A DNA stretch of 64,000 nucleotides, taken from a phage. Made by a program: the position numbers and the translations under genes. This document shows positions 1 through 64,000 of this stretch, piece after piece. The stretch lies in the sequence record PZ452594.1; one strand, written 5' to 3'. Within the stretch, counting starts at the first letter, position 1; each line of letters opens with the position of its first letter. The notes beneath the pieces were generated by a model. That model was given only the letters and a program-made list of their open reading frames with translations, had not been told where the DNA came from and did not search any database.

Positions 1-325
1 CATCACAAACTTGCTGAGTAACTAATTGAGGTTTAACTACATCTAAAACTTCTGCCATATCTTTAGAATAATGACGAGCACCTGGAATAATAAGAGTTCG
101 TCCATCTTTTAATTTAAAACGGTTGGCTGCACAGACAATTCGTCGTTGATACTTTTGGTTTTCATCCCAATATGCAGTCTGCCAACAGATTTCAGGAACT
201 TCTTTCAGAATATCTTCTTCTGTACATTTATAACCATGCGCTTTAAATTTTTCAACAAGACTTTCTGGAGTCTCACGAGATAAAGGCACATTCAGCATTT
301 TTAAACGATTAATAAATGGGTTCAT
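1..325 (-). CDS. hypothetical protein, N-terminal ~108 codons only (gene continues past left edge)
   Basis: Truncated minus ORF absent from track; ATG at 325-323 ([16 protein letters not shown]...); ATGA overlap with stop of ORF 322-651; no family recognised. Confidence 0.4.
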
Positions 326-651
326 TTAAACCATCCTTTAATACGTTGCCACAAAGTTTTCTGTTGAGCTTTGTTAACACCAATTGAGCGAATAACTGGT
401 TGAGATTCCTGGAATTCTTTATAATCAGCAAGGTAAATTTCGTAAGCTGCATCCGTAAATGAACTTATCGCTGCCATAAAATTATTGCGAATACCTACTG
501 GAGCATCTTTACTTTCACGAATAATCATGTATTTACCAGTCTTAATCTTTACAATAGTTCCAAGATAAGCTCCATGGTACCAAATATCCCAACCCTCTTG
601 TGTAGGTTCTGCACAACGACGAAGTTCATTAACAATTTCTAACTTGTTCAT
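322..651 (-). CDS. hypothetical protein (109 aa) downstream of motA
   Basis: ORF track; 10 nt downstream of motA stop; no family recognised. Confidence 0.5.
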
Positions 652-661
652 TATTTATTCC

Positions 662-1297
662 TCACAGTTCAGATGCTACAGTGATTACAGCTTCAATGTT
701 TTCTGCTGAGCGTTTAATGTCAAGATACACATTACCGTTTTTAGCGATTTTACATGACATTCCGATGTCAGTAAATTTCTGAATATGATGTTCCATCATT
801 TTGTATCCAAAAATTCGCATATTTCCATTATTGTTAATTTCAAAATTGCGAATTCCATGAGTACGTTTTTCTAAAATAGCAAGATAATTACTACGATAAG
901 TTTCAACCTTTTTAAGAACAAATCCATTTTCATCTAAAAGTTTTAACATGAGGTCTTTATCTTCTTCCATATCGGAAGTAATCTCGCGAGCTTTACGAGT
1001 TGCTCGTTTTTTCAGTAGTTCCGGAGCATTTTCCTGTGCGTATAAAGTTGCTGCGTTTGAAATAATATCCTGAGCTTCACCTGTAATGATTAATCCATCA
1101 CCAGATTTCTCCACCAGGCCTTTTTTAATCAATACCCCAATATTACTATTAACTACTGCGTTACCTAAATCTGGATGCACCTCACGAACTTCTGCAGCTG
1201 TAATGAAATCTTTCTTAGCAATAGTAATTAAAATCGCAGCAGTTTTTTCATTCAGAACATCGTTAGAAGTTTTGATGATGTAAGTTACTTTAGACAT
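662..1297 (-). CDS. motA: MotA, activator of middle transcription (211 aa)
   Basis: Protein MSKVTYIIKTSNDVLNEK... recognised as T4 MotA; length 211 aa matches. Confidence 0.9.
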   Translation of the reverse strand: MSKVTYIIKTSNDVLNEKTAAILITIAKKDFITAAEVREVHPDLGNAVVNSNIGVLIKKGLVEKSGDGLIITGEAQDIISNAATLYAQENAPELLKKRATRKAREITSDMEEDKDLMLKLLDENGFVLKKVETYRSNYLAILEKRTHGIRNFEINNNGNMRIFGYKMMEHHIQKFTDIGMSCKIAKNGNVYLDIKRSAENIEAVITVASEL

Positions 1298-1338
1298 TTT
1301 CTAATCTCCGTAATTCTGTATCAGTAGTTGATAGTTGT

Positions 1339-1368
1339 ATAGTACCACAGTATGCTTTGGTTGTAAAC
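1339..1368 (-). promoter_or_regulatory. T4-type early promoter upstream of motA
   Basis: Minus sense GTTTAC (rc of 1363-1368), 18-nt spacer, -10 TACTAT (rc of 1339-1344); ~45 nt upstream of motA ATG. Confidence 0.45.
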
Positions 1369-1390
1369 CGTTTTGTGAAAAAAATTTAAA

Positions 1391-1418
1391 ATAAAAAAGG
1401 GAGAGCCTCGGCTCTCCC
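1391..1418 (-). terminator. intrinsic terminator after the gene 52 operon
   Basis: Hairpin gggagagcc/ggctctccc (1399-1418) followed in transcript sense by a U-run (plus A-run 1393-1398). Confidence 0.55.
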
Positions 1419-1423
1419 TAAAA

Positions 1424-1573
1424 TTACTGCTCGAACGCGATAACTATCGTGATAACACGTTGAATTCCGAACGCAAGAAGACCTCCTGCTACGGCTGGAA
1501 CAACGCCTAAACCCGCCAGTAAAATGCTACCAGATACTAATGCAGCGCTTGTAATACCTATGAATGGACTCAT
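1424..1573 (-). CDS. small hydrophobic membrane peptide (49 aa)
   Basis: Hand-translated MSPFIGITSAALVSGSILLAGLGVVPAVAGGLLAFGIQRVITIVIAFEQ; ATG overlaps gene 52 stop in ATGA; below track size cutoff. Confidence 0.45.
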   Translation of the reverse strand: MSPFIGITSAALVSGSILLAGLGVVPAVAGGLLAFGIQRVITIVIAFEQ

Positions 1574-2898
1574 TTGATTTCCTCTAAATCTTTGGCGTAT
1601 TCTGTAACTACATCAGTAGTTTTCCAATATTCGTTTTCTTCTTTTTTAGCTTTAGCTTCTTCAGCAAGTTTCTTCGCTTCATCGGAAGTCATATGAAAAA
1701 TATTCATTCCAACTAGTTTATCAACATAAGAAGAATACATATCGATTTTCGAAAGTTCTTCGGTCAGTTCTTTACGAGTTTTACCCTGTACAACAATTTC
1801 ACCTGAAATTACTTTCTTAATGAAATGTGCCTTGGCAAAGGCTAAACGAAAAGCTGACTCAGTTTCTTTAATTTTGTTATCAATTCGTTTTTGAACATAA
1901 GTTTTACGAACTTCAACAAAGTCTTTAATTAAATCAACTACGTTATCGTAAACTTGTAGTTTTCCTTTCTCATTAATGACGGTAATATTCTGAGAACGAC
2001 GCTCAATCAACCCGAAGTCTTTCATAATTTTTGCATGGCGTTCTTCTTCGTTATCGCTCAAAGAATATTCTTTACGGAATTTAACTTTGAACCCAAAACC
2101 ATGCTCACCACAAGCATCATCCCACGTAATGAAGCCTTTATCTTCAAGTGGGTCTAAGATTTTACTCACATAAGTTTCACGATCATACTTATACGGAATC
2201 TCAGTGATATGCATTTGAGTTCGTGAAGTAAACTTATATGTTCCACGAATTTCATATTGCCCATCAATTTCAACGACTTCACCACGAAATTCTGGGAATT
2301 CTACCTTCGGTTTAGTTACTTTCTTTCCTTGAAGAGCTTGTAATACAGCTTTCTTAACAGAAGAAACACTATGAGGAAGAATGTAAGTTGCATAACCAGT
2401 TGCAATACCGGAAACGCCATTAAGAAGAACAGTAGGAATAATAGGCAAATAGAAAGCAGGCGGAATGTGTTCTTTATCTTGATGTACCGGAGCATATTCA
2501 GTATCTTTATATACGTTATAGAAATTTTTACTTACACGAGCAAAAATATAACGACTTGCTGCTGCTTTTTGGACGGTACGAGAACCAAAGTTTCCTTGAC
2601 CATCTAACAGAGGAAAGTTATTATTCCAAGTGTTAGCCATCAAAGCACCTGCGTCTTGCGCAGAGTTTTCACCATGATGATATCCAAGGTCCGCTACACC
2701 GCCTGCGATAGAAGCGAGTTTGTGAAACTTATCTTTATTTCCTCGTGCCAAATCAAGAGCTCGAGCAATAACAAATCGTTGAACTGGCTTAAATCCATCA
2801 ATCATATTTGGAATGGCACGATTTTCAACCGTGTACATAGCATAAGCCAATGCTTCATTATCAATGATACTTTTTAAATCGCGATTATTCAGTTGCAT
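1570..2898 (-). CDS. 52: DNA topoisomerase II medium subunit gp52 (442 aa)
   Basis: MQLNNRDLKSIIDNEALAYAMYTVENRAIP... recognised as T4 gp52 (GyrA-like cleavage-religation subunit). Confidence 0.93.
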   Translation of the reverse strand: MQLNNRDLKSIIDNEALAYAMYTVENRAIPNMIDGFKPVQRFVIARALDLARGNKDKFHKLASIAGGVADLGYHHGENSAQDAGALMANTWNNNFPLLDGQGNFGSRTVQKAAASRYIFARVSKNFYNVYKDTEYAPVHQDKEHIPPAFYLPIIPTVLLNGVSGIATGYATYILPHSVSSVKKAVLQALQGKKVTKPKVEFPEFRGEVVEIDGQYEIRGTYKFTSRTQMHITEIPYKYDRETYVSKILDPLEDKGFITWDDACGEHGFGFKVKFRKEYSLSDNEEERHAKIMKDFGLIERRSQNITVINEKGKLQVYDNVVDLIKDFVEVRKTYVQKRIDNKIKETESAFRLAFAKAHFIKKVISGEIVVQGKTRKELTEELSKIDMYSSYVDKLVGMNIFHMTSDEAKKLAEEAKAKKEENEYWKTTDVVTEYAKDLEEIK

Positions 2899-2902
2899 AA
2901 AT

Positions 2903-3043
2903 TTACCATACTAGTGAATGTAGTGCCATAATAACATCAGAAATGAAAAGCACGACTTGAATTAATCCGAACATTACTCCATAATATAGTGCTATTAATA
3001 AAATAGCAAGGGCTAATGAATAGCCCAAGATTTTCTTAATCAT
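2903..3043 (-). CDS. small hydrophobic peptide (46 aa)
   Basis: Hand-translated MIKKILGYSLALAILLIALYYGVMFGLIQVVLFISDVIMALHSLVW; immediately upstream of gene 52. Confidence 0.4.
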   Translation of the reverse strand: MIKKILGYSLALAILLIALYYGVMFGLIQVVLFISDVIMALHSLVW

Positions 3044-3191
3044 TAGATAACAACACAAATGTTAAATATGCACACATACCCTGAGCTAAAGCTTGCGAAA
3101 ACACACTGCTGGCATCAATACAGATAGTTAAAACACATGCTACTATCCAACAAATAAATGAAATAACTCCTAATAATTTTGCAATATTCAT
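3036..3191 (-). CDS. small hydrophobic peptide (51 aa), ac-like by position and size
   Basis: Hand-translated MNIAKLLGVISFICWIVACVLTICIDASSVFSQALAQGMCAYLTFVLLSND; T4 has the 51-codon ac gene in this neighbourhood (from memory). Confidence 0.4.
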   Translation of the reverse strand: MNIAKLLGVISFICWIVACVLTICIDASSVFSQALAQGMCAYLTFVLLSND

Positions 3192-3278
3192 ATTTTCCTC
3201 ACTGGCGTCCGAAGACGCCTTTAGTTTTAAAATTATTACGATAGAACTGCATCACATGTTCGTTATGGAAATTACTCA

Positions 3279-3737
3279 TTAATATGCCTGCAAAACAAAT
3301 TTAAAGTTATCAGCCAACATACGGTTCATTTCTTCAAGTGTTTGATACTCAGAATGATGATTACGAGTAAACGCCAAAGCTAACTGACCTTTACCAAATC
3401 CTGTCGTCAGAGGTTTCATCTTAGAAGCAGGCAGATAAAATACTGTGTATGGAACATTGTTATTTGCAATAGTACGTGCAAGCTGAGACCGACGTTGACG
3501 AATATGACTTAGAACTGCACTGAATCCTTGCTTAGAACGCTGATTACCTACATAAAATCGTGCAGACACACATGGATTACTAAATGGACGACCATCTAAT
3601 TTACTTACTAAAAAGTAAAATCCAGGTTTAGATAAAATATCTTTATGCGGAGTTCCCAAAAACCATTCACCACCCTTGATTGTACCAATAACGGTAGCGC
3701 CCGCATTATTCAGATCAGTAACAGTCATGTATTTCAT
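3279..3737 (-). CDS. ndd: Ndd nucleoid-disruption protein (~152 aa)
   Basis: [35 protein letters not shown]... recognised as T4 Ndd; start moved to internal ATG with SD AGAGGA (track ORF 3279-3785 begins at a non-ATG codon). Confidence 0.8.
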
Positions 3738-3797
3738 ATTAATTTCCTCTAAATTATTTTCTACTCCAAGGCCGCATGAATACACACGGCCATTAAA

Positions 3798-4013
3798 TTA
3801 ATCGTCGCAGTCGACGCTCAATTCCCAAAACTCTTCTACGGTATAAGTTTCAGTATCATTTTCAATACAGAAACGTTCATTACTATTGTTTGCTAAAGTA
3901 GCGTTAACTGTCATTTTCTCGCTGGTGCTCTTAAGAGGTGAAATACGAATTAACTGATCGCCGTTATCTAAACAAAAAATTTCACCAACTTTTACATCTT
4001 TAAAGATTTTCAT
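3798..4013 (-). CDS. hypothetical protein (71 aa)
   Basis: ORF track; position corresponds to T4 ndd.x small ORFs. Confidence 0.5.
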   Translation of the reverse strand: MKIFKDVKVGEIFCLDNGDQLIRISPLKSTSEKMTVNATLANNSNERFCIENDTETYTVEEFWELSVDCDD

Positions 4014-4128
4014 AATTCACCTCAAGGAGTATAAAATCCAAACGCAGTTGTTGACCATCCCATCCAATACGGGAAATTTGCGCCAATGTAAAACATAAGA
4101 ATATAAAACCAACCGCTCAGCAAATTCA

Positions 4129-4326
4129 TCATTTTACACCATTCCAAATTGTTTCAATCACGGATTTTAAACCATTTTGATGAATATCAATTCCGACAAC
4201 TGCCATCAAATAGATTCCAACTACAACTGAACCCAAGGCGAAAATCAGCATGAAAATGAATAAAGCCGGAAAAATATTATCGAAAAACCATTCAATAAAT
4301 GTAAAAGCACTGCGTTTACGCTTCAT
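4129..4326 (-). CDS. small membrane protein (~65 aa)
   Basis: ORF track 4129-4347; start moved to ATG with SD GAGGAAAAT; hydrophobic core IFPALFIFMLIFALGSVVVGIYLMAVV. Confidence 0.5.
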   Translation of the reverse strand: MKRKRSAFTFIEWFFDNIFPALFIFMLIFALGSVVVGIYLMAVVGIDIHQNGLKSVIETIWNGVK

Positions 4327-4333
4327 ATTTTCC

Positions 4334-4447
4334 TCACATAAATCCAAAGTAAACGTTTAATACATCAATCATTAAAACGATTGGGAATATACTCAAAACT
4401 ATTAGTATTATAACTACATTCCATATAGCTTTAACAATCTTTTTCAT
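4334..4447 (-). CDS. small membrane peptide (37 aa)
   Basis: MKKIVKAIWNVVIILIVLSIFPIVLMIDVLNVYFGFM preceded by SD GGAGGAACAG; C-terminal part of track ORF 4334-4582. Confidence 0.45.
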   Translation of the reverse strand: MKKIVKAIWNVVIILIVLSIFPIVLMIDVLNVYFGFM

Positions 4448-4475
4448 TTTCTGTTCCTCCGTAGTTGATAGGGTA

Positions 4476-4505
4476 ATAGTACTACGGAGGAACAGTCTTG
4501 TAAAC
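4476..4505 (-). promoter_or_regulatory. T4-type early promoter flanked by a 14-bp inverted repeat
   Basis: GTTTAC (rc 4500-4505), 18-nt spacer, -10 TACTAT (rc 4476-4481); inverted repeat ctgttcctccgtag / ctacggaggaacag spans the -10 and the downstream SD. Confidence 0.45.
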
Positions 4506-4754
4506 AACTTTTTTAAAAATATTCGTAATAAATGTGAATACCAATCACTACTGCCGAAACCTGTGCAACCCACCACGCACAAGCAATAAGTACAGAATTC
4601 AAAATTTTCATAATAACCTCATCACAAAAGTAAATGTTAAACAAATTACTGGAATACTAATTAACCAAACAAAACACCACCATAATGAACTCATAGTTCA
4701 ATCTCAGCGATTTTCATTTTATTCTCCAAATCTGTATCAGTAGTTGATAGTTGT

Positions 4755-4784
4755 ATAGTACCACGGTCCTTGTGGTATGTAAAC
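4755..4784 (-). promoter_or_regulatory. T4-type early promoter
   Basis: GTTTAC (rc 4779-4784), 18-nt spacer, TACTAT (rc 4755-4760); directly downstream of denB stop. Confidence 0.4.
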
Positions 4785-4799
4785 CATTTTGTGAAATTT

Positions 4800-5357
4800 T
4801 TAAATGGAAAGATACCATCCGTTGTAGTTGCTTTTTCTTACAACCTTACGAAGGTCTTCTCTGTCACCGATGAACTTCGGAGTGTACTGGATGACACCTG
4901 GATGAATTTCTTTAGTGTTGAATATAATTATACAGTCAGCGACTTGATGATTCAGAATGGGCCCTAGATTTATTCCAGAACCGTATGGATACTCTCCGCT
5001 GCATCCGGTTGTTACCGAAATCCATCGTGAGTCAGTTTGATGTGTTTTGACTTCTACACGAAGCCCACAGTATTTTGGATGCGCCAATACATCCCATGCA
5101 TATGTATATGGGTCATTAACATCCTCTTGGCCTTTGTTAACATACCCGCTTAGCCAATCTGCTACAAAAAATTCTGCGTACACAGCGATACGACATCTTT
5201 CAATAACTTCTGCTTTATCCTGGTTCGGGTTTTGTTTTAAAGAGTATCTTGCTGTATCAGCAATTTTGGCCTTCATTTCACTAGTCAAGTCACTGTTCGA
5301 TAGGGTAAATGTCGGAATCTGAAATAGTCTCTGCAAACCCGGATTCGTTTTCTGCAT
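4800..5357 (-). CDS. denB: endonuclease IV DenB (185 aa)
   Basis: 185-aa product, position between rIIB and ndd, sequence recognised as T4 DenB. Confidence 0.85.
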   Translation of the reverse strand: MQKTNPGLQRLFQIPTFTLSNSDLTSEMKAKIADTARYSLKQNPNQDKAEVIERCRIAVYAEFFVADWLSGYVNKGQEDVNDPYTYAWDVLAHPKYCGLRVEVKTHQTDSRWISVTTGCSGEYPYGSGINLGPILNHQVADCIIIFNTKEIHPGVIQYTPKFIGDREDLRKVVRKSNYNGWYLSI

Positions 5358-5420
5358 TTAAACTTTCCTTTATGTCGGAATCATAATTTCCCTTAAAACA
5401 AAAGGGCCGAAGCCCTTATT

Positions 5421-5615
5421 TTATTTGAATTGTGCAATTCTTTTTTCTAAACAATCTGCGTAAGATTTCATTGAGATGAACTGTGAAAGCAACAGTTCTT
5501 GCTCAACTGCACTAACCGTTAGAAACTTTGCGCTTTCTAAAAATTTGCTAAGTGCATTAATTTTGAGCATTAATTGATCGTATTCTTCTTTTACTCGTGC
5601 TTGATAACCTAACAT
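5421..5615 (-). CDS. hypothetical protein (64 aa) between rIIB and denB
   Basis: ORF track; flanked by CUUCGG hairpins at 5402-5417 and 5629-5646. Confidence 0.5.
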   Translation of the reverse strand: MLGYQARVKEEYDQLMLKINALSKFLESAKFLTVSAVEQELLLSQFISMKSYADCLEKRIAQFK

Positions 5616-5643
5616 AATTTTCCTTAGTTAAGGGCCGAAGCCC

Positions 5644-6582
5644 TTATTTAAATTGTTCAGTAACGTCTTCAACTACTTCGTATTGGCAGGTACGCATTTT
5701 AGCATCGTTGTAATCAATCGGAATTGATACTACATCACGCGGATGTACTTTAACTTTTACGACTCGGATGGTTGAACTGCCAAAGTGACGAATATAAGAT
5801 TTAGAACATACATGCAGACCACGAGAACAAGTTTGTGTATCATCGTCATTCACACGAGTACGTGGCATTTTAACTACTTTACCCGGACTGTTATCAAAGG
5901 TGTTTGAGTGACAGTCAAAGTAATTGCTGCGAACTACTTTCCAAGCATAGAAGTAACCATCTTCTGTAATTTCAATATCGTTTGCTACCAAGAAATCAAA
6001 GAGTCGAGATACTGCTTTTTGGCTCGGGTTTTCCAACAGATTTTCCAAGAACGGAAAATAAAATTCAAAGTTTTCGCCTTTTTCCATCGAATCGAGAATA
6101 CGATCAACTAAACCAGACCGCAATTCAATATTTTGATAGAACAAGCTTCCACCTTCAATTCGAACATCACCGGAAATATATTTTTCAACAGCGCGTCGAA
6201 CATTAATTTTTTGTGCAGCTTCTTCTAATTTATCTGCAACAAGCAGATTAAGAATTTCCTGGAAATTTGAATGAGTATTAGGGGTTGCGTTATAAGTTAC
6301 ACCATCAACAGTAATTGAAATGAATTTTTTAGATGCATTCCAAATAATGTCAGATTTAGCAACTGGAGCAATAACTGCATCGCTATTAACTTTAACTGTA
6401 ATATCACCGCTAATAGTAACTTTAGGGTGTTTAGCTTCTTCAGCATTTTTCAAAACACGACGGATTGTGTCAACCGATACACCTTGCCAATCAGCCAATT
6501 CCTGCTGAGTGTAATTACCACTTGAATACAGTTTAACAATTTCAGCTTGTTCGTTTTTGGTCAGGCATTTAATATTGTACAT
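5644..6582 (-). CDS. rIIB: rIIB rapid-lysis/membrane integrity protein (312 aa)
   Basis: MYNIKCLTKNEQAEIVKLYSSGNYTQQELADWQG... recognised as T4 rIIB; 312 aa. Confidence 0.93.
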   Translation of the reverse strand: MYNIKCLTKNEQAEIVKLYSSGNYTQQELADWQGVSVDTIRRVLKNAEEAKHPKVTISGDITVKVNSDAVIAPVAKSDIIWNASKKFISITVDGVTYNATPNTHSNFQEILNLLVADKLEEAAQKINVRRAVEKYISGDVRIEGGSLFYQNIELRSGLVDRILDSMEKGENFEFYFPFLENLLENPSQKAVSRLFDFLVANDIEITEDGYFYAWKVVRSNYFDCHSNTFDNSPGKVVKMPRTRVNDDDTQTCSRGLHVCSKSYIRHFGSSTIRVVKVKVHPRDVVSIPIDYNDAKMRTCQYEVVEDVTEQFK

Positions 6583-6593
6583 AATTTTCCTTA

Positions 6594-8771
6594 TTAGGCC
6601 GCAAGGGCCTTCATAGTTTTGGCGATTTGGGAAACTTCATCATCACTTAAAGAGTTGCGATATCCGATGAAGTCGGAAACAATACGGAATTTCTTGGTAA
6701 ACTCAGCAACCATTTTATCACTGTTTTTTGAAGCATTATTTGATAATACATCAAAAAGATTAGTTACTGTCCAGATGTCATGACCGATGGTATCTTTTCC
6801 ACCATTGAAATATACGCCCCGTAATGAACTAACTATATTAGCGAGTCGTGTATATTCTTCAGAAACATCATCTGTACTGAAATACTTCATCATAAAATCT
6901 AGTTCAGGATATTTAATAATTTTATCAATATATCGTTGAGCTGAACTTGAATAACCTACATACTTATCATAATCTACATCATCAAAAGCATCTACATATA
7001 AATCACGCAAAGCTTCAAAAATACATTGGCACTGACCGAGTTCTTTTACCTTTTTCTGTAAAAGCGGACGAATAACATAAAATTCATTAATGCCAATAAG
7101 ATTAGCCATACGAATCAAAATATTCATAGATGGATGACAAAGAGATGTAGTACCATCCATAGAGAAAATATCAGAACGATGCATATACGCTACATAACCA
7201 GTAATTTCATCTGCTTCTGATGTGAGCGTAAATAATTCCTCTTTTTCCCAACGCCCATCTTTAATTTCAAACTTAAACGCTGTAGCAGCTTTAGGACGAG
7301 GAGCTTTACTTTTAACTACCTTTGGAATATAACTTTTTACTAAAGCTTCAATTTCTGACAAATAATGAATGTTAACTTCATCACTTTCAAACATCGCCAT
7401 AATATCAGGGAGTAAATCAATCTGCGATTCTACTTCTGGGTTAATAAACAGAAGGCGTTCGTTATGATGAATATTTAAAGTGTTATTAAATTCACTATCA
7501 TCTAACGCATGTGCTAATCCACGGACAATATTAACACGATTTTTAATATTATCAATAACGATATTAATTTTTGTTGTATTAATACCAAACAGACGATAAC
7601 TTGATGCAACGGCTGAAGTTTCATGACTTTGCTTAATGCGCTTCAGTCGAGGGTCAAGATTTACTTCATACACAACTCCTGCATTGCATAACTTACTATC
7701 AGGTTCAAACATGCTTTGCATCTTCTTATATGACAGATTTTTAGTCGTAAATTTGACTGAATTACTAATCATATAATCTCGAGCAGAATACCCCATCTTC
7801 ATCAATTCACGATATGTATGACGGGGAGATGTGGATTCTTTAAATCGTTTTACATCTTCATTAAATGCTTTCTCACTGAGTTCTTTAACTCGTTCAATAA
7901 TATTTTTACGAGTACGATCATCCAGTGAAAGAGCCTCGCGAGATGGAGCAATATCAAGTGAACCCATTGGAAACTTAATGTAATTCACTTCATTGCGAAT
8001 GCTTAGCCAGTTACGGTCTCTAATAACACCATCGATAGGATAAACAATACCGCCATAGATAGCATATAATCCACCACGATCAGGCCAGTATCTTTCTGGA
8101 TTTACACCATAATAATCATCAAAATCCGGAAAATAATCAATTTCACGGTCAAGACCATTAATGATAGCCAAATCTTTGAACGGTCGCATGATATAAGAAA
8201 CTTCATAAGCAAAGTTTCTAAAGTCTTTTTCTTCAACTGGAACTACGATTTCAATACCAGTTTTATCATCTGGACCCATTTCTTTTACGAATGTAGGTTT
8301 AATCTGTGGACCATCACCATCCATGTAAGCTACATAACCACGAATTTCACCTTTATGATACGAAGTAATACTAAACGTATCAGTATAACTAAATGGAGAT
8401 TTAGAACCTAAACCAAATCCGCCAATAAAGTCATTAGATTCGGCTTTCGATGAACTGAAGTATGAATTATACAACCCAGGAGAATTATCATCACCTTGAA
8501 TATCAAAATCACTCATACCCGGACCAAAATCTCGACAAACAAATCGTGGATCTAATCGTCCTGGAACTTGAATGATAAATTTTTCAGGATTTCCATTGAG
8601 AGCATGGGCATCAATCATGTTGGTAATCAATTCACGGACTACTGCGCGAATCTTGTTTGTATACAAATCAGATGACAGAATTTTAAATACTTTAGGATTT
8701 GCTGCGATGCTAAATGCTTTTGATTTAGCACCATTACCAAGAATTGTTTCTTTTTCAGTGGTGATAATCAT
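6594..8771 (-). CDS. rIIA: rIIA rapid-lysis protein (725 aa)
   Basis: [30 protein letters not shown]... recognised as T4 rIIA; 725 aa; 11 nt upstream of rIIB. Confidence 0.93.
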
Positions 8772-8781
8772 AATTTCCTCA

Positions 8782-8985
8782 TTAATTCATATTGCGTTTA
8801 ATAACTTCAGCAACTTCTAGTAGTTCATCTTTAGTTGCGGTGTCGGATTGAATTTTATCTCTAATATCCTTAAAGCGGTTTTTAAACTCTTCGGCTTCTC
8901 CCATATCGAAAAAGCGTTGAATGATTCTATATTCTCGATGAACTGCTTTATCAAAAAGTTCTAAATTTACTCTGTATGATTTCAT
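8782..8985 (-). CDS. rIIA.1-like small protein (67 aa)
   Basis: ORF track; position between 39 and rIIA as for T4 rIIA.1. Confidence 0.6.
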
Positions 8986-9010
8986 TTCAATATCCTCATT
9001 TGCCCAATTA

Positions 9011-9040
9011 ATTATACCACATCCTTGTGGTAAAGTAAAC
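9011..9040 (-). promoter_or_regulatory. T4-type early promoter upstream of rIIA.1/rIIA
   Basis: GTTTAC (rc 9035-9040), 18-nt spacer, TATAAT (rc 9011-9016); overlaps gene 39 stop. Confidence 0.45.
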
Positions 9041-10860
9041 TACTGGCTCATCCATTCTTTGCGAAGGTCAGCATTATCTCCCATGAGCATTTCAAAAAGC
9101 TCTTTCCAGTTCTCAGGAAGTTTAACAACATCATATACTGGGTTTTGAATCATCTCACGATATTCAGATTTTTCTAAAGAGCCAAGTCCCTTAATATAAC
9201 GGATGCTATGTTTAGGTAGAGCATCTTTAGCACTCTCATATTCAGCGACTGTATAAAACCATTCTTGTTTTTTACCGACCTGAGCGATGATTACAGGAGT
9301 TTTGACAAAGCGAATTCTTCCTTGTTCAAACAGTTCTGGCCAATTACTAAAAAATCCGAGCAGAGAAGGATAAATGCTTCCTAGACCATCATGGTCAGCA
9401 TCAGTCATAATAGCAATATTATGATAATTCAAGTTTTCAGCTTTTTCACCGAGAACTAGACCAGTGATTGCGCAAATATCAAATAGTTCTTTGTTTTTAA
9501 GCATATCTGCATAAGACATACCCCAACTGTTGAGAACTTTACCACGTAATGGATAACCACCATGAAGTTCTTTATCACGAACATCAATAAGATATCCGAT
9601 AGCAGAATCACCCTCAGTCAAGAAAAGAGTAGTGTCAGCATCTTTACCACAAAGATTCGCTTTGATATGTTTATGAACCTTAGCTTTAGAAGCCTTTTTA
9701 GCTGCTTTAGTTTCTGCTGCTTTTTCTGCCGCCAATTTACGAGCCAAAGCAGCTTCGATAATCGGCATTAGAATTGCTTCATTATTTAGAATAGCACGTG
9801 AAATCTTTTTAGCATCAAGCTGAATATGACTACGGATTTCACCAAATGGAGAAGTCAAACGCTCTTTAGTTTGAGAATCAAATCGCATGTTTTTCATATC
9901 ACGAACAAACATAACGATAGTCAAACATTCTTTGACACGCGCTTTAGTCACATCAATTTTGAACTTACGTTTGATTTGTGGAATAAGGTCTTCACAAATA
10001 TCATCCATAACACAGTCAATGTGATGGCCACCATTCTTAGTGTGGATGTTATTCACATAAGTTAATTGACGAAATCCATCCGGTGAACGACCAACCGCAA
10101 TAGAACAATTTTCTTGTTCTTGAACGATAGCATGCTCATCATATTGGCGTGCATATTTCTTAAAATTGCCCTGAACCTTTTTACCATTAAAGGTAAATTG
10201 AATATCAGGATAAACAACAGCAAGTGTCTGGAGACGATCTAGTGTAATGTCAAGATAAACTTGGGACAGCTCATTAGTTTCAAATGACATAAAATCAGGA
10301 ATGAAAGTAACACGAGTTCCTTTCCATTTTCCTGGAATAGTTTCCCATGATTTATTTTCCATGCCATTTGAACAACGAACTACAATATTATTTTGACCAT
10401 CGCCAGTTTCACCGACAAACATCACAGAAAAAATGTTAGTTAAACTAGAACCAACACCATTCATACCACCGGTGACACGTTCTTTATCATCACCAAAGTT
10501 ACCACCCGCTTTTGGAATAGTCCAAGCAGCAACTGGACCAGGAATTTCTTCACCGGTAGGTGTTTTAACCATCGCTTGTGGAATACCACGACCGTTATCT
10601 TCAACTGTTACTTGATTGTTTTTGATGGTAACATTAATTTTATTCGCGAATTTAAACTTAGTACGAATACCTTCATCTACTGAGTTATCGATAATTTCAT
10701 CAATAAGCTTAACAAGACCAGGTACATACTGAACACTTTCCCATTTACCAAACAGAAAGCGCTCATGCATTTCATTAGCAGAAGAGCCAATGTACATGCC
10801 ACTACGCTTTTTGATATGTTCAATATCGCTCAGAATTTTAATTTCATTCTTAATCATCAC
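9040..10860 (-). CDS. 39: DNA topoisomerase II large (ATPase) subunit gp39, uninterrupted (606 aa)
   Basis: GHKL motif EDNGRGIP and TOPRIM LFLTEGDSA; one continuous ORF spanning what are genes 39 and 60 in T4. Confidence 0.92.
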   Translation of the reverse strand: MMIKNEIKILSDIEHIKKRSGMYIGSSANEMHERFLFGKWESVQYVPGLVKLIDEIIDNSVDEGIRTKFKFANKINVTIKNNQVTVEDNGRGIPQAMVKTPTGEEIPGPVAAWTIPKAGGNFGDDKERVTGGMNGVGSSLTNIFSVMFVGETGDGQNNIVVRCSNGMENKSWETIPGKWKGTRVTFIPDFMSFETNELSQVYLDITLDRLQTLAVVYPDIQFTFNGKKVQGNFKKYARQYDEHAIVQEQENCSIAVGRSPDGFRQLTYVNNIHTKNGGHHIDCVMDDICEDLIPQIKRKFKIDVTKARVKECLTIVMFVRDMKNMRFDSQTKERLTSPFGEIRSHIQLDAKKISRAILNNEAILMPIIEAALARKLAAEKAAETKAAKKASKAKVHKHIKANLCGKDADTTLFLTEGDSAIGYLIDVRDKELHGGYPLRGKVLNSWGMSYADMLKNKELFDICAITGLVLGEKAENLNYHNIAIMTDADHDGLGSIYPSLLGFFSNWPELFEQGRIRFVKTPVIIAQVGKKQEWFYTVAEYESAKDALPKHSIRYIKGLGSLEKSEYREMIQNPVYDVVKLPENWKELFEMLMGDNADLRKEWMSQ

Positions 10861-10884
10861 TTATCCTCGTTTGGTTTCGGGAAT

Positions 10885-10909
10885 ATTATACTCCGGTAAT
10901 CATAAAGCT
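10885..10909 (-). promoter_or_regulatory. MotA-dependent middle promoter upstream of gene 39
   Basis: Minus sense aGCTTTA (MotA box), 12-nt spacer, TATAAT (rc 10885-10890); 25 nt upstream of gene 39 start. Confidence 0.45.
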
Positions 10910-10926
10910 AAAGGCCCGAAGGCCTT

Positions 10927-11187
10927 TTATTTAAAACGGATAGTCGAATCCTTGAAGAATAGACCAGAACACACGGTTCCTTCTACTTTCTGCCCAGTAG
11001 GTCCAATAGCACGAAATCCAGTATGCTGGAAATCATTTTCAGAGCAACCGAACCAGTTATATCCAGTGATTTCAATATTCGTAAAACCACTTGAAGATAA
11101 AACTTTGGTTGCATTATCAGCATCAGTACATCCTGCTAAAGACACTGCTAATACTAATGCTGCGATAGAACGATTAACATATTTCAT
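10927..11187 (-). CDS. predicted lipoprotein (~86 aa)
   Basis: Signal peptide with lipobox LAGC (MKYVNRSIAALVLAVSLAGCTDADN...); start moved to ATG. Confidence 0.55.
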   Translation of the reverse strand: MKYVNRSIAALVLAVSLAGCTDADNATKVLSSSGFTNIEITGYNWFGCSENDFQHTGFRAIGPTGQKVEGTVCSGLFFKDSTIRFK

Positions 11188-11192
11188 AATTT

Positions 11193-11564
11193 TCACTTAA
11201 ATTTAATGGCTTGAAGAAGACTAATAACTCTCAAGCGACTTCTTTCATCTTTAACTGTAAAAGAAAGAGGGTCACCAGATTTCATAGTAATGGTACATTC
11301 AAAATCAAAATCTTCTGTAACTTCTTCGAAGAAGTCAAATTCTTCATCATAAATTAGAACATTACTCTGACAACTATGAAGAATTTTTCCATCATTTCCA
11401 GATGCTGTACTAATCATTGTAACATTATGACCTTTCATATCTTCAACGATAAATTCACTAGTCAATATTACAGCATTAATAGAACTATTCCTATTACTAG
11501 CAGAAAGTAGATATTTCTGTTCTTCACCTTCACGAATGCAATATTTCTTACCGATTTTAAACAT
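11193..11564 (-). CDS. hypothetical protein (123 aa)
   Basis: ORF track; region corresponds to T4 39.1/39.2/goF/cef/motB cluster. Confidence 0.5.
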   Translation of the reverse strand: MFKIGKKYCIREGEEQKYLLSASNRNSSINAVILTSEFIVEDMKGHNVTMISTASGNDGKILHSCQSNVLIYDEEFDFFEEVTEDFDFECTITMKSGDPLSFTVKDERSRLRVISLLQAIKFK

Positions 11565-11745
11565 AATTACCCTTTAAGTAAGTCGTAAAAACCACCATTC
11601 ACATGCTTAGGAGCAGAAGGCCGACGAGTAGACAAACGATGACATTTAGGGCAAACATCATTTTCTCGTTCAGAAATCTTTTTAATTTTTTCATATTCAT
11701 GCCCGCAATCTTCGGATTGGCATTTATAATCATACATTGGCATAA

Positions 11746-12165
11746 TTATTCCTTAAAGTGTGCTTTCAACATCTGATACAAGGACCATGCCTGTTCATTA
11801 TTTTCAATAGTAACTTTCATGACTGGGAATTCTGTGAAATCTTCTATTTGTTCTTGCTCTTTCTCTTCCTGCTCTTCAGCTGCCTGGTATGGATTTTCAA
11901 CTTCATCAAAGAACCCAGCTTCGTTAGTAGAAAGCCAGATAAAGTTTTCGTCAAGGATATCACCATGTGTTGCATATCCAACTGTGCCAGTAGATGTCAC
12001 AATTTTAGTAGGACGACCAAGATGGTCAACATCTAAAATTTTAAAAGGATGCATACCTAAACGGCGTGCATAGATTCCGTTATCAGTATGGTCTTTAATA
12101 AAATTTTCTTGAGCTTGTTTATTTTTAAATTGATACCATTTATTAACTTCAAATTTAATAGCCAT
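11746..12165 (-). CDS. hypothetical protein (139 aa), acidic C-terminus
   Basis: ORF track; size close to T4 goF but not verified. Confidence 0.5.
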
Positions 12166-12413
12166 TAATAAATTTCCTTCCAGTAAGTTGTGCCATCTTC
12201 AGTAATTTCACGAAATACACCGTAAATTGGTTGTTTATCACCAACCTTTTCATACACATAAACCGAAGTCAAGTGAGTAAACTTGATGGTGTGTTCCTTT
12301 TGAACTACTACCAAATCTGGATCGAATAATACATCTTCAAATTCGTCATTAGTGCAATTCTGAACAATTTTACGTTTCATTACAATTTCCTCATTAATTG
12401 AACAGTGGAGCAA
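12165..12413 (-). CDS. hypothetical protein (82 aa)
   Basis: ORF track; overlaps neighbours by a few nt. Confidence 0.45.
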
Positions 12414-12675
12414 TGCGTTTCAGAAGAGTAGTAGCACCTTTGGCGAATTTTACATCATGAAAAACAGTTTCTTCTTCTGTAACAACTCGAACTTTAATAT
12501 TTTCACAATCCCAATTTTTACGAGCAATCTTCAAAAGCTGCAGTAAATCTTTACATTCAGCAATATCGATAACACATCCACGAGAATCTTCCATTATCGC
12601 ACGATAACCGTAAGCCATACCATAATCGTTGAAAGATTGCTCGATGATAATTAAGTTTTCCATTTTATTCTCCAA
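12394..12675 (-). CDS. hypothetical protein (93 aa)
   Basis: ORF track; preceded by SD GGAGAATAAA and by a 12-bp inverted repeat tcagtagttgat/atcaactactga (12689-12729). Confidence 0.45.
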   Translation of the reverse strand: MENKMENLIIIEQSFNDYGMAYGYRAIMEDSRGCVIDIAECKDLLQLLKIARKNWDCENIKVRVVTEEETVFHDVKFAKGATTLLKRIAPLFN

Positions 12676-12760
12676 GTTGTTTTCTGTATCAGTAGTTGAT
12701 ATTGATATAGTACCATAATCAACTACTGATGTATATAGTTTTATGAAAAAATTTTAAACT

Positions 12761-13252
12761 TTATGCATAGCGAGCTTTGCTATAGTGTTTAATCCAACTT
12801 TCAGGAATGACTTTGTATGTTCCTAAAAATACCGCGTTGTATAACTTAACGCCATCTTCTACCCATTGATCAGTAATGTATGCACACATGGCGCGAGTAC
12901 GGTTAACAACCCCTTCCTCACCTTCAGTAAATTCAAACTCATAAGGAGCAACGAACTTAATAGCTTGACCGAGTTTCCACTTAAAGTCTACGCCTACATG
13001 CGAAGTATCAATCGTTTCAATTCCTTTAGCGGGAACAGCTTTCAAAAACGCAGGCTCAAGAAATTTCCATCGAACATAACCAAACTGAGGTTTAGACATT
13101 CCATCTTTAGGAATGATACGCACTTTTACTTCAGAATCTTCATCTTTAACACCATGTTTAAGCTGAATGCTTACGACTTCAACCAATTTTCCTGCTGCCT
13201 TAGAACGGGATTTATCAGATACACGAGCAATTTCACCGATATTAATATTCAT
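12761..13252 (-). CDS. hypothetical protein (163 aa), paralogue of next gene (MotB-sized)
   Basis: Shares TDQWVEDGVKLYNAVFLGTYKVIPES with TDQWIEDGVELLNVVHAGEYSVVPRS of ORF 13326-13826. Confidence 0.5.
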   Translation of the reverse strand: MNINIGEIARVSDKSRSKAAGKLVEVVSIQLKHGVKDEDSEVKVRIIPKDGMSKPQFGYVRWKFLEPAFLKAVPAKGIETIDTSHVGVDFKWKLGQAIKFVAPYEFEFTEGEEGVVNRTRAMCAYITDQWVEDGVKLYNAVFLGTYKVIPESWIKHYSKARYA

Positions 13253-13296
13253 AATTATCTCTCACTTGTTAAAAAGATTTTATACTCCGCAGGACC

Positions 13297-13326
13297 ATTA
13301 TACTCTGGTCCCAAGAGTTTGTAAAC
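13297..13326 (-). promoter_or_regulatory. T4-type early promoter
   Basis: GTTTAC (rc 13321-13326), 18-nt spacer, TATAAT (rc 13297-13302). Confidence 0.45.
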
Positions 13327-13826
13327 TAGCTTACACGAACATTAATCACTGCGCTGCGAGGAACTACGGAGTACTCTCCAGCATGAACTACATTAAGAAG
13401 TTCAACGCCATCTTCAATCCACTGGTCAGTTACCCAACCGCCAATCGGATTCGCGAATGGACGACGAATATAAACTGCCTTACACAACAAATCAGTCGGG
13501 TCTTCAATTTTTTCAACTGGTGTTACATACATAGAAACTAAATCCATATCAATATGGGATTTTTCTTGTTCTTCTTTTTCAATTTCTGTCAATAAATTGA
13601 AATCTTCTTCATAGATGATGAATGATGATACCCTTCCATAATAGTTTCTAATTTCCATGTACACTGTACCAATGAGAATTCCGCTATTAACACTAATAAC
13701 AGTAAAAGGATATCCGCCAGTTGTACCAAGAAGTTCCCAAAACTTGCTATCAGTCGTATTCGACATTGTCTGGAAATCAATTTCAGATGGTTTTTTCATT
13801 TGATACGTAGTATTAATTTTAATCAT
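13326..13826 (-). CDS. hypothetical protein (166 aa), paralogue of previous gene
   Basis: ORF track; C-terminal similarity to ORF 12761-13252. Confidence 0.5.
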   Translation of the reverse strand: MIKINTTYQMKKPSEIDFQTMSNTTDSKFWELLGTTGGYPFTVISVNSGILIGTVYMEIRNYYGRVSSFIIYEEDFNLLTEIEKEEQEKSHIDMDLVSMYVTPVEKIEDPTDLLCKAVYIRRPFANPIGGWVTDQWIEDGVELLNVVHAGEYSVVPRSAVINVRVS

Positions 13827-13835
13827 AATTTTCCT

Positions 13836-14348
13836 TTAATCTAAGGTAATAAAGCCTTTTAATTCGGCATGCGATTTGCGAAACATTACTTGATGCCCAC
13901 CAATGATAACTTGATCATCTGGCACTTCATAAATCGCAATGTACATTCCACGATCTTTTAAGTCTTCACGCTCTTCTCGAGTAAACCATCTCATTATATC
14001 ATATTCACTAGCGAAAGCAAAATGATATAATGCAATAAACCACAATGGAATATAATTTTCAATTCGTGAATAATCTTTATTCCATTTAGTTTTAATAGCA
14101 TCATTAGCATTTTCAACTAATAACTTATCATCGTGTGGAATAGGAATACTTTCATGACTTTCATAATCATTGCTATGATGATGAAATGATGATGAATTAA
14201 TACCGCAAAATTTTAGCCAAGTTCGAGTTTTCATAGAATCAAATCCACGATAAGGAGTTGATTGAACACATAACTCTTGCCTAATTTTCATTATACCACT
14301 ATCATCATTTAATGCGCTAAACGATGATTCAACACGATAAATTTTCAT
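13836..14348 (-). CDS. hypothetical protein (~170 aa)
   Basis: Track ORF 13836-14387; start moved to ATG (MKIYRVESSF...) with SD GAGGATAATAAA so that it lies downstream of the promoter -10. Confidence 0.5.
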   Translation of the reverse strand: MKIYRVESSFSALNDDSGIMKIRQELCVQSTPYRGFDSMKTRTWLKFCGINSSSFHHHSNDYESHESIPIPHDDKLLVENANDAIKTKWNKDYSRIENYIPLWFIALYHFAFASEYDIMRWFTREEREDLKDRGMYIAIYEVPDDQVIIGGHQVMFRKSHAELKGFITLD

Positions 14349-14375
14349 TTTATTATCCTCAGTAGCTATGGTGTT

Positions 14376-14405
14376 ATAATACCACAACTAACCGAGGAAG
14401 TAAAC
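14376..14405 (-). promoter_or_regulatory. T4-type early promoter
   Basis: GTTTAC (rc 14400-14405), 18-nt spacer, TGnTATTAT (rc 14376-14381). Confidence 0.45.
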
Positions 14406-14411
14406 AACTTT

Positions 14412-15095
14412 TTATCGTTTAGTTGGAAGAGATAGAGGATCGCATTCTTCCTCTGATGGAGCGTCTTCAAGACCCATAGCATAGCGCAAAGCATACTTCA
14501 TCATCAGGATGTCTTTCGCACAGTCATGAATAGAATCATGTGCAACGAATCCATCTAAAGTTCCCTTTGGAAGAGGACATGTGGTCATATCACGAACAAG
14601 TAGAAGTGCTTCAATTCTGGTACGAATATCACGCTGATTCCAGAATTTACACGGTTCTAACTTAAATGTATCAAGCTCATTCTCGGAAACGCCATTAAGA
14701 CGTTGAATATCGCGAATGAGATCGACTAAAATTGGAAAATCAAACGACATTCCACGGCACCAGCCTTGAGATTTCCAAGGATCGATATTATGTGCATTGA
14801 TGTAATCGTTGAATTTTGCAATACCATCAATGGTGCTTACATCTTCATCGGATGGTGCAATATTTTTTCGAGCTTCAGGAGACTGATTTTTCCACCATTC
14901 GATAGTGCTTTTAGTAAAAAGACGATGTCCTTTTTGGCTTTTTAAATCAAATTTGATTTTAATGCCACGTGAAACTAATTCATCAAATGTTTCAACAACT
15001 TCTGGGTTAGGGTCAAAGGCAATAACAGCCAAATCAATAACCGCTGCTTTTTCACCGCTTCCCATTGTTTCAAAATCTATAATAAAATCAAACAT
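14412..15095 (-). CDS. dexA: exonuclease A DexA (227 aa)
   Basis: DEDDh-type motif IIDFETMG near N-terminus; 227 aa; recognised as T4 DexA. Confidence 0.88.
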   Translation of the reverse strand: MFDFIIDFETMGSGEKAAVIDLAVIAFDPNPEVVETFDELVSRGIKIKFDLKSQKGHRLFTKSTIEWWKNQSPEARKNIAPSDEDVSTIDGIAKFNDYINAHNIDPWKSQGWCRGMSFDFPILVDLIRDIQRLNGVSENELDTFKLEPCKFWNQRDIRTRIEALLLVRDMTTCPLPKGTLDGFVAHDSIHDCAKDILMMKYALRYAMGLEDAPSEEECDPLSLPTKR

Positions 15096-15352
15096 TAAAT
15101 TTTCCTTGCTAAATCGCGAATTTGACCTACAGTATAGTCTTGAATATAAACTTTATTAATAGGTTCATCAATAAATTTTGCCATAGATTCAATATCTTTT
15201 TGCATCTCTTCAAGACTGTATATTATCTTTAAAGCTTTTTCGCGAATAGTAATATTTTCAGGACCTGGATTTTCTTTAATGACAGCTTTAACATTTGTCA
15301 TAAGAGATTTAAACTGGTACCAACTCAACTCAATCATTAATAATCGCCTCAT
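15095..15352 (-). CDS. hypothetical protein (85 aa), dexA.1-like
   Basis: ORF track; paralogous to ORF 15330-15590 (shared LEE..DI.....F......I.DY..G.I pattern). Confidence 0.45.
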   Translation of the reverse strand: MRRLLMIELSWYQFKSLMTNVKAVIKENPGPENITIREKALKIIYSLEEMQKDIESMAKFIDEPINKVYIQDYTVGQIRDLARKI

Positions 15353-15590
15353 AAAGATAGCTAATTTCGCCTAAAACGTAATCATTGATTGTAACAGTTT
15401 TCACTTCACCACAAAAGAATTCTAACGCAATTAAATCTCGTTCAATTTCTTCTAATTGAAGCATCAACTTACTAGATTCAATTTTTACAGTTTCACGATT
15501 TTTACCATGAGCAATTTCATAAATTTCGCTAACTTTATCCTGAAGAAGATAAAACTGATCTTTAGTTATTTCCACGAATAGCTTCCTCAA
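15330..15590 (-). CDS. hypothetical protein (86 aa), dexA.2-like
   Basis: ORF track; paralogue of previous ORF. Confidence 0.45.
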   Translation of the reverse strand: MRKLFVEITKDQFYLLQDKVSEIYEIAHGKNRETVKIESSKLMLQLEEIERDLIALEFFCGEVKTVTINDYVLGEISYLYEAIIND

Positions 15591-15822
15591 ATTTAATTAG
15601 TAATTTACAGACACTTTCATCTAGTGTAATTACCGTATCTGTATTACTGTGATATGATTGTTTTTCAATTCGTTTAATTGCTAATATAGTATCACTTATA
15701 AGATAAAGCTTATGAAGGAGCTCAGCTCCTGTTACCATAACATCGAGATTATCTTGCTTATTAGTATGCTTCCTTATACCATCTATTAGACGATTTAAAT
15801 ATTTTGAATTGATGTTAATCAT
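15562..15822 (-). CDS. hypothetical protein (86 aa)
   Basis: ORF track; immediately downstream of dda. Confidence 0.45.
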   Translation of the reverse strand: MININSKYLNRLIDGIRKHTNKQDNLDVMVTGAELLHKLYLISDTILAIKRIEKQSYHSNTDTVITLDESVCKLLIKFEEAIRGNN

Positions 15823-15828
15823 ATATCC

Positions 15829-17148
15829 TCACACATAAAATACGTCATAACGACCACGGGTAACACCAACATAAAGAAGTTGTTGAGCTAGTTCAGCATC
15901 TGCATAATGAATACAAGGCGTATAAATGAAAGCACGGTCTACAGACATACCCTGAGCTTTATGGAATGTTGATGCAGGAAGTGCTTTCACTTTACTAAAC
16001 TGTGATTTAGCATCCCAAAAATCACTCCACGGAGCTTTTCCGCCTTTGTTCCAATTTTTATAAGTTTCTGCAGTTTTACCTAAAAATAGGTTAAACTTAT
16101 ATAGCTCTTCATCAGATGAAATTATTTTAATCTTTTCACTATAATATTCATCATCGCCGTAAGTTTCTACTGTTAAATCCCAATGACGAATTAAGTATTC
16201 TCCAGGAACACCACGGGCTTTAACAAACGTCGATGTATACTCTGCTTCTATAATACGAACTAATTGTCCGTTATTAAAAATAATTTCTGACACAGGCTTT
16301 CCATCAATTTTATATGTTTTAATTAATGGTTCCTGCATTACAATAATTTCACCTACAATAAAATCTTTATCAGTTTCAAAAATCTTTTTACGAATAATGC
16401 TATTTAACTTGTCAACAGATTTATTCGTAAATGCCATTACGCGATTTTCAAACAAATCATCTAGAGATTTGACGATTGAAAAATAATTTACCATAAAATC
16501 GCGTAAAGCGGTATCACCTGTAAATCCACGTACTCCATGCCCGTCAACAACTTTATCATAAATCCACTTACCGTTGCGAACATCAGTAGCTACATCAATA
16601 ATAGGAGCATTACTGCGTTTAACTTCAGTAAGTTCACACTGATAAAAATCTTTGTGTGTAAAGAATGGACTGATATAAGCAGTATTTTCTCCTGGATCAA
16701 CAGGTCTAATTTGCTTATTATCACCTATTCCAATTATAGTACACCAAGGTGGAATAGTTGAAAGCAGAATTTTAAATAGCTTTCTATCATACATTGACAC
16801 TTCGTCGCAGATTAATACCCTGCATTTAGCTAAATCTGGTACTTCCTTCTGTTCAAAAAGAACGTTTTCTTCATACGTAACTGGGTTAATTTTAAGAATA
16901 CTGTGAATAGTACTCGCTTCTTTCCCCGACAGTTTTGAAAGAATCTTTTTAGCTGCATGTGTAGGAGCTGCCAAAATGATACCAGTTTCGCCTGTTGATA
17001 TTAAAGCTTCAATGATGAACTTAGTAAGAGTAGTCTTACCAGTACCAGCAGGTCCATTAATAGTTACATGATGTTTCTTTTCTTTAATAGCCCTCATAAC
17101 GATGTTAAAGGCATTTTTCTGGCCTTCTGTCAAATCATCAAATGTCAT
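15829..17148 (-). CDS. dda: Dda DNA helicase (439 aa)
   Basis: Walker A GPAGTGKTT; MTFDDLTEGQKNAFNIVM... recognised as T4 Dda; 439 aa. Confidence 0.93.
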   Translation of the reverse strand: MTFDDLTEGQKNAFNIVMRAIKEKKHHVTINGPAGTGKTTLTKFIIEALISTGETGIILAAPTHAAKKILSKLSGKEASTIHSILKINPVTYEENVLFEQKEVPDLAKCRVLICDEVSMYDRKLFKILLSTIPPWCTIIGIGDNKQIRPVDPGENTAYISPFFTHKDFYQCELTEVKRSNAPIIDVATDVRNGKWIYDKVVDGHGVRGFTGDTALRDFMVNYFSIVKSLDDLFENRVMAFTNKSVDKLNSIIRKKIFETDKDFIVGEIIVMQEPLIKTYKIDGKPVSEIIFNNGQLVRIIEAEYTSTFVKARGVPGEYLIRHWDLTVETYGDDEYYSEKIKIISSDEELYKFNLFLGKTAETYKNWNKGGKAPWSDFWDAKSQFSKVKALPASTFHKAQGMSVDRAFIYTPCIHYADAELAQQLLYVGVTRGRYDVFYV

Positions 17149-17456
17149 CGGAAAGTCCCTGCAATTGGAATACTAACAATACGCCCAGTATCTAGAATTC
17201 GTTGATATAATCTTTGTGTGTCTATGTCAGGCTTAACATGTTTAACTTCTATTTTATTAAACCAAAATTTACGTGGAGTCTCAACTAATCTTGGAATTCC
17301 CTTACCTAAAGCTAGTCGATACTGCTCTTTAAGAGTAGTAAATACTTTATCAGCAATATTCCATTCAAAAAATACAGCAGGACGATGTTCATCAAGTGGA
17401 ACTGGCGCCGTAAATCCGTCTTTGTCTCGGTAAACTATCGCGTATACATAAACCAT
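17145..17456 (-). CDS. hypothetical protein (103 aa), dda.1-like
   Basis: ORF track; ATGA overlap with dda. Confidence 0.5.
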   Translation of the reverse strand: MVYVYAIVYRDKDGFTAPVPLDEHRPAVFFEWNIADKVFTTLKEQYRLALGKGIPRLVETPRKFWFNKIEVKHVKPDIDTQRLYQRILDTGRIVSIPIAGTFR

Positions 17457-17457
17457 A

Positions 17458-18204
17458 TTATCCTCGGATAAGTTTAAAAATTGAACAATTTAGCGGATAT
17501 CCTCTTTTCAGTTTAAGTTTATCAATAAAAGACAAATTTTGATACCGCTCTACACCTTGAATAATTTTATCACACATATCATATTGCATTTCTGCTTCTG
17601 ACAACTTTTTCACAATTTTCCAATCCGAGCCTTTAAGAAGAACGTTCAGTTTAACAACTTCAGCGCCTTCTGCTATGCGAGAACCATCAATACGAGCTTT
17701 GAGTGCTATAATCCTTAGCTTAATGTCAGATGTCTGTTTTGATTTAGAAAGCTGAGAAATGTGTTCAATTCGATTTTCACGTTTTTTCTGTATAGCTTTA
17801 ATTTGATTATAAGTCTTTTTGATTTTAGCCCATTTCTTTTCATCTAAATTTAGTTTATGAACTTTTTTCGCAGATGAACGACCAATTCGCAAAGCAAATA
17901 AATCACGCTTTTCAATCAACTCTTCTAAAGTATAATCAGAACGAAATGTATTATACTTTTTCTTTACTGCAATAACATTCCCTTTAATGTATCCAACGTT
18001 ATTATCAAAACGTTCTAATGATAATTTCTCTCCTTCAATACGATTATCAAAAGGTTCTCCCGAGTAAGCGCAAACTTTTTGATCTAAAATGTTCTTAATG
18101 TAATTGAAGTCTAAGTTAAAATCTTTAGAACGTCTTTTTGCAGATGCCTGAGTATGCTCTAGACGACGTTTAATTTTACGAATTTGATTATTAGACAGCT
18201 TCAT
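17458..18204 (-). CDS. basic 248-aa protein at the position of T4 srd
   Basis: ORF track; Lys/Arg-rich; position between dda.1 and modA and length fit T4 Srd, sequence not verified. Confidence 0.45.
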   Translation of the reverse strand: MKLSNNQIRKIKRRLEHTQASAKRRSKDFNLDFNYIKNILDQKVCAYSGEPFDNRIEGEKLSLERFDNNVGYIKGNVIAVKKKYNTFRSDYTLEELIEKRDLFALRIGRSSAKKVHKLNLDEKKWAKIKKTYNQIKAIQKKRENRIEHISQLSKSKQTSDIKLRIIALKARIDGSRIAEGAEVVKLNVLLKGSDWKIVKKLSEAEMQYDMCDKIIQGVERYQNLSFIDKLKLKRGYPLNCSIFKLIRG

Positions 18205-18327
18205 ATTTTTCTCACATCTTACGGACGGTTAACTACTTATACTATAACATTTTTACTTTAACTTGTAAACAACTTTATGTAAAAATGCTTTAAAAATTTC
18301 ATGGTATAATGAATCTAAGTCCTTCCA

Positions 18328-18930
18328 TTATAGATTAAATCCTTCAAAATCAAGAGTATAGATAGTGTATGTTGAATACTTTTTGTACTCATATCTATCT
18401 GCAATTTTAAATACACTTCCAGCTGGTATCATTACTTCTTGTTCATCTGAAACTAATTCCATATTACGATAACGATGGCTATCCGGAAACTTAAAGTTTG
18501 GATTGTATTCTTTACAGCGTAGAGCTTTTATAGCATACTCCTGGAAATTGAATACCATAGGAGCTTTGAATTCAAAAATAACCTGTGTGTTATACTCTAA
18601 ACCGGAAGCAAAATGTAGAGCTATATTTTTATCATATGAAGCTGATACGACTTTATCAAATGTAATAATATCAATTCCTTGATTTAACACCTGCTTAGTC
18701 TCAGCTGGAACACCTCTCCAAAGAGGTTTATCGTTTGGAACCAAACGAGATTTGATTATTTCATTTAACCAAGTATGGTCATCTGGTTTGTTGGTAATAC
18801 AATGAATTAAAAGTTCAATTTCAGATAAATTAAACCCTTCAGAAAGTAATTCTTCACGAATAGAAGCACGCACCGATGCATCCATTGATTTTATTTTAAA
18901 ATCTTTTAGTTGCATTACTGAGTATTTCAT
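18328..18930 (-). CDS. modA: ADP-ribosyltransferase ModA (200 aa)
   Basis: R-S-ExE ART signature (LWRG, VSASYD, EQEVMIP); 200 aa; position after srd. Confidence 0.8.
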   Translation of the reverse strand: MKYSVMQLKDFKIKSMDASVRASIREELLSEGFNLSEIELLIHCITNKPDDHTWLNEIIKSRLVPNDKPLWRGVPAETKQVLNQGIDIITFDKVVSASYDKNIALHFASGLEYNTQVIFEFKAPMVFNFQEYAIKALRCKEYNPNFKFPDSHRYRNMELVSDEQEVMIPAGSVFKIADRYEYKKYSTYTIYTLDFEGFNL

Positions 18931-19562
18931 TCAACTACCTCAATATCATAAACTTTAAATGTTCCAAATGAATCGTGTAATTTTTCTTTTGAAATAGAAG
19001 TTATTCTATACTTTCCAATTGGAATCATCCATTCTTGTTCATGTACAATCATCATTAAGTTATCAGTACGCTCTGAATCTAATCCATCAGTGTCTTCATA
19101 CGTGTACTTAAACTCAGTATTAGGAGAAGAAAGTATAATATCGCTGATATGGTCAGAGTAATTAAAAGCTTTATCAGTTTTTAAACGAAGTATTGTTTCA
19201 GTGAAATATTCAGCATAAGAAAAAGAACACGCTGTATGCAAACTAGTAGTAAATGAATCTACCCTGTTCGTTGAAAACACTTCTCCAACCTGTAAATCTT
19301 TAATAAGTTCTTTTGTCGATTTTGATATACCACGATATAATTGATAAGGTGATTTAGTTAAATGCTTTTTAATGATTTTATTCAATTGCCGATGAAGAGC
19401 TTCATTCTTTTTAGCTTCCATACATTGCCAAAGAACAGACTGCTCAAAGTCAGTAAATTTTTCACAGACTTTTTTATACATATCATATTGAAAATCAACG
19501 CTTTCAGCTTTTATAGATAACTGTTCAACATCTGCAAGATTAATAATCATGATAGCCTCCAT
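18927..19562 (-). CDS. modB: ADP-ribosyltransferase ModB (211 aa)
   Basis: R-S-ExE signature (LYRG, FSTN, EQEWMIP); ATGA overlap with modA. Confidence 0.8.
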   Translation of the reverse strand: MEAIMIINLADVEQLSIKAESVDFQYDMYKKVCEKFTDFEQSVLWQCMEAKKNEALHRQLNKIIKKHLTKSPYQLYRGISKSTKELIKDLQVGEVFSTNRVDSFTTSLHTACSFSYAEYFTETILRLKTDKAFNYSDHISDIILSSPNTEFKYTYEDTDGLDSERTDNLMMIVHEQEWMIPIGKYRITSISKEKLHDSFGTFKVYDIEVVE

Positions 19563-19576
19563 ATACTTCAGAAGCT

Positions 19577-19606
19577 ATCATATCATCGTTAGAAAGGAAA
19601 GTAAAC
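19577..19606 (-). promoter_or_regulatory. T4-type early promoter upstream of modB
   Basis: GTTTAC (rc 19601-19606), 18-nt spacer, -10 TATGAT (rc 19577-19582). Confidence 0.4.
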
Positions 19607-19617
19607 AACTTTTTGAA

Positions 19618-19800
19618 TTATTTTGCCCAGGGAGCCCAAGGCGGAGGGTCAAGATGGTATGAAGCTAGTTCTTCTAGAAGAGCATCTGGGGCTTCAATTC
19701 CATAATTCTGTAATACTATACGGTACTCTTTCTTATAATCGCTAGAATCATTCTGGATATTCGTAGAATGATTATCTTCTAACATCTCAAATAAATCCAT
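19618..19800 (-). CDS. hypothetical protein (60 aa)
   Basis: ORF track; C-terminal PPPWAPWAK. Confidence 0.45.
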   Translation of the reverse strand: MDLFEMLEDNHSTNIQNDSSDYKKEYRIVLQNYGIEAPDALLEELASYHLDPPPWAPWAK

Positions 19801-19808
19801 ATTAATTC

Positions 19809-20279
19809 CTAGCGATAAAAACCAAATTGACGATTAGCTTCAATAATCTTTCTTTCTTCTTCTGACATTCTCCAGCGTAGTCCAACGTCAAAATGAGCCC
19901 AGACCATCTTAACAAATGCATTTATATCTTTAATATCTTCAATAATGAATGTTTTACTTTTAGAAGGTTGACTCGCTAATTTAACTTTATCATCTTCAAA
20001 CAGGTCAAAAAGACCATATTCGTGAGCTCTTTTATAGCCTTTAATAGTTAAAGCTTCAGAAGAAGAAAATGGTGAATCTGTATTCTGCAAAATATCTTCA
20101 GTATGCTTTATAACTAGAATAACATTTTCTGGATATTTTCTTTCTTTTATATCTTTAATTAAAATATCCGGATTTTCTGCTAAAGGAATAATTAATGAGC
20201 ACTTTTTATCAAGTGTATTTACTGATTTACCTTCTTTAGACATAAATTCTATTGAATAATGTTTTGCTACTTCAATCAT
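19809..20279 (-). CDS. hypothetical protein (156 aa)
   Basis: ORF track; T4 mrh/srh neighbourhood. Confidence 0.5.
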
Positions 20280-20432
20280 GTGATTTCCTCTTGCCTACTA
20301 ATGGGCCGTCAGGAATTTTGTTTTCCTGAATGTATTTCTCATTTTCTTCCATCATTTTAATGCCAATTTTAAGAAGCAAATCCATTGCTTCATTTGCTTT
20401 AGCTTTAGCCTCTTCTAACGTCATATCTCTGT

Positions 20433-20636
20433 TCATGATTTATCCCCATAGATGTCTCTCATCAATTTAAGCGCTGAGCGTTCTAATTTCTTTTCTTTCT
20501 CAACGCTAATCATTGATTTCATCCATTCTTCTGATTCGTTCTGCATTTCTTTATTTGCCTGTTCAACCCAACCATCATCAATGTACATTGAGTTTGGTCT
20601 ATTGAACCATTCAAACATTTTCTTCAGAACTTTCAT
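20433..20636 (-). CDS. hypothetical protein (67 aa)
   Basis: ORF track. Confidence 0.45.
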
Positions 20637-21108
20637 TTGTTTTACCTAAAACGATAGTATGGACACCGTCAAATTCATGAATTTTTAGCAAATTAGGATT
20701 TAAATTATTCCATAAAGAGGTAATAAAATATGATAGCGCACTTTCGTCCGTAATTATAAATTTATTTCCTTTATCTATTTTCCAATCATATATTGAATCG
20801 TATGAATAGAAGGATAACGGTTTATTATTATAGTATGCTTCAGCAACATCAATATAGTTAGATTTAGTAAATGCTTGAATTGCCATAAATGGAGAATTTT
20901 GTACAGTTTCAATAATTCCGATCTTTTTAAGTTTTATTTCAACATCTTCTGGAACTGGCATTGAAATAAAATCTTCTACTAGATACATGTCATTGTCATA
21001 TCTTTTATCAATCATTACTGCTACTGTAATTGGAACATCCTTGACAAACGCCATACTAATACTATTGATAGACATTTCAAACAAAATCGCTTCCATAATT
21101 TTCCTCAA
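20611..21108 (-). CDS. hypothetical protein (165 aa), Mrh-sized
   Basis: ORF track; size near T4 Mrh, not verified. Confidence 0.5.
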
Positions 21109-21446
21109 TCACAAGATGTAGATGAACAACTAGAATCACAAGAACTTCCACATGAATCGCCCGTCCATACATGAACAGGAACATTAGTATCATATGAATC
21201 AGAACTAGACTGTGTATTCTGTGCATTAGATGATGTAGTAGGTACTGACCAGCGCCAAGGATTTTTATAATATTCTTGGGCTTCTTCATAAGTCATAGTA
21301 ACTGCTTCTACTGTTCCATCTCCCATATAAACATATTCAACTACAGTTAAAGGAATGTAGTCATTTGAAATAGGAACTACACCTTCTCCGGGAGTTGTAG
21401 AGAAAAAATCCGTAAAGAAACTTTTAAACCAATTAAAGATAAACAT
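21105..21446 (-). CDS. hypothetical protein (113 aa) with Cys/Ser-rich C-terminal tail
   Basis: ORF track; tail ...[18 protein letters not shown]. Confidence 0.5.
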
Positions 21447-21652
21447 TACAAAAAGCCTCTTTTGAATTCGACTTGCTTTTCGCCATAATCATATCGAATC
21501 TCTGCATTAAATTCGACAGAACCATCTGCATACATCATAAATGAATGCACAACAACTTCTGTAGACCATGGTTGTAGTTCATATTTCTTCATTACATGTC
21601 GTGAAATGATAATATCTAAATCTTCATTCGGTTTAATCCAACGATTTAACAT
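21446..21652 (-). CDS. hypothetical protein (68 aa)
   Basis: ORF track; upstream of soc. Confidence 0.45.
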   Translation of the reverse strand: MLNRWIKPNEDLDIIISRHVMKKYELQPWSTEVVVHSFMMYADGSVEFNAEIRYDYGEKQVEFKRGFL

Positions 21653-21710
21653 AGCGCTCTCCTCTATAAGATAATTTTATTATACCATACTCATTTTGGA
21701 AAGTAAACCA

Positions 21711-21744
21711 TTTAAATGAAAAAAGGACTCCCGAAGGAGTCCTT
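21711..21744 (-). terminator. intrinsic terminator after soc
   Basis: Hairpin aaggactcc-cgaa-ggagtcctt (21723-21744; UUCG loop in RNA) followed by U-run (plus A-run 21717-21722). Confidence 0.6.
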
Positions 21745-21748
21745 GAAT

Positions 21749-21994
21749 TTATTCACCAGTTACTTTCCACAAATCTTCATTTGCAGCAATCCATTCAGTA
21801 CGTTGATTTTCTTCATATACTGTAGAATATGCTGCTTTTTCTGAAGGGAATGTCTGGTAATGTGCACCAGAAATTTTGTGAACGTCAGAATAAAGAGGGA
21901 AAGCTACGGAAATTTCCTTTCCTTCAATTTTCTTATTTCCATCTAATTTCTGCTCAAATGTTTTGATATTAACATAACCGCGAGTACTAGCCAT
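21749..21994 (-). CDS. soc: small outer capsid protein Soc (81 aa)
   Basis: MASTRGYVNIKTFEQKLDGNKKIEGKEISVAFPLYSDVHK... recognised as T4 Soc. Confidence 0.92.
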   Translation of the reverse strand: MASTRGYVNIKTFEQKLDGNKKIEGKEISVAFPLYSDVHKISGAHYQTFPSEKAAYSTVYEENQRTEWIAANEDLWKVTGE

Positions 21995-22024
21995 GTAATT
22001 CTCCTTTTATTTAAATTACATGAT

Positions 22025-22032
22025 TATTTATA
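22025..22032 (-). promoter_or_regulatory. late promoter (TATAAATA) for soc
   Basis: Minus sense TATAAATA (rc of tatttata 22025-22032) ~30 nt upstream of soc ATG; soc is a late gene in T4. Confidence 0.5.
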
Positions 22033-22077
22033 ATAAATTCTCGCGGCTTTTAAGTCGTCGTTTATTTAAACGAGCTA

Positions 22078-22596
22078 TTAATAGCCTCGGTCTTGACGAG
22101 CGAAATTTTCAGCATTTTTCAGATAATAAAGTTTAAATATTTCTTCAGCTGACATTCCAAGAGCAATAAATTTATTCATGAAAAAGTGAAATTGGTCAAT
22201 CAGTTCAAATTTAATTTCAAGCTGATCTTCAGGAGATAAGTCTTGAATTTTCTTGGATTGCATTTCAGAATAACGTTTCTTCCAAGGTTTCCATACGGCA
22301 GAAGCTTCTTTTTCACCATTACTCATACCACCAAGAGAAGTATATAGCTCGCGAGTTTCATCTGCGATATAATCGTCTTGGTTTCGCAACCAAGCAAGAA
22401 CTTCTCCTGCAGTTTCAAGTGAATCAGGATGACGATTTGTTTCTGGTTTATCATTAGCCAAACGAATCTGTAAATGCCGCTGCATATCAAGCATAACCTG
22501 CAGTGGGTCAATATTGTGCATAATATTCTCAGCATATGCACGATTTGCTTTATCAACACCTTCGATCAAATGAGCGCATTCATTAAAGTAAGCCAT
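22078..22596 (-). CDS. 56: dCTPase/dUTPase gp56 (~172 aa)
   Basis: MAYFNECAHLIEGVDKA... recognised as T4 gp56; track ORF 22078-22689 is an upstream non-ATG extension. Confidence 0.88.
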   Translation of the reverse strand: MAYFNECAHLIEGVDKANRAYAENIMHNIDPLQVMLDMQRHLQIRLANDKPETNRHPDSLETAGEVLAWLRNQDDYIADETRELYTSLGGMSNGEKEASAVWKPWKKRYSEMQSKKIQDLSPEDQLEIKFELIDQFHFFMNKFIALGMSAEEIFKLYYLKNAENFARQDRGY

Positions 22597-22667
22597 TATT
22601 TTTCCTTTCAATTCATGGGTTAGTAGATTAATTATACAATAAATATATAAAGCAATAAGGAGGACAT

Positions 22668-22868
22668 ATGGTACAAAAATTAATGGCACTTGTTAATGCC
22701 ATAAAAGGTAATAAAAAACGTATAGCTTTTACTATTTCTGCTATGGTAGGAATTTTACTCTGGAACTTTATTCTATCACCTGTTGCAATTGCACATGGTA
22801 TTAATATTCCAGTAGTTACTCTTGATACATTTGTAGATTTAGCATTTGCTTTAGTTGGGTTGATTTAA
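22668..22868 (+). CDS. small hydrophobic protein (66 aa) on the opposite strand
   Basis: ATG 22668 preceded by AAGGAGG (22657-22663); two hydrophobic segments; convergent with gene 61 and ends 3 nt into it. Confidence 0.5.
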   Translation: MVQKLMALVNAIKGNKKRIAFTISAMVGILLWNFILSPVAIAHGINIPVVTLDTFVDLAFALVGLI

Positions 22869-23893
22869 ATCTTAGCATATTTAGATAGCCGCATTTTAGC
22901 CATCAACCCCTGGGCAATATTATTTTTCATATATTCCATAATTTGTTCAGGGGTTGCACCTTCCTTTCTAATCATATCATTAACATCTTTTGATTTCCAG
23001 GGAGATTTATCCCAAAACATAACCCTTTCTCCTGCATCAACTAATTTAGTCATTCGCTTAATAGTGTCAGGATGACGAGGTTCATTATCTAAAACCCACA
23101 CTCGTCTATCTTTAAATGGAACAACTTCTAGGTCTAATTGACCACCCGTAATAGCTATACCATTTTCAATAAAAAGTGAATCTATAGGTCCTTCTAGAAC
23201 ATATACATCACCATCTTTAACTCGTTCGACTCCATAGATTTTTGTTGCTTCAGGATAAGCTTTGATGGTGATATATTTTTGGGGAGCATCTTTCTTTAAT
23301 GCACGTCCTTGAAAAGACTCAGCTTTTCCATTAGCATTATAAATTGGAATAACAAGACGAGGCTCAGGTATTTCCTTTTTATATGTTCCCGGTGCTATGC
23401 TATTAACTAATTTAGGCCATTCAGTTGTAAACCAAAGATATTTCCATTTATCCTTTGGAATACAACGAGCTTTTATATATTTTATAATTGCATGGTCTTC
23501 CGCCAGTTTATCTAATCTAACACATGACGGAAGAGATTTAATTATTTTCTTCTCAGGTTGTTTAGGAAGTTCTTTAGGTTTTTCTACTGGACGACTTTTA
23601 CCTTTTTCTTTTCTTATTTCAAAGATATACTCACGATATAAATCGGGTTCAAACTCCTTTAAATATATTCCGATTGGCGCATGATAGTTGCAGTTATAAC
23701 AATGAATATTTCCTTCATTATTATCACCATAATACCATCCACGGGCTTTATTTTGATCGGTTTTTGAATCTCCACAAACAGGACATCTAAACCGTAATTT
23801 AAAAGTTGAACTATTATTTACTTGCGCGAATTTAGGTAAATGAGCCAATGCACGGTATGCAAACTCATTATCAATCCAAGGTATTGATGACAT
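22865..23893 (-). CDS. 61: DNA primase gp61 (342 aa)
   Basis: Zinc-binding CPVCGDSK...CYNC; MSSIPWIDNEFAYRALAHLPKF... recognised as T4 gp61; 342 aa. Confidence 0.92.
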   Translation of the reverse strand: MSSIPWIDNEFAYRALAHLPKFAQVNNSSTFKLRFRCPVCGDSKTDQNKARGWYYGDNNEGNIHCYNCNYHAPIGIYLKEFEPDLYREYIFEIRKEKGKSRPVEKPKELPKQPEKKIIKSLPSCVRLDKLAEDHAIIKYIKARCIPKDKWKYLWFTTEWPKLVNSIAPGTYKKEIPEPRLVIPIYNANGKAESFQGRALKKDAPQKYITIKAYPEATKIYGVERVKDGDVYVLEGPIDSLFIENGIAITGGQLDLEVVPFKDRRVWVLDNEPRHPDTIKRMTKLVDAGERVMFWDKSPWKSKDVNDMIRKEGATPEQIMEYMKNNIAQGLMAKMRLSKYAKI

Positions 23894-23894
23894 T

Positions 23895-24060
23895 TTTACT
23901 CTTCTTTTTCTTTAGATTCCTCTTTTTTCTTTTTAGGAATCTGTTCAGGGCCTTTATTTACTACAGCACCTGATGTTGTTCCAGTAGAGATATTTTCAGG
24001 ATTACCACCTGAATCTCCAGCAACCATATCTTCTTTGATAAATTCTTTATATGTTTTCAT
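23895..24060 (-). CDS. small hydrophilic protein (~54 aa)
   Basis: Hand-translated MKTYKEFIKEDMVAGDSGGNPENISTGTTSGAVVNKGPEQIPKKKKEESKEKEE; below track cutoff. Confidence 0.35.
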
Positions 24061-24061
24061 A

Positions 24062-24418
24062 TTAACCTCTATTCATAAAAGCATTAAAAATTTGGTCATC
24101 AATCGATGGAATAGCAACCTTTTCGGCATCATTTAGCAAATCATTAATTTCATCAGATAGCATAACGCATGTACCTTTATTTCCTGTAATTGTTACTGCG
24201 CAATTACGAACGTTTTCTTTATCAAATTTTAGGTTAATATTTTCGTAGTGAAAATCCTTTAATGCCGAATATATTTTTAAAATGAAATTGTCTTTTACTA
24301 CAATAAACCCAACCTCACTATTAAAACGTGGTTCATGGAAACTGTAATAAACCTTTTCATCTATAAAATCGTATGAAATTTTTTCCATTTTTAAATATGA
24401 AAATTCAGAACTATACAT
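24062..24418 (-). CDS. hypothetical protein (118 aa)
   Basis: ORF track; within the 61-41 interval (T4 61.1-61.4 region). Confidence 0.5.
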   Translation of the reverse strand: MYSSEFSYLKMEKISYDFIDEKVYYSFHEPRFNSEVGFIVVKDNFILKIYSALKDFHYENINLKFDKENVRNCAVTITGNKGTCVMLSDEINDLLNDAEKVAIPSIDDQIFNAFMNRG

Positions 24419-24430
24419 ACTAACCTCTAA

Positions 24431-24724
24431 TTACTCACCTACCACTTCAGCGATGATATTTTTATTATTAAAGTTTTTATCACAATACAGAACGTAATTG
24501 TATTGCATTACACCACCAGACTTAAGCTGTTTTTGCACTTCAGCTTTCATTTCAGGGCGATCGCGCTCAACGATATTCATAATATCTGCTTCAATTTGAG
24601 TTTCAACCTCAGTCTGATCAGCAGTCATAGACCACTCACACAAATCTTTATCATAACCTGCCATAGCAGGCTGAGCAGCACAAGAAGCTAAAGCAAAAAT
24701 TGTAGCAAAGATAAATTTTTTCAT
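24431..24724 (-). CDS. sp: periplasmic/lipoprotein Spackle-like superinfection-exclusion protein (97 aa)
   Basis: Signal peptide MKKFIFATIFALASCAAQPAMAG; 97 aa; position in the 61-41 interval as for T4 sp (61.3), recalled from memory. Confidence 0.6.
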   Translation of the reverse strand: MKKFIFATIFALASCAAQPAMAGYDKDLCEWSMTADQTEVETQIEADIMNIVERDRPEMKAEVQKQLKSGGVMQYNYVLYCDKNFNNKNIIAEVVGE

Positions 24725-24784
24725 GATAATCTCCTCAGCAGTTTATGTTTATATAGTATCTCAATTTCCAACAAAAGTAAATAG

Positions 24785-25084
24785 TTATTTTAAAACTTCT
24801 GCGTAATCACATGTTACAAACTGTTTCTCTAGCTTGACGATTTTACGAAAGTATCTTTTACATTGACGAATCTGTCGCTTAGTAGGGCGCACAGCAAACT
24901 TAATAAATTCCACTCGACCAAATGGAGGGCTTTCTTCTGATGGAATATCTAACACCAATTCCCACGTATCTGCAATAAGTGCTTTGAATTGAGTATTTTT
25001 CCTAACGTTATACGGAGTAGGTTTAAATAAAACAATATGCATATTATCCTCGGCAATCCACTTCACATACTTTCTTGTCATCAA
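24785..25084 (-). CDS. hypothetical protein (99 aa)
   Basis: ORF track; 61.4-like position. Confidence 0.5.
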   Translation of the reverse strand: MMTRKYVKWIAEDNMHIVLFKPTPYNVRKNTQFKALIADTWELVLDIPSEESPPFGRVEFIKFAVRPTKRQIRQCKRYFRKIVKLEKQFVTCDYAEVLK

Positions 25085-25226
25085 TGAAAGCTTTAACTAA
25101 TGCTTTATTAACTTCAGCATACTGAGTAGTAGCCCATTGAACGTCATCTTTCATCATTGTGGTTTCTTTAGTAAACATGCTTTCATTCTTAAACCACCCC
25201 ATAAAAACTACCTTTACCAATTCCAT
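25044..25226 (-). CDS. dmd: Dmd-like protein (60 aa)
   Basis: 60 aa, immediately downstream of gene 41 as for T4 61.5/dmd; MELVKVVFMGWFKNESMF... Confidence 0.6.
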   Translation of the reverse strand: MELVKVVFMGWFKNESMFTKETTMMKDDVQWATTQYAEVNKALVKAFIDDKKVCEVDCRG

Positions 25227-25255
25227 AACAATCTCCTCATTTAACCAACAAGACT

Positions 25256-25285
25256 ACTATACCATAGTCTCGTCAGCTTGTAAAC
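25256..25285 (-). promoter_or_regulatory. T4-type early promoter upstream of dmd
   Basis: GTTTAC (rc 25280-25285), 18-nt spacer, TATAGT (rc 25256-25261); overlaps gene 41 stop. Confidence 0.45.
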
Positions 25286-26712
25286 TAAAATTTTAATTCA
25301 TTTGCCAAAGCATCTAACTGAGCTCGAGTAGATTCATTTCTTTGATAGCGATTCTGTTCAGCCTGAATCTGTTGTGAACCTGCTACTTCACTCACTTCAG
25401 TTGGAGTAGAATCTTGTTCAATTTCTACCCATTTCTGATTTCCCTTTTGAACACCCATCAAAAACTTATTCCATTTATTCTTATCACCATATCGTGATTT
25501 GATTTGCTTAATTAGTTGTTGTTCAGCAGCTGCTAACTCCTCGGTTTCAATGACCGCAAGCATAAAATCGGCTGTTGCTGGAAGACCGGCAGATTCTGCA
25601 ATATCGCTCATGTTAACATCAGAAGAATCCCAAGCTTGCTTACCAACTTGTGCTGCGGTCCAAAGAACAGTTTCGGTTTCAACAGCCAGAGCACGCAATT
25701 CCTCTGCGATAGCTTTAACAGTTGTGTAACTATTTTCTGAATAAACTCTGATGCGACAAGATTTACAAATACCCAGATAGTCAACAATAATGATTGTTGG
25801 AACAAAATTCTTCTTGAGCTTTAATTCATTTAAAAGCGACCGAAATGTATTAGCGTCTGCTCCACCAGTAGGATACTGTTTAACGATTAAACGTCCAAGA
25901 GTAGATTTCTCACGCCATTTTTCCATTTTTCCTTTATATTCAGCGTAAGAAATATGCCCATCATCAATGTCATCAAGAGAAACATCAAGCATGTTAGCGT
26001 CAATACGTTTAGCACAGACTTCTTCTGCCATTTCCATTGAAATGTAAAGAACATTATGACCGAGCTGTAAATAATCTGCTGCCAATGAACACAGACCTAA
26101 TGACTTACCAACGTTAACACCAGCCATTAAAACGTTCAGTGTTCCAGTCTCAGCTCCGCCTTTAGTAATTTTATTTAGAATTTTGAGTTTAAATGGAACC
26201 TTACGAGCTTTATTCATATAAGATAGCCAACGTGCTTCGTAGTCATCCATCCAATCATGACCAACGTAGCTATCAAATGAAATTGATAATGCTTGGCGCA
26301 TGATGTCAGGAATAGCACCTACATCTGGCATTTTCTTATTTCGTTTTTCCGGAGGAAGCTCAGCATTAGTTTGAATTTCAATTATTTTAGATGTGGCGTT
26401 AAACATCGCCCTTTGCTGAACATATTTTTCTGTTTCTTTTACTAACCAGCTATGGTCTTCTGGAGAATCAGCTAGTTTTGAAATAAGTGTTTTTACACCA
26501 GAATATTCTGTTTCAGTAAATGAACTATTTTCTAATGCAACATTTAACGCATTAATAGATGGAACGCTATGGTACTCATTAACATGAGATTTAATTAATT
26601 TGAATGTATTTTTAGCTGGACCACTTTCAAAATATTCTGAATCCATATATGGCCAAACTTTTGAAAAATAAGCTTGATCAAATATAAGATGAGAAAGAAT
26701 AATTTCTACCAC
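25285..26712 (-). CDS. 41: replicative DNA helicase gp41 (475 aa)
   Basis: Walker A GVNVGKS; recognised as T4 gp41; 475 aa; GTG start in this window. Confidence 0.93.
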   Translation of the reverse strand: MVEIILSHLIFDQAYFSKVWPYMDSEYFESGPAKNTFKLIKSHVNEYHSVPSINALNVALENSSFTETEYSGVKTLISKLADSPEDHSWLVKETEKYVQQRAMFNATSKIIEIQTNAELPPEKRNKKMPDVGAIPDIMRQALSISFDSYVGHDWMDDYEARWLSYMNKARKVPFKLKILNKITKGGAETGTLNVLMAGVNVGKSLGLCSLAADYLQLGHNVLYISMEMAEEVCAKRIDANMLDVSLDDIDDGHISYAEYKGKMEKWREKSTLGRLIVKQYPTGGADANTFRSLLNELKLKKNFVPTIIIVDYLGICKSCRIRVYSENSYTTVKAIAEELRALAVETETVLWTAAQVGKQAWDSSDVNMSDIAESAGLPATADFMLAVIETEELAAAEQQLIKQIKSRYGDKNKWNKFLMGVQKGNQKWVEIEQDSTPTEVSEVAGSQQIQAEQNRYQRNESTRAQLDALANELKF

Positions 26713-26721
26713 ACTTACTCC

Positions 26722-27066
26722 TTAAAAGAATTTAAATTTTTTCTTTGACCTTTTATTAAATGCATCTTGTAGTTGCATTGTAATACATTTTTCTACATGA
26801 GGAGCTAACTCAGCTTTTCTTTCTTGGTCAAGAACAGCAAAGTCCATTACAACCTTTCCATTAACCCAATCTAATTTTGTCACATACACAATGTGTGTAG
26901 AACCATCTTCTAGTTTAATGACAATCTCCTGGATAACATTTTCCATGGCAGATTTAATTATCTTAAGAGATTCATTAAAAAGACGTTCTTTTCTTTCTTC
27001 TTCCCCCTCCGAAGAGGGGGATTCATCGATAATTTCTAGATCTAAATCTAAATCATCTTTATTCAT
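26722..27066 (-). CDS. 40: gp40-like protein (~114 aa)
   Basis: Position between uvsX and 41; start moved to ATG (MNKDDLDLDLEII...); track ORF begins at GTG. Confidence 0.6.
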   Translation of the reverse strand: MNKDDLDLDLEIIDESPSSEGEEERKERLFNESLKIIKSAMENVIQEIVIKLEDGSTHIVYVTKLDWVNGKVVMDFAVLDQERKAELAPHVEKCITMQLQDAFNKRSKKKFKFF

Positions 27067-28240
27067 TAAATTCTTCCATATCACTTAGCTGATCTAGGTC
27101 AGTTTCTAAATCAGCTGCTGATTTACTTTTACTTTCTGAGGATTTAAATTTTTCAACTTTTGAGTTAATTAATTCATCAACTTCCGCTTCAACAATTTCA
27201 TTACTATCAATAGCACCTAACTGATAAGCACGCTTAATAGCATCACGGAATGGTTGATGCTTAAATAAAGGACCCCAGAATGTAGTGCAGTTGGTATCTT
27301 TTGCACGCCAAGATTTTTCTTCGCGAATCATCTCGCCGGTTTCTTCATCAAGAAATTCACGAGCATACCAACCATTCTTAGGTTTTACTACAAATCCTAA
27401 TTCTAGAGCCATATCTAACAATCCAGAATAAGGATCGATACCGCCGTCAAATTTAACATCAATAAAGAATTTACTTTTTTCTTTAACTGTACGAGATTTT
27501 TCTACATTTAGAACAAATTGATACCCCTGAAGATCAGAACCATCTTTAATCTGACGCTTACCGATAATGAATACAGTATCAGCCGAATACATTACACCTG
27601 TACCGCCTGTCATTACGGTTTTGCTAAACATTTCAATTGTTTCAATTGTATGGTTAACCGCAACACATGGAATATTTTTAATGCTAAAATAAGGAGTAAC
27701 AATACGGAATAATGACTTCAGTGATTTAGCACGAGTCATATCTGCCACAGATTTTTCATTCAAGGCATCTTCCGTTTCTTTCTTAGAAGCCATATTACCG
27801 ATTGAGTCGATGAATACAATAACTTTTTCACCGCGCTCAATAGCTTCAAGCTGATTCACCATATCAATTTTCAGCTGTTCAACTGACTGAATTGGCGTAT
27901 GAATTACTCGTTCCGGGTCAACTCCCATGGATCGCAAATAAGCTGGAGTAATACCAAATTCGCTATCATAGAATAGACAAACCGCGTCAGGATATTTGTT
28001 CAAATACGCCGCAACCATAGTCAAAGACATATTTGATTTAAAGTGTTTAGAAGGCCCTGCGAAAATAGTTAAACCAGACTGCATACCGCCATCAATCGCA
28101 CCAGAAATAGCGATATTAAGCATTGGGATTTTTGTACGGATTACATCCTTTTCATTAAAGAATTTAGATGTAGTCAGTTCAGCAGTCATTTTAGAAGTGG
28201 AAGCTTTAATCAAACGGGATTTTAAATCTGCAATAGACAT
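27059..28240 (-). CDS. uvsX: UvsX recombinase (393 aa)
   Basis: RecA-family P-loop GPSKHFKS; MSIADLKSRLIKASTSKMTAELTTSKFFNEK... recognised as UvsX; acidic C-terminus. Confidence 0.93.
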   Translation of the reverse strand: MSIADLKSRLIKASTSKMTAELTTSKFFNEKDVIRTKIPMLNIAISGAIDGGMQSGLTIFAGPSKHFKSNMSLTMVAAYLNKYPDAVCLFYDSEFGITPAYLRSMGVDPERVIHTPIQSVEQLKIDMVNQLEAIERGEKVIVFIDSIGNMASKKETEDALNEKSVADMTRAKSLKSLFRIVTPYFSIKNIPCVAVNHTIETIEMFSKTVMTGGTGVMYSADTVFIIGKRQIKDGSDLQGYQFVLNVEKSRTVKEKSKFFIDVKFDGGIDPYSGLLDMALELGFVVKPKNGWYAREFLDEETGEMIREEKSWRAKDTNCTTFWGPLFKHQPFRDAIKRAYQLGAIDSNEIVEAEVDELINSKVEKFKSSESKSKSAADLETDLDQLSDMEEFNE

Positions 28241-28317
28241 TCATTTTTTCCATAGGCATCATTATATTTTCCTCACTGGTTAAAGATAGAGTAATTATAA
28301 CACAATAAATTTAGGCA

Positions 28318-29160
28318 TTAATCAACTGCTATTGGATGAATAGCATTAAACTTATGAAATGCTTCTGATTTTTCTTTACGCGAAACACACATGCGAAGAA
28401 CCTTTAATGGCTCATCTTCTTCACCCAACGATTTTCGTTTTTCAATATTAGAAGTTTTCCAACGAGCTTGCTCTGGAAACTCTCTGTTGATTTGCTCAAG
28501 CGCTCTATTATGTTTAGAATTACTACGAATTGAACTGCACCCGCCAGGAGCTTGTGCTTTTCCAGATACAACCAGATATTTGAACAAGGCCAAATGCGGA
28601 TAACCTTGATTAATTAAATTGAGAAATGCATACATATCTTCGCACAAATCAATTTTTCCATACCCAATTTGTTCTGTCGTAAGTTTTCCAAGGTCATACC
28701 ATGTATTCGTGAATCCATATGAATTTTCACGATAATTACCCCAAGATGAAGTAATTTTAAAAATTGGTAGACGAGCATGGCCATGATAATACCCACAATC
28801 CATGGCATCCTCAACATATTGAATCAATTCATAGAACTGTTCACGGGTTAATTGATTGACTTTATCTACACAGCGACGATCATCTCTTTTTCGCATTGAG
28901 CTCATACGAATCGTAGTATCATCGTCAATCATCCAGATTCGTTGACCTGCATACATATCAGTAATTGCTTTACGAGTACCGGCAATTCCATTTACGTCAT
29001 CAGGAATAGTTATAATTTTAGCTCTAGACCCATAGGCATCATAATAAGCTTTTTCTTCATGTTCACGCACTACAATATGGGGTTCATAATCAGTCGGAAA
29101 CATATCAAGGGCAGAAACTGCCCCGACACGCTGATAACTTGGAATTACGAATTGAATCAT
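28318..29160 (-). CDS. GT-A fold (DxD) glycosyltransferase in the beta-gt slot (~280 aa)
   Basis: N-terminal VIPSYQR and DxD motif WMIDDDTT; lies between uvsX and 42; not T4 beta-gt (351 aa); start moved to ATG, ATGA overlap with gene 42 stop. Confidence 0.6.
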   Translation of the reverse strand: MIQFVIPSYQRVGAVSALDMFPTDYEPHIVVREHEEKAYYDAYGSRAKIITIPDDVNGIAGTRKAITDMYAGQRIWMIDDDTTIRMSSMRKRDDRRCVDKVNQLTREQFYELIQYVEDAMDCGYYHGHARLPIFKITSSWGNYRENSYGFTNTWYDLGKLTTEQIGYGKIDLCEDMYAFLNLINQGYPHLALFKYLVVSGKAQAPGGCSSIRSNSKHNRALEQINREFPEQARWKTSNIEKRKSLGEEDEPLKVLRMCVSRKEKSEAFHKFNAIHPIAVD

Positions 29161-29897
29161 TTCCACTCACCTTTATAGTCTTTTTTCACAATATGAGTTT
29201 CGCCAGTATTCCACCAATGATCAACCAAGTAAAAATGACGAGAATATACATGAAGACTTCCAACATTCCATATAATAGAACCTGCTTTATACTGACGAGT
29301 TGAATCGCCGGCATTCAAATCAGATACTAATTTATCTAATACGTATTTTTGCCATGCATAATCATTACGGAATCCGAAGACCACGTCATTTGAGCGCATG
29401 TTAACAACCGCATTGACTTTCTTATCACGAATCAGGTACTGTACTGTATTAGTACACATGAAATCTGACATACCATCTTTATTGTAGTCAAATTGCATGG
29501 ATGGACGAGTATAAATCATGATACCACGTCGAGAATCAGGATTTTGACCAAGTTCAGCTAAACACATATCATATTGAGCATAGTTATCTTCTGACCAGAT
29601 AGCCCAACCATAATTCGAGTTAATTTCACCTTTAGAAGATGCTACTTGTTGCCAAATCTTCGGTGTTTCACCCGGAATATCTTTAACGAACAAGCTCTTA
29701 GATTTATACCATTCAAGTTCACGCTGAATGTATTCATCATTAAGAGCGCCAAAAATAAACGGTTCATCTGCTATAAATGATGCGCCAATAATTTCAATAG
29801 TTTTAACGCCAGTTTTATCAACTACGAAATCTTTTTCCTTTAATGCAAGACCCAAATGAAGACGGATTTCTTCAACTGTCATAGAGTCACTAATCAT
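29157..29897 (-). CDS. 42: dCMP hydroxymethylase gp42 (246 aa)
   Basis: MISDSMTVEEIRLHLGLALKEKDFVVDKTG... recognised as T4 gp42; 246 aa. Confidence 0.93.
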   Translation of the reverse strand: MISDSMTVEEIRLHLGLALKEKDFVVDKTGVKTIEIIGASFIADEPFIFGALNDEYIQRELEWYKSKSLFVKDIPGETPKIWQQVASSKGEINSNYGWAIWSEDNYAQYDMCLAELGQNPDSRRGIMIYTRPSMQFDYNKDGMSDFMCTNTVQYLIRDKKVNAVVNMRSNDVVFGFRNDYAWQKYVLDKLVSDLNAGDSTRQYKAGSIIWNVGSLHVYSRHFYLVDHWWNTGETHIVKKDYKGEWK

Positions 29898-30050
29898 TTA
29901 AACCTCAATTGATACATTCATATTTAACTTGTAACAGTAATAAACCCCAACCTATAATAAGTGGCGGAATCATAAGAGGAACTGTTACGCTATAGTATAT
30001 ACTTATTATAACCATCAAGATTAAAAGCAACACTGCTATAATTTTGCTTT

Positions 30051-30302
30051 TCATTCTTTCTCTCTGATGATAATTACCTGATTTGGATGTGCAGACTTTT
30101 TGGTTTCACCCGCAATTGACCAAATGAATGTAATAAACCAACCAATAATTGACCAATTAAACAGTAAAGACGTGAAAAAGATTCCTACTGTCGATTTTGA
30201 CCCACGCATCAAGGCGATGAACCATGGAAGCATGTATATAATAATAGCCAACACACCTGAAACTAAAACCATAAAAATTGAACCTGCTACTAAAGTTTCC
30301 AT
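30051..30302 (-). CDS. imm: Imm superinfection immunity membrane protein (83 aa)
   Basis: Two hydrophobic helices (METLVAGSIFMVLVSGVLAIIIYMLPWFIALM...); 83 aa; position between 43 and 42. Confidence 0.85.
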   Translation of the reverse strand: METLVAGSIFMVLVSGVLAIIIYMLPWFIALMRGSKSTVGIFFTSLLFNWSIIGWFITFIWSIAGETKKSAHPNQVIIIREKE

Positions 30303-30309
30303 GTTTTCC

Positions 30310-30690
30310 TCACTTAGTCAAATTTTTTACGCATGAATTATAAGAATTCACTACATACTCCATCGGAGCATTTTTACCGGTACGCCATTGGTAATTATTA
30401 GCCCAATTTGCCCAAAGCTCGGCGCAGTAGTTTTCAATTTTTTCTTCGCGTGTAATTACATCCGAATTACGATATGCTTGAGCAGATTCATCTGGACGAA
30501 TAGCTTCGTCAAAATTCGCCTGCATTTGTTCTACTGTTTGCTTTGGAGCTTCTTTATAACACTTGACATTAGGATTATAAAATTTGCTTGAACAGTTTAC
30601 AATTTTTCCTACATCAGACTGATTTACTACCGGTTCTTGAGCTACACAACCAGTAAGACCTAATGCAATAACCAAAATAGCGATTTTCAT
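30310..30690 (-). CDS. predicted lipoprotein (126 aa), imm.1-like position
   Basis: Signal peptide with lipobox LTGC (MKIAILVIALGLTGCVAQ). Confidence 0.55.
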   Translation of the reverse strand: MKIAILVIALGLTGCVAQEPVVNQSDVGKIVNCSSKFYNPNVKCYKEAPKQTVEQMQANFDEAIRPDESAQAYRNSDVITREEKIENYCAELWANWANNYQWRTGKNAPMEYVVNSYNSCVKNLTK

Positions 30691-30702
30691 AATAATTTCC
30701 TC

Positions 30703-30954
30703 TTAAAACTTAACAAATAACTTTAAAGCATCTTCAATTTTAATTCCTTTTCTTACACCCATAACAGAAATTGGCTGTGACTGAAATTTTCCTTTACCAT
30801 TATAAATTTCTAATCCAGTCACCATTCCATTTTGTTCTATAATACCGTAAGTGTTACCTTCATTTTCAAATTCTTTAACTTTAAAGAGTTTATTAGCTTT
30901 TTCTGCGTTAACAACTTTTAAATTTTGAATAAAATTAGTTTGAATATTTTTCAT
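30703..30954 (-). CDS. hypothetical protein (83 aa)
   Basis: ORF track; SD GGAGGAACA upstream; downstream of early promoter cassette. Confidence 0.5.
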   Translation of the reverse strand: MKNIQTNFIQNLKVVNAEKANKLFKVKEFENEGNTYGIIEQNGMVTGLEIYNGKGKFQSQPISVMGVRKGIKIEDALKLFVKF

Positions 30955-30982
30955 TTTGTGTTCCTCCGTAGTTGATAGTTGT

Positions 30983-31012
30983 ATAGTACCACAGAGGAAC
31001 AGTCTTGTAAAC
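30983..31012 (-). promoter_or_regulatory. T4-type early promoter (cassette copy)
   Basis: GTTTAC (rc 31007-31012), 18-nt spacer, TACTAT (rc 30983-30988); 52-bp block identical to 56878-56929. Confidence 0.5.
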
Positions 31013-31087
31013 AGTTTTGTGAAAATTTTTTAGGGAATTCTAAAGGTCCAGAATCATCTGTTTTTCATAAGTATAGATTTATATTAC

Positions 31088-31115
31088 TTGTATGAAAAAG
31101 GGACCCGGAGGTCCC
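31088..31115 (-). terminator. intrinsic terminator after gene 43
   Basis: Hairpin gggacc-cgga-ggtccc (31100-31115) followed by U-run (plus A-run 31095-31099). Confidence 0.55.
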
Positions 31116-31128
31116 TAGATTTATTCTA

Positions 31129-33825
31129 TCAGCCAAACAGGAAGTCTAACGAAGCTTTTTCTTCATAGTCCATACCAGCCGATTCACACATGCCTGCAAG
31201 CGGTTTAACAAACGATTTTTGGAACAAAGTTGAGTAGTCAATCCAAGATAGTACATCAGAACGAATTTCTTTTGGAAGTTCTGTACCCGACGGCCAAGCA
31301 ATGCACTTGTCGCCAAATGGATTTCCTTCACGTAATGGAAGAACCATTACCTTATTTCCATCCAAAATTGGAGCTACACCCAAACCACTAACAGCTCGAC
31401 GATAAGTTAGCACACCACGAATATGGAACGGGCATTTAAATCCTGGCCAACCTTTATCATCATATTTCGCTATATCGTTCGCAGTTTTTACTTCAGCAAT
31501 AACTTTATAGTCAAGTTGACGATATTCTTTCTCGAAGTTCTTGTAATATTCTTGGACAGACTCTTCACCTTCCTGAAGAATACGACGAATACTTTCTTCA
31601 AGAGCTTCTTGTACTGCTTTTGGTGTTGAACTTTGCTGAGTTTCCATACCCATGATTTTTAGATGCGGTTCAGCAAATCGCTTATCTTCCATATCATAAA
31701 CGTTCAGAGCATAACGTTTTTTCGCTTTCCAAAATCCACCAACACCCTTTGAACCGAGCGGAGGACAAGAAATAGCTTCACGGTCCATATGCATCAGATG
31801 CTCGCGGTTATTCATATAGTCACATAACTCACGATATGCAACATCAATCATAGGTTCCATCTTTTTCTTACCGAACTGATTCATGAATTCAACTAAATCG
31901 TTCTGCTCTTTGAATCGGTCAAGACCAACTTTTTCAATAACTTTATCTACACAAACATATACCGAATCAGTATCACCTGCTGCGATGAAATCTTCACCAT
32001 TAGTTCCGCATACTTTATTCAGATATTCATTAATTTTACGAGCAATCCACTGAATACCGACTTGGCCGAAAATTGTGATAGCAGTAGCATTTCGCAGATC
32101 ATAATAACGGAAATGAATATTACCAAGAGCACCATAAAGACTATTAATGAGAATTTTACGGTTCAGCTGATTTGTGTTAGCAAGTGTAGCTGCTTTTTCA
32201 CATTCTTCAATCAAACTATTGAGAACAGATTCAGTATAATTCGATAGTTCATTTAAGAAATCATCACTGAACTTAACATATCGTTCAACTTCAGGTTTAG
32301 TTGAACAAGACCCTGCGCCTTTCATAATAATCTTTTTAATAGCTTCGGCATTCATTTCTTCAGCGAACATTTTCTTTTTCCAATCTTTACGCTGGAAAAA
32401 TACTTTAGCGATTTCCTTTGGAATGATACCTTCTTGATGCTTATCATACATCCATCCATTCGGAGAACAAGAATATTCATCACTCGGTTTAGGAGCTGTT
32501 CCTGCGATATATTCATGAATTGGATGAACTTTAAACTGACCACGAATAGTTTCAGGACTAATGTTAACCTGACGAATAATGCTCGGATACAGAGACGTCA
32601 AGTCAAAACTCATAATATATCGACGAGCAATTGGTTTAGGTTCAAATACAAATGCACCCGGAAAACTCTGTTTAACGTGCGAACCTTGTTGAGGAATAAC
32701 CTTATGTTCACCTTTCAATGAGTTAAAAATAATAGCATCCCAAGTTTTAATAGGACTCATTACACCGGAAAAAGGCATTTTAGCGTAATAAGACATACTT
32801 AAAACTAGATCGATAAACCCGCGAATTTTATCAATTGCTTGAACTGATTCTACGTCAATGATGTTATAACTAATGTATCGTTGATGATTAGTCTCACGAA
32901 GTTTATTAATAGGACCGTCGTATGGTAATTTACCTTTTTTGGTTTCATGTTGAGCAACTGATTCCAAAGAGAATGACGGCAAATTAGTAAAAGCGAATTT
33001 CTTGTACAAATCTAAATAATCAAGAATAGATACGCCATCAATAGAATAAATTTCTTTGCTGCCGTACATATTTTGAATTAGTTTAGATTTTACTCGACCG
33101 ATTGGAGAGAAACGTTTCATACTGCGTTCGCCCAGAATCATTTTAACACGATTCATGATATACGGAACGTCAAACCCCTCAATATTCCAACCAGTAAAAA
33201 TAGCAGGTCGTTTCTGTTCCCAGAGATTAATATATTCCATGAGCATATCACGCTCATTATCAAATGGCATATAAATTACTCGGTCAAGAATTTCTTGAGG
33301 AACTTCATCACCACCTTCACAGTCAAGCTTAGCAGCTAACTTTGCATCCCATTTTGATACTGAACCGTACATTGAATTCAAAAGGTCGAAAACATAAAAA
33401 CGATCGTCAATTGAATCGTAATGAGTGATAGCATCAATTTCATATTCAGCTTTCATTGGGTCAGGAAATTTATCACCAGTAACCTCAATGTCGCAGTTAG
33501 CTACACGAACAAATTTTCGGTCATAAACAATTTCTGAACCATATGTATCACTGATATAAGCGAGTTTAAAATCGTTCATACCGAGAGCTTCGAGACCAAT
33601 GTCTTCCATTCGCTTCATCCAATCTCGAGCATCTTTCATTGATGGAAATTTTTGAGGAGCGCAGTTTTTACCATAGATGTCTTTGTATTTTGACTCTTCC
33701 TTACAATGCCTAAACATAGTTGGAAGATATTCTACTTCACGAGTACGTTCCTTTCCGTTTTCATCAATATAACGTTCAACAATGTTATTTCCGACTGTTT
33801 CAATAGAGATATAAAATTCTTTCAT
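31129..33825 (-). CDS. 43: DNA polymerase gp43 (898 aa)
   Basis: Family B polymerase motifs (exo DIE, pol DTDS); MKEFYISIETVGNNIVERYIDENGKERTREVEY... recognised as T4 gp43. Confidence 0.95.
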   Translation of the reverse strand: MKEFYISIETVGNNIVERYIDENGKERTREVEYLPTMFRHCKEESKYKDIYGKNCAPQKFPSMKDARDWMKRMEDIGLEALGMNDFKLAYISDTYGSEIVYDRKFVRVANCDIEVTGDKFPDPMKAEYEIDAITHYDSIDDRFYVFDLLNSMYGSVSKWDAKLAAKLDCEGGDEVPQEILDRVIYMPFDNERDMLMEYINLWEQKRPAIFTGWNIEGFDVPYIMNRVKMILGERSMKRFSPIGRVKSKLIQNMYGSKEIYSIDGVSILDYLDLYKKFAFTNLPSFSLESVAQHETKKGKLPYDGPINKLRETNHQRYISYNIIDVESVQAIDKIRGFIDLVLSMSYYAKMPFSGVMSPIKTWDAIIFNSLKGEHKVIPQQGSHVKQSFPGAFVFEPKPIARRYIMSFDLTSLYPSIIRQVNISPETIRGQFKVHPIHEYIAGTAPKPSDEYSCSPNGWMYDKHQEGIIPKEIAKVFFQRKDWKKKMFAEEMNAEAIKKIIMKGAGSCSTKPEVERYVKFSDDFLNELSNYTESVLNSLIEECEKAATLANTNQLNRKILINSLYGALGNIHFRYYDLRNATAITIFGQVGIQWIARKINEYLNKVCGTNGEDFIAAGDTDSVYVCVDKVIEKVGLDRFKEQNDLVEFMNQFGKKKMEPMIDVAYRELCDYMNNREHLMHMDREAISCPPLGSKGVGGFWKAKKRYALNVYDMEDKRFAEPHLKIMGMETQQSSTPKAVQEALEESIRRILQEGEESVQEYYKNFEKEYRQLDYKVIAEVKTANDIAKYDDKGWPGFKCPFHIRGVLTYRRAVSGLGVAPILDGNKVMVLPLREGNPFGDKCIAWPSGTELPKEIRSDVLSWIDYSTLFQKSFVKPLAGMCESAGMDYEEKASLDFLFG

Positions 33826-33905
33826 AGATATTCCTTAGTTTATAGCCCGAGTTATTAGGCTCTTGATATATTATACTCCAAATAAGGGGCCGAAGCCCCT
33901 TTGCT

Positions 33906-34142
33906 TTAAATTTCTATTGTACGACGCGATATAACGGACTTGCCATCTTTATTTGCGGTTTTGATAATCGCATGAAATGCGCGTTGGTGTGGGTAAACTA
34001 ATCGTTGGAATTCTTTTTGGAATTCTATTTGTTTATCTTCCGGGAGGTCAAAAACCAGTTGGGTAGAAGACAGACCATATGTTTGTTTTAGATTTTCAAA
34101 TATTAGAAAAGCTTCGGTAAACTGAATCTCTGATTGTGTCAT
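33906..34142 (-). CDS. hypothetical protein (~78 aa) between regA and 43
   Basis: Track ORF 33906-34193; start moved to internal ATG (MTQSEIQF...) to avoid overlap with regA. Confidence 0.4.
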   Translation of the reverse strand: MTQSEIQFTEAFLIFENLKQTYGLSSTQLVFDLPEDKQIEFQKEFQRLVYPHQRAFHAIIKTANKDGKSVISRRTIEI

Positions 34143-34152
34143 ATAATTTGCC

Positions 34153-34521
34153 TTAATTACCAATCGTATATTTAGGAACGAGTTTCCATTCATGTTTTTG
34201 TTTAAAAGAAATAACTCGGAAGTTATTAGTTAAATCTTTCATAAAAGTTCTTTGACCAGGAACGATTTCAATCAGTCCCCAATCTTCTAACAACCATGCA
34301 ATCGAATCACGACGAACTTCATCTTCTTCTGTCATTTCAACTTGACGACCATCCATACGAAGCATTTCTTTAAAATGAACGATATAGTATAGTCCTTTTT
34401 TCTGAAGAATATGACAGGACTGATACAGAACTTTATCTTTATTATTAGCAATTCCCATACGAGTCAAAGTTTCTTTTACTTTCAGAAAATCTTCAGGTTT
34501 TTTAAGAGTAATTTCAATCAT
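34153..34521 (-). CDS. regA: RegA translational repressor (122 aa)
   Basis: MIEITLKKPEDFLKVKETLTRMGIANNKDKVLYQSCHILQKKGLYYIVHFKEM... recognised as T4 RegA. Confidence 0.9.
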   Translation of the reverse strand: MIEITLKKPEDFLKVKETLTRMGIANNKDKVLYQSCHILQKKGLYYIVHFKEMLRMDGRQVEMTEEDEVRRDSIAWLLEDWGLIEIVPGQRTFMKDLTNNFRVISFKQKHEWKLVPKYTIGN

Positions 34522-34522
34522 T

Positions 34523-35086
34523 TTACCATTCCAATGCTAGTTTTTTGAGTTGTTTCTGTTCTTTTACGTTCTTAGTCACTTCTTTCAAAAAATCATCCGT
34601 GACTAAACCTTTTAGTTCTTTTAATACTAAAGGAAGTTTTCCATTTTTAGTAAGAATTGATTTATAGTTAATTGCATCATTTGTATTAACTTGATACCGC
34701 TTAGCAAGTAACTTAATAATCAATACTTCGGTGGAATCTTCAACCAGTTTTGCCCATTTACCATATCTTTTACCACGAGGAACAGCAGCCATCAGATAAT
34801 TAAAATGGGCTTCATCGCTTAATCCTGATCCAATTAAATTCATAGCATATACAGCTGGCATGCACTCTGGAAATTGTGATAATGCATTCTCAACCATGAA
34901 TTTTGAATAATCTTTTTGAACAATAGAGCATTTAGTTTTATTATTAATAGCTCCAATTATTTCAAAAAACTCATTTTCAGCTTTTTCTTTAAAAGAATCA
35001 GCAGCGGATTGGACAGCTGTCCAATCTTTTGAATACCAAGCAACTTGATGCTCGTTTAATTGAATATCATCTTGAAATAAGCTCAT
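34523..35086 (-). CDS. 62: clamp-loader subunit gp62 (187 aa)
   Basis: Sequence recognised as T4 gp62; directly downstream of 44. Confidence 0.9.
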
Positions 35087-35087
35087 A

Positions 35088-36047
35088 TCACTTCCACTGC
35101 ATTTCGCACGCTAATTGAATGAAAAGATAAGCTAGATGCAATTCAGTATTAGCTGCAATACCATGATACTGATTATTTTCGCCGACAATTTCGTACATAC
35201 GAATAATACTCTGTGGAGTTACACGTGAATAAATTTCTTCGGCAAGTTTACCAACAAACCAAGAATAATCTGCTGCATATTTTGGTGCTAAAGCTCTGAG
35301 TTGTTTAACATCTTTATTTTTGAGAGACTCAAGAACATCATCAATAGCACCACGATCGTTAGTAACCAGTGATAAAATACCAGCATCCAAAACACCTTTA
35401 GATGAATAACTATCGAGCTCGCCAATAGTTTTACGAAAATCAGGAAAATTCTTTTTAACCAAAGCTGCTACAACTTTCATATCAGCTATAGCAATTCCTT
35501 CATGCTTGCAGATTTCAGTCAATCGACGAATCATCTGCTTCATCATTTCAATTTTATCTTCATCGGTCGGTTGACCGAATGTAATAACTCGGCAGCGTGA
35601 CTGAAGCGGTTTAATAATACCATCAATATTGTTAGCAGTAATAATAATACTACAGTTTGAACTATAAGCTTCCATAAAGGAACGAAGATGTCGCTGAGAC
35701 TCTGCTAGCCCTGAACGGTCAAATTCATCAATAACGATTACTTTTTGACGACCATCAAATGAAGCTGCACTGGCAAAATTAGTCAAAGGACCGCGAACGA
35801 AATCAATTTTACAATCTGATCCATTCACAAACATCATATCAGCATTTACATCATGACACAATGCTTTTGCTACAGTTGTTTTACCTGTTCCTGGAGAAGG
35901 AGAATGAAGAATAATATGTGGAATCTTACCTTTACTTGTAATAGATTTAAAGGTTTCTTTATCAAAGGCGGGAAGAATACATTCATCGATAGTAGATGGA
36001 CGATATTTCTGTTCAAGAATGTGTTCTTTTTCATTTACGGTAATCAT
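35088..36047 (-). CDS. 44: clamp-loader ATPase gp44 (319 aa)
   Basis: AAA+ Walker [11 protein letters not shown]; start at [22 protein letters not shown] with SD GAGGAAATT (track ORF adds 5 codons). Confidence 0.92.
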
Positions 36048-36098
36048 AATTTCCTCATTCAAGTTTTAGTGTAAATTATAAAGGGCCGAAGCCCTCTA

Positions 36099-36785
36099 TT
36101 AAAAATCGTGGGTAGAATCAGCTTCAAGAGCTACTACATAATTCGCGTGTTCACCTTCAAATTTAGCAGCACCTTGTTTACCTTTTGCCCAGAGCAGAAG
36201 TTTATAATTTCCTGGTTGCATTTTCATATTTGCCATATTGATAATGAAATTAAATGTATTTTCACCATCATAATCACCAAGAGTCAAAGAATATTTAACA
36301 CGGGTCAAAGCAGAATCTTCCACTTTATTAAAACCGTTAATTACGATTTTACCTTCTTTTACTGTGATAGCAATTGTATCAATCTGCAGACCGCGAGATA
36401 CACGCAACAGCTGCTGAAGGTCTTCAGCTTTAATTTCAGTAACAACAGATGCTACCGGGAATGGAATTGGTTTATTAGGAGCAACTACTGTACTCGGATC
36501 GGCTGCTGGCCAAAAAATTGTTGAACGAGCATCAGCAATTTTAATATTTCCATCTTCTGACTGGGAAATTTCTGCATCATCATTAACTAGGGACAGAATA
36601 CCGAGAAAACCGTTCAAATCGTAAATCGCTACATCAAAATCAATAGTGTCAGAAATATTTGCTTCTGCATAAGTTGTACCATTAACTGCGCGAGTCATAA
36701 TAAATTGACCGGATTTAAGCATAATACCAGAGTTAATAGTAGCGAAATTTTTAAGCAGAGCAGTAGTATCTTTAGACAGTTTCAT
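36099..36785 (-). CDS. 45: sliding clamp gp45 (228 aa)
   Basis: MKLSKDTTALLKNFATINSGIMLKSGQFIMTRAVNGTTYAEANIS... recognised as T4 gp45. Confidence 0.93.
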   Translation of the reverse strand: MKLSKDTTALLKNFATINSGIMLKSGQFIMTRAVNGTTYAEANISDTIDFDVAIYDLNGFLGILSLVNDDAEISQSEDGNIKIADARSTIFWPAADPSTVVAPNKPIPFPVASVVTEIKAEDLQQLLRVSRGLQIDTIAITVKEGKIVINGFNKVEDSALTRVKYSLTLGDYDGENTFNFIINMANMKMQPGNYKLLLWAKGKQGAAKFEGEHANYVVALEADSTHDF

Positions 36786-36840
36786 GTAATTTCCTTCAAT
36801 TCAAATGAGATTTAATTTTATAACTAATTTAATAAAGCAA

Positions 36841-37230
36841 TTAACGATTAAAATCAGCCGCAATTGTTTCCGCAACAATTTGAGCAGCAACAATTAGACG
36901 TTCATCTGCATTACCGCAATAATCATCTTCAAGGCGTTCACCGCATGAAGTCATAATAAATTTAGCACCGGCGTTTAGAGATTCTGTAGTATGTTTGCGC
37001 ATTAGTTCAATCCATTTATTACTTACTTCACGATCGATAGCTTCATAATACGCATGACGAGCAGGTGCAGATTTAATTTTATTCTGAATAACTTCCATTG
37101 CGTTATCAGAAAGAGACAAAACCCATGCTCGACGAATTTTATTTTGGTTTTGTGGATTTGATTCAGAACGCACGTGTTTTGGCTGAATATCTTTTACGTC
37201 AACAGTATAATTCACAGTAATTTTAGTCAT
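36841..37230 (-). CDS. rpbA: RNA polymerase-binding protein RpbA (129 aa)
   Basis: Position between 46 and 45; 129 aa as for T4 RpbA. Confidence 0.75.
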
Positions 37231-37239
37231 AATACACCT

Positions 37240-37428
37240 TTAGTCATAATAATCAGTAACAGTCCAAGCTTCATTTCTATTGGACATTATTTTTGTATAT
37301 TCTGCTTTAAATGCATTCCTAAGCATAGATTCAGTAACTATATGCTCTTCATTAGAAAAATTATTTCTCAGAATATATCGTTTTATTTCAGGAATAGTTA
37401 ATAGATGCTGTCCAGTTGAATATTCCAT
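37240..37428 (-). CDS. hypothetical protein (62 aa), 45.2-like
   Basis: ORF track. Confidence 0.55.
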   Translation of the reverse strand: MEYSTGQHLLTIPEIKRYILRNNFSNEEHIVTESMLRNAFKAEYTKIMSNRNEAWTVTDYYD

Positions 37429-37483
37429 GTTTTTCCTCCATAGAGATTATACTCTAATAAATTAAAGCATAATCTCTTATAAA

Positions 37484-39166
37484 TTAAACCATTACAGTAA
37501 ATCGACCAACTTTCTTCATTTGAAGATGCTGACCATATTCTTGCGGGTCATGGTCTTTATGTGAAATTATAAAAACATTAGTGTTTTTCATTGAATTTAT
37601 AATATTAGCTACACCTTTAATACCTTCGGCATCAAATGACCCATCAAACACTTCATCGAGTATTAATGTACTAATACTAACACCAGATACAATAGAAGCA
37701 ATATCACGCCAAGTAAATAAAAGAGCAATATCAATTCGTGCCTTTTCACCTTCACTAAATGAAGCATAACTAAAATCTTCACGACCACGGGATTTAATTG
37801 TCTCATTAAATTCTTCATCTAATGTAAACACATAATCCGCTTCCATTATTTTAAGATAATGGTTAATCTGCTTATTAAATAATGGAATGTACTTTTTAAT
37901 AATAGCACCTTTAATACCAGAATCTTTGAGCATATCAGTCAAAATTCCTCGGTGGTATTTTTCCATTACTAAATTAGTTTTTGTCTTAACAATTTTATCA
38001 AGTTCTTCTTGAAGCAGTGCTATTTCATCGGCATGGTCAATAAACTCAGATGATGCTTTTTCTATAGCCGCTTTAACCTTTTTAGCTTTATCTACCGTCG
38101 TGATTAGAGATTGCTTTTTATTGCGAATATCATTTGCCAACGACTGTTGGGTTTTAATATTATCTCGGTATTCATCAACAAGAACTTTTAAATTATCACG
38201 ATGTGTTGAAAGCTGTTCAAATGAATGTGTGCATTCAGAAACTTTATCTTTAATTTTAGAAACAACTTTATCACCGGAACTTAATTGTGACAAACAGGTT
38301 GGGCATAATCCACCTTCGTGATACATATTAATGACTTTATTATACGAGTCAATTTTTGATTTAATTAAAACTGCTTCTTGACCGATTTTATTAAATGCAT
38401 CAGTCGGATCTTCGTCTAAAACAATATTAACTAATCTTTCATTAGCTTCTTCTATTTCCGATTTTAGCGTTCTAGCTTCTTTTGCCAAATCATCATACAT
38501 ATTCTGCAAACGAGTAAGATTGTCACCCGTTAATTTTTTCTGGCGTTCAACGTTATCATTATATATTTTAATTTGTTGGATAATACTATCTTTTTTAACA
38601 TCAAGCACTTGGTTTTGTGAATTTAATTCACGTATTAGTGCTTTATTAAGCTTATCCATTTCAGCTAATGTTCCTACCTCGAGCAGGTCTTCCACAAGCT
38701 TTCTTCGCGCAGGGGTCGACAAACCCATGAAAGGGGTATACCCTGCTGTACCAAGGACAACAATCTGCTTGAAACTGGCATATGACATTCCGATAAGCTG
38801 TTCAAATTCTGCTTGGAAATCTTTACTGCTGGCAGATTCATTAAGACGTGTACCGTTAACGGTGATTTCGAAAACGTTTGGTTTTTGTCCTCTTTTGATA
38901 TAGTACTTTTTCTCATCATATTCCATCCACAGTTCAACTAAAAGTTCTTTCTTATTTGTGCTGTTTATTAATTGACCTTTCTTTACATCACGAAATGGCT
39001 TACCAAAAAGCCCAAATGTGATGGCTTCTAACATAGTAGACTTACCACCGCCATTTCGTCCAGTAATAAGAGTTTTTTGAACCTTATCTAATTGAATGTC
39101 AACTCCATTTTGACCAACTGACATTATATTTTTATATTTTACTCTATTAAGTTTAAATGATTTCAT
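37484..39166 (-). CDS. 46: recombination endonuclease subunit gp46 (Rad50/SbcC-like, 560 aa)
   Basis: Walker A GRNGGGKST, central coiled coil with CPTC zinc hook, C-terminal signature/Walker B; recognised as T4 gp46. Confidence 0.93.
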   Translation of the reverse strand: MKSFKLNRVKYKNIMSVGQNGVDIQLDKVQKTLITGRNGGGKSTMLEAITFGLFGKPFRDVKKGQLINSTNKKELLVELWMEYDEKKYYIKRGQKPNVFEITVNGTRLNESASSKDFQAEFEQLIGMSYASFKQIVVLGTAGYTPFMGLSTPARRKLVEDLLEVGTLAEMDKLNKALIRELNSQNQVLDVKKDSIIQQIKIYNDNVERQKKLTGDNLTRLQNMYDDLAKEARTLKSEIEEANERLVNIVLDEDPTDAFNKIGQEAVLIKSKIDSYNKVINMYHEGGLCPTCLSQLSSGDKVVSKIKDKVSECTHSFEQLSTHRDNLKVLVDEYRDNIKTQQSLANDIRNKKQSLITTVDKAKKVKAAIEKASSEFIDHADEIALLQEELDKIVKTKTNLVMEKYHRGILTDMLKDSGIKGAIIKKYIPLFNKQINHYLKIMEADYVFTLDEEFNETIKSRGREDFSYASFSEGEKARIDIALLFTWRDIASIVSGVSISTLILDEVFDGSFDAEGIKGVANIINSMKNTNVFIISHKDHDPQEYGQHLQMKKVGRFTVMV

Positions 39167-39181
39167 TTTGTATCCAATTGT

Positions 39182-40036
39182 TCACAATGAAGAAAATTCT
39201 TTAACTAAAGCCTGTAATGAAGCCTCTATTGGATATCCATTCTTAACTAACATTTTCCTAAACATTACATGTTTAGGACGATTATATGATATCCACAATT
39301 CATACAATTTATCTTTATTATCCCAATGATAGCCTTTTCGTCGAGATGCTATATGAGCTTTTCTAATCTCCGGATTTTTCCAACTAGCAGCTACTGAATT
39401 TGATATAGCTATTTTATATTCAGGTTTTGATAAAGCAGCACGAACAGCCTTTTGGTGTTTAATTTTATTTTCTTCGTTATTAAACCATTCCCTTGAAGCC
39501 ATTGAAATTTTTTGTTTTGTTTTAAAATTATTTAATCTTTCTTTATTATCTTTCCTATTTTTTGCTACTGAAAAATATTTTAATGCCCTTTCTCTAGCAG
39601 CATTTCTATTTTGCGGATTTGAATAATACTGTTGAAGCCTTTTTGATATTGTGTCACTTACATCTTGTTTTATAAAACTATATTCAGCAGCTATTAAATC
39701 AACTTCGGCTAAAGATAAATTTTTATATGTTTTTCCTGACATCATTCTATTTAAAGCATTTAACATTTTTCCATTTTTACCTTTTGCTAATAAGAAGTGT
39801 GCTTTAAAATGATTAAAATGACTTAAATTAACTAAATTCCATGTAGATTTTAAATATTCAGGAAATATTGATTTAGGAAGCACGTGGTGTGCTTCCGTTT
39901 TACCTGGAGTTTTAACAGTTGAATTCACAGAAATAAAATTAATGTAAGACTTGGCGTCTTCTTCACTCAACGCTAATTTTTCAACTAATTCCTTTATTAA
40001 AAATTCATCATTAATGTCAAGTTTAAAATTCTTCAC
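39182..40036 (-). CDS. HNH-family homing endonuclease-like protein (284 aa)
   Basis: HNH motif EAHHVLPKS...NLVNLSHFNHFKAH; basic C-terminal region; GTG start; lies between 46 and 47. Confidence 0.6.
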   Translation of the reverse strand: MKNFKLDINDEFLIKELVEKLALSEEDAKSYINFISVNSTVKTPGKTEAHHVLPKSIFPEYLKSTWNLVNLSHFNHFKAHFLLAKGKNGKMLNALNRMMSGKTYKNLSLAEVDLIAAEYSFIKQDVSDTISKRLQQYYSNPQNRNAARERALKYFSVAKNRKDNKERLNNFKTKQKISMASREWFNNEENKIKHQKAVRAALSKPEYKIAISNSVAASWKNPEIRKAHIASRRKGYHWDNKDKLYELWISYNRPKHVMFRKMLVKNGYPIEASLQALVKEFSSL

Positions 40037-40248
40037 AAAAGATTCCTTTTAATGTATCTTTTAGACCATTCTATCATATCATCATAATCTAAAAAGTATT
40101 CATCAAATTCAGCCATGCAAACAACACCTTGTGCTGTTTTTGATGTAATATAAATTATTCCAACATATCTAGAATCTTCTTCGGTATAATCAATGTTTGC
40201 TATGAATTCATCATTAATGTCAAATGTCGAAAACTTCACAGTATGCAT
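40033..40248 (-). CDS. hypothetical protein (~71 aa)
   Basis: Track ORF 40033-40296; start moved to ATG (MHTVKFSTFDINDEF...). Confidence 0.4.
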   Translation of the reverse strand: MHTVKFSTFDINDEFIANIDYTEEDSRYVGIIYITSKTAQGVVCMAEFDEYFLDYDDMIEWSKRYIKRNLL

Positions 40249-40483
40249 CCTTAATACAAGATACAGCCATATCTCGTAATGATTTAGGTGTGTCATTATC
40301 TAAAATGTTGAAGTTAAAAGATACAGCCCAGTCAGTGCAGACCGTGACCTTTTTAATACAATTATCTTCAACCTCTAACGGTTCAAACCAATATTCAATA
40401 ATTTCTTTATGCCCAATATCATCTTTTACTTCGCATTCAAAATGCTGACTCATCATAACATTTTTAAATTCATCAAAAGTCAT
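40220..40483 (-). CDS. hypothetical protein (87 aa)
   Basis: ORF track; ATGA overlap with gene 47 stop. Confidence 0.45.
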   Translation of the reverse strand: MTFDEFKNVMMSQHFECEVKDDIGHKEIIEYWFEPLEVEDNCIKKVTVCTDWAVSFNFNILDNDTPKSLRDMAVSCIKDAYCEVFDI

Positions 40484-41499
40484 TGTGTTGCCTCTACATA
40501 TAACTGATTTGCATATTGAATAAGTGCTTCACGGTCAGAATCAGTGATGTCTGGAATTGCATTAATGTATTCTTCCATCAACGTCTGAAGCGATTGAACT
40601 TCAACTTCTTCACTGTCATCTGACTCGACAGAGTTATCAATCTTTGACACAACTCGTAACGAATGCACAACTTTTTCTAGTTCAGATTCGAACTTCGTCA
40701 GATTTTTGTCTACTTCAGTTACTATAACACGTACTGATAGATTTGTAAAATCTTTATAGTCAATTTTTCCTTTAAATGGATAATGAATTCTACGGTGCCA
40801 GGTAGTGTTGTTTGGAATAAATTCCATTCGTTCTGTTTCTGTATCAAACATCCAGAACCCGCGAGGGTCATTCTCGTCACCTGCTGTTAGTGTCCATGGT
40901 GTCCCAATATATCTGACGTTTGCAGCCTCAGAAATAGTATGGAAGTGACCAGACCACACTTCTTTATAAGTCTTAAGGAAATCAGGTTCAAGACCGTGAG
41001 ATTTCATTCCTTTATAAAAATAAAATCCATTCAGTTCCCAGTGACCAACACAAAAAGAAGCAGATGAAGTTTTGATGTGTTCAAGAATTTCACCAGTATT
41101 TTCTTCGCACATCCAAGGAATTAAATCAATCAAACATCCGTCAAAATCTACTGTAGTAGGCTTATCATATACTTTAACATTGGGATATTTAGCCAAAAGC
41201 TCAGTAGAGGCATTTGGAGTTAAAGTATTTTTAAAGTGCATATCATGGTTTCCTACAACAGTATGTAGGGTAATACCAGCATCATCAAGCATTTGAACTA
41301 TTTCACGAGCAAACTCCATAGTTTTATGCGTGATTGCTTTTCGCACATCAAAAATATCGCCGTATTGAATCCAGGTAGTAATTCCATTTTTCTTAGAATA
41401 TTCTATTGCTTGTTTAATTCCATCCAACTGAATAGATTGAACCCACTCATCATCGGCTTTAACGCCTAAATGCCAATCACCTAAATTTAAAATTTTCAT
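40480..41499 (-). CDS. 47: recombination endonuclease subunit gp47 (Mre11/SbcD-like, 339 aa)
   Basis: Phosphoesterase motifs LNLGDWHLG, GNHD, GHFH; recognised as T4 gp47. Confidence 0.93.
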   Translation of the reverse strand: MKILNLGDWHLGVKADDEWVQSIQLDGIKQAIEYSKKNGITTWIQYGDIFDVRKAITHKTMEFAREIVQMLDDAGITLHTVVGNHDMHFKNTLTPNASTELLAKYPNVKVYDKPTTVDFDGCLIDLIPWMCEENTGEILEHIKTSSASFCVGHWELNGFYFYKGMKSHGLEPDFLKTYKEVWSGHFHTISEAANVRYIGTPWTLTAGDENDPRGFWMFDTETERMEFIPNNTTWHRRIHYPFKGKIDYKDFTNLSVRVIVTEVDKNLTKFESELEKVVHSLRVVSKIDNSVESDDSEEVEVQSLQTLMEEYINAIPDITDSDREALIQYANQLYVEATQ

Positions 41500-41634
41500 A
41501 TATCAAGAACCGTCATTGAAATGCAAAATAAAATTATTGAAATAAATCCATCTGGAGTGCTAAAGAACCCAATCCAACATGCTCTAGTGAATAGATAAAA
41601 TGCAAGAAAAAGTATCACATATCCAAGAAATATC

Positions 41635-41659
41635 ATTATATCAAACTCCGTATAAAGCT
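41635..41659 (-). promoter_or_regulatory. MotA-dependent middle promoter upstream of gene 47
   Basis: Minus sense aGCTTTA (MotA box), 12-nt spacer, TATAAT (rc 41635-41640); adjacent to CUUCGG hairpin 41660-41677. Confidence 0.45.
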
Positions 41660-41675
41660 AAAGGGCCGAAGCCCT

Positions 41676-42878
41676 TTATTTTGTAATAATGTCAAACTGT
41701 TCTTTAAAGCAGAAGCTTGAATCTTGATGCTGATACAAAAATTCATACGCTTTTTCTCGCTCACGGTCATAAAGAGCTCGGTCAGATGACAGTTCTTTAA
41801 TACGCTCGAATGTTGATTCCATATCATTTTCATCAAACCAAATGATACCGCTATCATGCGAGGTCAAAGGAGTATTATCAACACGGAATTTTAAATTTTC
41901 GCCAGTAGATTTCCAAAATACCGGAATTGTTCCACATGCACCAAGCTCGAGATGAGTATATTCTAAAGAACGTTGTAGATATTTTTTATCCAACTTACTC
42001 AACTGATAACCAAATCCGGATTTACTCATGCGTTCAAGCATTTCGCTATTTACATAACGGTCAAGAATTTGCGTTGGCAAATTAGGAGCAATTTTAATTT
42101 GGTCTACTTGATGAAGACGATAATATTCATATGGAATTCCCTTTTCTTTAATAGGAATGAACGCTGGAGAACGTTCCAGACCTTCCATAATAGTACTTAG
42201 TCCTGCAGGTTTAAGATGTTTTTCGTGAAAATCAAACATCTGATAAAAACCTTTCCATGTAGTCGTACGACCAATCCAACGGTTAACATTCATGTTAATT
42301 TCAGAAACATCTTTCCAGTATGTTGATCGAACCTTCGCAATATCCATAGGAGGCTGAAAGTTGTATACGGTCGGTGCTTCTTCAATATCATCAAACAGAG
42401 AAACTGTTTCTGGATACCATTCTTTCATCAGAACTTTATTAAAATCGCCATTATCAGAATGACTAAAAATAACATCAGCTCGACGAACAGTTTCTTCTAA
42501 TCCCAAATTTCGGCGCAAAGAAAGAGAAGAATGGTCATGTTGATAAACTACAACACGAACCGAAGGTTTAATGTTATCAATAATTTTTTTATAGTTATTA
42601 ATAGTGTCTTCTTCAACCGAAGTAGCAGGAACTGAATTGATAATTAGAATATCACAATCATTTACCAGCTTAAGTGTTTTATCGTATTCTTTTGCCAATA
42701 AAACCGGAATTGAAAATGATTTATAATCATGCGCGCAATTACGAGTAAATGATTTATCTTTAGCATAAACCAAAGTTACTTCATGACCATTTTTAATAAA
42801 CCAATCACGTTGCTCAAGAGAAAATTTAGTTACACCGCAACCTTCAAGACCTCGAGCCATAAAAATACATACTTTCAT
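41676..42878 (-). CDS. agt: DNA alpha-glucosyltransferase (400 aa)
   Basis: MKVCIFMARGLEGCGVTKFSLEQRDWFIKNGHEVTLVYAKDKSF... recognised as T4 alpha-gt; 400 aa. Confidence 0.92.
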   Translation of the reverse strand: MKVCIFMARGLEGCGVTKFSLEQRDWFIKNGHEVTLVYAKDKSFTRNCAHDYKSFSIPVLLAKEYDKTLKLVNDCDILIINSVPATSVEEDTINNYKKIIDNIKPSVRVVVYQHDHSSLSLRRNLGLEETVRRADVIFSHSDNGDFNKVLMKEWYPETVSLFDDIEEAPTVYNFQPPMDIAKVRSTYWKDVSEINMNVNRWIGRTTTWKGFYQMFDFHEKHLKPAGLSTIMEGLERSPAFIPIKEKGIPYEYYRLHQVDQIKIAPNLPTQILDRYVNSEMLERMSKSGFGYQLSKLDKKYLQRSLEYTHLELGACGTIPVFWKSTGENLKFRVDNTPLTSHDSGIIWFDENDMESTFERIKELSSDRALYDREREKAYEFLYQHQDSSFCFKEQFDIITK

Positions 42879-42944
42879 TTAATATCCTCTTTGTTTTGGT
42901 TTATTTTACCAAAAATTTATAAAGCAATATAGGAGCCGAAGCTC

Positions 42945-43061
42945 CTATCCGCATAATACGCCATACAGAGGCTCATTAGAACTTTTAAATTTTATGCGCT
43001 TATATTTTATAGTTCCTTCTGCTTTAGCTTTATCATGAGACTCTTTAAAGAGTCTCATCAT
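42945..43061 (-). CDS. small ORF (38 aa) whose start lies in a 24-bp perfect palindrome
   Basis: Hand-translated MMRLFKESHDKAKAEGTIKYKRIKFKSSNEPLYGVLCG; SD AGAGGAA; palindrome 43035-43058. Confidence 0.3.
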   Translation of the reverse strand: MMRLFKESHDKAKAEGTIKYKRIKFKSSNEPLYGVLCG

Positions 43062-43121
43062 TTCCTCTTTAGAGGAACGAATTTTATTATAATCTATTTC
43101 AGAAGTCTGGGTGTTCATCTT

Positions 43122-43328
43122 TCATAACTGCCACCATTTTTTGACTTGATAAGAATCAACCCACACTTTCATATTAGGGTCTGCTCTTACAATAGGAGGA
43201 TTAACTTCTTTAATTGAACTATCATGGTATTCTTTTTCAGAAATTTTCACACAAAGATGACCATTCAAAGATTCAGTAAATCCTGCATTAATTTTAAGAC
43301 GCTTGAATTTTACGTGTGTAAGCATCAA
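43122..43328 (-). CDS. hypothetical protein (68 aa)
   Basis: ORF track; between 55 and alpha-gt. Confidence 0.45.
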   Translation of the reverse strand: MMLTHVKFKRLKINAGFTESLNGHLCVKISEKEYHDSSIKEVNPPIVRADPNMKVWVDSYQVKKWWQL

Positions 43329-43611
43329 TCATATCCTCAATTTGCGATCTAGTAGTCTTCCAAAGAATACTAATGAGTTCATCGTTATATGGCTGTTTTA
43401 GAATATCCCGACTTTTCTTGATAGCATATTCGTATTGAGCAAAATTATTATTTTCAGCTGCAATCTGAGCGTGCTTATAAAGACGATTCAGTTCGCGTTT
43501 GTTTTTAGACAATAACTTATTTGCTTTTCTTTCTGCTTCAAGACGGTTCTTTTCTTCAATAGAAGAAATAAGCTTTTCCACTTCATCATTAATTTCGGGT
43601 TTATCAGTCAT
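43294..43611 (-). CDS. hypothetical protein (105 aa)
   Basis: ORF track. Confidence 0.5.
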   Translation of the reverse strand: MTDKPEINDEVEKLISSIEEKNRLEAERKANKLLSKNKRELNRLYKHAQIAAENNNFAQYEYAIKKSRDILKQPYNDELISILWKTTRSQIEDMIDAYTRKIQAS

Positions 43612-43612
43612 A

Positions 43613-43831
43613 TTATTTCTCTAATATAAAATAAAAATCATCATCTGTTAAATGATACCGATAGTTTAATTCTACACCATTAGATTTAAAAGCGGTATCA
43701 TACGGATTTTCTGGATCAATATCAATGTCAAGAGCTAAAACTTCCCTGAGATACATTTTAAGTAAATAGGGAATAGCTTCAACTTCAGGTATTTCTTCCA
43801 AGAATCCGGAGAGGTTAATCGTTAGCCTCAT
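43613..43831 (-). CDS. hypothetical protein (72 aa)
   Basis: ORF track. Confidence 0.5.
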
Positions 43832-44372
43832 ATAAAAAATCCAAACTAGGAGAATCGTCTACAACACTTTTCTTTTCAGCCCCCGGTGTTCTATAGGTTG
43901 ATTCTTCGTAATGCGTCATTTTATCATAGATGTCTTGAATAAAAGTTTCATCTACTAACGCAACCATATCGTCGTCACGACTGTCATAGACATTGTGAAC
44001 GAAGTAACTGTATTTCTTTGCAACTTCCTTACGTTCTTTTTTAATACGTTGGACGAATGCATTAAAACAAGCTTGAGTTATATATGCATGCGGGTTTTTA
44101 TATTTCGTTTCATCAAAATTATGAAGCCCCTTAATAGAAGCTTCTATACCATCTGCAATCATTTCTTGTTTCCAAGATTGGGTGTATCCTGAAAAGTTGA
44201 AACGTTTAGATAAGCCTTCTGCAATAAGCATAATGGCTAATCCGATAGTATCATTCTGACGAACTACTTTATTTGGGTCTTTATTATTTGCTAATTCTGT
44301 TTTCCAATCAATAATAGCTTGTAAAAGCTCTTTATTGTTTACGTAATTATATTTAGGCTTAGTTTCTGACAT
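43815..44372 (-). CDS. 55: late sigma factor gp55 (185 aa)
   Basis: [35 protein letters not shown]... recognised as T4 gp55; start at ATG with SD GAGGTGAAA (track adds 2 codons from GTG). Confidence 0.9.
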
Positions 44373-44450
44373 TTTCACCTCTTAGCTCAATTCATAGATC
44401 TATTATATCATAATATTTGAAGATCTATCTTAAAGCATAGAGGATATCAG

Positions 44451-44720
44451 TTATCTAAGTAAACAGTATGCTTGGAACACTTTCTCCATCATCTTTTTAA
44501 ATTCATGAATATCTATATAATGACTAGTTAAATCAGCATGATATAAAAAGTCTAAAAACTTTTCATGTGTGCTAACATATTCACTTTCATTTAATTCAGA
44601 AACATGACTTTCCCAATATCCAACACCAGTCTTATTTGGGAAAAATGAAATTTTCATGTATTGGTCAACATAGAAAATGCCATAATTTTCAATAGTAATA
44701 GAAATATTAATAAATTTCAT
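44451..44720 (-). CDS. hypothetical protein (89 aa)
   Basis: ORF track; 55.x region. Confidence 0.45.
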   Translation of the reverse strand: MKFINISITIENYGIFYVDQYMKISFFPNKTGVGYWESHVSELNESEYVSTHEKFLDFLYHADLTSHYIDIHEFKKMMEKVFQAYCLLR

Positions 44721-44932
44721 ACATTCATCAACTTAGCCGCTTCAAGAGCTGCATCTAGTGAATCAAATTGATCAACATATTCAATCAATTCGCCGTAATT
44801 GGCATATAACCACCATTGGCTAAATTCATACTCAAGGATGAATCCGTTTCCTTCAATTTGAGTTAAACCAATGCCATTTGTATTTACTTCATATCCAGCA
44901 AGACGCAAATCGTTAATAAGAGCTTCGTTCAT
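44717..44932 (-). CDS. hypothetical protein (71 aa)
   Basis: ORF track; ATGA overlap. Confidence 0.45.
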   Translation of the reverse strand: MNEALINDLRLAGYEVNTNGIGLTQIEGNGFILEYEFSQWWLYANYGELIEYVDQFDSLDAALEAAKLMNV

Positions 44933-44934
44933 AA

Positions 44935-45261
44935 TTATACCTTAGTAATTTTCAGGTCTGCAAATTTTTTCTTGCGTTGATTTTTCATGCGACGAATAGT
45001 TTTATCGGAAATTTCATGCTTTTGATAAGCTTTAGATTCTACACCAAAAGCTTTAACATCAAATTCTGACAAGATATATTGAACCAACAATTCACGGACA
45101 GTATTGCGTCCAATCTTCTGATCATTCTGTTTCATCGTCTGATGAAGCTCTTTTTCCCATTTATCCAAACTTTGAGGAGTTACAATATCGCCTTTTTCTA
45201 GCAAAGAAACTACTTTATCATATGCGTAAGAATTAATGACGTTTTTAATTTGAATAGTCAT
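44935..45261 (-). CDS. hypothetical protein (108 aa), basic C-terminus
   Basis: ORF track. Confidence 0.5.
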   Translation of the reverse strand: MTIQIKNVINSYAYDKVVSLLEKGDIVTPQSLDKWEKELHQTMKQNDQKIGRNTVRELLVQYILSEFDVKAFGVESKAYQKHEISDKTIRRMKNQRKKKFADLKITKV

Positions 45262-45313
45262 ACATTATCCTCAATTACGTTAAAATTTTATTATCCAAAA
45301 AGGGCCGAAGCCC

Positions 45314-45514
45314 TTAGCTAAACTTTTTGGCACCCTTCCAGCCTTCATACATCATTGCGGCTGATATTAATATTGCTCCTGAGCAACTTGAATATTTGTG
45401 ATTCCAAAACCAGTTTAGAAAAACTTCATCATCAATACCTTGAGCTATCATATTTTCAAAGAACTGACGACGAGCTTCGGCAATTCGCTGCGATAATTTA
45501 GATTCAGGATTCAT
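45314..45514 (-). CDS. hypothetical protein (66 aa)
   Basis: ORF track. Confidence 0.45.
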   Translation of the reverse strand: MNPESKLSQRIAEARRQFFENMIAQGIDDEVFLNWFWNHKYSSCSGAILISAAMMYEGWKGAKKFS

Positions 45515-45646
45515 TTAAATTTCCCAATTACCATTTTCATCAATAAATTTAATCCAATCATTTACTGACCACTTGGTCGTATCGCCTTTTGGAGCAACAT
45601 TTAAAGTGTATAATCCTTGCTTAAAAAGCATGCGTTTGATATTCAT
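45515..45646 (-). CDS. hypothetical small protein (~43 aa)
   Basis: Track ORF 45515-45730; start moved to ATG with SD GAGGAAAAT, which removes overlap with upstream ORF. Confidence 0.4.
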   Translation of the reverse strand: MNIKRMLFKQGLYTLNVAPKGDTTKWSVNDWIKFIDENGNWEI

Positions 45647-45653
45647 ATTTTCC

Positions 45654-45947
45654 TCAGCTGTAACGATAGCACTCATTTGATTTACGTTTAGCAACTCGTT
45701 GAGAAGTATTATAATCAAAATCATCGTCAATATAAACTGATTTTTTCAACTTTCTTACTTCACCGCGTAATTGGCGATTTAGCTCATCTTTAACTTCTGA
45801 ATCAATGCCTTTCATTCTACGCCATTTATCAGAGCGAAAAATGTTTTCAACCATATCTTTATGACTTACACCATCAGGAGCTTTACGCTTTCCGAAATAG
45901 TCATAATCACGTACTTTTAAATCTTTACGACGATACGTTTTACCCAT
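45654..45947 (-). CDS. hypothetical basic protein (~97 aa)
   Basis: Track ORF 45654-45992; start moved to ATG (MGKTYRRKDLKVRDYDYFGKRK...). Confidence 0.45.
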   Translation of the reverse strand: MGKTYRRKDLKVRDYDYFGKRKAPDGVSHKDMVENIFRSDKWRRMKGIDSEVKDELNRQLRGEVRKLKKSVYIDDDFDYNTSQRVAKRKSNECYRYS

Positions 45948-46122
45948 GGAGTTTAATTTCCTTAGCAACTGAACTAAATACAGCACGATCACAAATCATG
46001 CGTTTATGTAACTTGAGTATAATATAGCAAACTTCAAAACTATTTACATGAGTAACACGAACAGCATTACCATTCACGAGATAATACTGTCCCTTTTTAA
46101 TTTCTTTATCAACCACAACCAT
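45940..46122 (-). CDS. hypothetical protein (60 aa)
   Basis: ORF track; downstream of early promoter 46153-46182. Confidence 0.45.
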   Translation of the reverse strand: MVVVDKEIKKGQYYLVNGNAVRVTHVNSFEVCYIILKLHKRMICDRAVFSSVAKEIKLHG

Positions 46123-46152
46123 ATCAATTCCTCAAAGGTAATTCATATGTTA

Positions 46153-46182
46153 ATAATATCATGGTTTGAACTTGTTGTAAAC
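46153..46182 (-). promoter_or_regulatory. T4-type early promoter
   Basis: GTTTAC (rc 46177-46182), 18-nt spacer, TATTAT (rc 46153-46158). Confidence 0.4.
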
Positions 46183-46280
46183 AACTTTGTGAAAAATATT
46201 TTAGGGAATGTTAAGAAAGGAACGATAGCTTAGAATGGTAATATACAGAATGTGAGAAAGAAAGGCCCAGAGGGCCCGTC

Positions 46281-46589
46281 TTAATCTTCTATGATATCTC
46301 TATCATATCCAAGTGAAATGAGAGTTTCTTTGAAGTGTTTAATGTTCTTTTGTCTAGAATCATTAATGAAAATGACCGGATAACGAATGTTAAGAGATGT
46401 GAATCCAGCGCGTTTAGCAAGAGATACAATCAGTGGACGATCATACTCAATCTTACCGTTATTTGTAAGAACTTTATAGAAAGTAAAAGGAGCATTGAGC
46501 TCCTTTAGAAGTTTTGTAACTGATTGACATCCAGGACAACGACCTACTTCATCTGGAATTCCATAGACTTCAATCTTATTTTGTTTCAC
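46281..46589 (-). CDS. nrdH: glutaredoxin-like protein NrdH (102 aa)
   Basis: Redox motif CPGC near N-terminus; position upstream of nrdG/nrdD. Confidence 0.65.
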   Translation of the reverse strand: MKQNKIEVYGIPDEVGRCPGCQSVTKLLKELNAPFTFYKVLTNNGKIEYDRPLIVSLAKRAGFTSLNIRYPVIFINDSRQKNIKHFKETLISLGYDRDIIED

Positions 46590-46591
46590 AA

Positions 46592-46828
46592 CTATTCCTT
46601 ACTAAGAGCAGCATTCAGCTTGTTAGTAATTTTATCTAGACGCTCATTGAATTCGCTAGAAGATAGTCCTTTTTCTGGAGAAATCAAACTAATCACGAAA
46701 AATATAGCAATAAAAGGAATAAGGAAAATAGCTCCAACTGCCATAAACAAAAAGAATGTTACGGTTGTAAGAAAATCAGCTAAACCTTTACGAAATTTAT
46801 ACATATTTACCCTTAATTGATTAACCAA
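46592..46828 (-). CDS. small membrane protein (78 aa)
   Basis: ORF track; hydrophobic stretch FLTTVTFFLFMAVGAIFLIPFIAIFFVISLI. Confidence 0.45.
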   Translation of the reverse strand: MVNQLRVNMYKFRKGLADFLTTVTFFLFMAVGAIFLIPFIAIFFVISLISPEKGLSSSEFNERLDKITNKLNAALSKE

Positions 46829-46918
46829 GCATTGATAAGCACTAAACTATACTGCGAATAAAATTCTGGACCAAAATGAAAAATCATATCATTTATAGTA
46901 TCCATAATATAATTCAAT

Positions 46919-47389
46919 TTAATCATGTTTCCACACCCCATCGGTATTTGACCAAAGTCGCTGATTATCTGATCCTCGCCACAGCTTTTTAGTCGGAAGA
47001 TTTTTCTCATACTTCCCATCAATAATAACATCAACATATTTAAGCATTTCTAGTTGTTTAATATCTTCAAATTTATATCCTGTCCACAACCAAATGCTTT
47101 TATTGGGATAAAGATTTTTTACTGTTTGAACCACAGAGTGAATCACGTCTCTGTTATCAGGATAAAGAGGGTCACCTCCGGTTATAGTTAATCCTTCTAT
47201 ATAATCATTATTCAAACATTCAATCAATTGTTCTAGTGTTTCACCAGTAAATGGAATACCATTTCTAGCATTCCATGTTGATTTATTATAACACCCTTCG
47301 CATTTATGCAAACAACCTGTAACGAAAAGAACGACCCTGCAACCAGGGCCATTAACAAAATCGCAAGGATAAAATCTATCATAATTCAT
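46919..47389 (-). CDS. nrdG: anaerobic ribonucleotide reductase activating protein NrdG (156 aa)
   Basis: Radical-SAM CxxxCxxC (CLHKCEGC); ATGA overlap with nrdD. Confidence 0.9.
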   Translation of the reverse strand: MNYDRFYPCDFVNGPGCRVVLFVTGCLHKCEGCYNKSTWNARNGIPFTGETLEQLIECLNNDYIEGLTITGGDPLYPDNRDVIHSVVQTVKNLYPNKSIWLWTGYKFEDIKQLEMLKYVDVIIDGKYEKNLPTKKLWRGSDNQRLWSNTDGVWKHD

Positions 47390-49203
47390 TGGTGTTTAAC
47401 CCTATGCATGATTTCTTTATTTTTACCGAGATTAAATCCGCGTTCGTTTGGATTTCCCAAATAACCACATGTTCTTCTTATGGTGTTCATCTTTTTAGGA
47501 TCAGTTTCTCCACAAATAGAACAAACAAATCCGTTTTCAGTAGGAGTCATTTCATGGGTACTTCCACATGTAAAACATTTATCTACTGGCATATTAACAC
47601 CAAAATAATCTAAATGTTGTGCAGCATAATCCCATACGGCCTCAAGACCTTTTAAGTTATTTTTCATATCAGGAAGTTCAACATAAGAAATGTGACCACC
47701 TGTCGCAATGAAATGATATGACGCTTCACGAGAAATCTTTTCAAACGGAGTAATATTTTCTTCTACTGAAACATGGAAACTGTTAGTGTACCAGCCTTTA
47801 TCGGTAACATCTTTTACACTTCCATATTTTTCTGTATCAAGTTTACAGAAGCGATAACAAAGGTTTTCAGCAGGAGTCGAATATAAACTAAAAGCAAATC
47901 CAGTTCTTTCAGTCCACTGTTTAAGATGAGCATTCATTTTAGTTAAAATTTCTCGTCCAATATCACGACCGACAAGAATATTCAATTCGTGAATACCAAT
48001 GTATCCTAAAGACACTGAACTTCTACCGTTTTTAAATAACTCAATTATGTCGTCATCAGGTTTAAGACGAACCCCGAATGCACCTTCTTGGTAAAGAATA
48101 GGAGCAACAGTAGCTTTAACTCCTTTTAAGGAACTAATTCTACACATCAATGCTTCAAAACATAAATCCATTCGTTCATTAAATAGCTCAACAAATTTTT
48201 GTTCATTGAATTGTGTTCCAATATAAGAATCTAACGCGATGCGAGGAAGATTCAGTGTTACAACACCAAGATTATTACGTCCATCAAGAATTTCATTACC
48301 AGTCGAATCTTTCCATACGCTCAAGAAACTACGGCAACCCATTGGAGAAACAGGAACAGATGAACCAGTGATAGCTTTATTGTTCTTAGCTGAAATAATA
48401 TCAGGATACATCCTTTTGCTTGCACACTCTAGAGCAAGCTGCTTAATATCATAGTTCGGATCGTCTTTGTAAAGATTAACGCCTTCTTCGACGAACATAA
48501 CAAGCTTAGGAAAAATAGGAGTTATCCCATCACGACCGAGACCTTTAATACGATTTTTCAGAATTGCTTTCTGAATCATTCGTTCAGTCCAGTCAGTTCC
48601 CGTACCAAATGTAATTGTTACAAAAGGTGTTTGCCCGTTTGAACTAAAGAGAGTATTTACTTCATATTCATAAGCTTGGAATGCATCGTATACGTCTTTT
48701 TCTGTTTTAGATTGAGCATAATTCAACGCATCAGCGATTTGCCATTTTTCTGCATCCTCAATATGTTTTGCATAGGTGCGTTTAACATAAGGAGAAAGTA
48801 CTTTATCTACATTAGCAAAAGTCGTTCCGCCATATTGATGGGAAGCAACTTGCGCAGTAATTTGTGCCATAATTGCAGTAGCAACGCCAATTGATTTAGG
48901 AGTTTCAATCTGTGCATTACCAAGCTTAAATCCGTTCTCAAGCATTCCTTTTAAATCTACTAAACAGCAATTAGTAAATGGAAGAGCAGGGGAATAATCA
49001 ATATCATGGAAATGGATAATTCCGCTTTCATGCGCTTTCATAATAAAAGACGGGACCATATTTTTGGCAATGTGTTTAGACACAATACCAGCCATAAGGT
49101 CCCGTTGAGTTGGAAAAACACGAGAATCTTTATTAGCATTCTCGTTTAAAAGGTCTTTATTAGTTTTATGAATCAATCCTTCAATTTCTTTTTCAATTGT
49201 CAT
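47386..49203 (-). CDS. nrdD: anaerobic ribonucleoside-triphosphate reductase NrdD, intron-less (605 aa)
   Basis: Glycyl-radical motif RRTCGYLG and C-terminal zinc ribbon CFTCGS...CSICG in one continuous ORF. Confidence 0.93.
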   Translation of the reverse strand: MTIEKEIEGLIHKTNKDLLNENANKDSRVFPTQRDLMAGIVSKHIAKNMVPSFIMKAHESGIIHFHDIDYSPALPFTNCCLVDLKGMLENGFKLGNAQIETPKSIGVATAIMAQITAQVASHQYGGTTFANVDKVLSPYVKRTYAKHIEDAEKWQIADALNYAQSKTEKDVYDAFQAYEYEVNTLFSSNGQTPFVTITFGTGTDWTERMIQKAILKNRIKGLGRDGITPIFPKLVMFVEEGVNLYKDDPNYDIKQLALECASKRMYPDIISAKNNKAITGSSVPVSPMGCRSFLSVWKDSTGNEILDGRNNLGVVTLNLPRIALDSYIGTQFNEQKFVELFNERMDLCFEALMCRISSLKGVKATVAPILYQEGAFGVRLKPDDDIIELFKNGRSSVSLGYIGIHELNILVGRDIGREILTKMNAHLKQWTERTGFAFSLYSTPAENLCYRFCKLDTEKYGSVKDVTDKGWYTNSFHVSVEENITPFEKISREASYHFIATGGHISYVELPDMKNNLKGLEAVWDYAAQHLDYFGVNMPVDKCFTCGSTHEMTPTENGFVCSICGETDPKKMNTIRRTCGYLGNPNERGFNLGKNKEIMHRVKHQ

Positions 49204-49673
49204 TTTAAACTCTTTCTAAGCTGCTTCTTAAATGAAGCTATTAACTGTGTTTTAGTGTCAGATTCATTATATTCAAATCCTCTTTGAAGCATCTCAGCCA
49301 TCATTTCCTCTTTTCCTAAACGAGAAAATTCCTTTGATTTATCTCCAACGAAGTTAGGGTGAATATTATTTTGGGTGTAATCGGATTTTAAATAAGTAAG
49401 TAAATTTTCTAACCATTCAAGATAATCAACACCTTGTCCCTTTAAGCCAGAACGATTAAATTTATGCTTCATTTGACCTTCTGCGGCATTGCAGAGATTA
49501 CAAAGCAATCCACGTACCTTTCCTGCTTTTGGTCCATTTAATTCATGGTCATGATCAAGATGATTAGCTTGAACATCAGGATTTAGTTCTCGTTGGCAAA
49601 TTAAGCATTTACCATTTTGTGCATCATAAAATTTCTGTTTTTCTTCTTTATATAATTTGCCAGTCAATAACAT
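49200..49673 (-). CDS. 49: endonuclease VII gp49 (Holliday junction resolvase, 157 aa)
   Basis: MLLTGKLYKEEKQKFYDAQNGKCLICQRELNPDVQANHLDHDHEL... recognised as T4 endo VII. Confidence 0.92.
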   Translation of the reverse strand: MLLTGKLYKEEKQKFYDAQNGKCLICQRELNPDVQANHLDHDHELNGPKAGKVRGLLCNLCNAAEGQMKHKFNRSGLKGQGVDYLEWLENLLTYLKSDYTQNNIHPNFVGDKSKEFSRLGKEEMMAEMLQRGFEYNESDTKTQLIASFKKQLRKSLK

Positions 49674-49714
49674 AATAAACCCTTACCTTAAATAGATAAG
49701 GGTATTTATTATTT

Positions 49715-50200
49715 TCAAGTATTGTAAAACATTTGATTCAATCGCTTATATTGCCGAATCTTTTGGTCAGAAAAAGAAATTTGGGTTTCAAGCCATTCAA
49801 TATATTCTGCCGCAGCTTGCATCAAATTTCCTTCATAGCCATCGTTATTTTCTTGTGCAGCTAATTTAGCTAATGCGTATGAAATGCGTTCACCTTGAAA
49901 AGCGGCTTTAGGTTTATGAACAACTTGATTAGTTCGCTCTACAACTTCTTCAATTTCGCCATTTTCAATGGATTCAGTATTCCACAAGCACCAATACGTA
50001 ATTGGCTTATCGTAGATGTTAATAATCTTTCCATCAGAAAGTTCAATTTCAATAATTCCAGTGTCAGGCTCTATATCATCTTCACATTCTTTTGCAAGTT
50101 CACGAACTTTAAAGACAGTACCTGCACTAAGTTCCGGCCAGTAATTACACAGCCCTGTATCAGCACGATTAATTCTAAACCACTTATCTACTGTAATCAT
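49715..50200 (-). CDS. pin: Pin protease inhibitor-like (161 aa)
   Basis: Position after 49; 161 aa after moving start to ATG (MITVDKWF...); track ORF starts at TTG. Confidence 0.65.
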   Translation of the reverse strand: MITVDKWFRINRADTGLCNYWPELSAGTVFKVRELAKECEDDIEPDTGIIEIELSDGKIINIYDKPITYWCLWNTESIENGEIEEVVERTNQVVHKPKAAFQGERISYALAKLAAQENNDGYEGNLMQAAAEYIEWLETQISFSDQKIRQYKRLNQMFYNT

Positions 50201-50323
50201 GTCCCATCTCCATATCAATTAAGTCATTTATCGTTGGTTCATTATATACTGTTTCTTCATCAGTGTAAACCGGTTCTTCCGGCTCTGGCTCTACAGTTTC
50301 CCATCTAGCCGCCCACCAAGGTT

Positions 50324-50644
50324 TTATAGCGTAATCCATTCTCGTACTATCTGAGTTACTACACGTTCACGGGGCTCGACTAGTTCAACAGTCGGAACTG
50401 CATAATACCAGTCAGAATGATAAGAACCTGACCGAGATTCATTTACAGCCACATGTACATTATGTTTTGGACTAAAGTAAACACACTGACGATATTGACA
50501 TTTACCATCTTGCACCCAGTCTTCTATTTCGACAGGTTTAAGATAATCGGAAAAATCGAAATCATAGTTTTCCGAAAATGCATCATGGTCTTCAATGATT
50601 TCGCTCAGAACTGCATCAACATCTAATTTATTTTCAATAGTCAT
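50324..50644 (-). CDS. hypothetical protein (106 aa)
   Basis: ORF track; 49.x/pin-nrdC interval. Confidence 0.5.
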   Translation of the reverse strand: MTIENKLDVDAVLSEIIEDHDAFSENYDFDFSDYLKPVEIEDWVQDGKCQYRQCVYFSPKHNVHVAVNESRSGSYHSDWYYAVPTVELVEPRERVVTQIVREWITL

Positions 50645-50654
50645 TTTTCACCAA

Positions 50655-50864
50655 TTAATTTCGCAATTTATTAAGTTCTTCATCATCAATCCAGGATTCT
50701 AGTCCTGATGGCAAATCAGATTCAATTTCCCAAAGAAGTTCTTCAATTTTATGAAGACGATCTAGTTCTTCAGCAGGAATAGTAACCATTGACGGAGCTC
50801 TTGCTACATTAATATCGTAAATCATATTTACCCCAGTTTGACCATACAATCGCCGTATTTCCAC
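50655..50864 (-). CDS. hypothetical protein (69 aa)
   Basis: ORF track. Confidence 0.45.
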   Translation of the reverse strand: MEIRRLYGQTGVNMIYDINVARAPSMVTIPAEELDRLHKIEELLWEIESDLPSGLESWIDDEELNKLRN

Positions 50865-51043
50865 TTAGAAATAGACTTTTCACCATTAGAATAATAAACT
50901 TCAAGTTTAGCACGATTATTTTTAATTTGAATAACCTTGGCTGTCATCAAAGTTCCATACCCATAATAAACTGCAACTTCATCACCTACATATACCGCGC
51001 TTCCGCGGTAATCATGAATATAGTCAGTTCCTTCGAGCATCAT
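50828..51043 (-). CDS. hypothetical protein (71 aa)
   Basis: ORF track; ATGA overlap with nrdC. Confidence 0.45.
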   Translation of the reverse strand: MMLEGTDYIHDYRGSAVYVGDEVAVYYGYGTLMTAKVIQIKNNRAKLEVYYSNGEKSISKWKYGDCMVKLG

Positions 51044-51303
51044 TTAAAATATTCTCGCAGTTGGTCAAATCCACCAATATGACTTCCATCAGGAGCAAAT
51101 ACCTGGGGCATTGTCAAGCCGATTTGAGTATCACGACCTAGTTTAGTCAGAAGCTCAGCGATTTTCTCATCATCAAAAACACCTTTTTCCGGCATAATGT
51201 TGATAAATTCAAACGGCTGTTTCTTCACGGTCAAAAGACGTTTTGCATTATCGCAATACACGCATTTATGAATGTTGCTATCATAACCATATACTTTAAA
51301 CAT
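51040..51303 (-). CDS. nrdC: thioredoxin/glutaredoxin NrdC (87 aa)
   Basis: Active site CVYC; MFKVYGYDSNIHKCVYCDNAKRLL... recognised as T4 NrdC. Confidence 0.9.
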   Translation of the reverse strand: MFKVYGYDSNIHKCVYCDNAKRLLTVKKQPFEFINIMPEKGVFDDEKIAELLTKLGRDTQIGLTMPQVFAPDGSHIGGFDQLREYFK

Positions 51304-51304
51304 A

Positions 51305-51547
51305 TTATTCCTTAATTCCTAGTACTTGTTTAAAAGTCTCGTCGTAATCAAGACTTTGGCCCGTTTGTTCTTTATGTTTGTATATAATATCACTTACTTC
51401 TGATAGCATATTTTTATATGAACGAGTTAAAGCAGATTTAAGCACGCTGTATCTATCAGGAAATTTACCATGTTCATTATAATAAGCTATTGCTAATTCA
51501 CGGACTGCCTTTTCAGCAGCCTCCATATATTCTTTACGCTTGGTCAT
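51305..51547 (-). CDS. hypothetical protein (80 aa)
   Basis: ORF track; nrdC.x accessory stretch. Confidence 0.5.
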
Positions 51548-51549
51548 TT

Positions 51550-51939
51550 TTAATCCAAAATATTATTAGGCATTGGTTGAACACTCACAAGTTCTTTAAA
51601 GAACTCAGTAGAGTCAGGCAATTTAACCATTTCCGGAGCATGCTTACTGAATTTATGTTTACATTGACGGCATTTATATTCAAGCTCTGGTTTACGCCAG
51701 TTAATCAACTGAACTTGTTCAGTACCGCATTCAGGGCAATTAGGAACGTTTTTAGAAGCTCTTTCACGTCGTTCAACCATAGCCATAATAGCATCCCATG
51801 CTGGAGGTTTAAAATCTAAATCGTCGCAGCCGTGAATCTTTCCACGCATTTCCATATCATCTTCCTCACCAGCCATAATAATTTTAATTAAACTGGAATT
51901 ACTTGAAGCTGCAATGTCTTCTAATAAACGCTTTTTCAT
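51550..51939 (-). CDS. zinc-ribbon protein (129 aa)
   Basis: CPECG...CRQCKHKF (CxxC-x17-CxxC); acidic N-terminal part. Confidence 0.5.
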
Positions 51940-52865
51940 TTCAATACCTCAATAGCATTACGTAAACCATTTGCTTTTGCATTAAGAGCTTTTAACAATT
52001 TGGTGTGTTCTGCAATTTGGGCTTCAACTTCAATCAAACGGGCATTGAGATATTCACGTTCTTCACTCAGATTATCAACCTTTTCTACTTTAGGCTCTTT
52101 TACAACTGTCTTATATGTATTAGGGTTCTTCAGTTTAATTAGAATGCGTGAACTGTATAACATTGAACCATTATCTTCGGTTTCGTCATACATTTCCACT
52201 ACGTCCATAATTTTTAACATCATGCGGAGTTTATAAGACAACGAACGAATAGTTTTGTTGTGCTTATTAATTTCTTTAGCTGTCATGGTGCCAAGATTAC
52301 GTGAGTAATAATAAGGAACCTGGATATTAATTAATACTGATGAACCACCTGGCTTGTGTGTTACTTCATCAGCAATAACCCAGTCCTTAACATGAACTGT
52401 ATTTGTACGGTCATCGCCCGCGGTAAATAGTTTGCGAGCATGCTTAAAAAGCATATTCACTTGGTCATTGAATTGACAAGCAAATTTATCAGCAAATTTA
52501 GTTTCAGGAATGGTAGAAAACCAATCAGCCAAATGAGTCTTTTTAACATCATTAACAATAGTAAATTCAACCAAATCGGTTATAGATGTCTCAGATTTAA
52601 TGAAGCTCGGCTTCATAAAGTTTTTAATGTTCTCATGAGCTACAGTAGAAGATAACATACGAGAACGTTTAAACCATTCAAGCAAATTGCCTAACGAATG
52701 AGAATAAGCGTTTTGAGTATCTTTACAGATATGATTTTCCTGACCAACATATTGAAGGAAATCACGAAGAATATTATTGATTACTGCTCTGTGTCCTATC
52801 TGATAATTACGATGTTTAGTAATAAGACTGTCAAAATAATCAATATAATGTTTACGAGTTTTCAT
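51936..52865 (-). CDS. hypothetical protein (309 aa) with C-terminal coiled coil
   Basis: ORF track; C-terminal heptad repeats ...[42 protein letters not shown]. Confidence 0.55.
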   Translation of the reverse strand: MKTRKHYIDYFDSLITKHRNYQIGHRAVINNILRDFLQYVGQENHICKDTQNAYSHSLGNLLEWFKRSRMLSSTVAHENIKNFMKPSFIKSETSITDLVEFTIVNDVKKTHLADWFSTIPETKFADKFACQFNDQVNMLFKHARKLFTAGDDRTNTVHVKDWVIADEVTHKPGGSSVLINIQVPYYYSRNLGTMTAKEINKHNKTIRSLSYKLRMMLKIMDVVEMYDETEDNGSMLYSSRILIKLKNPNTYKTVVKEPKVEKVDNLSEEREYLNARLIEVEAQIAEHTKLLKALNAKANGLRNAIEVLK

Positions 52866-52917
52866 GTTCTTCTCACTTGGTTAATGGTTTATACTCCGAG
52901 CCATCCTTGGCTTTAAA

Positions 52918-53916
52918 TTACTTAATTAACTGTAAAGCTTGTTCAAGACGATCAAGACGATTAACGGATTCTTCCCAAATCTTTTTAGCCTGCTCATATT
53001 CTTTCTGCGCTTTATTAGAAATTTCTAGAACTTCTTTATAAGCTTTTTCTAATGCAATAACTTCTGGACGAATTTCTACCGGTTCAGGTGAATCATCAAG
53101 ACATTCCATTAGTTCCTCAAGGGTAGTTTCTTCTTTAGGAGTATTCACAATTTCATCACATTTTTGTTGGTAAATTTCTTTACTAGTAGGTGAATAAGTA
53201 CATTTCACTTCACGAAGACTAACTACAATTTTATATCCTTCCCAACCGCATATATTCTTAAAAGGATATGTATGAATATTTTCTACTGTTTCCATACAGC
53301 CCAAAACCGCCTCTAATTGATAAGTTATAGTGCTAGCAATTGAGAAAAATTTATTAATATTCTTTTGGTTAGCGTTTGGTGTAAAAAATCCATAATTCAC
53401 AAAAATAGCTACTTTATTTTCATCAAGCTCATATTCTTTTACGATAATCATATCAGAAGCCAAAGGATGAATTTGACGATAATCGCCATAACATAATTTA
53501 GAAGCTGATTTTAGAATTTGTCCTTTGAAAAGTCTGAAATTACTAATCCAACGACGAGTAAAAATATTCTCAGGGTCTTCTTTATTAAGATGATAAGAAT
53601 TAACATCACCGAACCAATTATATCCTACTACATCTTTAGTTCGTTTAATTTCTTTCCCAAATTTACTAAGAATATCTCTGTTGACTAAGTATGAAAGAAG
53701 ACGAGACCCTTTAAAGGTTTTCTTAATGTCATCTTTATCTGTACGACTAGAAATTTCACGAACTTCATGAATAAATTTGCCGGAAGAAACAATACTTGCA
53801 TCAGTATTATTGAGCCATTGATTGATAATAGAAATCACACTATTCTGACTAGACATAGGTTTAACTTTATCATCAATAACGCTGTTGAACGATTTAATAT
53901 ATTCGTTGCGAGTCAT
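52918..53916 (-). CDS. hypothetical protein (~332 aa) with C-terminal coiled coil
   Basis: Track ORF 52918-53946; start moved to ATG with SD GAGGAG downstream of promoter; C-terminal ...KEYEQAKKIWEESVNRLDRLEQALQLIK. Confidence 0.55.
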   Translation of the reverse strand: MTRNEYIKSFNSVIDDKVKPMSSQNSVISIINQWLNNTDASIVSSGKFIHEVREISSRTDKDDIKKTFKGSRLLSYLVNRDILSKFGKEIKRTKDVVGYNWFGDVNSYHLNKEDPENIFTRRWISNFRLFKGQILKSASKLCYGDYRQIHPLASDMIIVKEYELDENKVAIFVNYGFFTPNANQKNINKFFSIASTITYQLEAVLGCMETVENIHTYPFKNICGWEGYKIVVSLREVKCTYSPTSKEIYQQKCDEIVNTPKEETTLEELMECLDDSPEPVEIRPEVIALEKAYKEVLEISNKAQKEYEQAKKIWEESVNRLDRLEQALQLIK

Positions 53917-53944
53917 ATTAATCTCCTCAGTAGAAAGTAAGAAC

Positions 53945-53974
53945 ATTATACCACATCCTTGTGGCGAAGTAAAC
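53945..53974 (-). promoter_or_regulatory. T4-type early promoter
   Basis: GTTTAC (rc 53969-53974), 18-nt spacer, TATAAT (rc 53945-53950). Confidence 0.45.
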
Positions 53975-54978
53975 TAGTTTAGTGCATTTAGTGCGTTGTT
54001 CAATTTAGAACGTTGCTTCGTGAGATTTTTTACTTTTTCTTGGGCTTTTTCTAGCATCTTTTCAGCTTCTAACACTTCATTAGTTGCTTTAACGAGTTCA
54101 TCATCTACTGCCTTGATAGACTTCTCAATCGCATCCGCGTGCCATTTTTCAACAGGTTTAAGACTCGGATTTTCAACAGGAAGAAAATTCACTTTATTGA
54201 ATTTCCATGCATCATTATTACCTGAACTATACATCCAAAATTTAGGATCGTTTGATGAGTAATTAGTTTGGGGTTCAGGTTTTTTCTCTTGTGTAACTTC
54301 GTCCTTTCTCAAAAAATCATATTTAAATGAAACGATCATATCAAGTTCATATGTTGTCGTATCTAATTTAAATCGTTCGAAATGCTGCGAAATCTTAGAT
54401 TGAACAGCAGCAACAACATCCATATACTTAAATGCTTCTGTCAGCTGTGATTTAAGACATTCACAAATTGAAAGAGAATTTTTTGTATTAGGTTTAAAGC
54501 TAATTCGTGCAGTTCTATTATTTTCTTTAGATGGTCTTACTTCCATCTGAAGAGTATAACCATCAAATTTCAGATTCTTTAAGTTAATATCAGAACCTTT
54601 TAATCGACTAGCCGTCGACAAAATTTGCTTTAATTGTTTACGGAATAGAGCAATAAATCTCCATTCAATACGATAATGATTTGGATTGAAAAATCCAGAT
54701 GATAAATCGACCTTACTCTGACCAACACCTTGAACAAATAGAGGATTTTTATAATCAATAGTTTTACAGAAATCGGTGAGCTGCTCACGAGCAGTCATTT
54801 GTGTAATATACCCCGCTTTACTAAAATGACGTAACCATTCACTGCTATTCATATATTTAAAGTGAATATCACGATTAACTTTATCAGGGTCTAAATTATT
54901 TTGGCACAAAAATGTCATAACATCGCGAGTATAGCTGGCATTACGAACCATATCTTCAATTTGAGAACGAGTTTTCAT
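53974..54978 (-). CDS. hypothetical protein (334 aa) with C-terminal coiled coil
   Basis: ORF track; C-terminal ...LVKATNEVLEAEKMLEKAQEKVKNLTKQRSKLNNALNALN. Confidence 0.55.
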   Translation of the reverse strand: MKTRSQIEDMVRNASYTRDVMTFLCQNNLDPDKVNRDIHFKYMNSSEWLRHFSKAGYITQMTAREQLTDFCKTIDYKNPLFVQGVGQSKVDLSSGFFNPNHYRIEWRFIALFRKQLKQILSTASRLKGSDINLKNLKFDGYTLQMEVRPSKENNRTARISFKPNTKNSLSICECLKSQLTEAFKYMDVVAAVQSKISQHFERFKLDTTTYELDMIVSFKYDFLRKDEVTQEKKPEPQTNYSSNDPKFWMYSSGNNDAWKFNKVNFLPVENPSLKPVEKWHADAIEKSIKAVDDELVKATNEVLEAEKMLEKAQEKVKNLTKQRSKLNNALNALN

Positions 54979-54986
54979 GGTGTTCC

Positions 54987-55895
54987 TTAAGATTTAAGTA
55001 AATCAACAATTTTAATTAATTTTTCACGTTCAGATTTAGCTTTACTACTCAGTCCAGATAGTCTGAAAATTTCATCGTCATATTGTTGAATAGAAATATT
55101 CAGCTCTTCAATTTGCTTATTAAAATAATCAATTTGTTCAGAATGTTTTTCGTTACTACGAACTGGTACAGGTTTTGTAGGAAATTTAGTTAAACTGGAT
55201 TCATCCGGGCGATAAATTAAAATGCAATTTGAACCAATCGGGCATTTAGCACCAGATGAATATTCTAACGTTCCAGCTTCTTTTAAAACTTCAAAAGCTA
55301 AACAGAGATGATGCCCCATATTAACATAATCTGTAGAGCGAGCTCTGATATAATAATCATCGCCGCGAATACTAAATTTAAAGCATTTAAGGTCTTCTGT
55401 ATTATTGGTCTTAAAAATCATTTGTTTATCTAGACCTTTAGCTAATCGAGCGCCTAATGCTAATAATCGTCGTTGATTTTCCCACAAATCCGCAATCATT
55501 TGATCGAATGACAATTTCGGCATTAGTCTACCATAAAGGTCATATCCTTTATTATAATTGCGAAGAATTTCACTCGCGTTAATACGAGACAACGCTCCAA
55601 TTTTATTAAGGGCTTTCATGATGCGATTAGATAAACCCATTCCAGACCCGTTTGTTCGCTGTAAATGTTTTTCTAATCCAAATCCAATATCAACTTTAAA
55701 CTTATCTAAAATTTCTGCATGAACATCTCTGTCAATAACATTCAAATCCAAAGTTGGGTTAAATCTATGAAAAAATTTATCTGGCTCTCCACGACGAAGT
55801 ACAGTCCATTCATTCAATTTTTTATTAACTAAAGATTTAATTACTGCATTGACATTATTAATTACTACTGACATATTTTCCTCACTCAATTTCAA
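54987..55895 (-). CDS. hypothetical protein (302 aa) with C-terminal coiled coil
   Basis: ORF track; C-terminal ...QIEELNISIQQYDDEIFRLSGLSSKAKSEREKLIKIVDLLKS. Confidence 0.55.
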   Translation of the reverse strand: MKLSEENMSVVINNVNAVIKSLVNKKLNEWTVLRRGEPDKFFHRFNPTLDLNVIDRDVHAEILDKFKVDIGFGLEKHLQRTNGSGMGLSNRIMKALNKIGALSRINASEILRNYNKGYDLYGRLMPKLSFDQMIADLWENQRRLLALGARLAKGLDKQMIFKTNNTEDLKCFKFSIRGDDYYIRARSTDYVNMGHHLCLAFEVLKEAGTLEYSSGAKCPIGSNCILIYRPDESSLTKFPTKPVPVRSNEKHSEQIDYFNKQIEELNISIQQYDDEIFRLSGLSSKAKSEREKLIKIVDLLKS

Positions 55896-56289
55896 TTTTA
55901 CTAAATACGCAGAATATGATGGAAAAGACTATATAAGCACCGCATACAGATTGAACTAATACCATTCCAAAGAACCAAACAATATTATCAAACAATGTCT
56001 GTTTTACGTCGAAAGGACGTAAACTTACAGTAATATTATCGCCTTTTTCTATTGATGAATACATCTCTGGGGAAATATATTCGCTAAATCTATAACCGTC
56101 TTTGAGTTCATATACGGCAATAAACGATAAACTAGACCCCTTTCCTTGAGTTCCTGTAAGGGTATTAACTACAGTAACATCATAATCTTTATAATGCATA
56201 TAATCATTAATTGCGTAATAACCATATGCAATTACTATACATAAACAACATATCAATAAATTCAATCTTTTAATTATCAACTGTTTCAT
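55882..56289 (-). CDS. membrane protein (135 aa)
   Basis: Hydrophobic segments at both ends (LLICCLCIVIAYGYYAI; VWFFGMVLVQSVCGAYIVFSIIFCVF). Confidence 0.5.
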   Translation of the reverse strand: MKQLIIKRLNLLICCLCIVIAYGYYAINDYMHYKDYDVTVVNTLTGTQGKGSSLSFIAVYELKDGYRFSEYISPEMYSSIEKGDNITVSLRPFDVKQTLFDNIVWFFGMVLVQSVCGAYIVFSIIFCVFSKIEIE

Positions 56290-56318
56290 AATAATCTCAA
56301 TTAAAAGGGCTTAGAACC

Positions 56319-56343
56319 ATTATACCATCCTTGGTATAAAGCG
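56319..56343 (-). promoter_or_regulatory. MotA-dependent middle promoter
   Basis: Minus sense cGCTTTA (MotA box), 12-nt spacer, TATAAT (rc 56319-56324); 30 nt upstream of ORF 55882-56289. Confidence 0.4.
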
Positions 56344-56344
56344 G

Positions 56345-56872
56345 TTATGCGAGTACCGTCTTTAACCGTTCTTCAAACTTCCGAAGAGTATTCTGGCGTT
56401 CAGCTCTTTGCTTTTTGTAAGTTTCAATACGCTCTGAAATGAGAGTGTATCGTTCATTTACTGATTCTTTCATAAAATCAGGAATTTCACGAGAAGCTTT
56501 AATCTCGTCAAATTTATCAATAACAGCTTGCTCTTCAGCAATTAAGTTATCATACATCAAAATATCTTTCTTGATGAACTCAATATCTTCTTGAGTTACA
56601 CGAGATAATTTAGATGCTTTATCCTTTTTGTACTGTTCGTTAGTATCACGAGACCAGTGTAATGTACGATTTTTATTCGTATTCTTATAAATTTCTACAA
56701 TACCAATCTCATCAATAATAACGATCCAATTCCAACGGGATTTGTAAATTTGTCCTCCATCAACAGTGATTTCACCTCCGATTGAGATGTCATTAAAGAA
56801 CTTGCTTTGTGCTTCAGATTTAAATTTACCATCATTGTAGTTTACCAAGTTGAAAATATCTTTAGCATTCAT
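56345..56872 (-). CDS. hypothetical protein (~175 aa), coiled-coil C-terminus
   Basis: Track ORF 56345-56932; start moved to ATG (MNAKDIFNLV...) downstream of promoter cassette, SD GGAGGAACA. Confidence 0.5.
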   Translation of the reverse strand: MNAKDIFNLVNYNDGKFKSEAQSKFFNDISIGGEITVDGGQIYKSRWNWIVIIDEIGIVEIYKNTNKNRTLHWSRDTNEQYKKDKASKLSRVTQEDIEFIKKDILMYDNLIAEEQAVIDKFDEIKASREIPDFMKESVNERYTLISERIETYKKQRAERQNTLRKFEERLKTVLA

Positions 56873-56899
56873 TTTTGTTCCTCCGTAGTTGATAGTTGT

Positions 56900-56929
56900 A
56901 TAGTACCACAGAGGAACAGTCTTGTAAAC
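56900..56929 (-). promoter_or_regulatory. T4-type early promoter (cassette copy)
   Basis: GTTTAC (rc 56924-56929), 18-nt spacer, TACTAT (rc 56900-56905); 52-bp block identical to 30961-31012. Confidence 0.5.
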
Positions 56930-56931
56930 CA

Positions 56932-57246
56932 CTAAAAGAAACTTCTTTCACAATTTTTTCCACTGAACCAAGCGCTCACTGCTTTCTTAGTCTCAGGAGC
57001 AGTGTTATCCATAAACCATTCAAAGGCAGCCTTTTTATGATTCTGGAGGGCTTCTCGGGCTTTAATCTGCTCACGGTCTATTAACACTAACATATGAGCC
57101 TTTCTTGTCACCAAGGGCTTCTTATGATTCTTGGAGTATTCCCAGTCATTTGTCCAACGCATTGTCGTTGCGAACTGATGAACCGCGTCTTTAATTTTAG
57201 TTTCGTAAATTTCACGAGCCTTTGAGTATAACATCACTACCTCCAT
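56932..57246 (-). CDS. hypothetical protein (104 aa)
   Basis: ORF track. Confidence 0.4.
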   Translation of the reverse strand: MEVVMLYSKAREIYETKIKDAVHQFATTMRWTNDWEYSKNHKKPLVTRKAHMLVLIDREQIKAREALQNHKKAAFEWFMDNTAPETKKAVSAWFSGKNCERSFF

Positions 57247-57335
57247 TTACCAGTTTAATTCTAATCATCTTTTTGATGGCAGTCCATATAATCTATTTCT
57301 GAACTGCCTTTTTGTCATAGAAGTCCTCTTATGAA

Positions 57336-58304
57336 TTATTTCAGAAGAGTAACCTCAGCGATTTCTTCCCAACCGTTTTTGTCGGTCATAATAAAGTCAG
57401 CAAGATAAAGAGCAGTACGCAGTGAAACATTACGTAAACGATTAACATTGACTTTCATCCATGATAATGCTTTATAAGTTTCTTCATCAGAAAGACCGCG
57501 CTTTTGCATCATGTCAGTTGAAAGAATAACATCTTCAACCCTGACCATAATTTCTTCATTAGTGTGAACACCCAAATCCAAATAAACTGAGCGGGACACT
57601 AATGCTTGTAAATGTGGAGCAAGTTTAGTACCACGGTCTAATTCGCGGTCAATGTCAACGTTTGTGATAAAAACAATCGTTCCTTTAAATTCAAACTCAC
57701 GCTCAATGCCTTTTTCTTCTAAGTAAGAAGATGCGGTGCTCCAGCAGACTTTACGGGTCTCTCCAGTGTCCAGAGCAGCTTTCAGAAGATTAAGAATGTC
57801 CATATCAGAGAAAACATCCACATCATCAATCAAAAGGACAGAATTCTCTTCACGATTATTCCAAAGCTGCTCATAAAGACCAATACCAGAGATTTTACCA
57901 TTAATGCTTTTATATTCAATGTATCCAATATCATTTGCTTTATTTAAAGCTTTATCTAAAGAATACGTTTTACCAATACCTGCTGCACCAGAGATAATTA
58001 ATGAACGAATGTTTCCGTTAATAATACCATTCGTCATCATTCCCATAACATTAAATCTTTTATTAATGCGGGTTTTCATATCTTCATACGATTCTTTAAC
58101 TTCTTCAACTTTTACACCATCATATGAAATGTCTGATTTGTAAACCCAAACACCGCGACGTTTACCGTCAATTTCAACAAAAACTTTACCATCTCCTTGT
58201 GCATCTACCGGAGCATTATCTGGGAACCATTCGCCTAAGAGCTCAAAAGTTCCAGAAATTTCTTTACCGAAGTAGATACCCTTATTGATAGTTACAGTTT
58301 TCAT
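57336..58304 (-). CDS. P-loop NTPase (322 aa)
   Basis: Walker A GAAGIGKTYS and Walker B VLLIDDVD. Confidence 0.6.
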   Translation of the reverse strand: MKTVTINKGIYFGKEISGTFELLGEWFPDNAPVDAQGDGKVFVEIDGKRRGVWVYKSDISYDGVKVEEVKESYEDMKTRINKRFNVMGMMTNGIINGNIRSLIISGAAGIGKTYSLDKALNKANDIGYIEYKSINGKISGIGLYEQLWNNREENSVLLIDDVDVFSDMDILNLLKAALDTGETRKVCWSTASSYLEEKGIEREFEFKGTIVFITNVDIDRELDRGTKLAPHLQALVSRSVYLDLGVHTNEEIMVRVEDVILSTDMMQKRGLSDEETYKALSWMKVNVNRLRNVSLRTALYLADFIMTDKNGWEEIAEVTLLK

Positions 58305-58361
58305 TTTATTCTCCTTTGATTTGATAGGACTACTATAACATAGTCCTATCAGTTTGTATAC

Positions 58362-58562
58362 TTATTTTGACATTTCTTCGATGTCACGACGATACCCGTC
58401 ACGAACTTCACGAAGAGCTTCAAGGCCACACATAGGCTCGATACCAGTAATGTGAACTTGATTAATCTGATACTCTACATCTTCTAACTGAGCGAAAACA
58501 TAACGACGTTCAGCTGCACAACCAGATTTAGCTTTACCGAAACGTTTATTCAAAGTAGTCAT
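58362..58562 (-). CDS. hypothetical protein (66 aa)
   Basis: ORF track; downstream of promoter 58601-58630. Confidence 0.45.
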   Translation of the reverse strand: MTTLNKRFGKAKSGCAAERRYVFAQLEDVEYQINQVHITGIEPMCGLEALREVRDGYRRDIEEMSK

Positions 58563-58600
58563 TTTGTATCTCCAATTTACTCATTTGTTTTGATAGTTGT

Positions 58601-58630
58601 ATAGTACCATAAAGCTTTATGCTTGTAAAC
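58601..58630 (-). promoter_or_regulatory. T4-type early promoter
   Basis: GTTTAC (rc 58625-58630), 18-nt spacer, TACTAT (rc 58601-58606). Confidence 0.45.
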
Positions 58631-58649
58631 AGTTTTGTGAAAAAATTTT

Positions 58650-58679
58650 TGAAATAAAAAAGGGAGCCCGAAGGCTCCC
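58650..58679 (-). terminator. intrinsic terminator
   Basis: Hairpin gggagcc-cgaa-ggctccc (58662-58679; UUCG loop in RNA) followed by U-run (plus A-run 58654-58661). Confidence 0.6.
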
Positions 58680-58681
58680 TA

Positions 58682-59695
58682 TCATTTATAATAACTTCGG
58701 TGGTTTTCAAGATAGACCTTCTCAAGGAAGTCATCCCAGAAACTCATGTCTACTTTTTGCTGCATACCGTTCTTAGAAGCTTCAGTAGATGCTGCTTCTA
58801 CTTGATCAACCACATCTTCCAAAAACTCTTGAACTGTTTTAAATGGATGTTTACCCAACTTCACGTCGAGAATAAATGGAGCATCTTGGAGTGGATAAAT
58901 CAAGTCGCCAGTTTTGTAAATTTCCAATAGTTGAAGTCCACCACGACAAGCATGACTTAGTGCTTTCCAATCAATACCTTCATTAGCTTCGGCTTTACGA
59001 GCACGTTCACCATATTCAGCATCTAATTTGTTCAGTGACTGCTTAAGCTCAATAAGAGAAAGTGTTGTCTGATATTTACGACCCAACACAGTGTAGAACG
59101 TTTGCGGGCCTGTTTTCTCGTGATTATGGAACACCCATTCACAGAATTCGTTTTCTGGAAGACGATGCTTAATATCTTCAACTTTAGTGCGACGCTGCTT
59201 AATAGAACCATCTTCTTGGTAATCAATCCACTGCTCAGGAATTTGATTAACTACTTTCAATACATCACGTAATGCAGCCAAACGAGAACCCTTGACACCG
59301 TATTTAGAAGCTTGCTTGCGAACATATCCTAAATAGGATTTCATGTTAGTCGTATAAAAACGAGAACGGTTGTCTTGAATAAACTTCCACACGTCAGGCA
59401 AATCAGATTTAACCACTAGTTCAGGTGGAGTGTGAAGCATATCCAATGCTACAGTTTCACCATCTGCTGCTAATTTAAAGAAATATTTAAGACTGTATAG
59501 TTCATGGTCAATATCATCTTTAGTGTTTTTAGATGATGTGTTGTTGGTATTTTTACTCATATGCTCTTTAACATTTCCGATAAGAATATCGCGAGCAGGA
59601 GGAACAAAGATTTCTTTAAAATCTACATCAGATTCTGGGGTAGAAGTTCCATAAAGATGACTACCAAAATAGCTTTTCATTACTGTTTTCATCAT
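58682..59695 (-). CDS. Pol-beta-superfamily nucleotidyltransferase-like protein (337 aa)
   Basis: N-terminal GSHLYGTSTPESDVDF fits the hG[GS]x9-13 D-x-[DE] nucleotidyltransferase signature; followed by terminator. Confidence 0.5.
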   Translation of the reverse strand: MMKTVMKSYFGSHLYGTSTPESDVDFKEIFVPPARDILIGNVKEHMSKNTNNTSSKNTKDDIDHELYSLKYFFKLAADGETVALDMLHTPPELVVKSDLPDVWKFIQDNRSRFYTTNMKSYLGYVRKQASKYGVKGSRLAALRDVLKVVNQIPEQWIDYQEDGSIKQRRTKVEDIKHRLPENEFCEWVFHNHEKTGPQTFYTVLGRKYQTTLSLIELKQSLNKLDAEYGERARKAEANEGIDWKALSHACRGGLQLLEIYKTGDLIYPLQDAPFILDVKLGKHPFKTVQEFLEDVVDQVEAASTEASKNGMQQKVDMSFWDDFLEKVYLENHRSYYK

Positions 59696-60153
59696 TCAGC
59701 CTTATATTCAATAACAGGACATACTTTAGCTTTACGCGCTTTTAAAAATTCAACGATAACCGATTTCTTGGGTTGAATAGGAGGTAAACCTTTATACGCC
59801 CTATCAATATTTTCTACGTGTAAAGCATAATCCTTTTTCCATTTATAATCTTTATATTTTTCACGCAAATGTGCAGGAATAACAAATGAACCGATAATAA
59901 GTAAAACAACCAAAATCGCAAGTATAAATGCTGATGGAAGCAAAGTCCATAAACTACCAAAAATAATCCAACGCTGTAGGCTTTCTGCACAAATAATTGT
60001 TAGCCCTACGAGTATAGCACATCCAAAAATAGAAACGAAAAATGTAGGAATGGCAATAGACCAAAAATATGCGCATAGTGTCTTAGGTCGTTGCCATTCA
60101 TCGTTAAACAATTTGAATAATTTATAGTGCCAAGAGTTTTCATTAATAATCAT
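59692..60153 (-). CDS. membrane protein (153 aa)
   Basis: Two or three hydrophobic helices (FWSIAIPTFFVSIFGCAILVGLTIICA; LLPSAFILAILVVLLIIGSFVI). Confidence 0.5.
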   Translation of the reverse strand: MIINENSWHYKLFKLFNDEWQRPKTLCAYFWSIAIPTFFVSIFGCAILVGLTIICAESLQRWIIFGSLWTLLPSAFILAILVVLLIIGSFVIPAHLREKYKDYKWKKDYALHVENIDRAYKGLPPIQPKKSVIVEFLKARKAKVCPVIEYKAE

Positions 60154-60155
60154 AA

Positions 60156-60677
60156 TTATACTTTCATTGAAGGTGTAACAGTTGTTAAATACTTAATCAT
60201 AGCTTCAGCTTCTGATTTTGATAATGAAATTTCTCCACTGTTTTGACGAATAGAAATAAAATCCGGATGACGGTCACCACCAGCTTTTAAAACACACATA
60301 TAAGTATCAACTTCGCCTTCAATATTTGAAATGATTGAAGCAGTTCCACATGAATGCGGTTTTTGATAAATCAACACAGCTTTTCTTCCGCCATTTGACT
60401 GTTCATAGGCTTTTAATACATCAAACAAATCAGTTCTTTTATCAATAGCTAAAATGTTATTTTCATCTTCAATGTTAAATCCTTCGGATACTTCATAAAG
60501 TGTTACCCATAAATCACCAATGTCAATAACAGCATTTACTTTTCCACGGCTTTCAAGAGTATGACAAATTTTCTTGATTTCGTCATAACTCATTTTAATA
60601 ATATCATCTCCTTGACTAAGAAAGATGTCATTTTTAAATTCAACACGAATTAAACCGCTTTCACTTGAAATAAACAT
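60156..60677 (-). CDS. hypothetical protein (173 aa), paralogue of next gene
   Basis: C-terminus SEAEAMIKYLTTVTPSMKV resembles DEAIALKTYLDSVIPTMISK of ORF 60684-61238. Confidence 0.5.
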   Translation of the reverse strand: MFISSESGLIRVEFKNDIFLSQGDDIIKMSYDEIKKICHTLESRGKVNAVIDIGDLWVTLYEVSEGFNIEDENNILAIDKRTDLFDVLKAYEQSNGGRKAVLIYQKPHSCGTASIISNIEGEVDTYMCVLKAGGDRHPDFISIRQNSGEISLSKSEAEAMIKYLTTVTPSMKV

Positions 60678-60683
60678 ATTTCC

Positions 60684-61238
60684 TCACTTTGAAATCATAG
60701 TTGGAATAACAGAATCAAGATAAGTCTTTAGTGCAATAGCTTCGTCTTTGGTAAATGTGACAATATGTGCTCGAGAATCATCAATTTGGCGAACAAGTAC
60801 GACATCGCCATCTTCATAAGAAGTCTTGACATCCAAAGTCGTAGTATAATTTGCAGCTACTGGATTAATAATGCTAGCACCGCGATCTTTAGCCCATTGA
60901 AGTTTAGCCTTTTCGGGTGTTTCGACTGTTTCAGATTCCAAGAATTCTTTCACCTTGGCAACGAATGTTGCCCAATTGTTGATAGAAAGACACATAAATT
61001 CAGTTTCAATATTACCGCCGTAAAGGCCACGATAAAAACGAACTTGGAGGTCGCCTGTAATATTAGTTACACCGGTAACTCCTGAGGGAGCATAAGATAA
61101 AATCGCAGCCAGTTCCATAGGAAGAATAGTAATACTATCGTCTTCCTGCGTCAGAACGTATACATTATCACGTTTTTCGATAACCAGGTCACCGAACAAA
61201 TCAGTTGTTTCAATTACAGCTTTCATATTATTTACCAA
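60684..61238 (-). CDS. hypothetical protein (184 aa), paralogue of previous gene
   Basis: ORF track; shared C-terminal motif. Confidence 0.5.
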   Translation of the reverse strand: MVNNMKAVIETTDLFGDLVIEKRDNVYVLTQEDDSITILPMELAAILSYAPSGVTGVTNITGDLQVRFYRGLYGGNIETEFMCLSINNWATFVAKVKEFLESETVETPEKAKLQWAKDRGASIINPVAANYTTTLDVKTSYEDGDVVLVRQIDDSRAHIVTFTKDEAIALKTYLDSVIPTMISK

Positions 61239-61413
61239 TTAAAGTTTCAATATAAGAATCAAGATTTACTTTAGCTTCTTCCATAAGAGTTTTGTATTTA
61301 ATCTTGTTAGCATGTCCGGAGAAAGCTGATTCATCAATAATTGTTGATGTATGAACAGCTCTACTATACGTCTCAATTAATTCTCTTAATTTAAAAGCCT
61401 GCTCACTCGTCAT
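61228..61413 (-). CDS. hypothetical protein (61 aa)
   Basis: ORF track. Confidence 0.45.
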   Translation of the reverse strand: MTSEQAFKLRELIETYSRAVHTSTIIDESAFSGHANKIKYKTLMEEAKVNLDSYIETLIGK

Positions 61414-61545
61414 TACATACTCCTTTGAATAATATCAATAATGTTATTCACCAAATTATAAGTAAACATTGGGTAATTATATTGAATCATCACATACACA
61501 ACAAACAAAACTTTCATTCTCTTCTCCTTGGCAGTTGACAAGATT

Positions 61546-61575
61546 ACTATACCATAACCTTGCCAACTTGTAAAC
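61546..61575 (-). promoter_or_regulatory. T4-type early promoter
   Basis: GTTTAC (rc 61570-61575), 18-nt spacer, TATAGT (rc 61546-61551). Confidence 0.35.
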
Positions 61576-61740
61576 CATTAAATGACGTTTTCAATAAAAT
61601 TCTGAAGCTTTGTGTGAGCATCAACCATGATTTTCAATTCTTCTTTGGCGAAAGCTATACCTCTTTCCCGAGAAGAACACTCATAGTCAGAAACTGCATT
61701 AGCATATTCTTCAATTAGCTTCATTAAAAACATCTGCTTT

Positions 61741-61935
61741 TCAGTTTTCATTATTCCACCTAATCATTTCAAGATATTGAACTAACTTAGCTTTGGATTT
61801 ATCCAAATCCTTTTTAGCTGCTTCTATACCGTCGTATGAATATCCTTCACAATGCTCAACTGCTAATTGGTATGAATCTATTTCAATATCACGTGCTAAT
61901 TTAATGATTTTTTCAAACTGTTCACGTGTTAGCAT
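61741..61935 (-). CDS. hypothetical protein (64 aa)
   Basis: ORF track. Confidence 0.45.
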   Translation of the reverse strand: MLTREQFEKIIKLARDIEIDSYQLAVEHCEGYSYDGIEAAKKDLDKSKAKLVQYLEMIRWNNEN

Positions 61936-61937
61936 AC

Positions 61938-62141
61938 TTAAACTCTCGTATTATGATCGATAATTTCATCAAGAAACATATCTAACGCTTCTAAAGCATT
62001 ATCAACTTTAGCTTCAAGTTCATCAATGCCTTTATTTGCAATGCCTGACGAAAACCAAGCAAAGTCACTAAGTTCCTCGTCTGCTTTACGAATTAAAGCT
62101 ACCAATTCTTTAATCTTATCCGCTTGTTCGATACTAATCAT
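61938..62141 (-). CDS. hypothetical protein (~67 aa)
   Basis: Track ORF 61938-62177; start moved to ATG with SD GGTGGAA, TAATG junction with upstream ORF. Confidence 0.45.
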   Translation of the reverse strand: MISIEQADKIKELVALIRKADEELSDFAWFSSGIANKGIDELEAKVDNALEALDMFLDEIIDHNTRV

Positions 62142-62374
62142 TATTCCACCACATATGAAAGAGAGAATATTGCACACGCCATGTGAGTTGCAACTTCATC
62201 ACACATATTATAACGTTTCTTAAGAAGTTCTACAAGTTCTTCACTAGTAACTTCATCCATGTCGACGAAAAAATCACCATTAATGATGACGTAGATATTT
62301 CCTTCTTGATTGAGTGCTTCAATTTTCATGATGTTCTCCTCTTTATCCGATAGTTGTATAGTATCACAGCTCAA
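62141..62374 (-). CDS. hypothetical acidic protein (77 aa)
   Basis: ORF track; downstream of promoter 62358-62387. Confidence 0.45.
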
Positions 62375-62387
62375 ACGGAAAGTAAAC
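62358..62387 (-). promoter_or_regulatory. T4-type early promoter
   Basis: GTTTAC (rc 62382-62387), 18-nt spacer, TACTAT (rc 62358-62363). Confidence 0.4.
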
Positions 62388-62390
62388 CGG

Positions 62391-62420
62391 TAAAATGAAA
62401 AAAGTCTCCCGAAGGAGACT
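62391..62420 (-). terminator. intrinsic terminator after rI operon
   Basis: Hairpin agtctcc-cgaa-ggagact (62403-62420) followed by U-run (plus A-run 62398-62402). Confidence 0.55.
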
Positions 62421-62424
62421 AATG

Positions 62425-62811
62425 TTATTCGAGGGAAAGAAGATACTTACTCTGGTAAAACATTCCAGTAATATCATCTATCGTGCTTTGGATGGCTGGA
62501 GGCATTTCTTTATAAATGCTGTTAGATTGGTCTAGTATGCGATCAATCATTTTAATTGTGTCGGTAGGAAGTTTACTGGCATCTGGAATTGAAGGTGTGT
62601 ATTTTCTACCAGAATACCCCAAATATTGCTCACCAAATTTATCAATCAAATCTGGCAACTCGGAGAAAATAAAATCGTATGCTTTATGTCTAGCATAACT
62701 TTTAGTTTCAAAATGTGCAGAATGAAAATAAGCTTGTGCAGCCATTAATAAACCTAAGTATTCATCTGCCTTTGAAGGTTTTCCACTTTGTGAAAAGTCG
62801 CTGAATTTCAT
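62425..62811 (-). CDS. hypothetical protein (128 aa), rI.-1-like position
   Basis: ORF track; ATGA overlap with rI. Confidence 0.5.
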
Positions 62812-63101
62812 TCAGTCTCCAATTTAATGTTCATAATTCTAGCGTATGATTGTGCCATCTCCGCGCCTCGTTCTATACATTCAAAATCAGAAGAGCACGG
62901 GTCATTTTTATAGGTCGTTCTCATAAAACTATAGAATTGTTCAGACGATTCTACGCTTTTATTTTCAAAAAGCATATAAACGTGCCTAATACCAGATTCC
63001 ATAAATTTATCAAAATGAGAATCGACATTCGCTTCAATTGATGGAGATAAAACAAATGACAATCCTAGCATGGCAAAAAGTGCCGTTGCTTTTAAGGCCA
63101 T
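62808..63101 (-). CDS. rI: lysis-inhibition regulator rI (97 aa)
   Basis: MALKATALFAMLGLSFVLSPSIEANVDSHFDKFMESGIRHVYMLF... recognised as T4 rI; N-terminal signal-anchor. Confidence 0.9.
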   Translation of the reverse strand: MALKATALFAMLGLSFVLSPSIEANVDSHFDKFMESGIRHVYMLFENKSVESSEQFYSFMRTTYKNDPCSSDFECIERGAEMAQSYARIMNIKLETE

Positions 63102-63113
63102 AAAGGCCTCCTA

Positions 63114-63326
63114 TCATTTTTGTCCTGTATTTACTTTATGCCGGTGCACGGCCTTAACTTTATCAAAGTATTTTTCAAAATTTCGCAATCTAGTATAGTC
63201 TGCCGGAGATTGGTTGAGCGATACTTCTCGACGCAAAGCTGAAATGATATTTCCAACTTCCCTACGAATTTCATCTAATTGAAGAACAGTAAGATTGCGA
63301 AGTTGCTTTTCAGTTAATTGTAGCAT
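63114..63326 (-). CDS. hypothetical protein (70 aa), rI.1-like
   Basis: ORF track. Confidence 0.5.
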
Positions 63327-63368
63327 ATATACCCCTTTAGTTAGATAAACCTATTTATAACTTTTGCA

Positions 63369-63950
63369 CTAACCAAGCTTTTTAGTTAATTCATTCCAAT
63401 GTTTTCTACACAAAGAAACATAAATTTCATCACCAATACAGATTTGATTACCTTCTTTAACTGGTGTTCCATCTTCCATTAATCGAGCTGTCATAATCGC
63501 TTTTTTACCGCAATGACAAACTGCTTTTAGTTCAATAAGTTTATCTGCAATCGCTAAAAGTTCTTTAGAACCTTCAAACAATTTTCCAGCGAAATCAGTC
63601 CTTAATCCATAAGCCATAACAGGAACATTATATGTATCAACAATTCGGCTCAATTGATGCACTTGTTCAGTTTTTAAAAACTGGGCTTCATCTACAAATA
63701 CGCAATGAATATCTTTTTGTGCTTCAGCCCATTTATAGAACTCGAAAATATCCATATCATCTGTGATAATATTCGCTTCCTGTTTAATTCCAATGCGAGA
63801 AACGACTTCACAGACAGAGTCGCGAGTATCAATAGCAGGCTTAAGAACTAATACACTCATTCCACGTTCTTTATAATTATGTGCAGCAGTCAAAAGAGAA
63901 GCAGATTTTCCAGCATTCATTGCTGCATAAGTAAAAATTAAACTCGCCAT
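63369..63950 (-). CDS. tk: thymidine kinase (193 aa)
   Basis: P-loop AAMNAGKS, zinc ribbon CHCGKK...C; recognised as T4 Tk. Confidence 0.92.
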   Translation of the reverse strand: MASLIFTYAAMNAGKSASLLTAAHNYKERGMSVLVLKPAIDTRDSVCEVVSRIGIKQEANIITDDMDIFEFYKWAEAQKDIHCVFVDEAQFLKTEQVHQLSRIVDTYNVPVMAYGLRTDFAGKLFEGSKELLAIADKLIELKAVCHCGKKAIMTARLMEDGTPVKEGNQICIGDEIYVSLCRKHWNELTKKLG

Positions 63951-63962
63951 TTTAGTCCTTAG

Positions 63963-64000
63963 TTAAATTTTCTAAATATGTTTCTAAATCATTTTCAGCT
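63963..64000 (-). CDS. C-terminal fragment of a gene upstream of tk (runs off right edge)
   Basis: Open minus-strand frame ending at TAA 63965-63963; only ~12 codons in window. Confidence 0.25.

Follow-up and report, generated by a model that had tools for sequence, protein, structure and literature searches.

How can a putative mobile endonuclease gene settle inside an essential phage gene without splitting it, and where does it find its own start signals? The questions are raised by one locus in the window, the whole 64,000-nucleotide stretch of phage DNA that we analyzed, where a 284-codon ORF with a GTG start abuts recombination gene 46. For free-standing homing endonucleases the reference system is the T-even phages, yet most Mob enzymes, MobD among them, are without a known target.

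Anatomy of the insertion in gene 46

An earlier note on this DNA, made from the letters alone, had proposed a 284-residue ORF opening with GTG, and the ORF is present exactly as described (Table 1). The DNA is a T-even (Tequatrovirus) segment, and genes on its minus strand follow one another in the order 44, 45, rpbA, 45.2, 46, the ORF, 46.1, 46.2, 47, 47.1 and a-gt. The proposed location between 46 and 47 is therefore right on the gene 46 side, while the other neighbor is 46.1, not 47. Comparison of the junction with insert-free relatives, which the same note had suggested, resolves the position further: the empty site of T4 places the insertion inside gene 46, after codon 6. At its 46.1/46 boundary T4 reads ...AAAAGGAATCTTTTGTGAAGAATTTTAAACTT/AATAGAG, continuing AATAGAGTAAAATAT..., with the GTG overlapping the stop codon of 46.1. 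The window has T4's 18 nt up to AAACTT, then 870 bp of insert, after which AATAGAGTAAAATAT... resumes. The boundaries of the insert can slide by 9 bp, because TTTAAACTT is directly repeated at both ends. These junctions are identical in all seven carriers examined (the window, PP01, T6, N2, T2, RB68 and G2133).

The position explains the ORF's GTG start, since the GTG, the Shine-Dalgarno sequence and the first six codons all belong to gene 46. This GTG is the sole canonical start upstream of the ORF's conserved N-terminal helices, and it overlaps the 46.1 stop codon as GTGA. The AAGGAA that precedes it is gene 46's native ribosome-binding site, now used by the endonuclease, and the GenBank record M10160 annotates the same gene as 'exonuclease g46 (gtg start codon)'. 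A full-length, 560-residue gp46 is nevertheless still encoded, because the insert brings a new ATG and codons 2-6; the native and substitute starts of gene 46 are identical at 13 of 18 nt. Neither the presence of gene 46's own GTG and six codons in the ORF, nor the new start, nor the patch that travels with the element (below) had been described in the earlier note.

The ORF is thus free-standing, being a separate frame with its own stop, downstream of which gene 46 restarts. It has no protein splicing architecture, since its TGA stands 15 nt before the new gene 46 ATG, and an Rfam search of positions 38800-40500 found no group I or II intron or other RNA family. Scans for sigma-70 promoters and for terminators returned nothing above shuffled expectation. 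A MotA-box-like site lies inside the ORF, as does a strong hairpin that lacks a U-run and is not conserved in the element's Gelderlandvirus relative.

Table 1. Features of the gene 46 locus, with positions in the window and the evidence used for each.
Feature	Position	Strand	Evidence
Putative homing endonuclease ORF, 284 aa, GTG start, TGA stop	39182..40036	minus	ORF list, PHROG, tblastn
Gene 46, Rad50/SbcC-like recombination nuclease subunit; element sits in its 5' end	37484..39166	minus	
Gene 46.1 (DUF5487), upstream neighbor	40033..40296	minus	
Gene 47	40480..41499	minus	
First six ORF codons, GTGAAGAATTTTAAACTT (MKNFKL), the native gene 46 start as in T4	40019..40036	minus	
AAGGAA Shine-Dalgarno sequence, 6 nt upstream of the GTG, within the 46.1 3' end	40043..40048	minus	
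Insert relative to the T4 empty site, 870 bp	39149..40018	minus	
15-nt spacer ACAATTGGATACAAA brought by the insert, with weak GGA ribosome-binding site for the new start	39167..39181	minus	
Substitute gene 46 start ATGAAATCATTTAAACTT (MKSFKL), last 18 nt of the insert	39149..39166	minus	
Element-linked gene 46 patch, codons 7-22	39101..39148	minus	Alignment of carriers vs non-carriers
Predicted HNH catalytic core, residues 47-84 (beta 47-51, beta 68-72, helix 73-84)	39785..39898	minus	Invariant residues, AF2
Basic helical repeats, residues 130-235: about six helices of 15-17 residues with N-P-x-x-R/K-type caps	39332..39649	minus	AF2, pI
C-terminal helical tail, residues 236-284	39182..39331	minus	

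Protein family and predicted nuclease core

A free-standing HNH endonuclease of the T-even mob type, as first proposed, is still the best reading of the ORF, with MobD as its closest T4 paralog and a sporadic presence among phages. The profile PHROG 655 ('homing endonuclease') matches the ORF over its whole length (E 7.8e-45), and PHROG 12434 ('HNH endonuclease') matches it at E 4e-15. A tblastn search of 50,697 phage records aligned MobD at 30% identity with query residues 47-281 (83% of the query, E 3e-11), and records with a mobE or Mob-like annotation matched more weakly. A profile search recovered 15,462 relatives at E<=1e-3 from 1.8 billion cluster representatives, and no related loci were found among IMG/VR viral contigs. 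The match to PHROG 655, the depth of the profile relatives and an excess of synonymous changes (below) together argue that this is no chance reading frame.

The two segments on which the HNH assignment had originally been based, EAHHVLPKS and NLVNLSHFNHFKAH, are residues 48-56 and 67-80 of the protein. Seven residues are invariant in an alignment of 77 diverse relatives (Y31, H50, H51, P54, N67, H76 and H80), five of which, H50, H51, N67, H76 and H80, are also kept in a 41-sequence alignment of the N-domain. The AlphaFold (AF2) models, one of the whole chain (pLDDT 94.6) and one of residues 1-108 (pLDDT 92.1), predict that these segments form a beta-beta-alpha unit in which the two strands (TEAHH and LVNLS) and the following helix all have a pLDDT above 90.

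A direct Pfam match, the check proposed in the earlier note, did not materialize, and the HNH assignment is instead backed by the protein's relatives, the PHROG matches, the motif and the AlphaFold model. The protein itself matches no HNH family in Pfam at E<=1 and none in NCBIfam, and neither scan gave a NUMOD match; sub-threshold matches to putAbiC and MUG113 in these scans were dismissed as chance. Among the 77 relatives, Pfam reports NUMOD3 in 36, HNH (PF01844) in 6, HNH_5 in 3 and I-HmuI_NUMOD-like in 6. Where relatives have the canonical 'HHIxP..GG.D...N' spacing, PF01844 falls exactly on the segment aligned to H50-H80, in one case scoring 25.6 bits against a gathering cut-off of 21.4. 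The protein seems to escape the HNH profile because 'SIFPEY...W' stands in for the usual Gly-Gly loop between the strands. Searched against PDB sequences with phmmer, the single protein found nothing beyond a spurious amidohydrolase (E 1.7). The 77-sequence family profile gave a weak match to the HNH region of McrA (E 0.27), along with coiled-coil and designed-protein matches that we regard as noise, and no solved HNH homing enzyme was matched significantly, either directly by sequence or by fold. HNH membership is thus well supported by motif, predicted topology and transitive homology, rather than by a direct profile match or a strong fold match.

The rest of the protein bears out the expectation of a basic C-terminal half: residues 111-284 hold 36 K+R against 18 D+E (pI 10.0), and residues 130-235 have a pI of 10.8, in a protein that is basic throughout (pI 9.9). 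The AF2 model shows the C-terminal 175 residues as a series of short helices. We presume that the basic helical repeats are a NUMOD3-like DNA-binding region, and the C-terminal tail is possibly a small DNA-binding module resembling a helix-turn-helix. Overall, the ORF is probably a Mob-family free-standing HNH homing endonuclease gene that is functional or was so until recently.

Distribution, decay and a linked gene 46 patch

Universal presence at this position, which the earlier note had named as evidence against its reading, is not observed: the gene is sporadic among close relatives and absent from T4. The insert was found in 71 phage records at 98.4-100% identity and a junction probe detected 75-81 carriers, about 14% of roughly 560 related Tequatrovirus records, against about 359 records with an empty site of the RB10 type (allele B) and 64-68 with an empty site of the T4 type (allele A); all of these population counts are BLAST bands on a redundant database with many T4 re-sequencings and GenBank/RefSeq duplicates. 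Carriers include T2, T6, RB51, RB68 and PP01, and their hosts are E. coli, Shigella, Citrobacter, Salmonella and Hafnia. The window is 96.4-96.6% identical over 24 kb to its best-matching phages, RB51, RB68 and T2. Base-by-base inspection covered 14 Tequatrovirus and 4 Gelderlandvirus loci.

Not all copies of the gene are intact. T2 has a 2-nt deletion at codons 203/204, RB51 and RB68 share a 1-nt deletion at codon 175, and G2133 has a 7-nt duplication at codon 90, each of which shifts the frame; the MLP2 copy shows a one-base length difference. Such frameshifts arose independently at least three times, perhaps four, which means that selection does not maintain the element everywhere. Among the matches listed, 53 of 60 records nonetheless have the 888-nt match length that includes the full 855-nt frame, and between the intact copies of the window, PP01, T6 and N2 there are 12 synonymous against 4 non-synonymous changes, a sign of purifying selection. 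Constraint in some copies with decay in others is the usual signature of homing endonuclease genes.

The insert is not the only feature that the carriers share. We aligned 1.5 kb on each side of the insertion in seven carriers and seven non-carriers, and found a patch of gene 46 that begins with linked differences at the third base of codon 6 and runs to codon 22, ending 46 bp from the insertion point. Relative to the common B allele of the empty site the patch has 14 substitutions in 48 bp, mostly synonymous, compared with about 1% divergence elsewhere in the gene, and it perfectly separates the seven carriers, T4 and SHBML-50-1 from RB10, fPS-90, RB27, DalCa and GEP001. No other carrier-linked polymorphism was seen within 1.5 kb on either side in these 14 genomes. 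All 14 have the same final 107 nt of 46.1, and the flanks are otherwise mosaic in a manner unrelated to carriage.

A similar arrangement is found in a second genus. Outside the element itself, the closest relatives of the ORF are genes at 44% identity in the Gelderlandviruses LG358_1, SEA1, CF-SP2 and Melville, the last being a Salmonella phage in which the gene is annotated as 'MobD-like homing endonuclease'. The Gelderlandvirus gene lies between 47 and 46, its 3' end overlapping the gene 46 ATG, and at least seven other Gelderlandviruses have no endonuclease at gene 46. Over gene 46 nt 10-66, a Tequatrovirus carrier is 75% identical to the B allele (99% in the rest of the gene), and a Gelderlandvirus carrier is 56-61% identical to the empty allele of its own genus (95-99% in the rest). 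Compared across the two genera, where the background is 70%, the carriers are 82% identical over this segment, including 24 of 24 identical nt at TTTAAACTTAATAGAGTAAAATAT, and the empty alleles are 70-75% identical. These identities argue that the patch follows the endonuclease and not the host genome, and the presence of a similar patch beside a 44%-identical relative at the same site argues that it travels with the nuclease gene. Linkage between patch and element is complete in the carriers of both genera. Judged by these alignments, B appears to be the native allele of empty sites, and the A patch appears to have come in with the cassette. The patch looks like a fixed co-conversion of the target flank, or like an immunity allele, by analogy with other free-standing endonucleases (PMC2988022). 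We also considered B as an escape variant of an ancestral A site and downgraded this idea, since B stands at background divergence and the A patches cluster with the endonuclease. A curiosity is that the element rewrites the N-terminus of gp46.

T4 is a special case. Its gene 46 has the native GTG AAG AAT and then the A patch to about +44, with the endonuclease gene absent. Precise deletion between the TTTAAACTT repeats, or a conversion tract that stopped short, would leave just this sequence, and on these grounds we put the chance that T4 carries the footprint of a lost copy of the element at about even. A composite reading of the locus joins these observations: the mobile unit would comprise six captured codons, the HNH gene, a new ribosome-binding site and ATG, and about 22 foreign, self-immune codons of gene 46, and would belong to an old lineage that entered two or more Tevenvirinae genera at one common site and replaces the gp46 N-terminus, with the T4 footprint being a lost copy or a partial conversion. 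We hold this reading tentatively, judging its chances as a whole to be slightly less than even. If it is true, T4 should be either immune or uniquely sensitive to the T6/PP01 enzyme.

Model, alternatives and comparison with known systems

We propose that the promoter-less cassette would be transcribed with the 47-46.2-46.1-46 unit, and that the endonuclease would be translated from the GTG and Shine-Dalgarno sequence of gene 46, coupled to termination of 46.1, with the new ATG at the cassette's 3' end allowing full-length gp46 to be made. The enzyme is expected to join an N-terminal beta-beta-alpha-metal nuclease domain to a basic helical-repeat DNA-binding region. During mixed infection it would nick or cut the gene 46 5' region of a cassette-free phage, most likely the common native B allele at a point no more than about 50 bp from the insertion; recombinational repair off the carrier genome would then transfer the cassette along with gene 46's first ~22 codons. 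Self-cleavage of the carrier would be prevented by the 14 of 48 differing positions together with the interruption of the site by the insert. We infer that the enzyme is catalytically active, that it homes and which allele it cuts; homing and marker exclusion at the gene 46 locus, which the earlier note had raised, are likewise presumed.

Given this model, B is more likely than not the allele that is cut, a choice favored because the A patch behaves as imported and because no other carrier-linked polymorphism lies within 1.5 kb. The 24-nt identity of the carrier patches across genera could also mean that the patch itself is the recognition sequence. If the target does lie within about 50 bp, the enzyme resembles intron-encoded endonucleases more closely than it does the Seg enzymes. 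For the free-standing T4 endonucleases already known, cleavage is usually hundreds of bp away from the endonuclease gene (PMC2988022), and the adjacency of the linked patch counts against the model on this score. The literature that we searched contained no report of cleavage or inheritance for this endonuclease and no paper on an endonuclease at the 46/46.1 site, the searches returning only a general review of T4 mobile elements.

The choice of B bears directly on a different view of the substrate, in which the same enzyme cuts the uninterrupted T4-type A site (GTGAAGAATTTTAAACTT/AATAGAGTAAAATAT...), the split made by the insert gives immunity, and B is resistant, explaining why only about 14% of records carry the element. 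The T4-type empty site is indeed an exact fusion of the insert's two flanks, and the 24 nt beside the endonuclease gene are identical in two genera whose enzymes share only 44% identity. HNH intron endonucleases such as I-HmuI recognize mostly the downstream flank, and the decay of several copies is what would be expected with few sensitive sites left. What makes us consider an A-type substrate unlikely is the behavior of the alleles themselves: B alleles stand at background across genera (70-75% vs 70%), whereas A patches are outliers in their own genera (75% and 56-61%, vs 95-99%) and so look imported. No A-type empty site was seen in the Gelderlandvirus alignments, in which empty sites cover 55-56% of the query, against 58% expected had the patch aligned too.

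The other two alternatives dispense with homing altogether. The gene could be a decaying or inactive relic that reached its 71 records by descent and ordinary Tequatrovirus recombination, a reading to which the frameshifts (at least three, perhaps four, and independent), the low frequency of the element and a protein sequence divergent enough from the canonical HNH profile to escape Pfam all lend some weight. We find it improbable, given that most copies keep the full 855-nt frame, that the five catalytic-motif residues are all intact, that 12 synonymous against 4 non-synonymous changes point to purifying selection, and that beyond the patch both flanks of carrier genomes are mosaics, which implies that the cassette has moved between backgrounds many times. 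A co-opted protein, whether a regulator or partner of gp46/gp47 or a marker-exclusion weapon that does not spread itself, would fit the use of the gene 46 initiation region within the 47-46 operon, an arrangement that ties its dose to that of the recombination nuclease, and competition and marker-exclusion effects of such enzymes have been noted (PMC2988022). Absence from the great majority of Tequatrovirus records and frameshifts in the viable laboratory phages T2 and RB51/RB68 show that the gene is dispensable, and there is no sequence hint of an interaction with gp46 or gp47; co-option therefore strikes us as very improbable.

That the element exists was already known, several phages carrying the RefSeq label 'homing endonuclease' for it, and the gene 46 locus is absent from the list of T4's fifteen endonuclease genes (Table 1, PMC2988022). 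In the literature searched we did not find described the in-frame capture of a target gene's start combined with a cassette-borne substitute start, nor a cassette-linked patch common to two genera, nor the possible T4 footprint. Sequence comparison now ties a MobD relative to a specific stretch of about 50 bp where gene 46 begins; the RB10-type, T4-type and carrier junctions provide natural candidates for sensitive and immune alleles. Classical laboratory phages offer both intact copies (T6, PP01) and naturally frameshifted ones (T2, RB51/RB68), so that cleavage specificity, self-immunity and 46/47 marker exclusion can be tested in existing strains. More generally, the locus illustrates how a selfish gene can lie inside an essential gene without splitting it, by taking the start signal and supplying a replacement. 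It also supports the GTG start of gene 46, which has been missed in many phage records.

Among known systems, the T4 mob and seg genes are promoter-less cassettes that overlap the upstream ORF and co-convert their flanks (PMC2988022), and the anatomy of this locus, with its GTG overlap and cassette organization, fits that life style. The Mob family in particular shares with our element a promoter-less position in an existing transcription unit, a start that overlaps the upstream stop, and a sporadic presence in T-even phages (PMC2988022). Within this family, homology to T4 MobD extends over 83% of the protein and likeness to MobA-MobE includes the N-terminal HNH domain and the C-terminal presumed DNA-binding region; for MobD itself, neither an activity nor a target has been established (Table 1, PMC2988022). 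The element differs from MobD in its locus (the gene 46 5' end rather than nrdC.11/mobD.1), in being fused in frame to six codons of its target, whose GTG and Shine-Dalgarno sequence it uses, and in carrying a substitute start for the target gene. MobE, an HNH enzyme encoded between nrdA and nrdB in T4 and also present in Aeh1, nicks its target and is inherited preferentially; the overlap of its start with the upstream stop (UAAUGA) suggests translational coupling, and its coding region contains an RNA structure (PMC2988022). The GTGA overlap and strong internal hairpin of our ORF are reminiscent of these features. MobE, in contrast, is intergenic and targets nrdB at a distance, whereas our insertion is intracoding and its linked polymorphisms are adjacent.

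The nearest counterpart is the MobD-like gene of Gelderlandvirus, which has the same target at the gene 46 start, a sporadic distribution in its genus and a divergent patch, there at codons 3-21. Unlike the element described here, it does not borrow any codons of gene 46: its N-terminus is its own, and its ATG overlaps the stop of gene 47. Its 3' end extends over the start codon (ATG) of gene 46, where our element has a spacer, and a few differences in the final 12 nt of gene 47 come with it as well. I-HmuI and I-HmuII of the Bacillus phages SPO1 and SP82 similarly combine HNH with extended DNA-binding modules of the NUMOD type, and by analogy with I-HmuI our enzyme would be expected to nick its substrate (nicking: PMC2988022); these enzymes differ in that our element is without an intron. 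Finally, SegF and SegG, which mediate 'intronless homing' and marker exclusion between T2 and T4, are like our ORF in being encoded by free-standing genes; they show co-conversion of neighboring sequence in an essential gene, and the gene 46 patch looks like a fixed tract of co-conversion or immunity. The Seg enzymes are GIY-YIG proteins that cleave hundreds of bp from their genes, whereas ours is an HNH protein whose linked patch ends 46 bp from the insertion point. The neighboring gene in our case is gene 46 itself, whose product is listed among the exonuclease functions possibly involved in homing resection (PMC2988022).

The gene 46 start

Many records annotate gene 46 from an internal ATG at codon 15, giving a gene of 1641 nt; the annotation is at issue in the loci of RB10 (L004), fPS-90 (L005), RB27 (L006), DalCa (L012) and GEP001 (L014). 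Despite this annotation, the GTG start and its Shine-Dalgarno sequence are fully conserved. Because the cassette supplies its own ATG-started, full-length gene 46 5' end, we argue that the 14 N-terminal residues of gp46 are genuine coding sequence. In Gelderlandvirus, the 47/46 junction is found in three states (see table), and the gene 46 start codon switches between GTG and ATG with context.

Endonuclease genes in and beyond the 44-a-gt region

In relatives, other endonuclease genes occupy the 47/a-gt slot (in place of 47.1), the 45/rpbA slot and the slot after a-gt, and the window has no endonuclease gene at any of these three positions. With these neighbouring slots filled in relatives and empty in the window, the stretch from 44 to a-gt is an insertion hot spot for endonuclease genes.

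Some carriers of the cassette (RB68 and N2) have a second endonuclease gene, unrelated to the endonuclease ORF and on the opposite strand, in the gap separating 45.2 from the 3' end of gene 46. In these phages an endonuclease gene lies on either side of gene 46, which is longer by 6 nt; the second gene is absent from the window. A paralog of the endonuclease ORF product in UFV-AREG1 is encoded between nrdD and nrdG, overlapping both, in a slot that holds mobC or segH in other phages.

Features of the endonuclease ORF, its paralog and related loci (L-numbers denote loci from related phages, each with its own coordinates)
Feature	Sequence	Coordinates	Strand	Remarks
MotA-box-like TGCTTTA, 12 nt, TATAAA	window	~39413-39437	minus	inside endonuclease ORF; pattern match only
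8-bp hairpin, GGAAGCAC / GUGCUUCC	window	39876-39896	minus (mRNA)	inside endonuclease ORF; strong
Second HNH or homing endonuclease gene	L003 (RB68)	1269-1982	plus	
Second HNH or homing endonuclease gene	L008 (N2)	121-837	plus	
Further endonuclease gene	L005 (fPS-90)	4227-4850		neighbouring slot
Further endonuclease gene	L014 (GEP001)	4302-4850		neighbouring slot
Further endonuclease gene	L011 (SHBML-50-1)	1-464		neighbouring slot
mobB	L001 (T4)	6886-		after a-gt
Paralog	L016 (UFV-AREG1)	2492-3331		35% identity; P0003/KK4 group
Junction state 1	L018 (STML-198)			47 directly overlaps 46; GTG start
Junction state 2	L017 (S16)	1674-1796		small 46.1-like ORF; gene 46 with ATG start
Junction state 3	Melville			endonuclease gene at 47/46

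Candidate elements within the endonuclease ORF

The hairpin (dG -13.6 kcal/mol; z -4.4 against shuffles) sits precisely over the codons for the catalytic motif EAHHVLP, and may be a side effect of the codons for E-A-H/H-V-L. No U-run follows on the sense strand, and the hairpin is not conserved in the 44%-identical Gelderlandvirus relative. It resembles the internal RNA structures reported for mobE and segF. Judged by its sequence, the TGCTTTA/TATAAA pair could be a T4 middle promoter that lies within the endonuclease gene and drives gene 46; this candidate, a pattern match only, would be similar to the embedded middle promoter described for other T4 endonuclease cassettes.

Follow-up and report, generated by a model that had tools for sequence, protein, structure and literature searches.

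The nrdC.3–nrdC.6 genes of a T4-like phage form a tandem family of diverged paralogues that are candidate immune inhibitors

Four adjacent genes in the window (the whole stretch of 64,000 nucleotides analysed here, sequence record PZ452594.1, a Tequatrovirus genome of the T4-like type) go back to one common ancestor and, as diverged paralogues, have the same fold. The explanation that we favor, and that we regard as reasonably likely when taken as a whole with its inferred mechanism, is that they make up a diversified family of inhibitors, probably oligomeric in nature, within an anti-defence island. An earlier note on this DNA had flagged five open reading frames (ORFs) as a run of proteins with similar C-terminal coiled coils, and had proposed comparing them with T4 nrdC.x genes. 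All five are present on the minus strand, and the comparison yields an orthologue for each of them (nrdC.3, nrdC.4, nrdC.5, nrdC.6, and nrdC.8). These genes and their neighbors, with names assigned from the T4 record NC_000866, are arranged as follows.

50324–50644, minus strand: gp49.2 orthologue, 106 aa, context gene; inhibition of OLD has been published for T6 Gp49.2
51305–51547, minus strand: nrdC.1 orthologue, 80 aa, context gene; inhibition of Septu has been published for T4 nrdC.1
51936–52865, minus strand: nrdC.3 orthologue, 309 aa, paralogue 1; head and linker followed by a C-terminal heptad helix; PHROG 1435
52918–53916, minus strand: nrdC.4 orthologue, 332 aa, paralogue 2; globular head 1–257, disordered linker 260–283, helix 284–331
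53974–54978, minus strand: nrdC.5 orthologue, 334 aa, paralogue 3; Pfam DUF7235 (PF23882); the T4 orthologue has published activity against Dsr1
54987–55874, minus strand: nrdC.6 orthologue, 295 aa from the ATG at 55874, paralogue 4; head 1–221, linker 227–241, helices 242–271 and 277–294
55882–56289, minus strand: nrdC.7 orthologue, 135 aa, predicted membrane protein between the paralogue family and nrdC.8, outside the family
56345–56872, minus strand: nrdC.8 orthologue, 175 aa, outside the paralogue family; weaker amphipathic C terminus

The fourth of the flagged ORFs exists, but its start had been wrongly placed at the TTG at 55895, since all homologues begin at the ATG at 55874 (MSVVINN...). 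Identity to the T4 counterparts is 61% for nrdC.3, 91% for both nrdC.4 and nrdC.5, 97% for nrdC.6, and 99% for nrdC.8. The nrdC.3 allele present here is of the Bas37 type, being 98% identical to Bas37_0198 and 61% identical to T4 nrdC.3. The assignment of nrdC.5 (53974–54978) is supported by identity over its full length, by synteny, as it lies between nrdC.4 and nrdC.6 just as in NC_000866, and by a match to PF23882 at 393 bits (cut-off 30) that spans profile positions 1–307; a Pfam scan gave no such match in the other four flagged ORFs. The genes nrdC.3–nrdC.6 are co-directional and tightly spaced, and lie in the early region. Sigma-70 promoter-like sites are not enriched (33 seen versus 31 expected). 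Many GenBank records label the five flagged ORFs as thioredoxin or glutaredoxin, an identity that we reject because none of them has a thioredoxin or glutaredoxin match in Pfam or contains a CxxC motif; the label appears to derive from the nrdC prefix of the gene names.

The N-terminal domains, described in the earlier note as unrelated in appearance, are in fact homologous. nrdC.3 and nrdC.4, both of which belong to PHROG 1435, share 25% identity over 226 aa in BLASTP, and their profiles align in hhalign with a probability of 97.8% (E 1e-12), while nrdC.4 aligns with nrdC.5 with a probability of 91.8% (E 7e-7), so that pairwise profile comparison, too, relates the heads of nrdC.3, nrdC.4, and nrdC.5. 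Pairwise family-to-family hhalign gave no link between nrdC.6 and the other three, and its membership is established only by a joint profile and by structure searches. The joint profile of nrdC.3, nrdC.4, and nrdC.5 matches nrdC.6 with a probability of 79% (E 1.6e-5 for the full-length proteins and 1.2e-4 without the tails). The predicted models of nrdC.4 and nrdC.6 match the same BFVD proteins with a Foldseek probability of 1.0, and the order of secondary-structure elements is the same in both. The alignments between paralogues, obtained with BLAST as well as with hhalign, lie within the head regions, which are α/β in nature and comprise about 220–260 residues. Identity among nrdC.3, nrdC.4, and nrdC.6 is 25% or less; homologues of these three carry PF26897 or PF26899 (PF26899 in the case of nrdC.6) and fall outside DUF7235. 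Among the ORFs of the window, the family profiles match only nrdC.3–nrdC.6. Neither pairwise hhalign nor the joint profile detects homology between nrdC.8 and these four proteins, and its candidacy as a fifth member was rejected for lack of a profile match. Searches of solved structures by sequence returned designed helical repeats or nothing, and a Pfam scan of all alignment members gave no recurrent meaningful family.

In each paralogue, the head is followed by a flexible linker rich in Pro, Glu, and Lys, and then by an amphipathic helix of seven heptads. In the AlphaFold2 model of nrdC.4, a monomer prediction, a single isolated helix (284–331, pLDDT about 70) follows the disordered residues 260–283. 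The model of nrdC.6 (pLDDT 78) contains two helices (242–271 and 277–294) after a disordered segment (227–241). Structure models cover these two proteins, the linker and helix of nrdC.3 and nrdC.5 being read from the sequence pattern alone. The four heptad segments, scored over the last 49 residues in their best register by a simple in-house measure, not by COILS or MARCOIL, are listed below.

51939–52085, minus strand: heptad helix of nrdC.3, 49 residues, 12 of 14 a/d positions hydrophobic
52921–53067, minus strand: heptad helix of nrdC.4, 49 residues, 11 of 14 a/d positions hydrophobic
53977–54123, minus strand: heptad helix of nrdC.5, 49 residues, 13 of 14 a/d positions hydrophobic
54990–55136, minus strand: heptad segment of nrdC.6, 49 residues, 12 of 14 a/d positions hydrophobic; broken in the model at a Gly-Leu-Ser turn

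Compared with shuffles of their own tail composition, these counts correspond to P = 0.003 for nrdC.3, 0.006 for nrdC.4, <5e-5 for nrdC.5, and 1.5e-4 for nrdC.6, and among 65 further ORFs on the minus strand of the window, a single one attains 11 hydrophobic a/d positions at its C terminus. The four tails are of the same length, have an identical heptad register when counted from the C-terminal L-K, and end in a common motif, h-x-x-h-L-K. The heptad-like character claimed for the flagged proteins is thus borne out for four of them (11–13 of 14 positions), whereas the tail of nrdC.8 is weaker (9 of 14, P = 0.03); since nrdC.8 also lies outside the family, the similar tail unites four ORFs and not five. 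It is hardly credible that the resemblance of the tails reflects convergence of Lys/Glu/Leu-rich helices with no real family behind it. Coiled coils are compositionally biased, and BLASTP of the tails alone against each other gave no significant match, as such convergence would have it; however, homology persists in the heads after removal of the tails, the predicted folds agree, and the tails have a register and an end motif in common. The head homology found by hhalign and by the joint profile already contradicts this reading.

Comparison with distant orthologues shows better conservation of the tail than of the head for nrdC.4 (61% versus 44% identity) and nrdC.6 (65% versus 39%), whereas the tail of nrdC.5 is no more conserved than its head. 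Conservation within the tails follows the order a/d > e/g > b/c/f, which is that expected of a coiled coil, and we infer that the tails of nrdC.3–nrdC.6 mediate oligomerization.

A phenotype has been reported for only one of the four paralogues. On cells that carry dsr1, a T4 deletion clone plates again when T4 nrdC.5 is supplied in trans (Srikant, Guegler and Laub, eLife 2022, PMC9391042); the text leaves unstated how far the deletion extends and whether the clone retains the other copies. The activity against Dsr1 is that of the T4 protein, from which NrdC.5 of the window differs at 9% of positions. The Dsr1 defence is a SIR2 NADase with a TPR sensor, and the trigger to which this sensor responds is the major capsid protein, which is made late. 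The E. coli Dsr1 protein is WP_029488749.1 (PMC12803255), and Avs7 is among the other proteins with such a sensor. An alternative role for the C-terminal helix would be that of a docking element for a host target, such as the TPR groove of Dsr1, with the head blocking or decoying the trigger site, rather than that of an oligomerization module. Helices and C-terminal peptides are frequent ligands of TPR domains, and sensing by Dsr1 proceeds through such repeats; no part of nrdC.4 or nrdC.6 is better conserved than the tail, conservation is still fair at the exposed b/c/f positions of the tail, and the extreme C terminus is similar in all four paralogues. Nevertheless, we consider docking unlikely, as an ordinary coiled coil would show the same ranking of positions and the tail is not preferentially conserved in nrdC.5, the one paralogue with a known target.

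Counter-defence has also been published for nrdC.8. Its Bas37 orthologue, Bas37_0203, which is 99.4% identical to the protein of the window over 175 aa, inhibits Druantia type III (bioRxiv 10.1101/2025.11.20.689424) and shows a log2FC of -5.8 on CFE303 in the HIDEN-SEQ table. It resembles the paralogues in being part of the same gene run and in having a helical end rich in Lys, Glu, and Arg, but it differs from them in its length of 175 aa, its weak heptads, and the lack of detectable homology; nrdC.8 is an unrelated small inhibitor and its helical end is coincidental. The suggestion that the run might represent an effector or inhibitor family therefore stands in part: a variable head is carried on a conserved tail, and two of the five ORFs (nrdC.5 and nrdC.8) have published counter-defence activity, although the second of them is not a family member. 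The five proteins do have T4 orthologues, yet these are poorly characterized, and the run is accordingly not one of single-copy orthologues of well-characterized T4 proteins.

The family is small and restricted to T4-like phages, which have between one and four copies of it in tandem. When 1.84 billion representatives were searched exhaustively with HMMER, 10 matches were obtained, and word-indexed searches found T4-like phage sequences only. At a single syntenic site, Tequatrovirus has four copies, whereas the other enterobacterial T4-like loci that were fetched, all of which lack nrdC.3, have three each; Acinetobacter phage Acj61 has two in tandem (one recognized by sequence profile, the other by Foldseek only), and a Klebsiella Jiaodavirus has one. 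The proteins of nrdC.3–nrdC.6 evolve faster than the flanking genes. In these other enterobacterial T4-like loci, the identity of orthologues is 22–28% for nrdC.5, 39–51% for nrdC.4, and 45–52% for nrdC.6, compared to 76–84% for nrdC.10 and nrdC.11. The values of dN/dS are 0.14–0.29 for nrdC.3–nrdC.6 versus 0.01–0.07 for nrdC, 49, nrdC.8, nrdC.9, and nrdC.11, although the contrast with the flanking genes is not clean, as nrdC.10 reaches 0.20, and gene-wide values below 1 are no direct sign of positive selection. In addition, nrdC.3 exists as two alleles that are 61% identical, within flanks that are 98–100% identical.

Individual copies are easily lost, as is evident from nrdC.4, which is broken or split in some natural phages, and from nrdC.6, whose tail is frameshifted in the T4 reference sequence. 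A natural nrdC.5::nrdC.3 fusion, in which nrdC.4 is deleted, is also found. These observations bear on the possibility that NrdC.3–NrdC.6 are not independent inhibitors but subunits of a single hetero-oligomeric complex joined by their coiled coils. The tight, co-directional arrangement of the genes and the likeness of the tails in length, register, and terminal motif would fit such a complex. The range of copy number in related phages, from one to four, would not, nor would the broken copies, the fusion lacking nrdC.4, or the rescue of the Dsr1 phenotype by plasmid-borne nrdC.5 alone (in a clone for which the state of the other copies is not stated), and we consider a hetero-complex quite improbable.

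The genes nrdC.3–nrdC.6 are non-essential on K-12, as judged from T4 and Bas37 transposon libraries, and their Bas37 orthologues show no significant fitness effect in the HIDEN-SEQ tables for four of the clinical E. coli isolates. Three of the four paralogues thus have no phenotype yet. It could be argued that nrdC.5 is the sole counter-defence member and that nrdC.3, nrdC.4, and nrdC.6 either play another role, in host take-over or regulation, or are drifting, near-neutral copies. This reading agrees with the null results on the clinical isolates and on K-12, with the frequent loss or breakage of copies, and with dN/dS values that, although raised, are still below 1 and thus compatible with relaxed constraint. 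However, nrdC.5 itself is likewise neutral on the same clinical isolates, so that neutrality there says little; orthologues are intact across several T4-like genera and retain many invariant residues; and several neighbors with a published function are anti-defence genes. We therefore view a counter-defence role confined to nrdC.5 as rather doubtful, though it deserves more weight than the other alternatives.

The closest point of reference for the family is T4 NrdC.5 (DUF7235) itself, the architecture of which is common to nrdC.3 and nrdC.4, linked to it by profile, and to nrdC.6, linked by the joint profile and the predicted fold; these three differ from it in that no target or phenotype has been reported for them. 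DSAD1 is likewise reported to be a phage protein acting against a SIR2 NADase defence, DSR2, that is triggered by a phage structural protein (PMC10973363, PMC10981675, PMC11087589). It may serve as a working model for the possible action of NrdC.5 on Dsr1, as a functional analogy with no claim of homology, and with the difference that DSAD1 acts on DSR2 and not on Dsr1. To our knowledge, neither a head–linker–coiled-coil architecture nor a tandem array of paralogues has been described for DSAD1. A further, tentative point of reference is the phage tail terminator (gpU-like) or tail completion fold, known from lambda gpU, T5 p142, GTA, and others. The surroundings of the run recall the dmd-tifA-adfA locus and the 49.2 and nrdC.1 loci of T-even phages, in which small non-essential early genes each disable one defence, nrdC.1 of T4 inhibiting Septu and Gp49.2 of T6 inhibiting OLD, and the flagged run is located in such a cluster. 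As published, however, these loci consist of unrelated genes, whereas four adjacent paralogues are present here.

With one copy, nrdC.5, known to overcome an immune protein, nrdC.3, nrdC.4, and nrdC.6 make good candidate immune inhibitors. According to the explanation that we favor, NrdC.3–NrdC.6 would be made early and would act as stoichiometric inhibitors that bind directly to immune proteins of the host, ahead of the late trigger. The choice of immune protein, or of a particular variant of it, would lie with the diverged heads, and the conserved tail would assemble the inhibitors into dimers or higher oligomers, with a gain in avidity if the defence proteins are themselves oligomeric. The targets of nrdC.3, nrdC.4, and nrdC.6 would then be other defence systems.

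Counter-defence genes of phages have mostly been discovered singly, by genetics. The present comparison places a validated inhibitor, NrdC.5, directed against Dsr1, in a family of four tandem copies built on the same head–linker–coiled-coil plan, links three Pfam families (PF26897, DUF7235, and PF26899) as well as PHROG 1435 and its neighbors as one superfamily, and corrects the widespread "thioredoxin" mislabel of these genes. It also provides three named candidates, nrdC.3, nrdC.4, and nrdC.6, in hundreds of T4-like phages that serve as models and in therapy.

The five ORFs at 51936-56872 lie in a window that belongs to a T4-like phage, and 741 phage records, nearly all of them from Tequatrovirus, match the 5.8 kb around these ORFs (best 98%). 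The minus strand carries every gene in this neighbourhood, and the names listed here were assigned by comparison with the T4 reference annotation, as well as with one annotated relative.

51040-51303, minus strand, nrdC
51305-51547, minus strand, nrdC.1
51550-51939, minus strand, nrdC.2
51936-52865, minus strand, nrdC.3 (309 aa)
52918-53916, minus strand, nrdC.4 (332 aa)
53974-54978, minus strand, nrdC.5 (334 aa)
54987-55874, minus strand, nrdC.6 (295 aa)
55882-56289, minus strand, nrdC.7, predicted membrane protein
56345-56872, minus strand, nrdC.8 (175 aa)
56932-57246, minus strand, nrdC.9
57336-58304, minus strand, nrdC.10, P-loop ATPase
58682-59695, minus strand, nrdC.11, nucleotidyltransferase

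Compared with their T4 counterparts, nrdC.3 is 61% identical, nrdC.4 and nrdC.5 are both 91%, nrdC.6 is 97%, and nrdC.8 to nrdC.11 are 98-99% identical. An upstream TTG had been taken as the start of nrdC.6 in the earlier note; all homologues begin at the ATG at 55874 instead. In many GenBank records nrdC.1 to nrdC.11 are labelled 'thioredoxin', a label apparently carried over from the prefix of the gene name nrdC; the five ORFs lack both a CxxC motif and any Pfam match to thioredoxin. In RNA-seq work on the DRT1 defence, T4 nrdC.8 is one of the genes found to be down-regulated and is termed a nucleotide reductase (PMC13275509), wording that appears to follow the gene-name prefix and not evidence.

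Several other features of the region were observed. A terminator-like GC-rich hairpin (58661-58680, minus strand, 8 bp stem with six G-C pairs, followed by a T-run) is located directly 3' of the nrdC.11 stop. A promoter-like site (53945-53973, minus strand; TTTACT, a 17-nt spacer and TATAAT, with TG upstream of the latter) lies in the interval from nrdC.5 to the conserved start of nrdC.4 (53916), overlapping an in-frame ATG (53946) upstream of that start; a scan found no enrichment of such sites over the region as a whole. In some relatives a gene for a 239-aa homing endonuclease is inserted between nrdC.9 and nrdC.10 (8825-9544 and 6837-7556 in the compared viral loci L014 and L003, respectively), which is absent there in the window (57247-57335) and in T4. 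The product of nrdC.10 gives weak AAA/STAND-like Pfam matches and occurs in 1312 phage records, those of Vibrio, Aeromonas and jumbo phages among them, which makes it much more widespread than the family formed by nrdC.3 to nrdC.6. The nrdC.11 product matches the RlaP nucleotidyltransferase family.

The N-terminal domains (heads) of nrdC.3 to nrdC.6, described previously as unrelated, proved to be homologous by BLASTP, hhalign and Foldseek, and the four genes very probably form a single family of paralogues of common architecture. The heads of nrdC.3 and nrdC.4, which have a PHROG in common, are 25% identical over 226 residues (BLASTP), and their family profiles align with an hhalign probability of 97.8% (E 1e-12); those of nrdC.4 and nrdC.5 align over ~245 columns with a probability of 91.8% (E 7e-7). 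Pairwise family profiles did not link nrdC.6 to the other three in hhalign, but a joint profile of nrdC.3, nrdC.4 and nrdC.5 matched it with E 1.6e-5, and with E 1.2e-4 after removal of the last 60 residues, pairing the motifs ...SRLLSYLV.. with ..G.LSR.NA.. and ILK.AsKL..Gd with LLALGARLA.G.D. The cores of the nrdC.4 and nrdC.6 models contain the same order of elements (helix-helix-short helix-strand-strand-helix-strand-strand), and in a Foldseek search of predicted viral structures both match, with probability 1.0, the same uncharacterised proteins of 300-370 residues from T4-like phages of Acinetobacter, Pectobacterium, Klebsiella, Erwinia, Serratia, Enterobacter and Yersinia; the nrdC.4 model also matches a phage JS10 protein that is a member of the nrdC.6 family. 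A comparison of the head fold with that of phage tail terminators (gpU-like) is a lead and not a finding; it prompts a reading of low probability in which the heads would imitate a virion protein and serve as decoys for sensors that recognise folds. The fifth ORF, nrdC.8, does not belong with the others, since hhalign gave no profile match to any of nrdC.3 to nrdC.6, and the other ORFs of the 64-kb window include no further member.

The heptad-like tails were borne out for nrdC.3 to nrdC.6, with a/d patterns beyond those of shuffled sequences and isolated C-terminal helices in the nrdC.4 and nrdC.6 models. By a simple home-made score, which is not an established predictor, hydrophobic residues occupy 12, 11, 13 and 12 of the 14 a/d positions within the last 49 residues of nrdC.3, nrdC.4, nrdC.5 and nrdC.6, respectively, and shuffles of their own composition reach these scores with P = 0.003, 0.006, <5e-5 and 1.5e-4. 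The heptad frame is unbroken and, counted from the C-terminal Leu-Lys, identical in all four. Only one of 65 other minus-strand ORFs in the window reaches a C-terminal score of 11, and a cruder heptad score gives the same picture; the tail of nrdC.8 is weaker (9/14, P = 0.03). In AlphaFold2 models built from family alignments, the globular part of nrdC.4 (residues 1-257, mostly pLDDT >85) is followed by a disordered segment (260-283) and a single 48-residue helix (284-331) packed on no other part of the model, while nrdC.6 is globular to ~221, disordered at 227-241, and ends with helices 242-271 and 277-294. Comparison within orthologue groups shows higher conservation of the tail than of the head for nrdC.4 (61% vs 44%) and nrdC.6 (65% vs 39%); nrdC.5 does not follow this pattern (28% vs 22%). 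Conservation in the tails decreases from a/d to e/g to b/c/f, the order that a coiled coil should show; that the tail is instead a helix docking onto the target, and not an oligomerisation module, is rather improbable. It is extremely improbable that the tails converged without sharing an ancestor, and we consider this ruled out because the heads are homologous.

Three word-indexed searches returned T4-like phage sequences only, and when 1.84 billion representative proteins were searched exhaustively with an HMMER profile, 10 matches resulted, all of the same kind. Several word-index matches are labelled bacterial; those noted sit on contigs of ~167 kb, the scale of a T4-like genome. On present evidence the family is small and confined to T4-like phages (Straboviridae), the copy number ranging from one to four. 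It spans three Pfam entries (precomputed assignments: PF26897 for nrdC.3 and nrdC.4, PF23882 (DUF7235) for nrdC.5, PF26899 for nrdC.6), which do not reflect the link between its members. Among 13 viral contigs, the Tequatrovirus array has the order nrdC.6-.5-.4-.3, and more distant enterobacterial T4-like contigs carry nrdC.6-.5-.4 without nrdC.3. In Acinetobacter phage Acj61 (subfamily Twarogvirinae), two members stand in tandem between nrdC.10 and nrdC; a sequence profile backs one of them, and Foldseek alone the other. One clear member is present in a Klebsiella Jiaodavirus.

Members of the family evolve faster than their neighbours. Identity to the distant enterobacterial contigs is 22-28% for nrdC.5, 39-51% for nrdC.4 and 45-52% for nrdC.6, compared with 67-70% for nrdC.8 and 76-84% for nrdC.10 and nrdC.11. 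A tblastn search with nrdC.5 matched 641 phage records, 496 at an identity of at least 80%, 145 below 60%, and none between 60% and 80%. In seven Tequatrovirus genomes, dN/dS, a gene-wide average over these few genomes, is 0.14-0.29 for nrdC.3 to nrdC.6 and 0.01-0.07 for nrdC, gene 49, nrdC.8, nrdC.9 and nrdC.11, nrdC.10 being the exception among the neighbours (0.20); this shows relaxed or diversifying pressure, with positive selection not proven. Two very different allele types, comprising nrdC.3 and the C-terminus of nrdC.2, occur at 51550-52865 (61% identity in nrdC.3, 78% in nrdC.2, 98-100% in the flanks), the first in the window, locus L001 and phage Bas37, the second in T4, L002 and L003.

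In the T4 reference (NC_000866, ~12008-12894), a frameshift near residue 258 of nrdC.6 places the last 37 residues, the heptad tail, in another frame. This frameshift is strain-specific or a sequence error, as the T4 annotation in the HIDEN-SEQ preprint has an nrdC.6 of 891 bp (10.1101/2025.11.20.689424), and the 295-aa gene is intact in the window (54987-55874) and in most relatives. In turn, nrdC.4 is split into ORFs of 193 and 158 aa in a Tequatrovirus contig from IMG/VR (L004, 10950-11982) and is represented by 155-158-aa fragments in phages T2 and G8 (BFVD A0A2Z5WKJ2 and A0A482N302, respectively); thus some phages, natural and laboratory ones alike, have a broken copy of this paralogue. 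A 299-aa protein found on three contigs (P0225; longest contig 167 kb) joins residues ~145-265 of nrdC.5 to ~135-309 of nrdC.3, with nrdC.4 deleted; it corresponds to a joining of 53974-54978 of the window to 51936-52865. Its junction falls at a short similar motif (..FNKVN / ..FNDQVN), and it looks like a product of recombination between paralogues.

Several genes of the nrdC run are published defence inhibitors, and one of the four paralogues, nrdC.5, is among them. Srikant, Guegler and Laub reported that a T4 clone with compensatory deletions lost plating on ECOR17 and regained it upon deletion of host dsr1, which encodes a SIR2 NADase defence, and that plasmid-expressed T4 nrdC.5 restored plating on MG1655 with dsr1, the mechanism not being given (eLife 2022, PMC9391042). 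One hetero-oligomeric complex of nrdC.3 to nrdC.6 is improbable, as copy number varies, some copies are broken, and plating was restored by a plasmid with nrdC.5 alone. A 2026 preprint reports that Dsr1 has a TPR sensor domain in common with Avs7 and is triggered by the phage major capsid protein (PMC12803255). In the HIDEN-SEQ preprint, T4 nrdC.1 is a Septu inhibitor and Bas37_0203 a Druantia type III inhibitor (10.1101/2025.11.20.689424); the latter is the 175-residue nrdC.8 orthologue of Bas37, identified here as phage KarlGJung, and is 99.4% identical to the ORF at 56345-56872. Additionally, T6 Gp49.2 inhibits OLD (2026 paper, PMC13096335), and 49.2 of the window is 96% identical to that of T4.

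According to the HIDEN-SEQ tables (10.1101/2025.11.20.689424), nrdC.3 to nrdC.9 of T4 and their Bas37 orthologues are non-essential on K-12. On isolates CFT073, CFE299, CFE303 and CFE331, the Bas37 orthologues of nrdC.3 to nrdC.6 were not significantly depleted; Bas37_0203 had a log2 drop of 5.8 on CFE303, and the nrdC.1 orthologue one of 2.4 on CFE299. A defence role for nrdC.5 only is unlikely; the neutrality of nrdC.3, nrdC.4 and nrdC.6 is weak evidence against such a role for them, because nrdC.5 is also neutral there.

The inhibitor-family reading of the earlier note stands in so far as two of the five ORFs, all long-annotated T4 genes, have published counter-defence activity; the heads are homologous, however, and nrdC.8 is not a member. 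We lean towards the view that all four paralogues, with their head-linker-heptad-helix design and their setting in a run of early dispensable genes, are counter-defence inhibitors. In the likeliest reading, these proteins, made early, would bind host immune proteins stoichiometrically, ahead of a late trigger (the capsid protein in the Dsr1 case), with the diverged heads selecting the target and the conserved tail forming a dimer or higher oligomer, an arrangement that would provide avidity if the defence proteins targeted are oligomers too. What is new is the recognition of nrdC.3 to nrdC.6 as one paralogue family of common architecture across three Pfam entries, which yields three concrete counter-defence candidates beside the known anti-Dsr1 protein nrdC.5, as well as a testable design hypothesis for nrdC.5 itself.

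What the first reader, a model, noticed from the sequence alone, without database searches (positions are those of the whole stretch)
57336..58304. P-loop ATPase of unknown role next to the nucleotidyltransferase-like gene
The 322-aa protein has Walker A GAAGIGKTYS and Walker B VLLIDDVD but no similarity I can assign to a replication or packaging ATPase. It is one gene downstream of the nucleotidyltransferase-like ORF, separated by a 66-codon ORF, a promoter and a terminator. The pair could form a functional unit.
Basis: seen in the sequence. Interest (0 to 1): 0.45.

Follow-up and report, generated by a model that had tools for sequence, protein, structure and literature searches.

The report
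T4 nrdC.10: orphan phage AAA+ ATPase
The gene is the already catalogued but never characterised phage T4 gene nrdC.10, which encodes an intact AAA+ ATPase of a large, phage-only family distantly related to DNA clamp loaders; there is little evidence that it works with the neighbouring nucleotidyltransferase.

Summary
The ORF is real: 57336..58304 on the minus strand, 322 aa, with both Walker motifs as quoted. It is the ortholog of phage T4 nrdC.10 (99% identical). The upstream neighbour is T4 nrdC.11, an RlaP-family nucleotidyltransferase (98% identical).

A confident AlphaFold model shows a small N-terminal beta domain, a long helix, an AAA+ core and a helical lid. Walker A, Walker B (DD), sensor 1 (N215), arginine finger (R238) and sensor 2 (R296) are invariant across the family. 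It is not KAP or PhoH-like. No curated family claims it. The closest profile match is the T4-type clamp loader gp44 (hhalign 95.7%), with RarA next. But it lacks the collar domain and carries a 24-residue insertion before sensor 1.

The family is large and was found only in phages and metagenome bins.

Linkage to nrdC.11 holds only in enterobacterial and Acinetobacter T4-likes. The two genes are separated by a terminator and an early promoter, and many phages have only one of them. In a broad environmental clade the homolog lies between uvsY/uvsX and a UvsW-like helicase.

T4 knock-down shows no fitness effect. My best guess, with weak support, is an accessory ATP-driven switch in DNA replication or recombination.

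The parts
57336..58304 (-). nrdC.10 ortholog: 322-aa AAA+ ATPase CDS (stop codon included)
   Evidence: ORF and translation. 99% identical to T4 NrdC.10 over 316 aa. PHROG 1250 at E 1.3e-166.
58110..58304 (-). N-terminal five-stranded beta domain (aa 1-65). It is variable or absent in distant homologs.
   Evidence: AF2 model secondary structure, E3-11, E14-26, E39-45, E48-54, E59-61. Absent in the phage 121Q homolog and unaligned in many IMG/VR homologs.
58020..58088 (-). Long linker helix (aa 73-95) leading into the ATPase core
   Evidence: AF2 model H73-95, pLDDT above 90. F84 is invariant.
57570..58019 (-). AAA+ alpha/beta nucleotide-binding domain (aa 96-245)
57966..57989 (-). Walker A, GAAGIGKT (aa 106-113)
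   Evidence: Sequence. G106, G109 and K112 are invariant in 48 diverse homologs.
57816..57839 (-). Walker B, VLLIDDVD (aa 156-163). It has a DD pair, not DE.
   Evidence: Sequence. D160 and D161 are invariant.
57759..57794 (-). Helix alpha3 motif LNLLKAALDTGE (aa 171-182), a family signature. It aligns with the gp44 stretch [12 protein letters not shown].
   Evidence: L174 and K175 are invariant; N172, A177 and D179 nearly so. Aligned columns in hhalign.
57687..57758 (-). Family-specific 24-residue beta-alpha-beta insertion (aa 183-206) between alpha3 and the sensor-1 strand. It holds invariant R184, W188 and F204.
   Evidence: AF2 secondary structure E185-187, H193-198, E203-205. It appears as a gap in gp44 and RarA in hhalign. 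Invariant residues.
57660..57677 (-). Sensor-1 strand IVFITN (aa 210-215), with N215 as sensor 1
   Evidence: N215 is invariant. It aligns with IIITAN of gp44.
57588..57602 (-). Box VII / arginine finger LVSRS (aa 235-239, R238). It aligns with the SRC motif of gp44.
   Evidence: R238 is invariant and S237 nearly so. hhalign columns.
57339..57569 (-). Helical lid domain (aa 246-322), with sensor-2 arginine R296 in SLRTAL (57408..57425). No further C-terminal domain follows.
   Evidence: AF2 helices 249-262, 265-268, 273-285, 295-307 and 312-320. R296 is invariant.
58321..58352 (-). 12-bp hairpin between the 66-codon ORF and nrdC.10. There is no U-tract on the coding strand.
   Evidence: RNA fold -17.7 kcal/mol, z -4.4. 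The scan flags it as terminator-like only on the + strand. It is annotated as a terminator in phage SA21RB.
58362..58562 (-). 66-codon ORF (PHROG 6200, unknown function). It is inserted between the early promoter and nrdC.10 and is absent from T4 itself.
   Evidence: The T4 intergenic sequence lacks it.
58601..58629 (-). T4 early-type promoter (TTTACA-17-TACTAT, with TG) that drives the 66-codon ORF and nrdC.10
   Evidence: Promoter scan. The same sequence lies directly upstream of nrdC.10 in T4. It is annotated as an early promoter in SA21RB.
58661..58680 (-). Intrinsic terminator directly after nrdC.11 (AGGGAGCCTTCGGGCTCCCT followed by TTTTTATTT)
   Evidence: Terminator scan. Conserved in T4.
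58682..59695 (-). Neighbour: nrdC.11 ortholog, an RlaP-family (PF10127) Pol-beta nucleotidyltransferase. It is listed as context, not as a shown partner.
   Evidence: 98% identical to T4 NrdC.11. Pfam RlaP E 1.7e-11, above cutoff. PHROG 388.

Best explanation
Shown: the gene is the ortholog of phage T4 nrdC.10. It encodes a catalytically intact AAA+ ATPase of a large family found only in phages and metagenome bins (PHROG 1250). It is transcribed early, from its own promoter.

Shown for the anatomy: a variable N-terminal beta domain, a linker helix, an AAA+ core whose sequence profile is closest to clamp-loader-clade proteins (T4 gp44, RarA), a family-specific 24-residue insertion just before sensor 1, and a lid. 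There is no collar domain.

Inferred for the mechanism: the protein assembles into an oligomer in which R238 of one subunit completes the ATP site of the next. It then uses ATP binding and slow hydrolysis (Walker B is DD) as a switch on DNA or on a DNA-bound phage protein complex. The conserved basic and aromatic residues K137, K175, R184 and W188 in the loops around the insertion would make the contact. The variable N-terminal domain would provide targeting.

The most likely arena is accessory support of replication or recombination, a RarA-like or clamp-loader-like job at forks, junctions or clamps. The protein is dispensable in laboratory hosts.

Confidence differs by layer. Identity and AAA+ nature: about 0.97. 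A DNA replication or recombination role: about 0.35-0.4.
For: Identity:
- 99% identical to T4 NrdC.10.
- PHROG 1250 at E 1e-166.

Intact ATPase:
- Walker A, Walker B, N215, R238 and R296 are invariant in 48 homologs down to 31% identity.
- The AF2 model has mean pLDDT 94 and shows an AAA+ core plus lid.

Clamp-loader-clade affinity:
- The only non-self PHROG hits are clamp-loader families (E about 1e-4).
- Profile-profile match to T4-type gp44: 95.7%, E 9.8e-9, 161 columns spanning Walker A to sensor 2.
- Against single E. coli sequences, RarA is best at 93%, ahead of Lon 88%, RuvB 62%, and ClpA, RavA, ClpX and DnaA all below 25%.

DNA-metabolism context:
- In 39 of 60 IMG/VR loci with enough downstream sequence, a UvsW-like helicase starts within 3 kb downstream on the same strand. 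UvsY, UvsX and gp32 homologs lie upstream.
- In Vibrio phage K444 the gene lies between the clamp, clamp loader and regA genes and helicase, RNase H, gp46 and gp47 genes.
- In KVP40-like Vibrio phages it lies between nrdAB and a topoisomerase subunit gene.
- denV, uvsY and a helicase gene are nearby in Aeromonas TSW001, and denV in phage 121Q.

Conservation pattern:
- The core is strongly conserved across phages of very different hosts (Escherichia, Agrobacterium, Rhodobacter, Pseudomonas), while the N-terminus varies.
- This fits a universal target such as nucleic acid.

Transcription: early and independent.
Against: - No experiment bears on function.
- The UvsW/UvsY/UvsX synteny comes from one broad environmental clade (pairwise identity 44-95%). 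It may reflect inherited gene order rather than function.
- In T4, PA5oct, RcRudolph and Aeromonas AhMtk13a the gene sits among small early genes of unknown function.
- E. coli DnaX scored only 5% in hhalign.
- The hhalign controls were single sequences while gp44 was a 3-sequence profile, so the ranking is soft.
- No recognisable DNA-binding domain is present.
- T4 knock-down of nrdC.10 was scored 'Not Fit', that is, no fitness effect (PMC11879866 supplement).
Confidence: 0.4

Rival explanations
1. NrdC.10 and the RlaP-type nucleotidyltransferase NrdC.11 form one functional unit. For example, the ATPase would remodel or deliver damaged tRNA/RNA whose 3' end NrdC.11 then extends, as part of phage RNA repair.
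For: - The genes are adjacent, with 0-2 small ORFs between them, in T4, RB69, Klebsiella KPV15, three IMG/VR Tevenvirinae loci and the fairly distant Acinetobacter phage Acj61.
- Bacterial RlaP enzymes add 1-2 nucleotides to 3' ends of damaged RNA, and T4 NrdC.11 belongs to that family (bioRxiv 10.64898/2025.12.29.696909).
- A Thg1-like tRNA-His guanylyltransferase lies 2 kb from the homolog in Agrobacterium phage Atu_ph07.
Against: - A terminator and an early promoter separate the two genes.
- Linkage is lost outside Tevenvirinae and Acinetobacter phages. The genes are 59 kb apart in Aeromonas avDM14-QBC.
- No NrdC.11 homolog lies within 20 kb in AhMtk13a, Vibrio 6E35.1a or K444, nor in the jumbo and small phages examined.
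- Only 4 of 64 IMG/VR loci with at least 3 kb upstream hold one: 0 of 5 at 40-60% identity and 1 of 56 below 40%.
- Genus counts are unequal: Klebsiella 149 versus 286, Vibrio 121 versus 59.
- Klebsiella phage Roth41 has nrdC.11 with a methyltransferase gene where nrdC.10 would be.
- The RlaP paper's section on bioinformatics and gene neighbourhoods mentions no associated ATPase.
Confidence: 0.12
2. NrdC.10 is a protein-remodelling AAA+ (MoxR-, Clp- or Rubisco-activase-like). It would act on a host or phage protein complex early in infection, as part of host takeover, assembly chaperoning or counter-defence. The variable N-terminal domain would choose the target.
For: - The gene has an early promoter and sits in a dispensable, fast-evolving region full of small early genes in T4, PA5oct and RcRudolph.
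- The N-terminal domain is variable.
- Knock-down is neutral in a laboratory host, as is typical for accessory or anti-defence genes.
Against: - Pore loop 1 carries a conserved Gly-Lys, not the aromatic-hydrophobic pair of unfoldases (the comparison rests on general knowledge of AAA+ proteins).
- The model shows no helix-2 insert, and no VWA partner gene was seen among the conserved neighbours.
- There are no PADLOC hits.
- The core is conserved across phages of unrelated hosts, which argues against a host-specific protein target.
- Sequence profiles favour gp44 and RarA.
Confidence: 0.25
3. NrdC.10 is an initiator or loader-type AAA+ switch (DnaA/Hda/DnaC/ORC-Cdc6-like). It would mark origins or load a helicase.
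For: - Walker B is DD, as in DnaA and Hda (sequence; the comparison is from general knowledge).
- Weak hits to Hda (NCBIfam E 0.017), to Cdc6 and ORC in the PDB sequence search (E 0.14-0.95), and to AAA_16 and AAA_22 in 45 and 30 of 48 members.
- In the small phage RcRudolph the gene lies about 4 kb from a primase/polymerase gene.
Against: - The model has only a 10-residue helix between strands beta2 and beta3. It therefore lacks the extra helical insert that defines the initiator clade (the clade definition is from the literature).
- hhalign to E. coli DnaA gives 2%.
- There is no DNA-binding or winged-helix domain.
- T4 already has gp59 as its helicase loader.
- All the sequence hits are below threshold.
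Confidence: 0.06
4. It is a KAP-family or PhoH-like P-loop NTPase. These are the two non-AAA+ alternatives the first reader listed.
For: Only the bare Walker A and B motifs.
Against: - No KAP or PhoH Pfam hit in any of the 48 family members.
- The model has the AAA+ lid with a sensor-2 arginine and an arginine finger.
- Structural neighbours are all AAA+ proteins.
Confidence: 0.01

Closest known systems
Phage T4 NrdC.10 (T4p094, NP_049708; PHROG 1250), a conserved hypothetical protein
   Same: It is the same gene. The proteins are 99% identical over 316 aa. The position is the same, between nrdC.9 and nrdC.11. The early promoter is the same. An AAA motif was already noted in 2006 (PMC1524935).
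   Different: The last six residues differ. In this phage a 66-codon ORF plus a hairpin has been inserted between the promoter and the gene.
Clamp-loader-clade AAA+ proteins: T4 gp44, RFC small subunits, E. coli RarA/MgsA
   Same: This is the best profile match: gp44 95.7%, E 9.8e-9 over 161 columns, and RarA 93%. The aligned elements are:
- Walker A;
- Walker B;
- the alpha3 motif (LNLLKAALD against [10 protein letters not shown]);
- the sensor-1 strand (FITN against IITAN);
- the Ser-Arg arginine finger (SRS against SRC);
- the lid up to sensor 2.
   Different: - It has no C-terminal collar or oligomerisation domain; the protein ends after the lid.
- It has a 24-residue insertion before sensor 1 that clamp loaders lack.
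- It has an extra N-terminal beta domain.
- Walker B is DD, not DE.
- No gp62-like partner gene was identified.
AAA+ proteins with a hairpin before sensor 1: RuvB, ClpA/ClpX/Lon, MoxR (NorQ, CbbQ), NtrC-type activators, MCM
   Different: - The insertion is beta-alpha-beta, not a simple hairpin.
- It has no helix-2 insert, no GAFTGA loop, no RuvB-type winged helix and no VWA partner.
- hhalign gives RuvB 62%, RavA 17% and ClpX 8%.
Bacterial RNA-repair operons containing RlaP (RtcB-RlaP-RtcA, regulated by the AAA+ activator RtcR)
   Same: A Pol-beta RlaP-family gene lies next to an AAA+ gene.
   Different: RtcR is a sigma-54 activator with sensor and DNA-binding domains, whereas NrdC.10 has neither those domains nor the activator loop. 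The phage linkage is limited to certain lineages and is interrupted by transcription signals.

Membership tests
T4 NrdC.10 family (PHROG 1250) | Full-length sequence match to the family profile and to T4 NrdC.10 | tested here: met
   PHROG 1250 at E 1.3e-166 covers residues 1-322. 99% identity to T4 NrdC.10.
T4 NrdC.10 family (PHROG 1250) | Syntenic position between nrdC.9 and nrdC.11 in Tequatrovirus genomes | tested here: met
   The gene order matches T4 and SA21RB.
AAA+ superfamily | Walker A GxxGxGK[ST] and Walker B hhhhD[DE] | tested here: met
   GAAGIGKT at aa 106-113 and VLLIDDVD at aa 156-163. G106, G109, K112, D160 and D161 are invariant.
AAA+ superfamily | Sensor 1 polar residue at the end of strand beta4 | tested here: met
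   N215 in IVFITN is invariant in 48 homologs and lies at the end of predicted strand 209-214.
AAA+ superfamily | Arginine finger (box VII) after helix alpha4 | tested here: met
   R238 in LVSRS is invariant and aligns with the SRC arginine of gp44. Action in trans between subunits was not tested.
AAA+ superfamily | C-terminal helical lid carrying a sensor-2 arginine | tested here: met
   Helices span residues 249-320. R296 is invariant and lies at the start of helix 295-307.
AAA+ superfamily | Alpha-beta-alpha core fold superimposable on solved AAA+ structures | tested here: met
   [not shown]
AAA+ superfamily | Ring or spiral oligomer with ATP sites at the interfaces | not testable with these tools
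   Only a monomer could be modelled.
Clamp-loader clade (RFC, gp44, DnaX, RarA) | Profile similarity across the whole AAA+ module | tested here: met
   hhalign against the gp44 alignment gives 95.7%, E 9.8e-9, 161 columns. RarA gives 93%. DnaX gives only 5%, and the controls were single sequences.
Clamp-loader clade (RFC, gp44, DnaX, RarA) | SRC motif | tested here: inconclusive
   The motif reads SRS. Ser and Arg are conserved but the Cys is replaced.
Clamp-loader clade (RFC, gp44, DnaX, RarA) | Minimal core without insertions between alpha3 and beta4 | tested here: not met
   A 24-residue beta-alpha-beta insertion (aa 183-206) appears as a gap in gp44 and RarA.
Clamp-loader clade (RFC, gp44, DnaX, RarA) | Third, C-terminal collar or oligomerisation domain | tested here: not met
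   The protein ends at residue 322, right after a lid of about 75 residues.
Clamp-loader clade (RFC, gp44, DnaX, RarA) | Binds and opens a sliding clamp, or binds primer-template DNA | not testable with these tools
   This needs biochemistry.
Pre-sensor-1 hairpin AAA+ clades (HCLR, helix-2 insert, pre-sensor-2 insert) | Beta-hairpin inserted between alpha3 and beta4 | tested here: inconclusive
   An insertion sits at that position with two short strands flanking a helix. Homology to the canonical hairpin was not established. The top structural hits come from these clades but by narrow margins.
MoxR-type AAA+ | Helix-2 insert and a VWA-domain partner gene | tested here: not met
   The link from beta2 to alpha2 is 4 residues in the model. 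No VWA protein is among the conserved neighbour clusters that were scanned. RavA gives 17% in hhalign.
Initiator clade (DnaA, DnaC, ORC/Cdc6) | Extra helical insert between alpha2 and beta3 | tested here: not met
   Only helix 140-149 lies between strands 130-135 and 155-160. DnaA gives 2% in hhalign.
KAP P-loop and PhoH-like NTPases | Match to the family profile | tested here: not met
   Neither family appears among the Pfam hits of any of the 48 members at E 0.01 or better.
RlaP-linked RNA-repair module | Conserved linkage and co-occurrence with an RlaP gene across lineages | tested here: not met
   Linkage holds only in Tevenvirinae and Acj61. It is seen in 4 of 64 IMG/VR loci. The genes are 59 kb apart or absent in Aeromonas and Vibrio phages, and genus counts are unequal.
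Known anti-phage defence proteins (PADLOC) | Match to any defence-system model | tested here: not met
   No hit at E 0.1 or better.

The most novel reading that the evidence does not exclude
The NrdC.10 family could be an unrecognised accessory component of T4-type recombination-dependent replication. It would be a collar-less, clamp-loader-derived AAA+ switch with its own nucleic-acid-contacting insertion. It would work alongside UvsW, UvsX and UvsY, for example as a phage RarA analogue at stalled forks or as a clamp or mediator remodeller. It is conserved from T4 to jumbo phages and some siphoviruses.
Probability: 0.2. Interest if true: 0.6.

Novelty: already known. Interest (0 to 1): 0.3.

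Why it matters
T4 is the reference system for replisome and recombination biochemistry, yet about half of its genes have no function. nrdC.10 stands out among them for three reasons:
- It is large and enzymatically intact.
- It is conserved in more than 1300 sequenced phages and in thousands of metagenomic clusters.
- It is restricted to phages.

If it proves to be a second, clamp-loader-related ATPase acting in recombination-dependent replication, that would add a component to a machine considered essentially complete. If it proves to be a remodeller or a counter-defence factor, it would define a new widespread phage effector class.

For this scan, however, the finding rediscovers a catalogued gene. 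The proposed pairing with the nucleotidyltransferase is weak.

Tried and rejected
- **Curated libraries.** Pfam gives only sub-threshold generic AAA-clan hits (AAA_14 at 23.5 bits against a cutoff of 27). NCBIfam gives only Hda at E 0.017. PADLOC gives nothing.
- **Sequence search of PDB chains with a family profile.** Nothing better than E 0.03, and only P-loop-local hits (mS29, RFC4, Cdc6).
- **KAP and PhoH-like.** Rejected.
- **Initiator clade and MoxR.** Rejected on topology.
- **Conserved partner gene.**
  - nrdC.9 and nrdC.8 are detectable only in the closest relatives.
  - The most frequent +1 neighbour in environmental loci, a protein of about 340 aa in 25 loci, has no Pfam or PHROG hit.
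- **Literature.**
  - 'nrdC.10' occurs in the main text of one held paper, which notes only the AAA motif.
  - CRISPRi-ART supplements list the T4 gene as unknown function and 'Not Fit'.
  - The T4 genome-reduction paper names nrdC.11-mobD.3, but not nrdC.10, among spontaneously lost blocks, and no supplement is held.
  - Searches for 'phrog_1250' and 'Y05J_BPT4' gave nothing useful.
- **Cellular homologs.** All 42 hits in the genome collection are in metagenome bins and none is in an isolate genome.
- **hhalign against single E. coli reference sequences.** This gave a noisy ranking (DnaX 5% but RarA 93%). I treat the clamp-loader affinity as the best lead, not as proof.
Full report
**1. Observation**

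The ORF exists at 57336..58304, but on the minus strand, which the finding did not state. It starts at an ATG preceded by AAAGGAG and encodes 322 residues. Walker A GAAGIGKT (aa 106-113) and Walker B VLLIDDVD (aa 156-163) read as quoted.

Read in the gene's own orientation, the region upstream of it holds, in order:
- the nucleotidyltransferase-like ORF (58682..59695);
- a strong intrinsic terminator (58661..58680, with a T run);
- a T4 early-type promoter (58601..58629);
- a 66-codon ORF (58362..58562);
- a stable hairpin (58321..58352; -17.7 kcal/mol, z -4.4), which lacks a U-tract on this strand.

The description is therefore accurate. The gene is certainly real. tblastn finds it in 1312 phage records.

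**2. Identity**

The window is a Tequatrovirus. A 3.5-kb stretch around the gene is 98% identical to many T4-like phages.
- The ATPase is 99% identical over 316 residues to T4 NrdC.10 (T4p094), and the neighbour is 98% identical to T4 NrdC.11.
- PHROG 1250 ('unknown function') matches end to end at E 1.3e-166.
- NrdC.11 passes the Pfam threshold for RlaP (PF10127).
- T4 itself has no 66-codon ORF. There, the nrdC.11 terminator and the same early promoter lie directly in front of nrdC.10. In this phage the small ORF and the hairpin have been inserted between promoter and gene.
- Either way, nrdC.10 is transcribed from its own early promoter, downstream of the nrdC.11 terminator.

**3. Anatomy**

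I modelled the protein with an alignment of 48 homologs down to 31% identity. The result is confident: mean pLDDT 94, pTM 0.76.

The model has these parts:
- a five-stranded beta domain (aa 1-65);
- a long helix (aa 73-95);
- a canonical AAA+ alpha/beta core (aa 96-245);
- a helical lid (aa 246-322), with nothing after it.

Invariant residues cover every catalytic element: G106, G109 and K112 (Walker A), D160 and D161 (Walker B), N215 (sensor 1), R238 (arginine finger, in LVSRS) and R296 (sensor 2, in SLRTAL). I therefore expect an active, oligomerising ATPase. The oligomer itself is inferred.

Two features are specific to the family:
- the helix-alpha3 motif LNLLKAALDTGE;
- a 24-residue beta-alpha-beta insertion (aa 183-206) just before the sensor-1 strand, carrying invariant R184, W188 and F204.

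The N-terminal domain varies. It is missing in phage 121Q and unaligned in many environmental homologs.

**4. Which kind of ATPase**

Curated libraries do not claim it.
- Pfam gives only sub-threshold generic AAA-clan hits, both for this protein and across the 48 members. KAP and PhoH never appear.
- NCBIfam gives Hda at E 0.017, and PADLOC gives nothing.
- A family profile finds no solved structure by sequence (best E 0.03).

Fold searches confirm AAA+ but do not discriminate.
- Foldseek lists ClpA, RuvB, RFC, ORC and PspF, all at TM 0.45 or less.

Sequence profiles are more informative.
- The only non-self PHROG hits are clamp-loader families (E about 1e-4).
- Profile-profile comparison with T4-type gp44 gives 95.7% probability, E 9.8e-9, over 161 columns. 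These run from Walker A through Walker B, the alpha3 motif, the sensor-1 strand (FITN against IITAN), the Ser-Arg finger (SRS against SRC) and the lid.
- Against single E. coli sequences, RarA is best at 93%, then Lon 88% and RuvB 62%. ClpA, RavA, ClpX, DnaX and DnaA are all below 25%.

The nearest detectable relatives are thus clamp-loader-clade proteins. However, two defining features of that clade fail here. There is no collar domain, and there is an insertion where clamp loaders have none. I do not file the protein as a clamp loader. The hhalign ranking is also soft, because the controls were single sequences and DnaX scored poorly.

**5. Distribution**

The family is large.
- A profile search of 1.84 billion cluster representatives gives 1502 proteins at E 1e-30 or better and 5652 at E 0.001 or better.
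- Cultured carriers are T4-like phages of Escherichia, Klebsiella, Vibrio, Acinetobacter, Aeromonas and others.
- Carriers also include the jumbo phages 121Q, PA5oct, fHe-Yen9-04 and Atu_ph07, and the smaller phages RcRudolph and RDJL Phi 1.
- In one genome per species for 185,579 species, all 42 hits lie in metagenome-assembled bins and none in an isolate. These look like mis-binned phage contigs, so the family appears restricted to phages.

**6. The proposed pair**

Adjacency with nrdC.11, with 0-2 small ORFs between, holds in T4, RB69, KPV15, three IMG/VR Tevenvirinae loci and Acinetobacter phage Acj61.

It fails elsewhere.
- In Aeromonas avDM14-QBC the genes are 59 kb apart.
- No NrdC.11 homolog lies within 20 kb in AhMtk13a, Vibrio 6E35.1a or K444. 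None lies in the loci fetched from 121Q, Atu_ph07, PA5oct, RcRudolph or TSW001.
- Of 64 IMG/VR loci with at least 3 kb upstream, the count depends on identity to the query. It is 3 of 3 above 60%, 0 of 5 at 40-60% and 1 of 56 below 40%.
- Genus counts also disagree: Klebsiella 149 against 286 records, Vibrio 121 against 59.
- Klebsiella phage Roth41 has nrdC.11 with a methyltransferase gene where nrdC.10 would be.

Together with the intervening terminator and promoter, this makes an obligate functional unit unlikely. It is not excluded in Tevenvirinae.

**7. Other context**

I clustered the ORFs of the 80 IMG/VR loci to look for recurrent neighbours.
- A repeated order emerges: gp32, UvsX, UvsY, sometimes nrdAB, the NrdC.10 homolog, a UvsW-like helicase, and further on a primase.
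- A UvsW-like gene starts within 3 kb downstream, on the same strand, in 39 of 60 loci with enough sequence.
- These loci form one broad clade (homolog identity 44-95%), so shared ancestry may explain much of the pattern.

Independent hints come from cultured phages.
- In Vibrio K444 the gene lies between the clamp, clamp loader and regA genes and the helicase, RNase H, gp47 and gp46 genes.
- In KVP40-like phages it lies between nrdAB and a topoisomerase subunit gene.
- denV and uvsY are nearby in TSW001, and denV in 121Q.

Elsewhere (T4, PA5oct, RcRudolph, AhMtk13a) the neighbours are small early genes of unknown function.

**8. Literature**

- The AAA motif in nrdC.10 and the nucleotidyltransferase domain in nrdC.11 were noted in 2006 (PMC1524935).
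- In the CRISPRi-ART screen of T4, both genes are listed as unknown function and scored 'Not Fit', meaning no fitness effect of knock-down in the laboratory host (PMC11879866 supplements).
- Bacterial RlaP enzymes add one or two nucleotides to the 3' ends of damaged RNA. T4 NrdC.11 is placed in that family, with its own function unknown (bioRxiv 10.64898/2025.12.29.696909).
- I found no paper that assigns a function to NrdC.10.

**9. Mechanism**

Shown: an intact AAA+ ATPase with clamp-loader-like sequence motifs, a private insertion, a variable N-terminal domain, early independent transcription, a phage-only distribution, and dispensability in the laboratory.

Inferred: it oligomerises with R238 acting in trans. 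The DD Walker B suggests a slow, switch-like cycle rather than a processive motor. The conserved K137, K175, R184 and W188 around the insertion contact a universal ligand, most plausibly DNA or a DNA-bound complex. The N-terminal domain targets the protein.

I put about 0.35-0.4 on an accessory role in replication or recombination. I put 0.25 on a protein-remodelling or host-takeover role, about 0.12 on cooperation with NrdC.11 in RNA repair, and less on an initiator or loader role.

**10. Verdict**

The object is an already catalogued gene, T4 nrdC.10, so the novelty of the finding itself is low.

What this analysis adds:
- a confident fold;
- the clamp-loader-clade affinity, with two failed membership features;
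- the family's size and its restriction to phages;
- the limited phylogenetic range of the nrdC.11 linkage;
- the recurring UvsW/UvsY/UvsX neighbourhood.

It remains a reasonable target for experiment.

Noticed in passing
window 58321..58629: Compared with T4, a 66-codon ORF (PHROG 6200, no Pfam hit) and a 12-bp hairpin have been inserted between the early promoter and nrdC.10. T4 has the promoter directly in front of the gene. RB69 and Acj61 carry different small ORFs at the same spot, so this intergenic site seems to collect small cassettes.
   Followed up: partly
phage GenBank records matched: Many deposited T4-like genomes label the NrdC.10 and NrdC.11 homologs 'thioredoxin'. This looks like a carry-over from the locus names nrdC.10 and nrdC.11. 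Neither protein has any thioredoxin similarity; they are an AAA+ ATPase and an RlaP nucleotidyltransferase.
   Followed up: partly
window 59692..60153 (minus strand): Where T4 has the homing endonuclease gene mobD upstream of nrdC.11, this phage has a 153-aa predicted membrane protein (RB32ORF096c-like). Its stop overlaps the nrdC.11 start. This is a mobD-free allele of the locus.
   Followed up: no
L007-L086 (IMG/VR), e.g. L048 6883..18135, L070, L031: A broad uncultured phage clade shares this order: terminase, gp32, UvsX, UvsY, sometimes nrdAB, NrdC.10 homolog, UvsW-like helicase, PHROG 11279, PHROG 11758, PHROG 11058, PHROG 11778, primase. Several conserved members have no Pfam or PHROG annotation. 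One is a protein of about 340 aa placed directly after the NrdC.10 homolog in 18 loci.
   Followed up: partly
L093-L134 (genome-contig hits): All 42 cellular-genome hits are in metagenome bins, including bins named Nanoarchaeia, Woesearchaeota and Methanobacteriota. L093 is a 167-kb contig and L094 a 73-kb contig. They look like T4-like or jumbo phage contigs mis-binned into MAGs.
   Followed up: no
L003 2933..3721 (Agrobacterium phage Atu_ph07): A Thg1-like tRNA-His guanylyltransferase gene lies about 2 kb upstream of the NrdC.10 homolog. It is the only RNA-repair-type neighbour seen outside the nrdC.11-linked lineages.
   Followed up: no
L002 13436..14446 (T4 RefSeq NC_000866): Translating the T4 reference nrdC.11 gives an X at residue 102, so the reference sequence has an ambiguous base there.
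   Followed up: no
window 56345..56932 (minus strand): The mechanical ORF for nrdC.8 starts at a GTG and overlaps nrdC.9. The PHROG 2274 match begins at residue 21, at the internal ATG. That ATG agrees with the 528-bp gene annotated in T4 and SA21RB and is probably the real start.
   Followed up: no
protein cluster P0001: The 90%-identity cluster representative for this exact protein is 377 aa, 55 residues longer than the window protein. This is probably an upstream start called in some assemblies. In this window an in-frame stop precludes such an extension.
   Followed up: no
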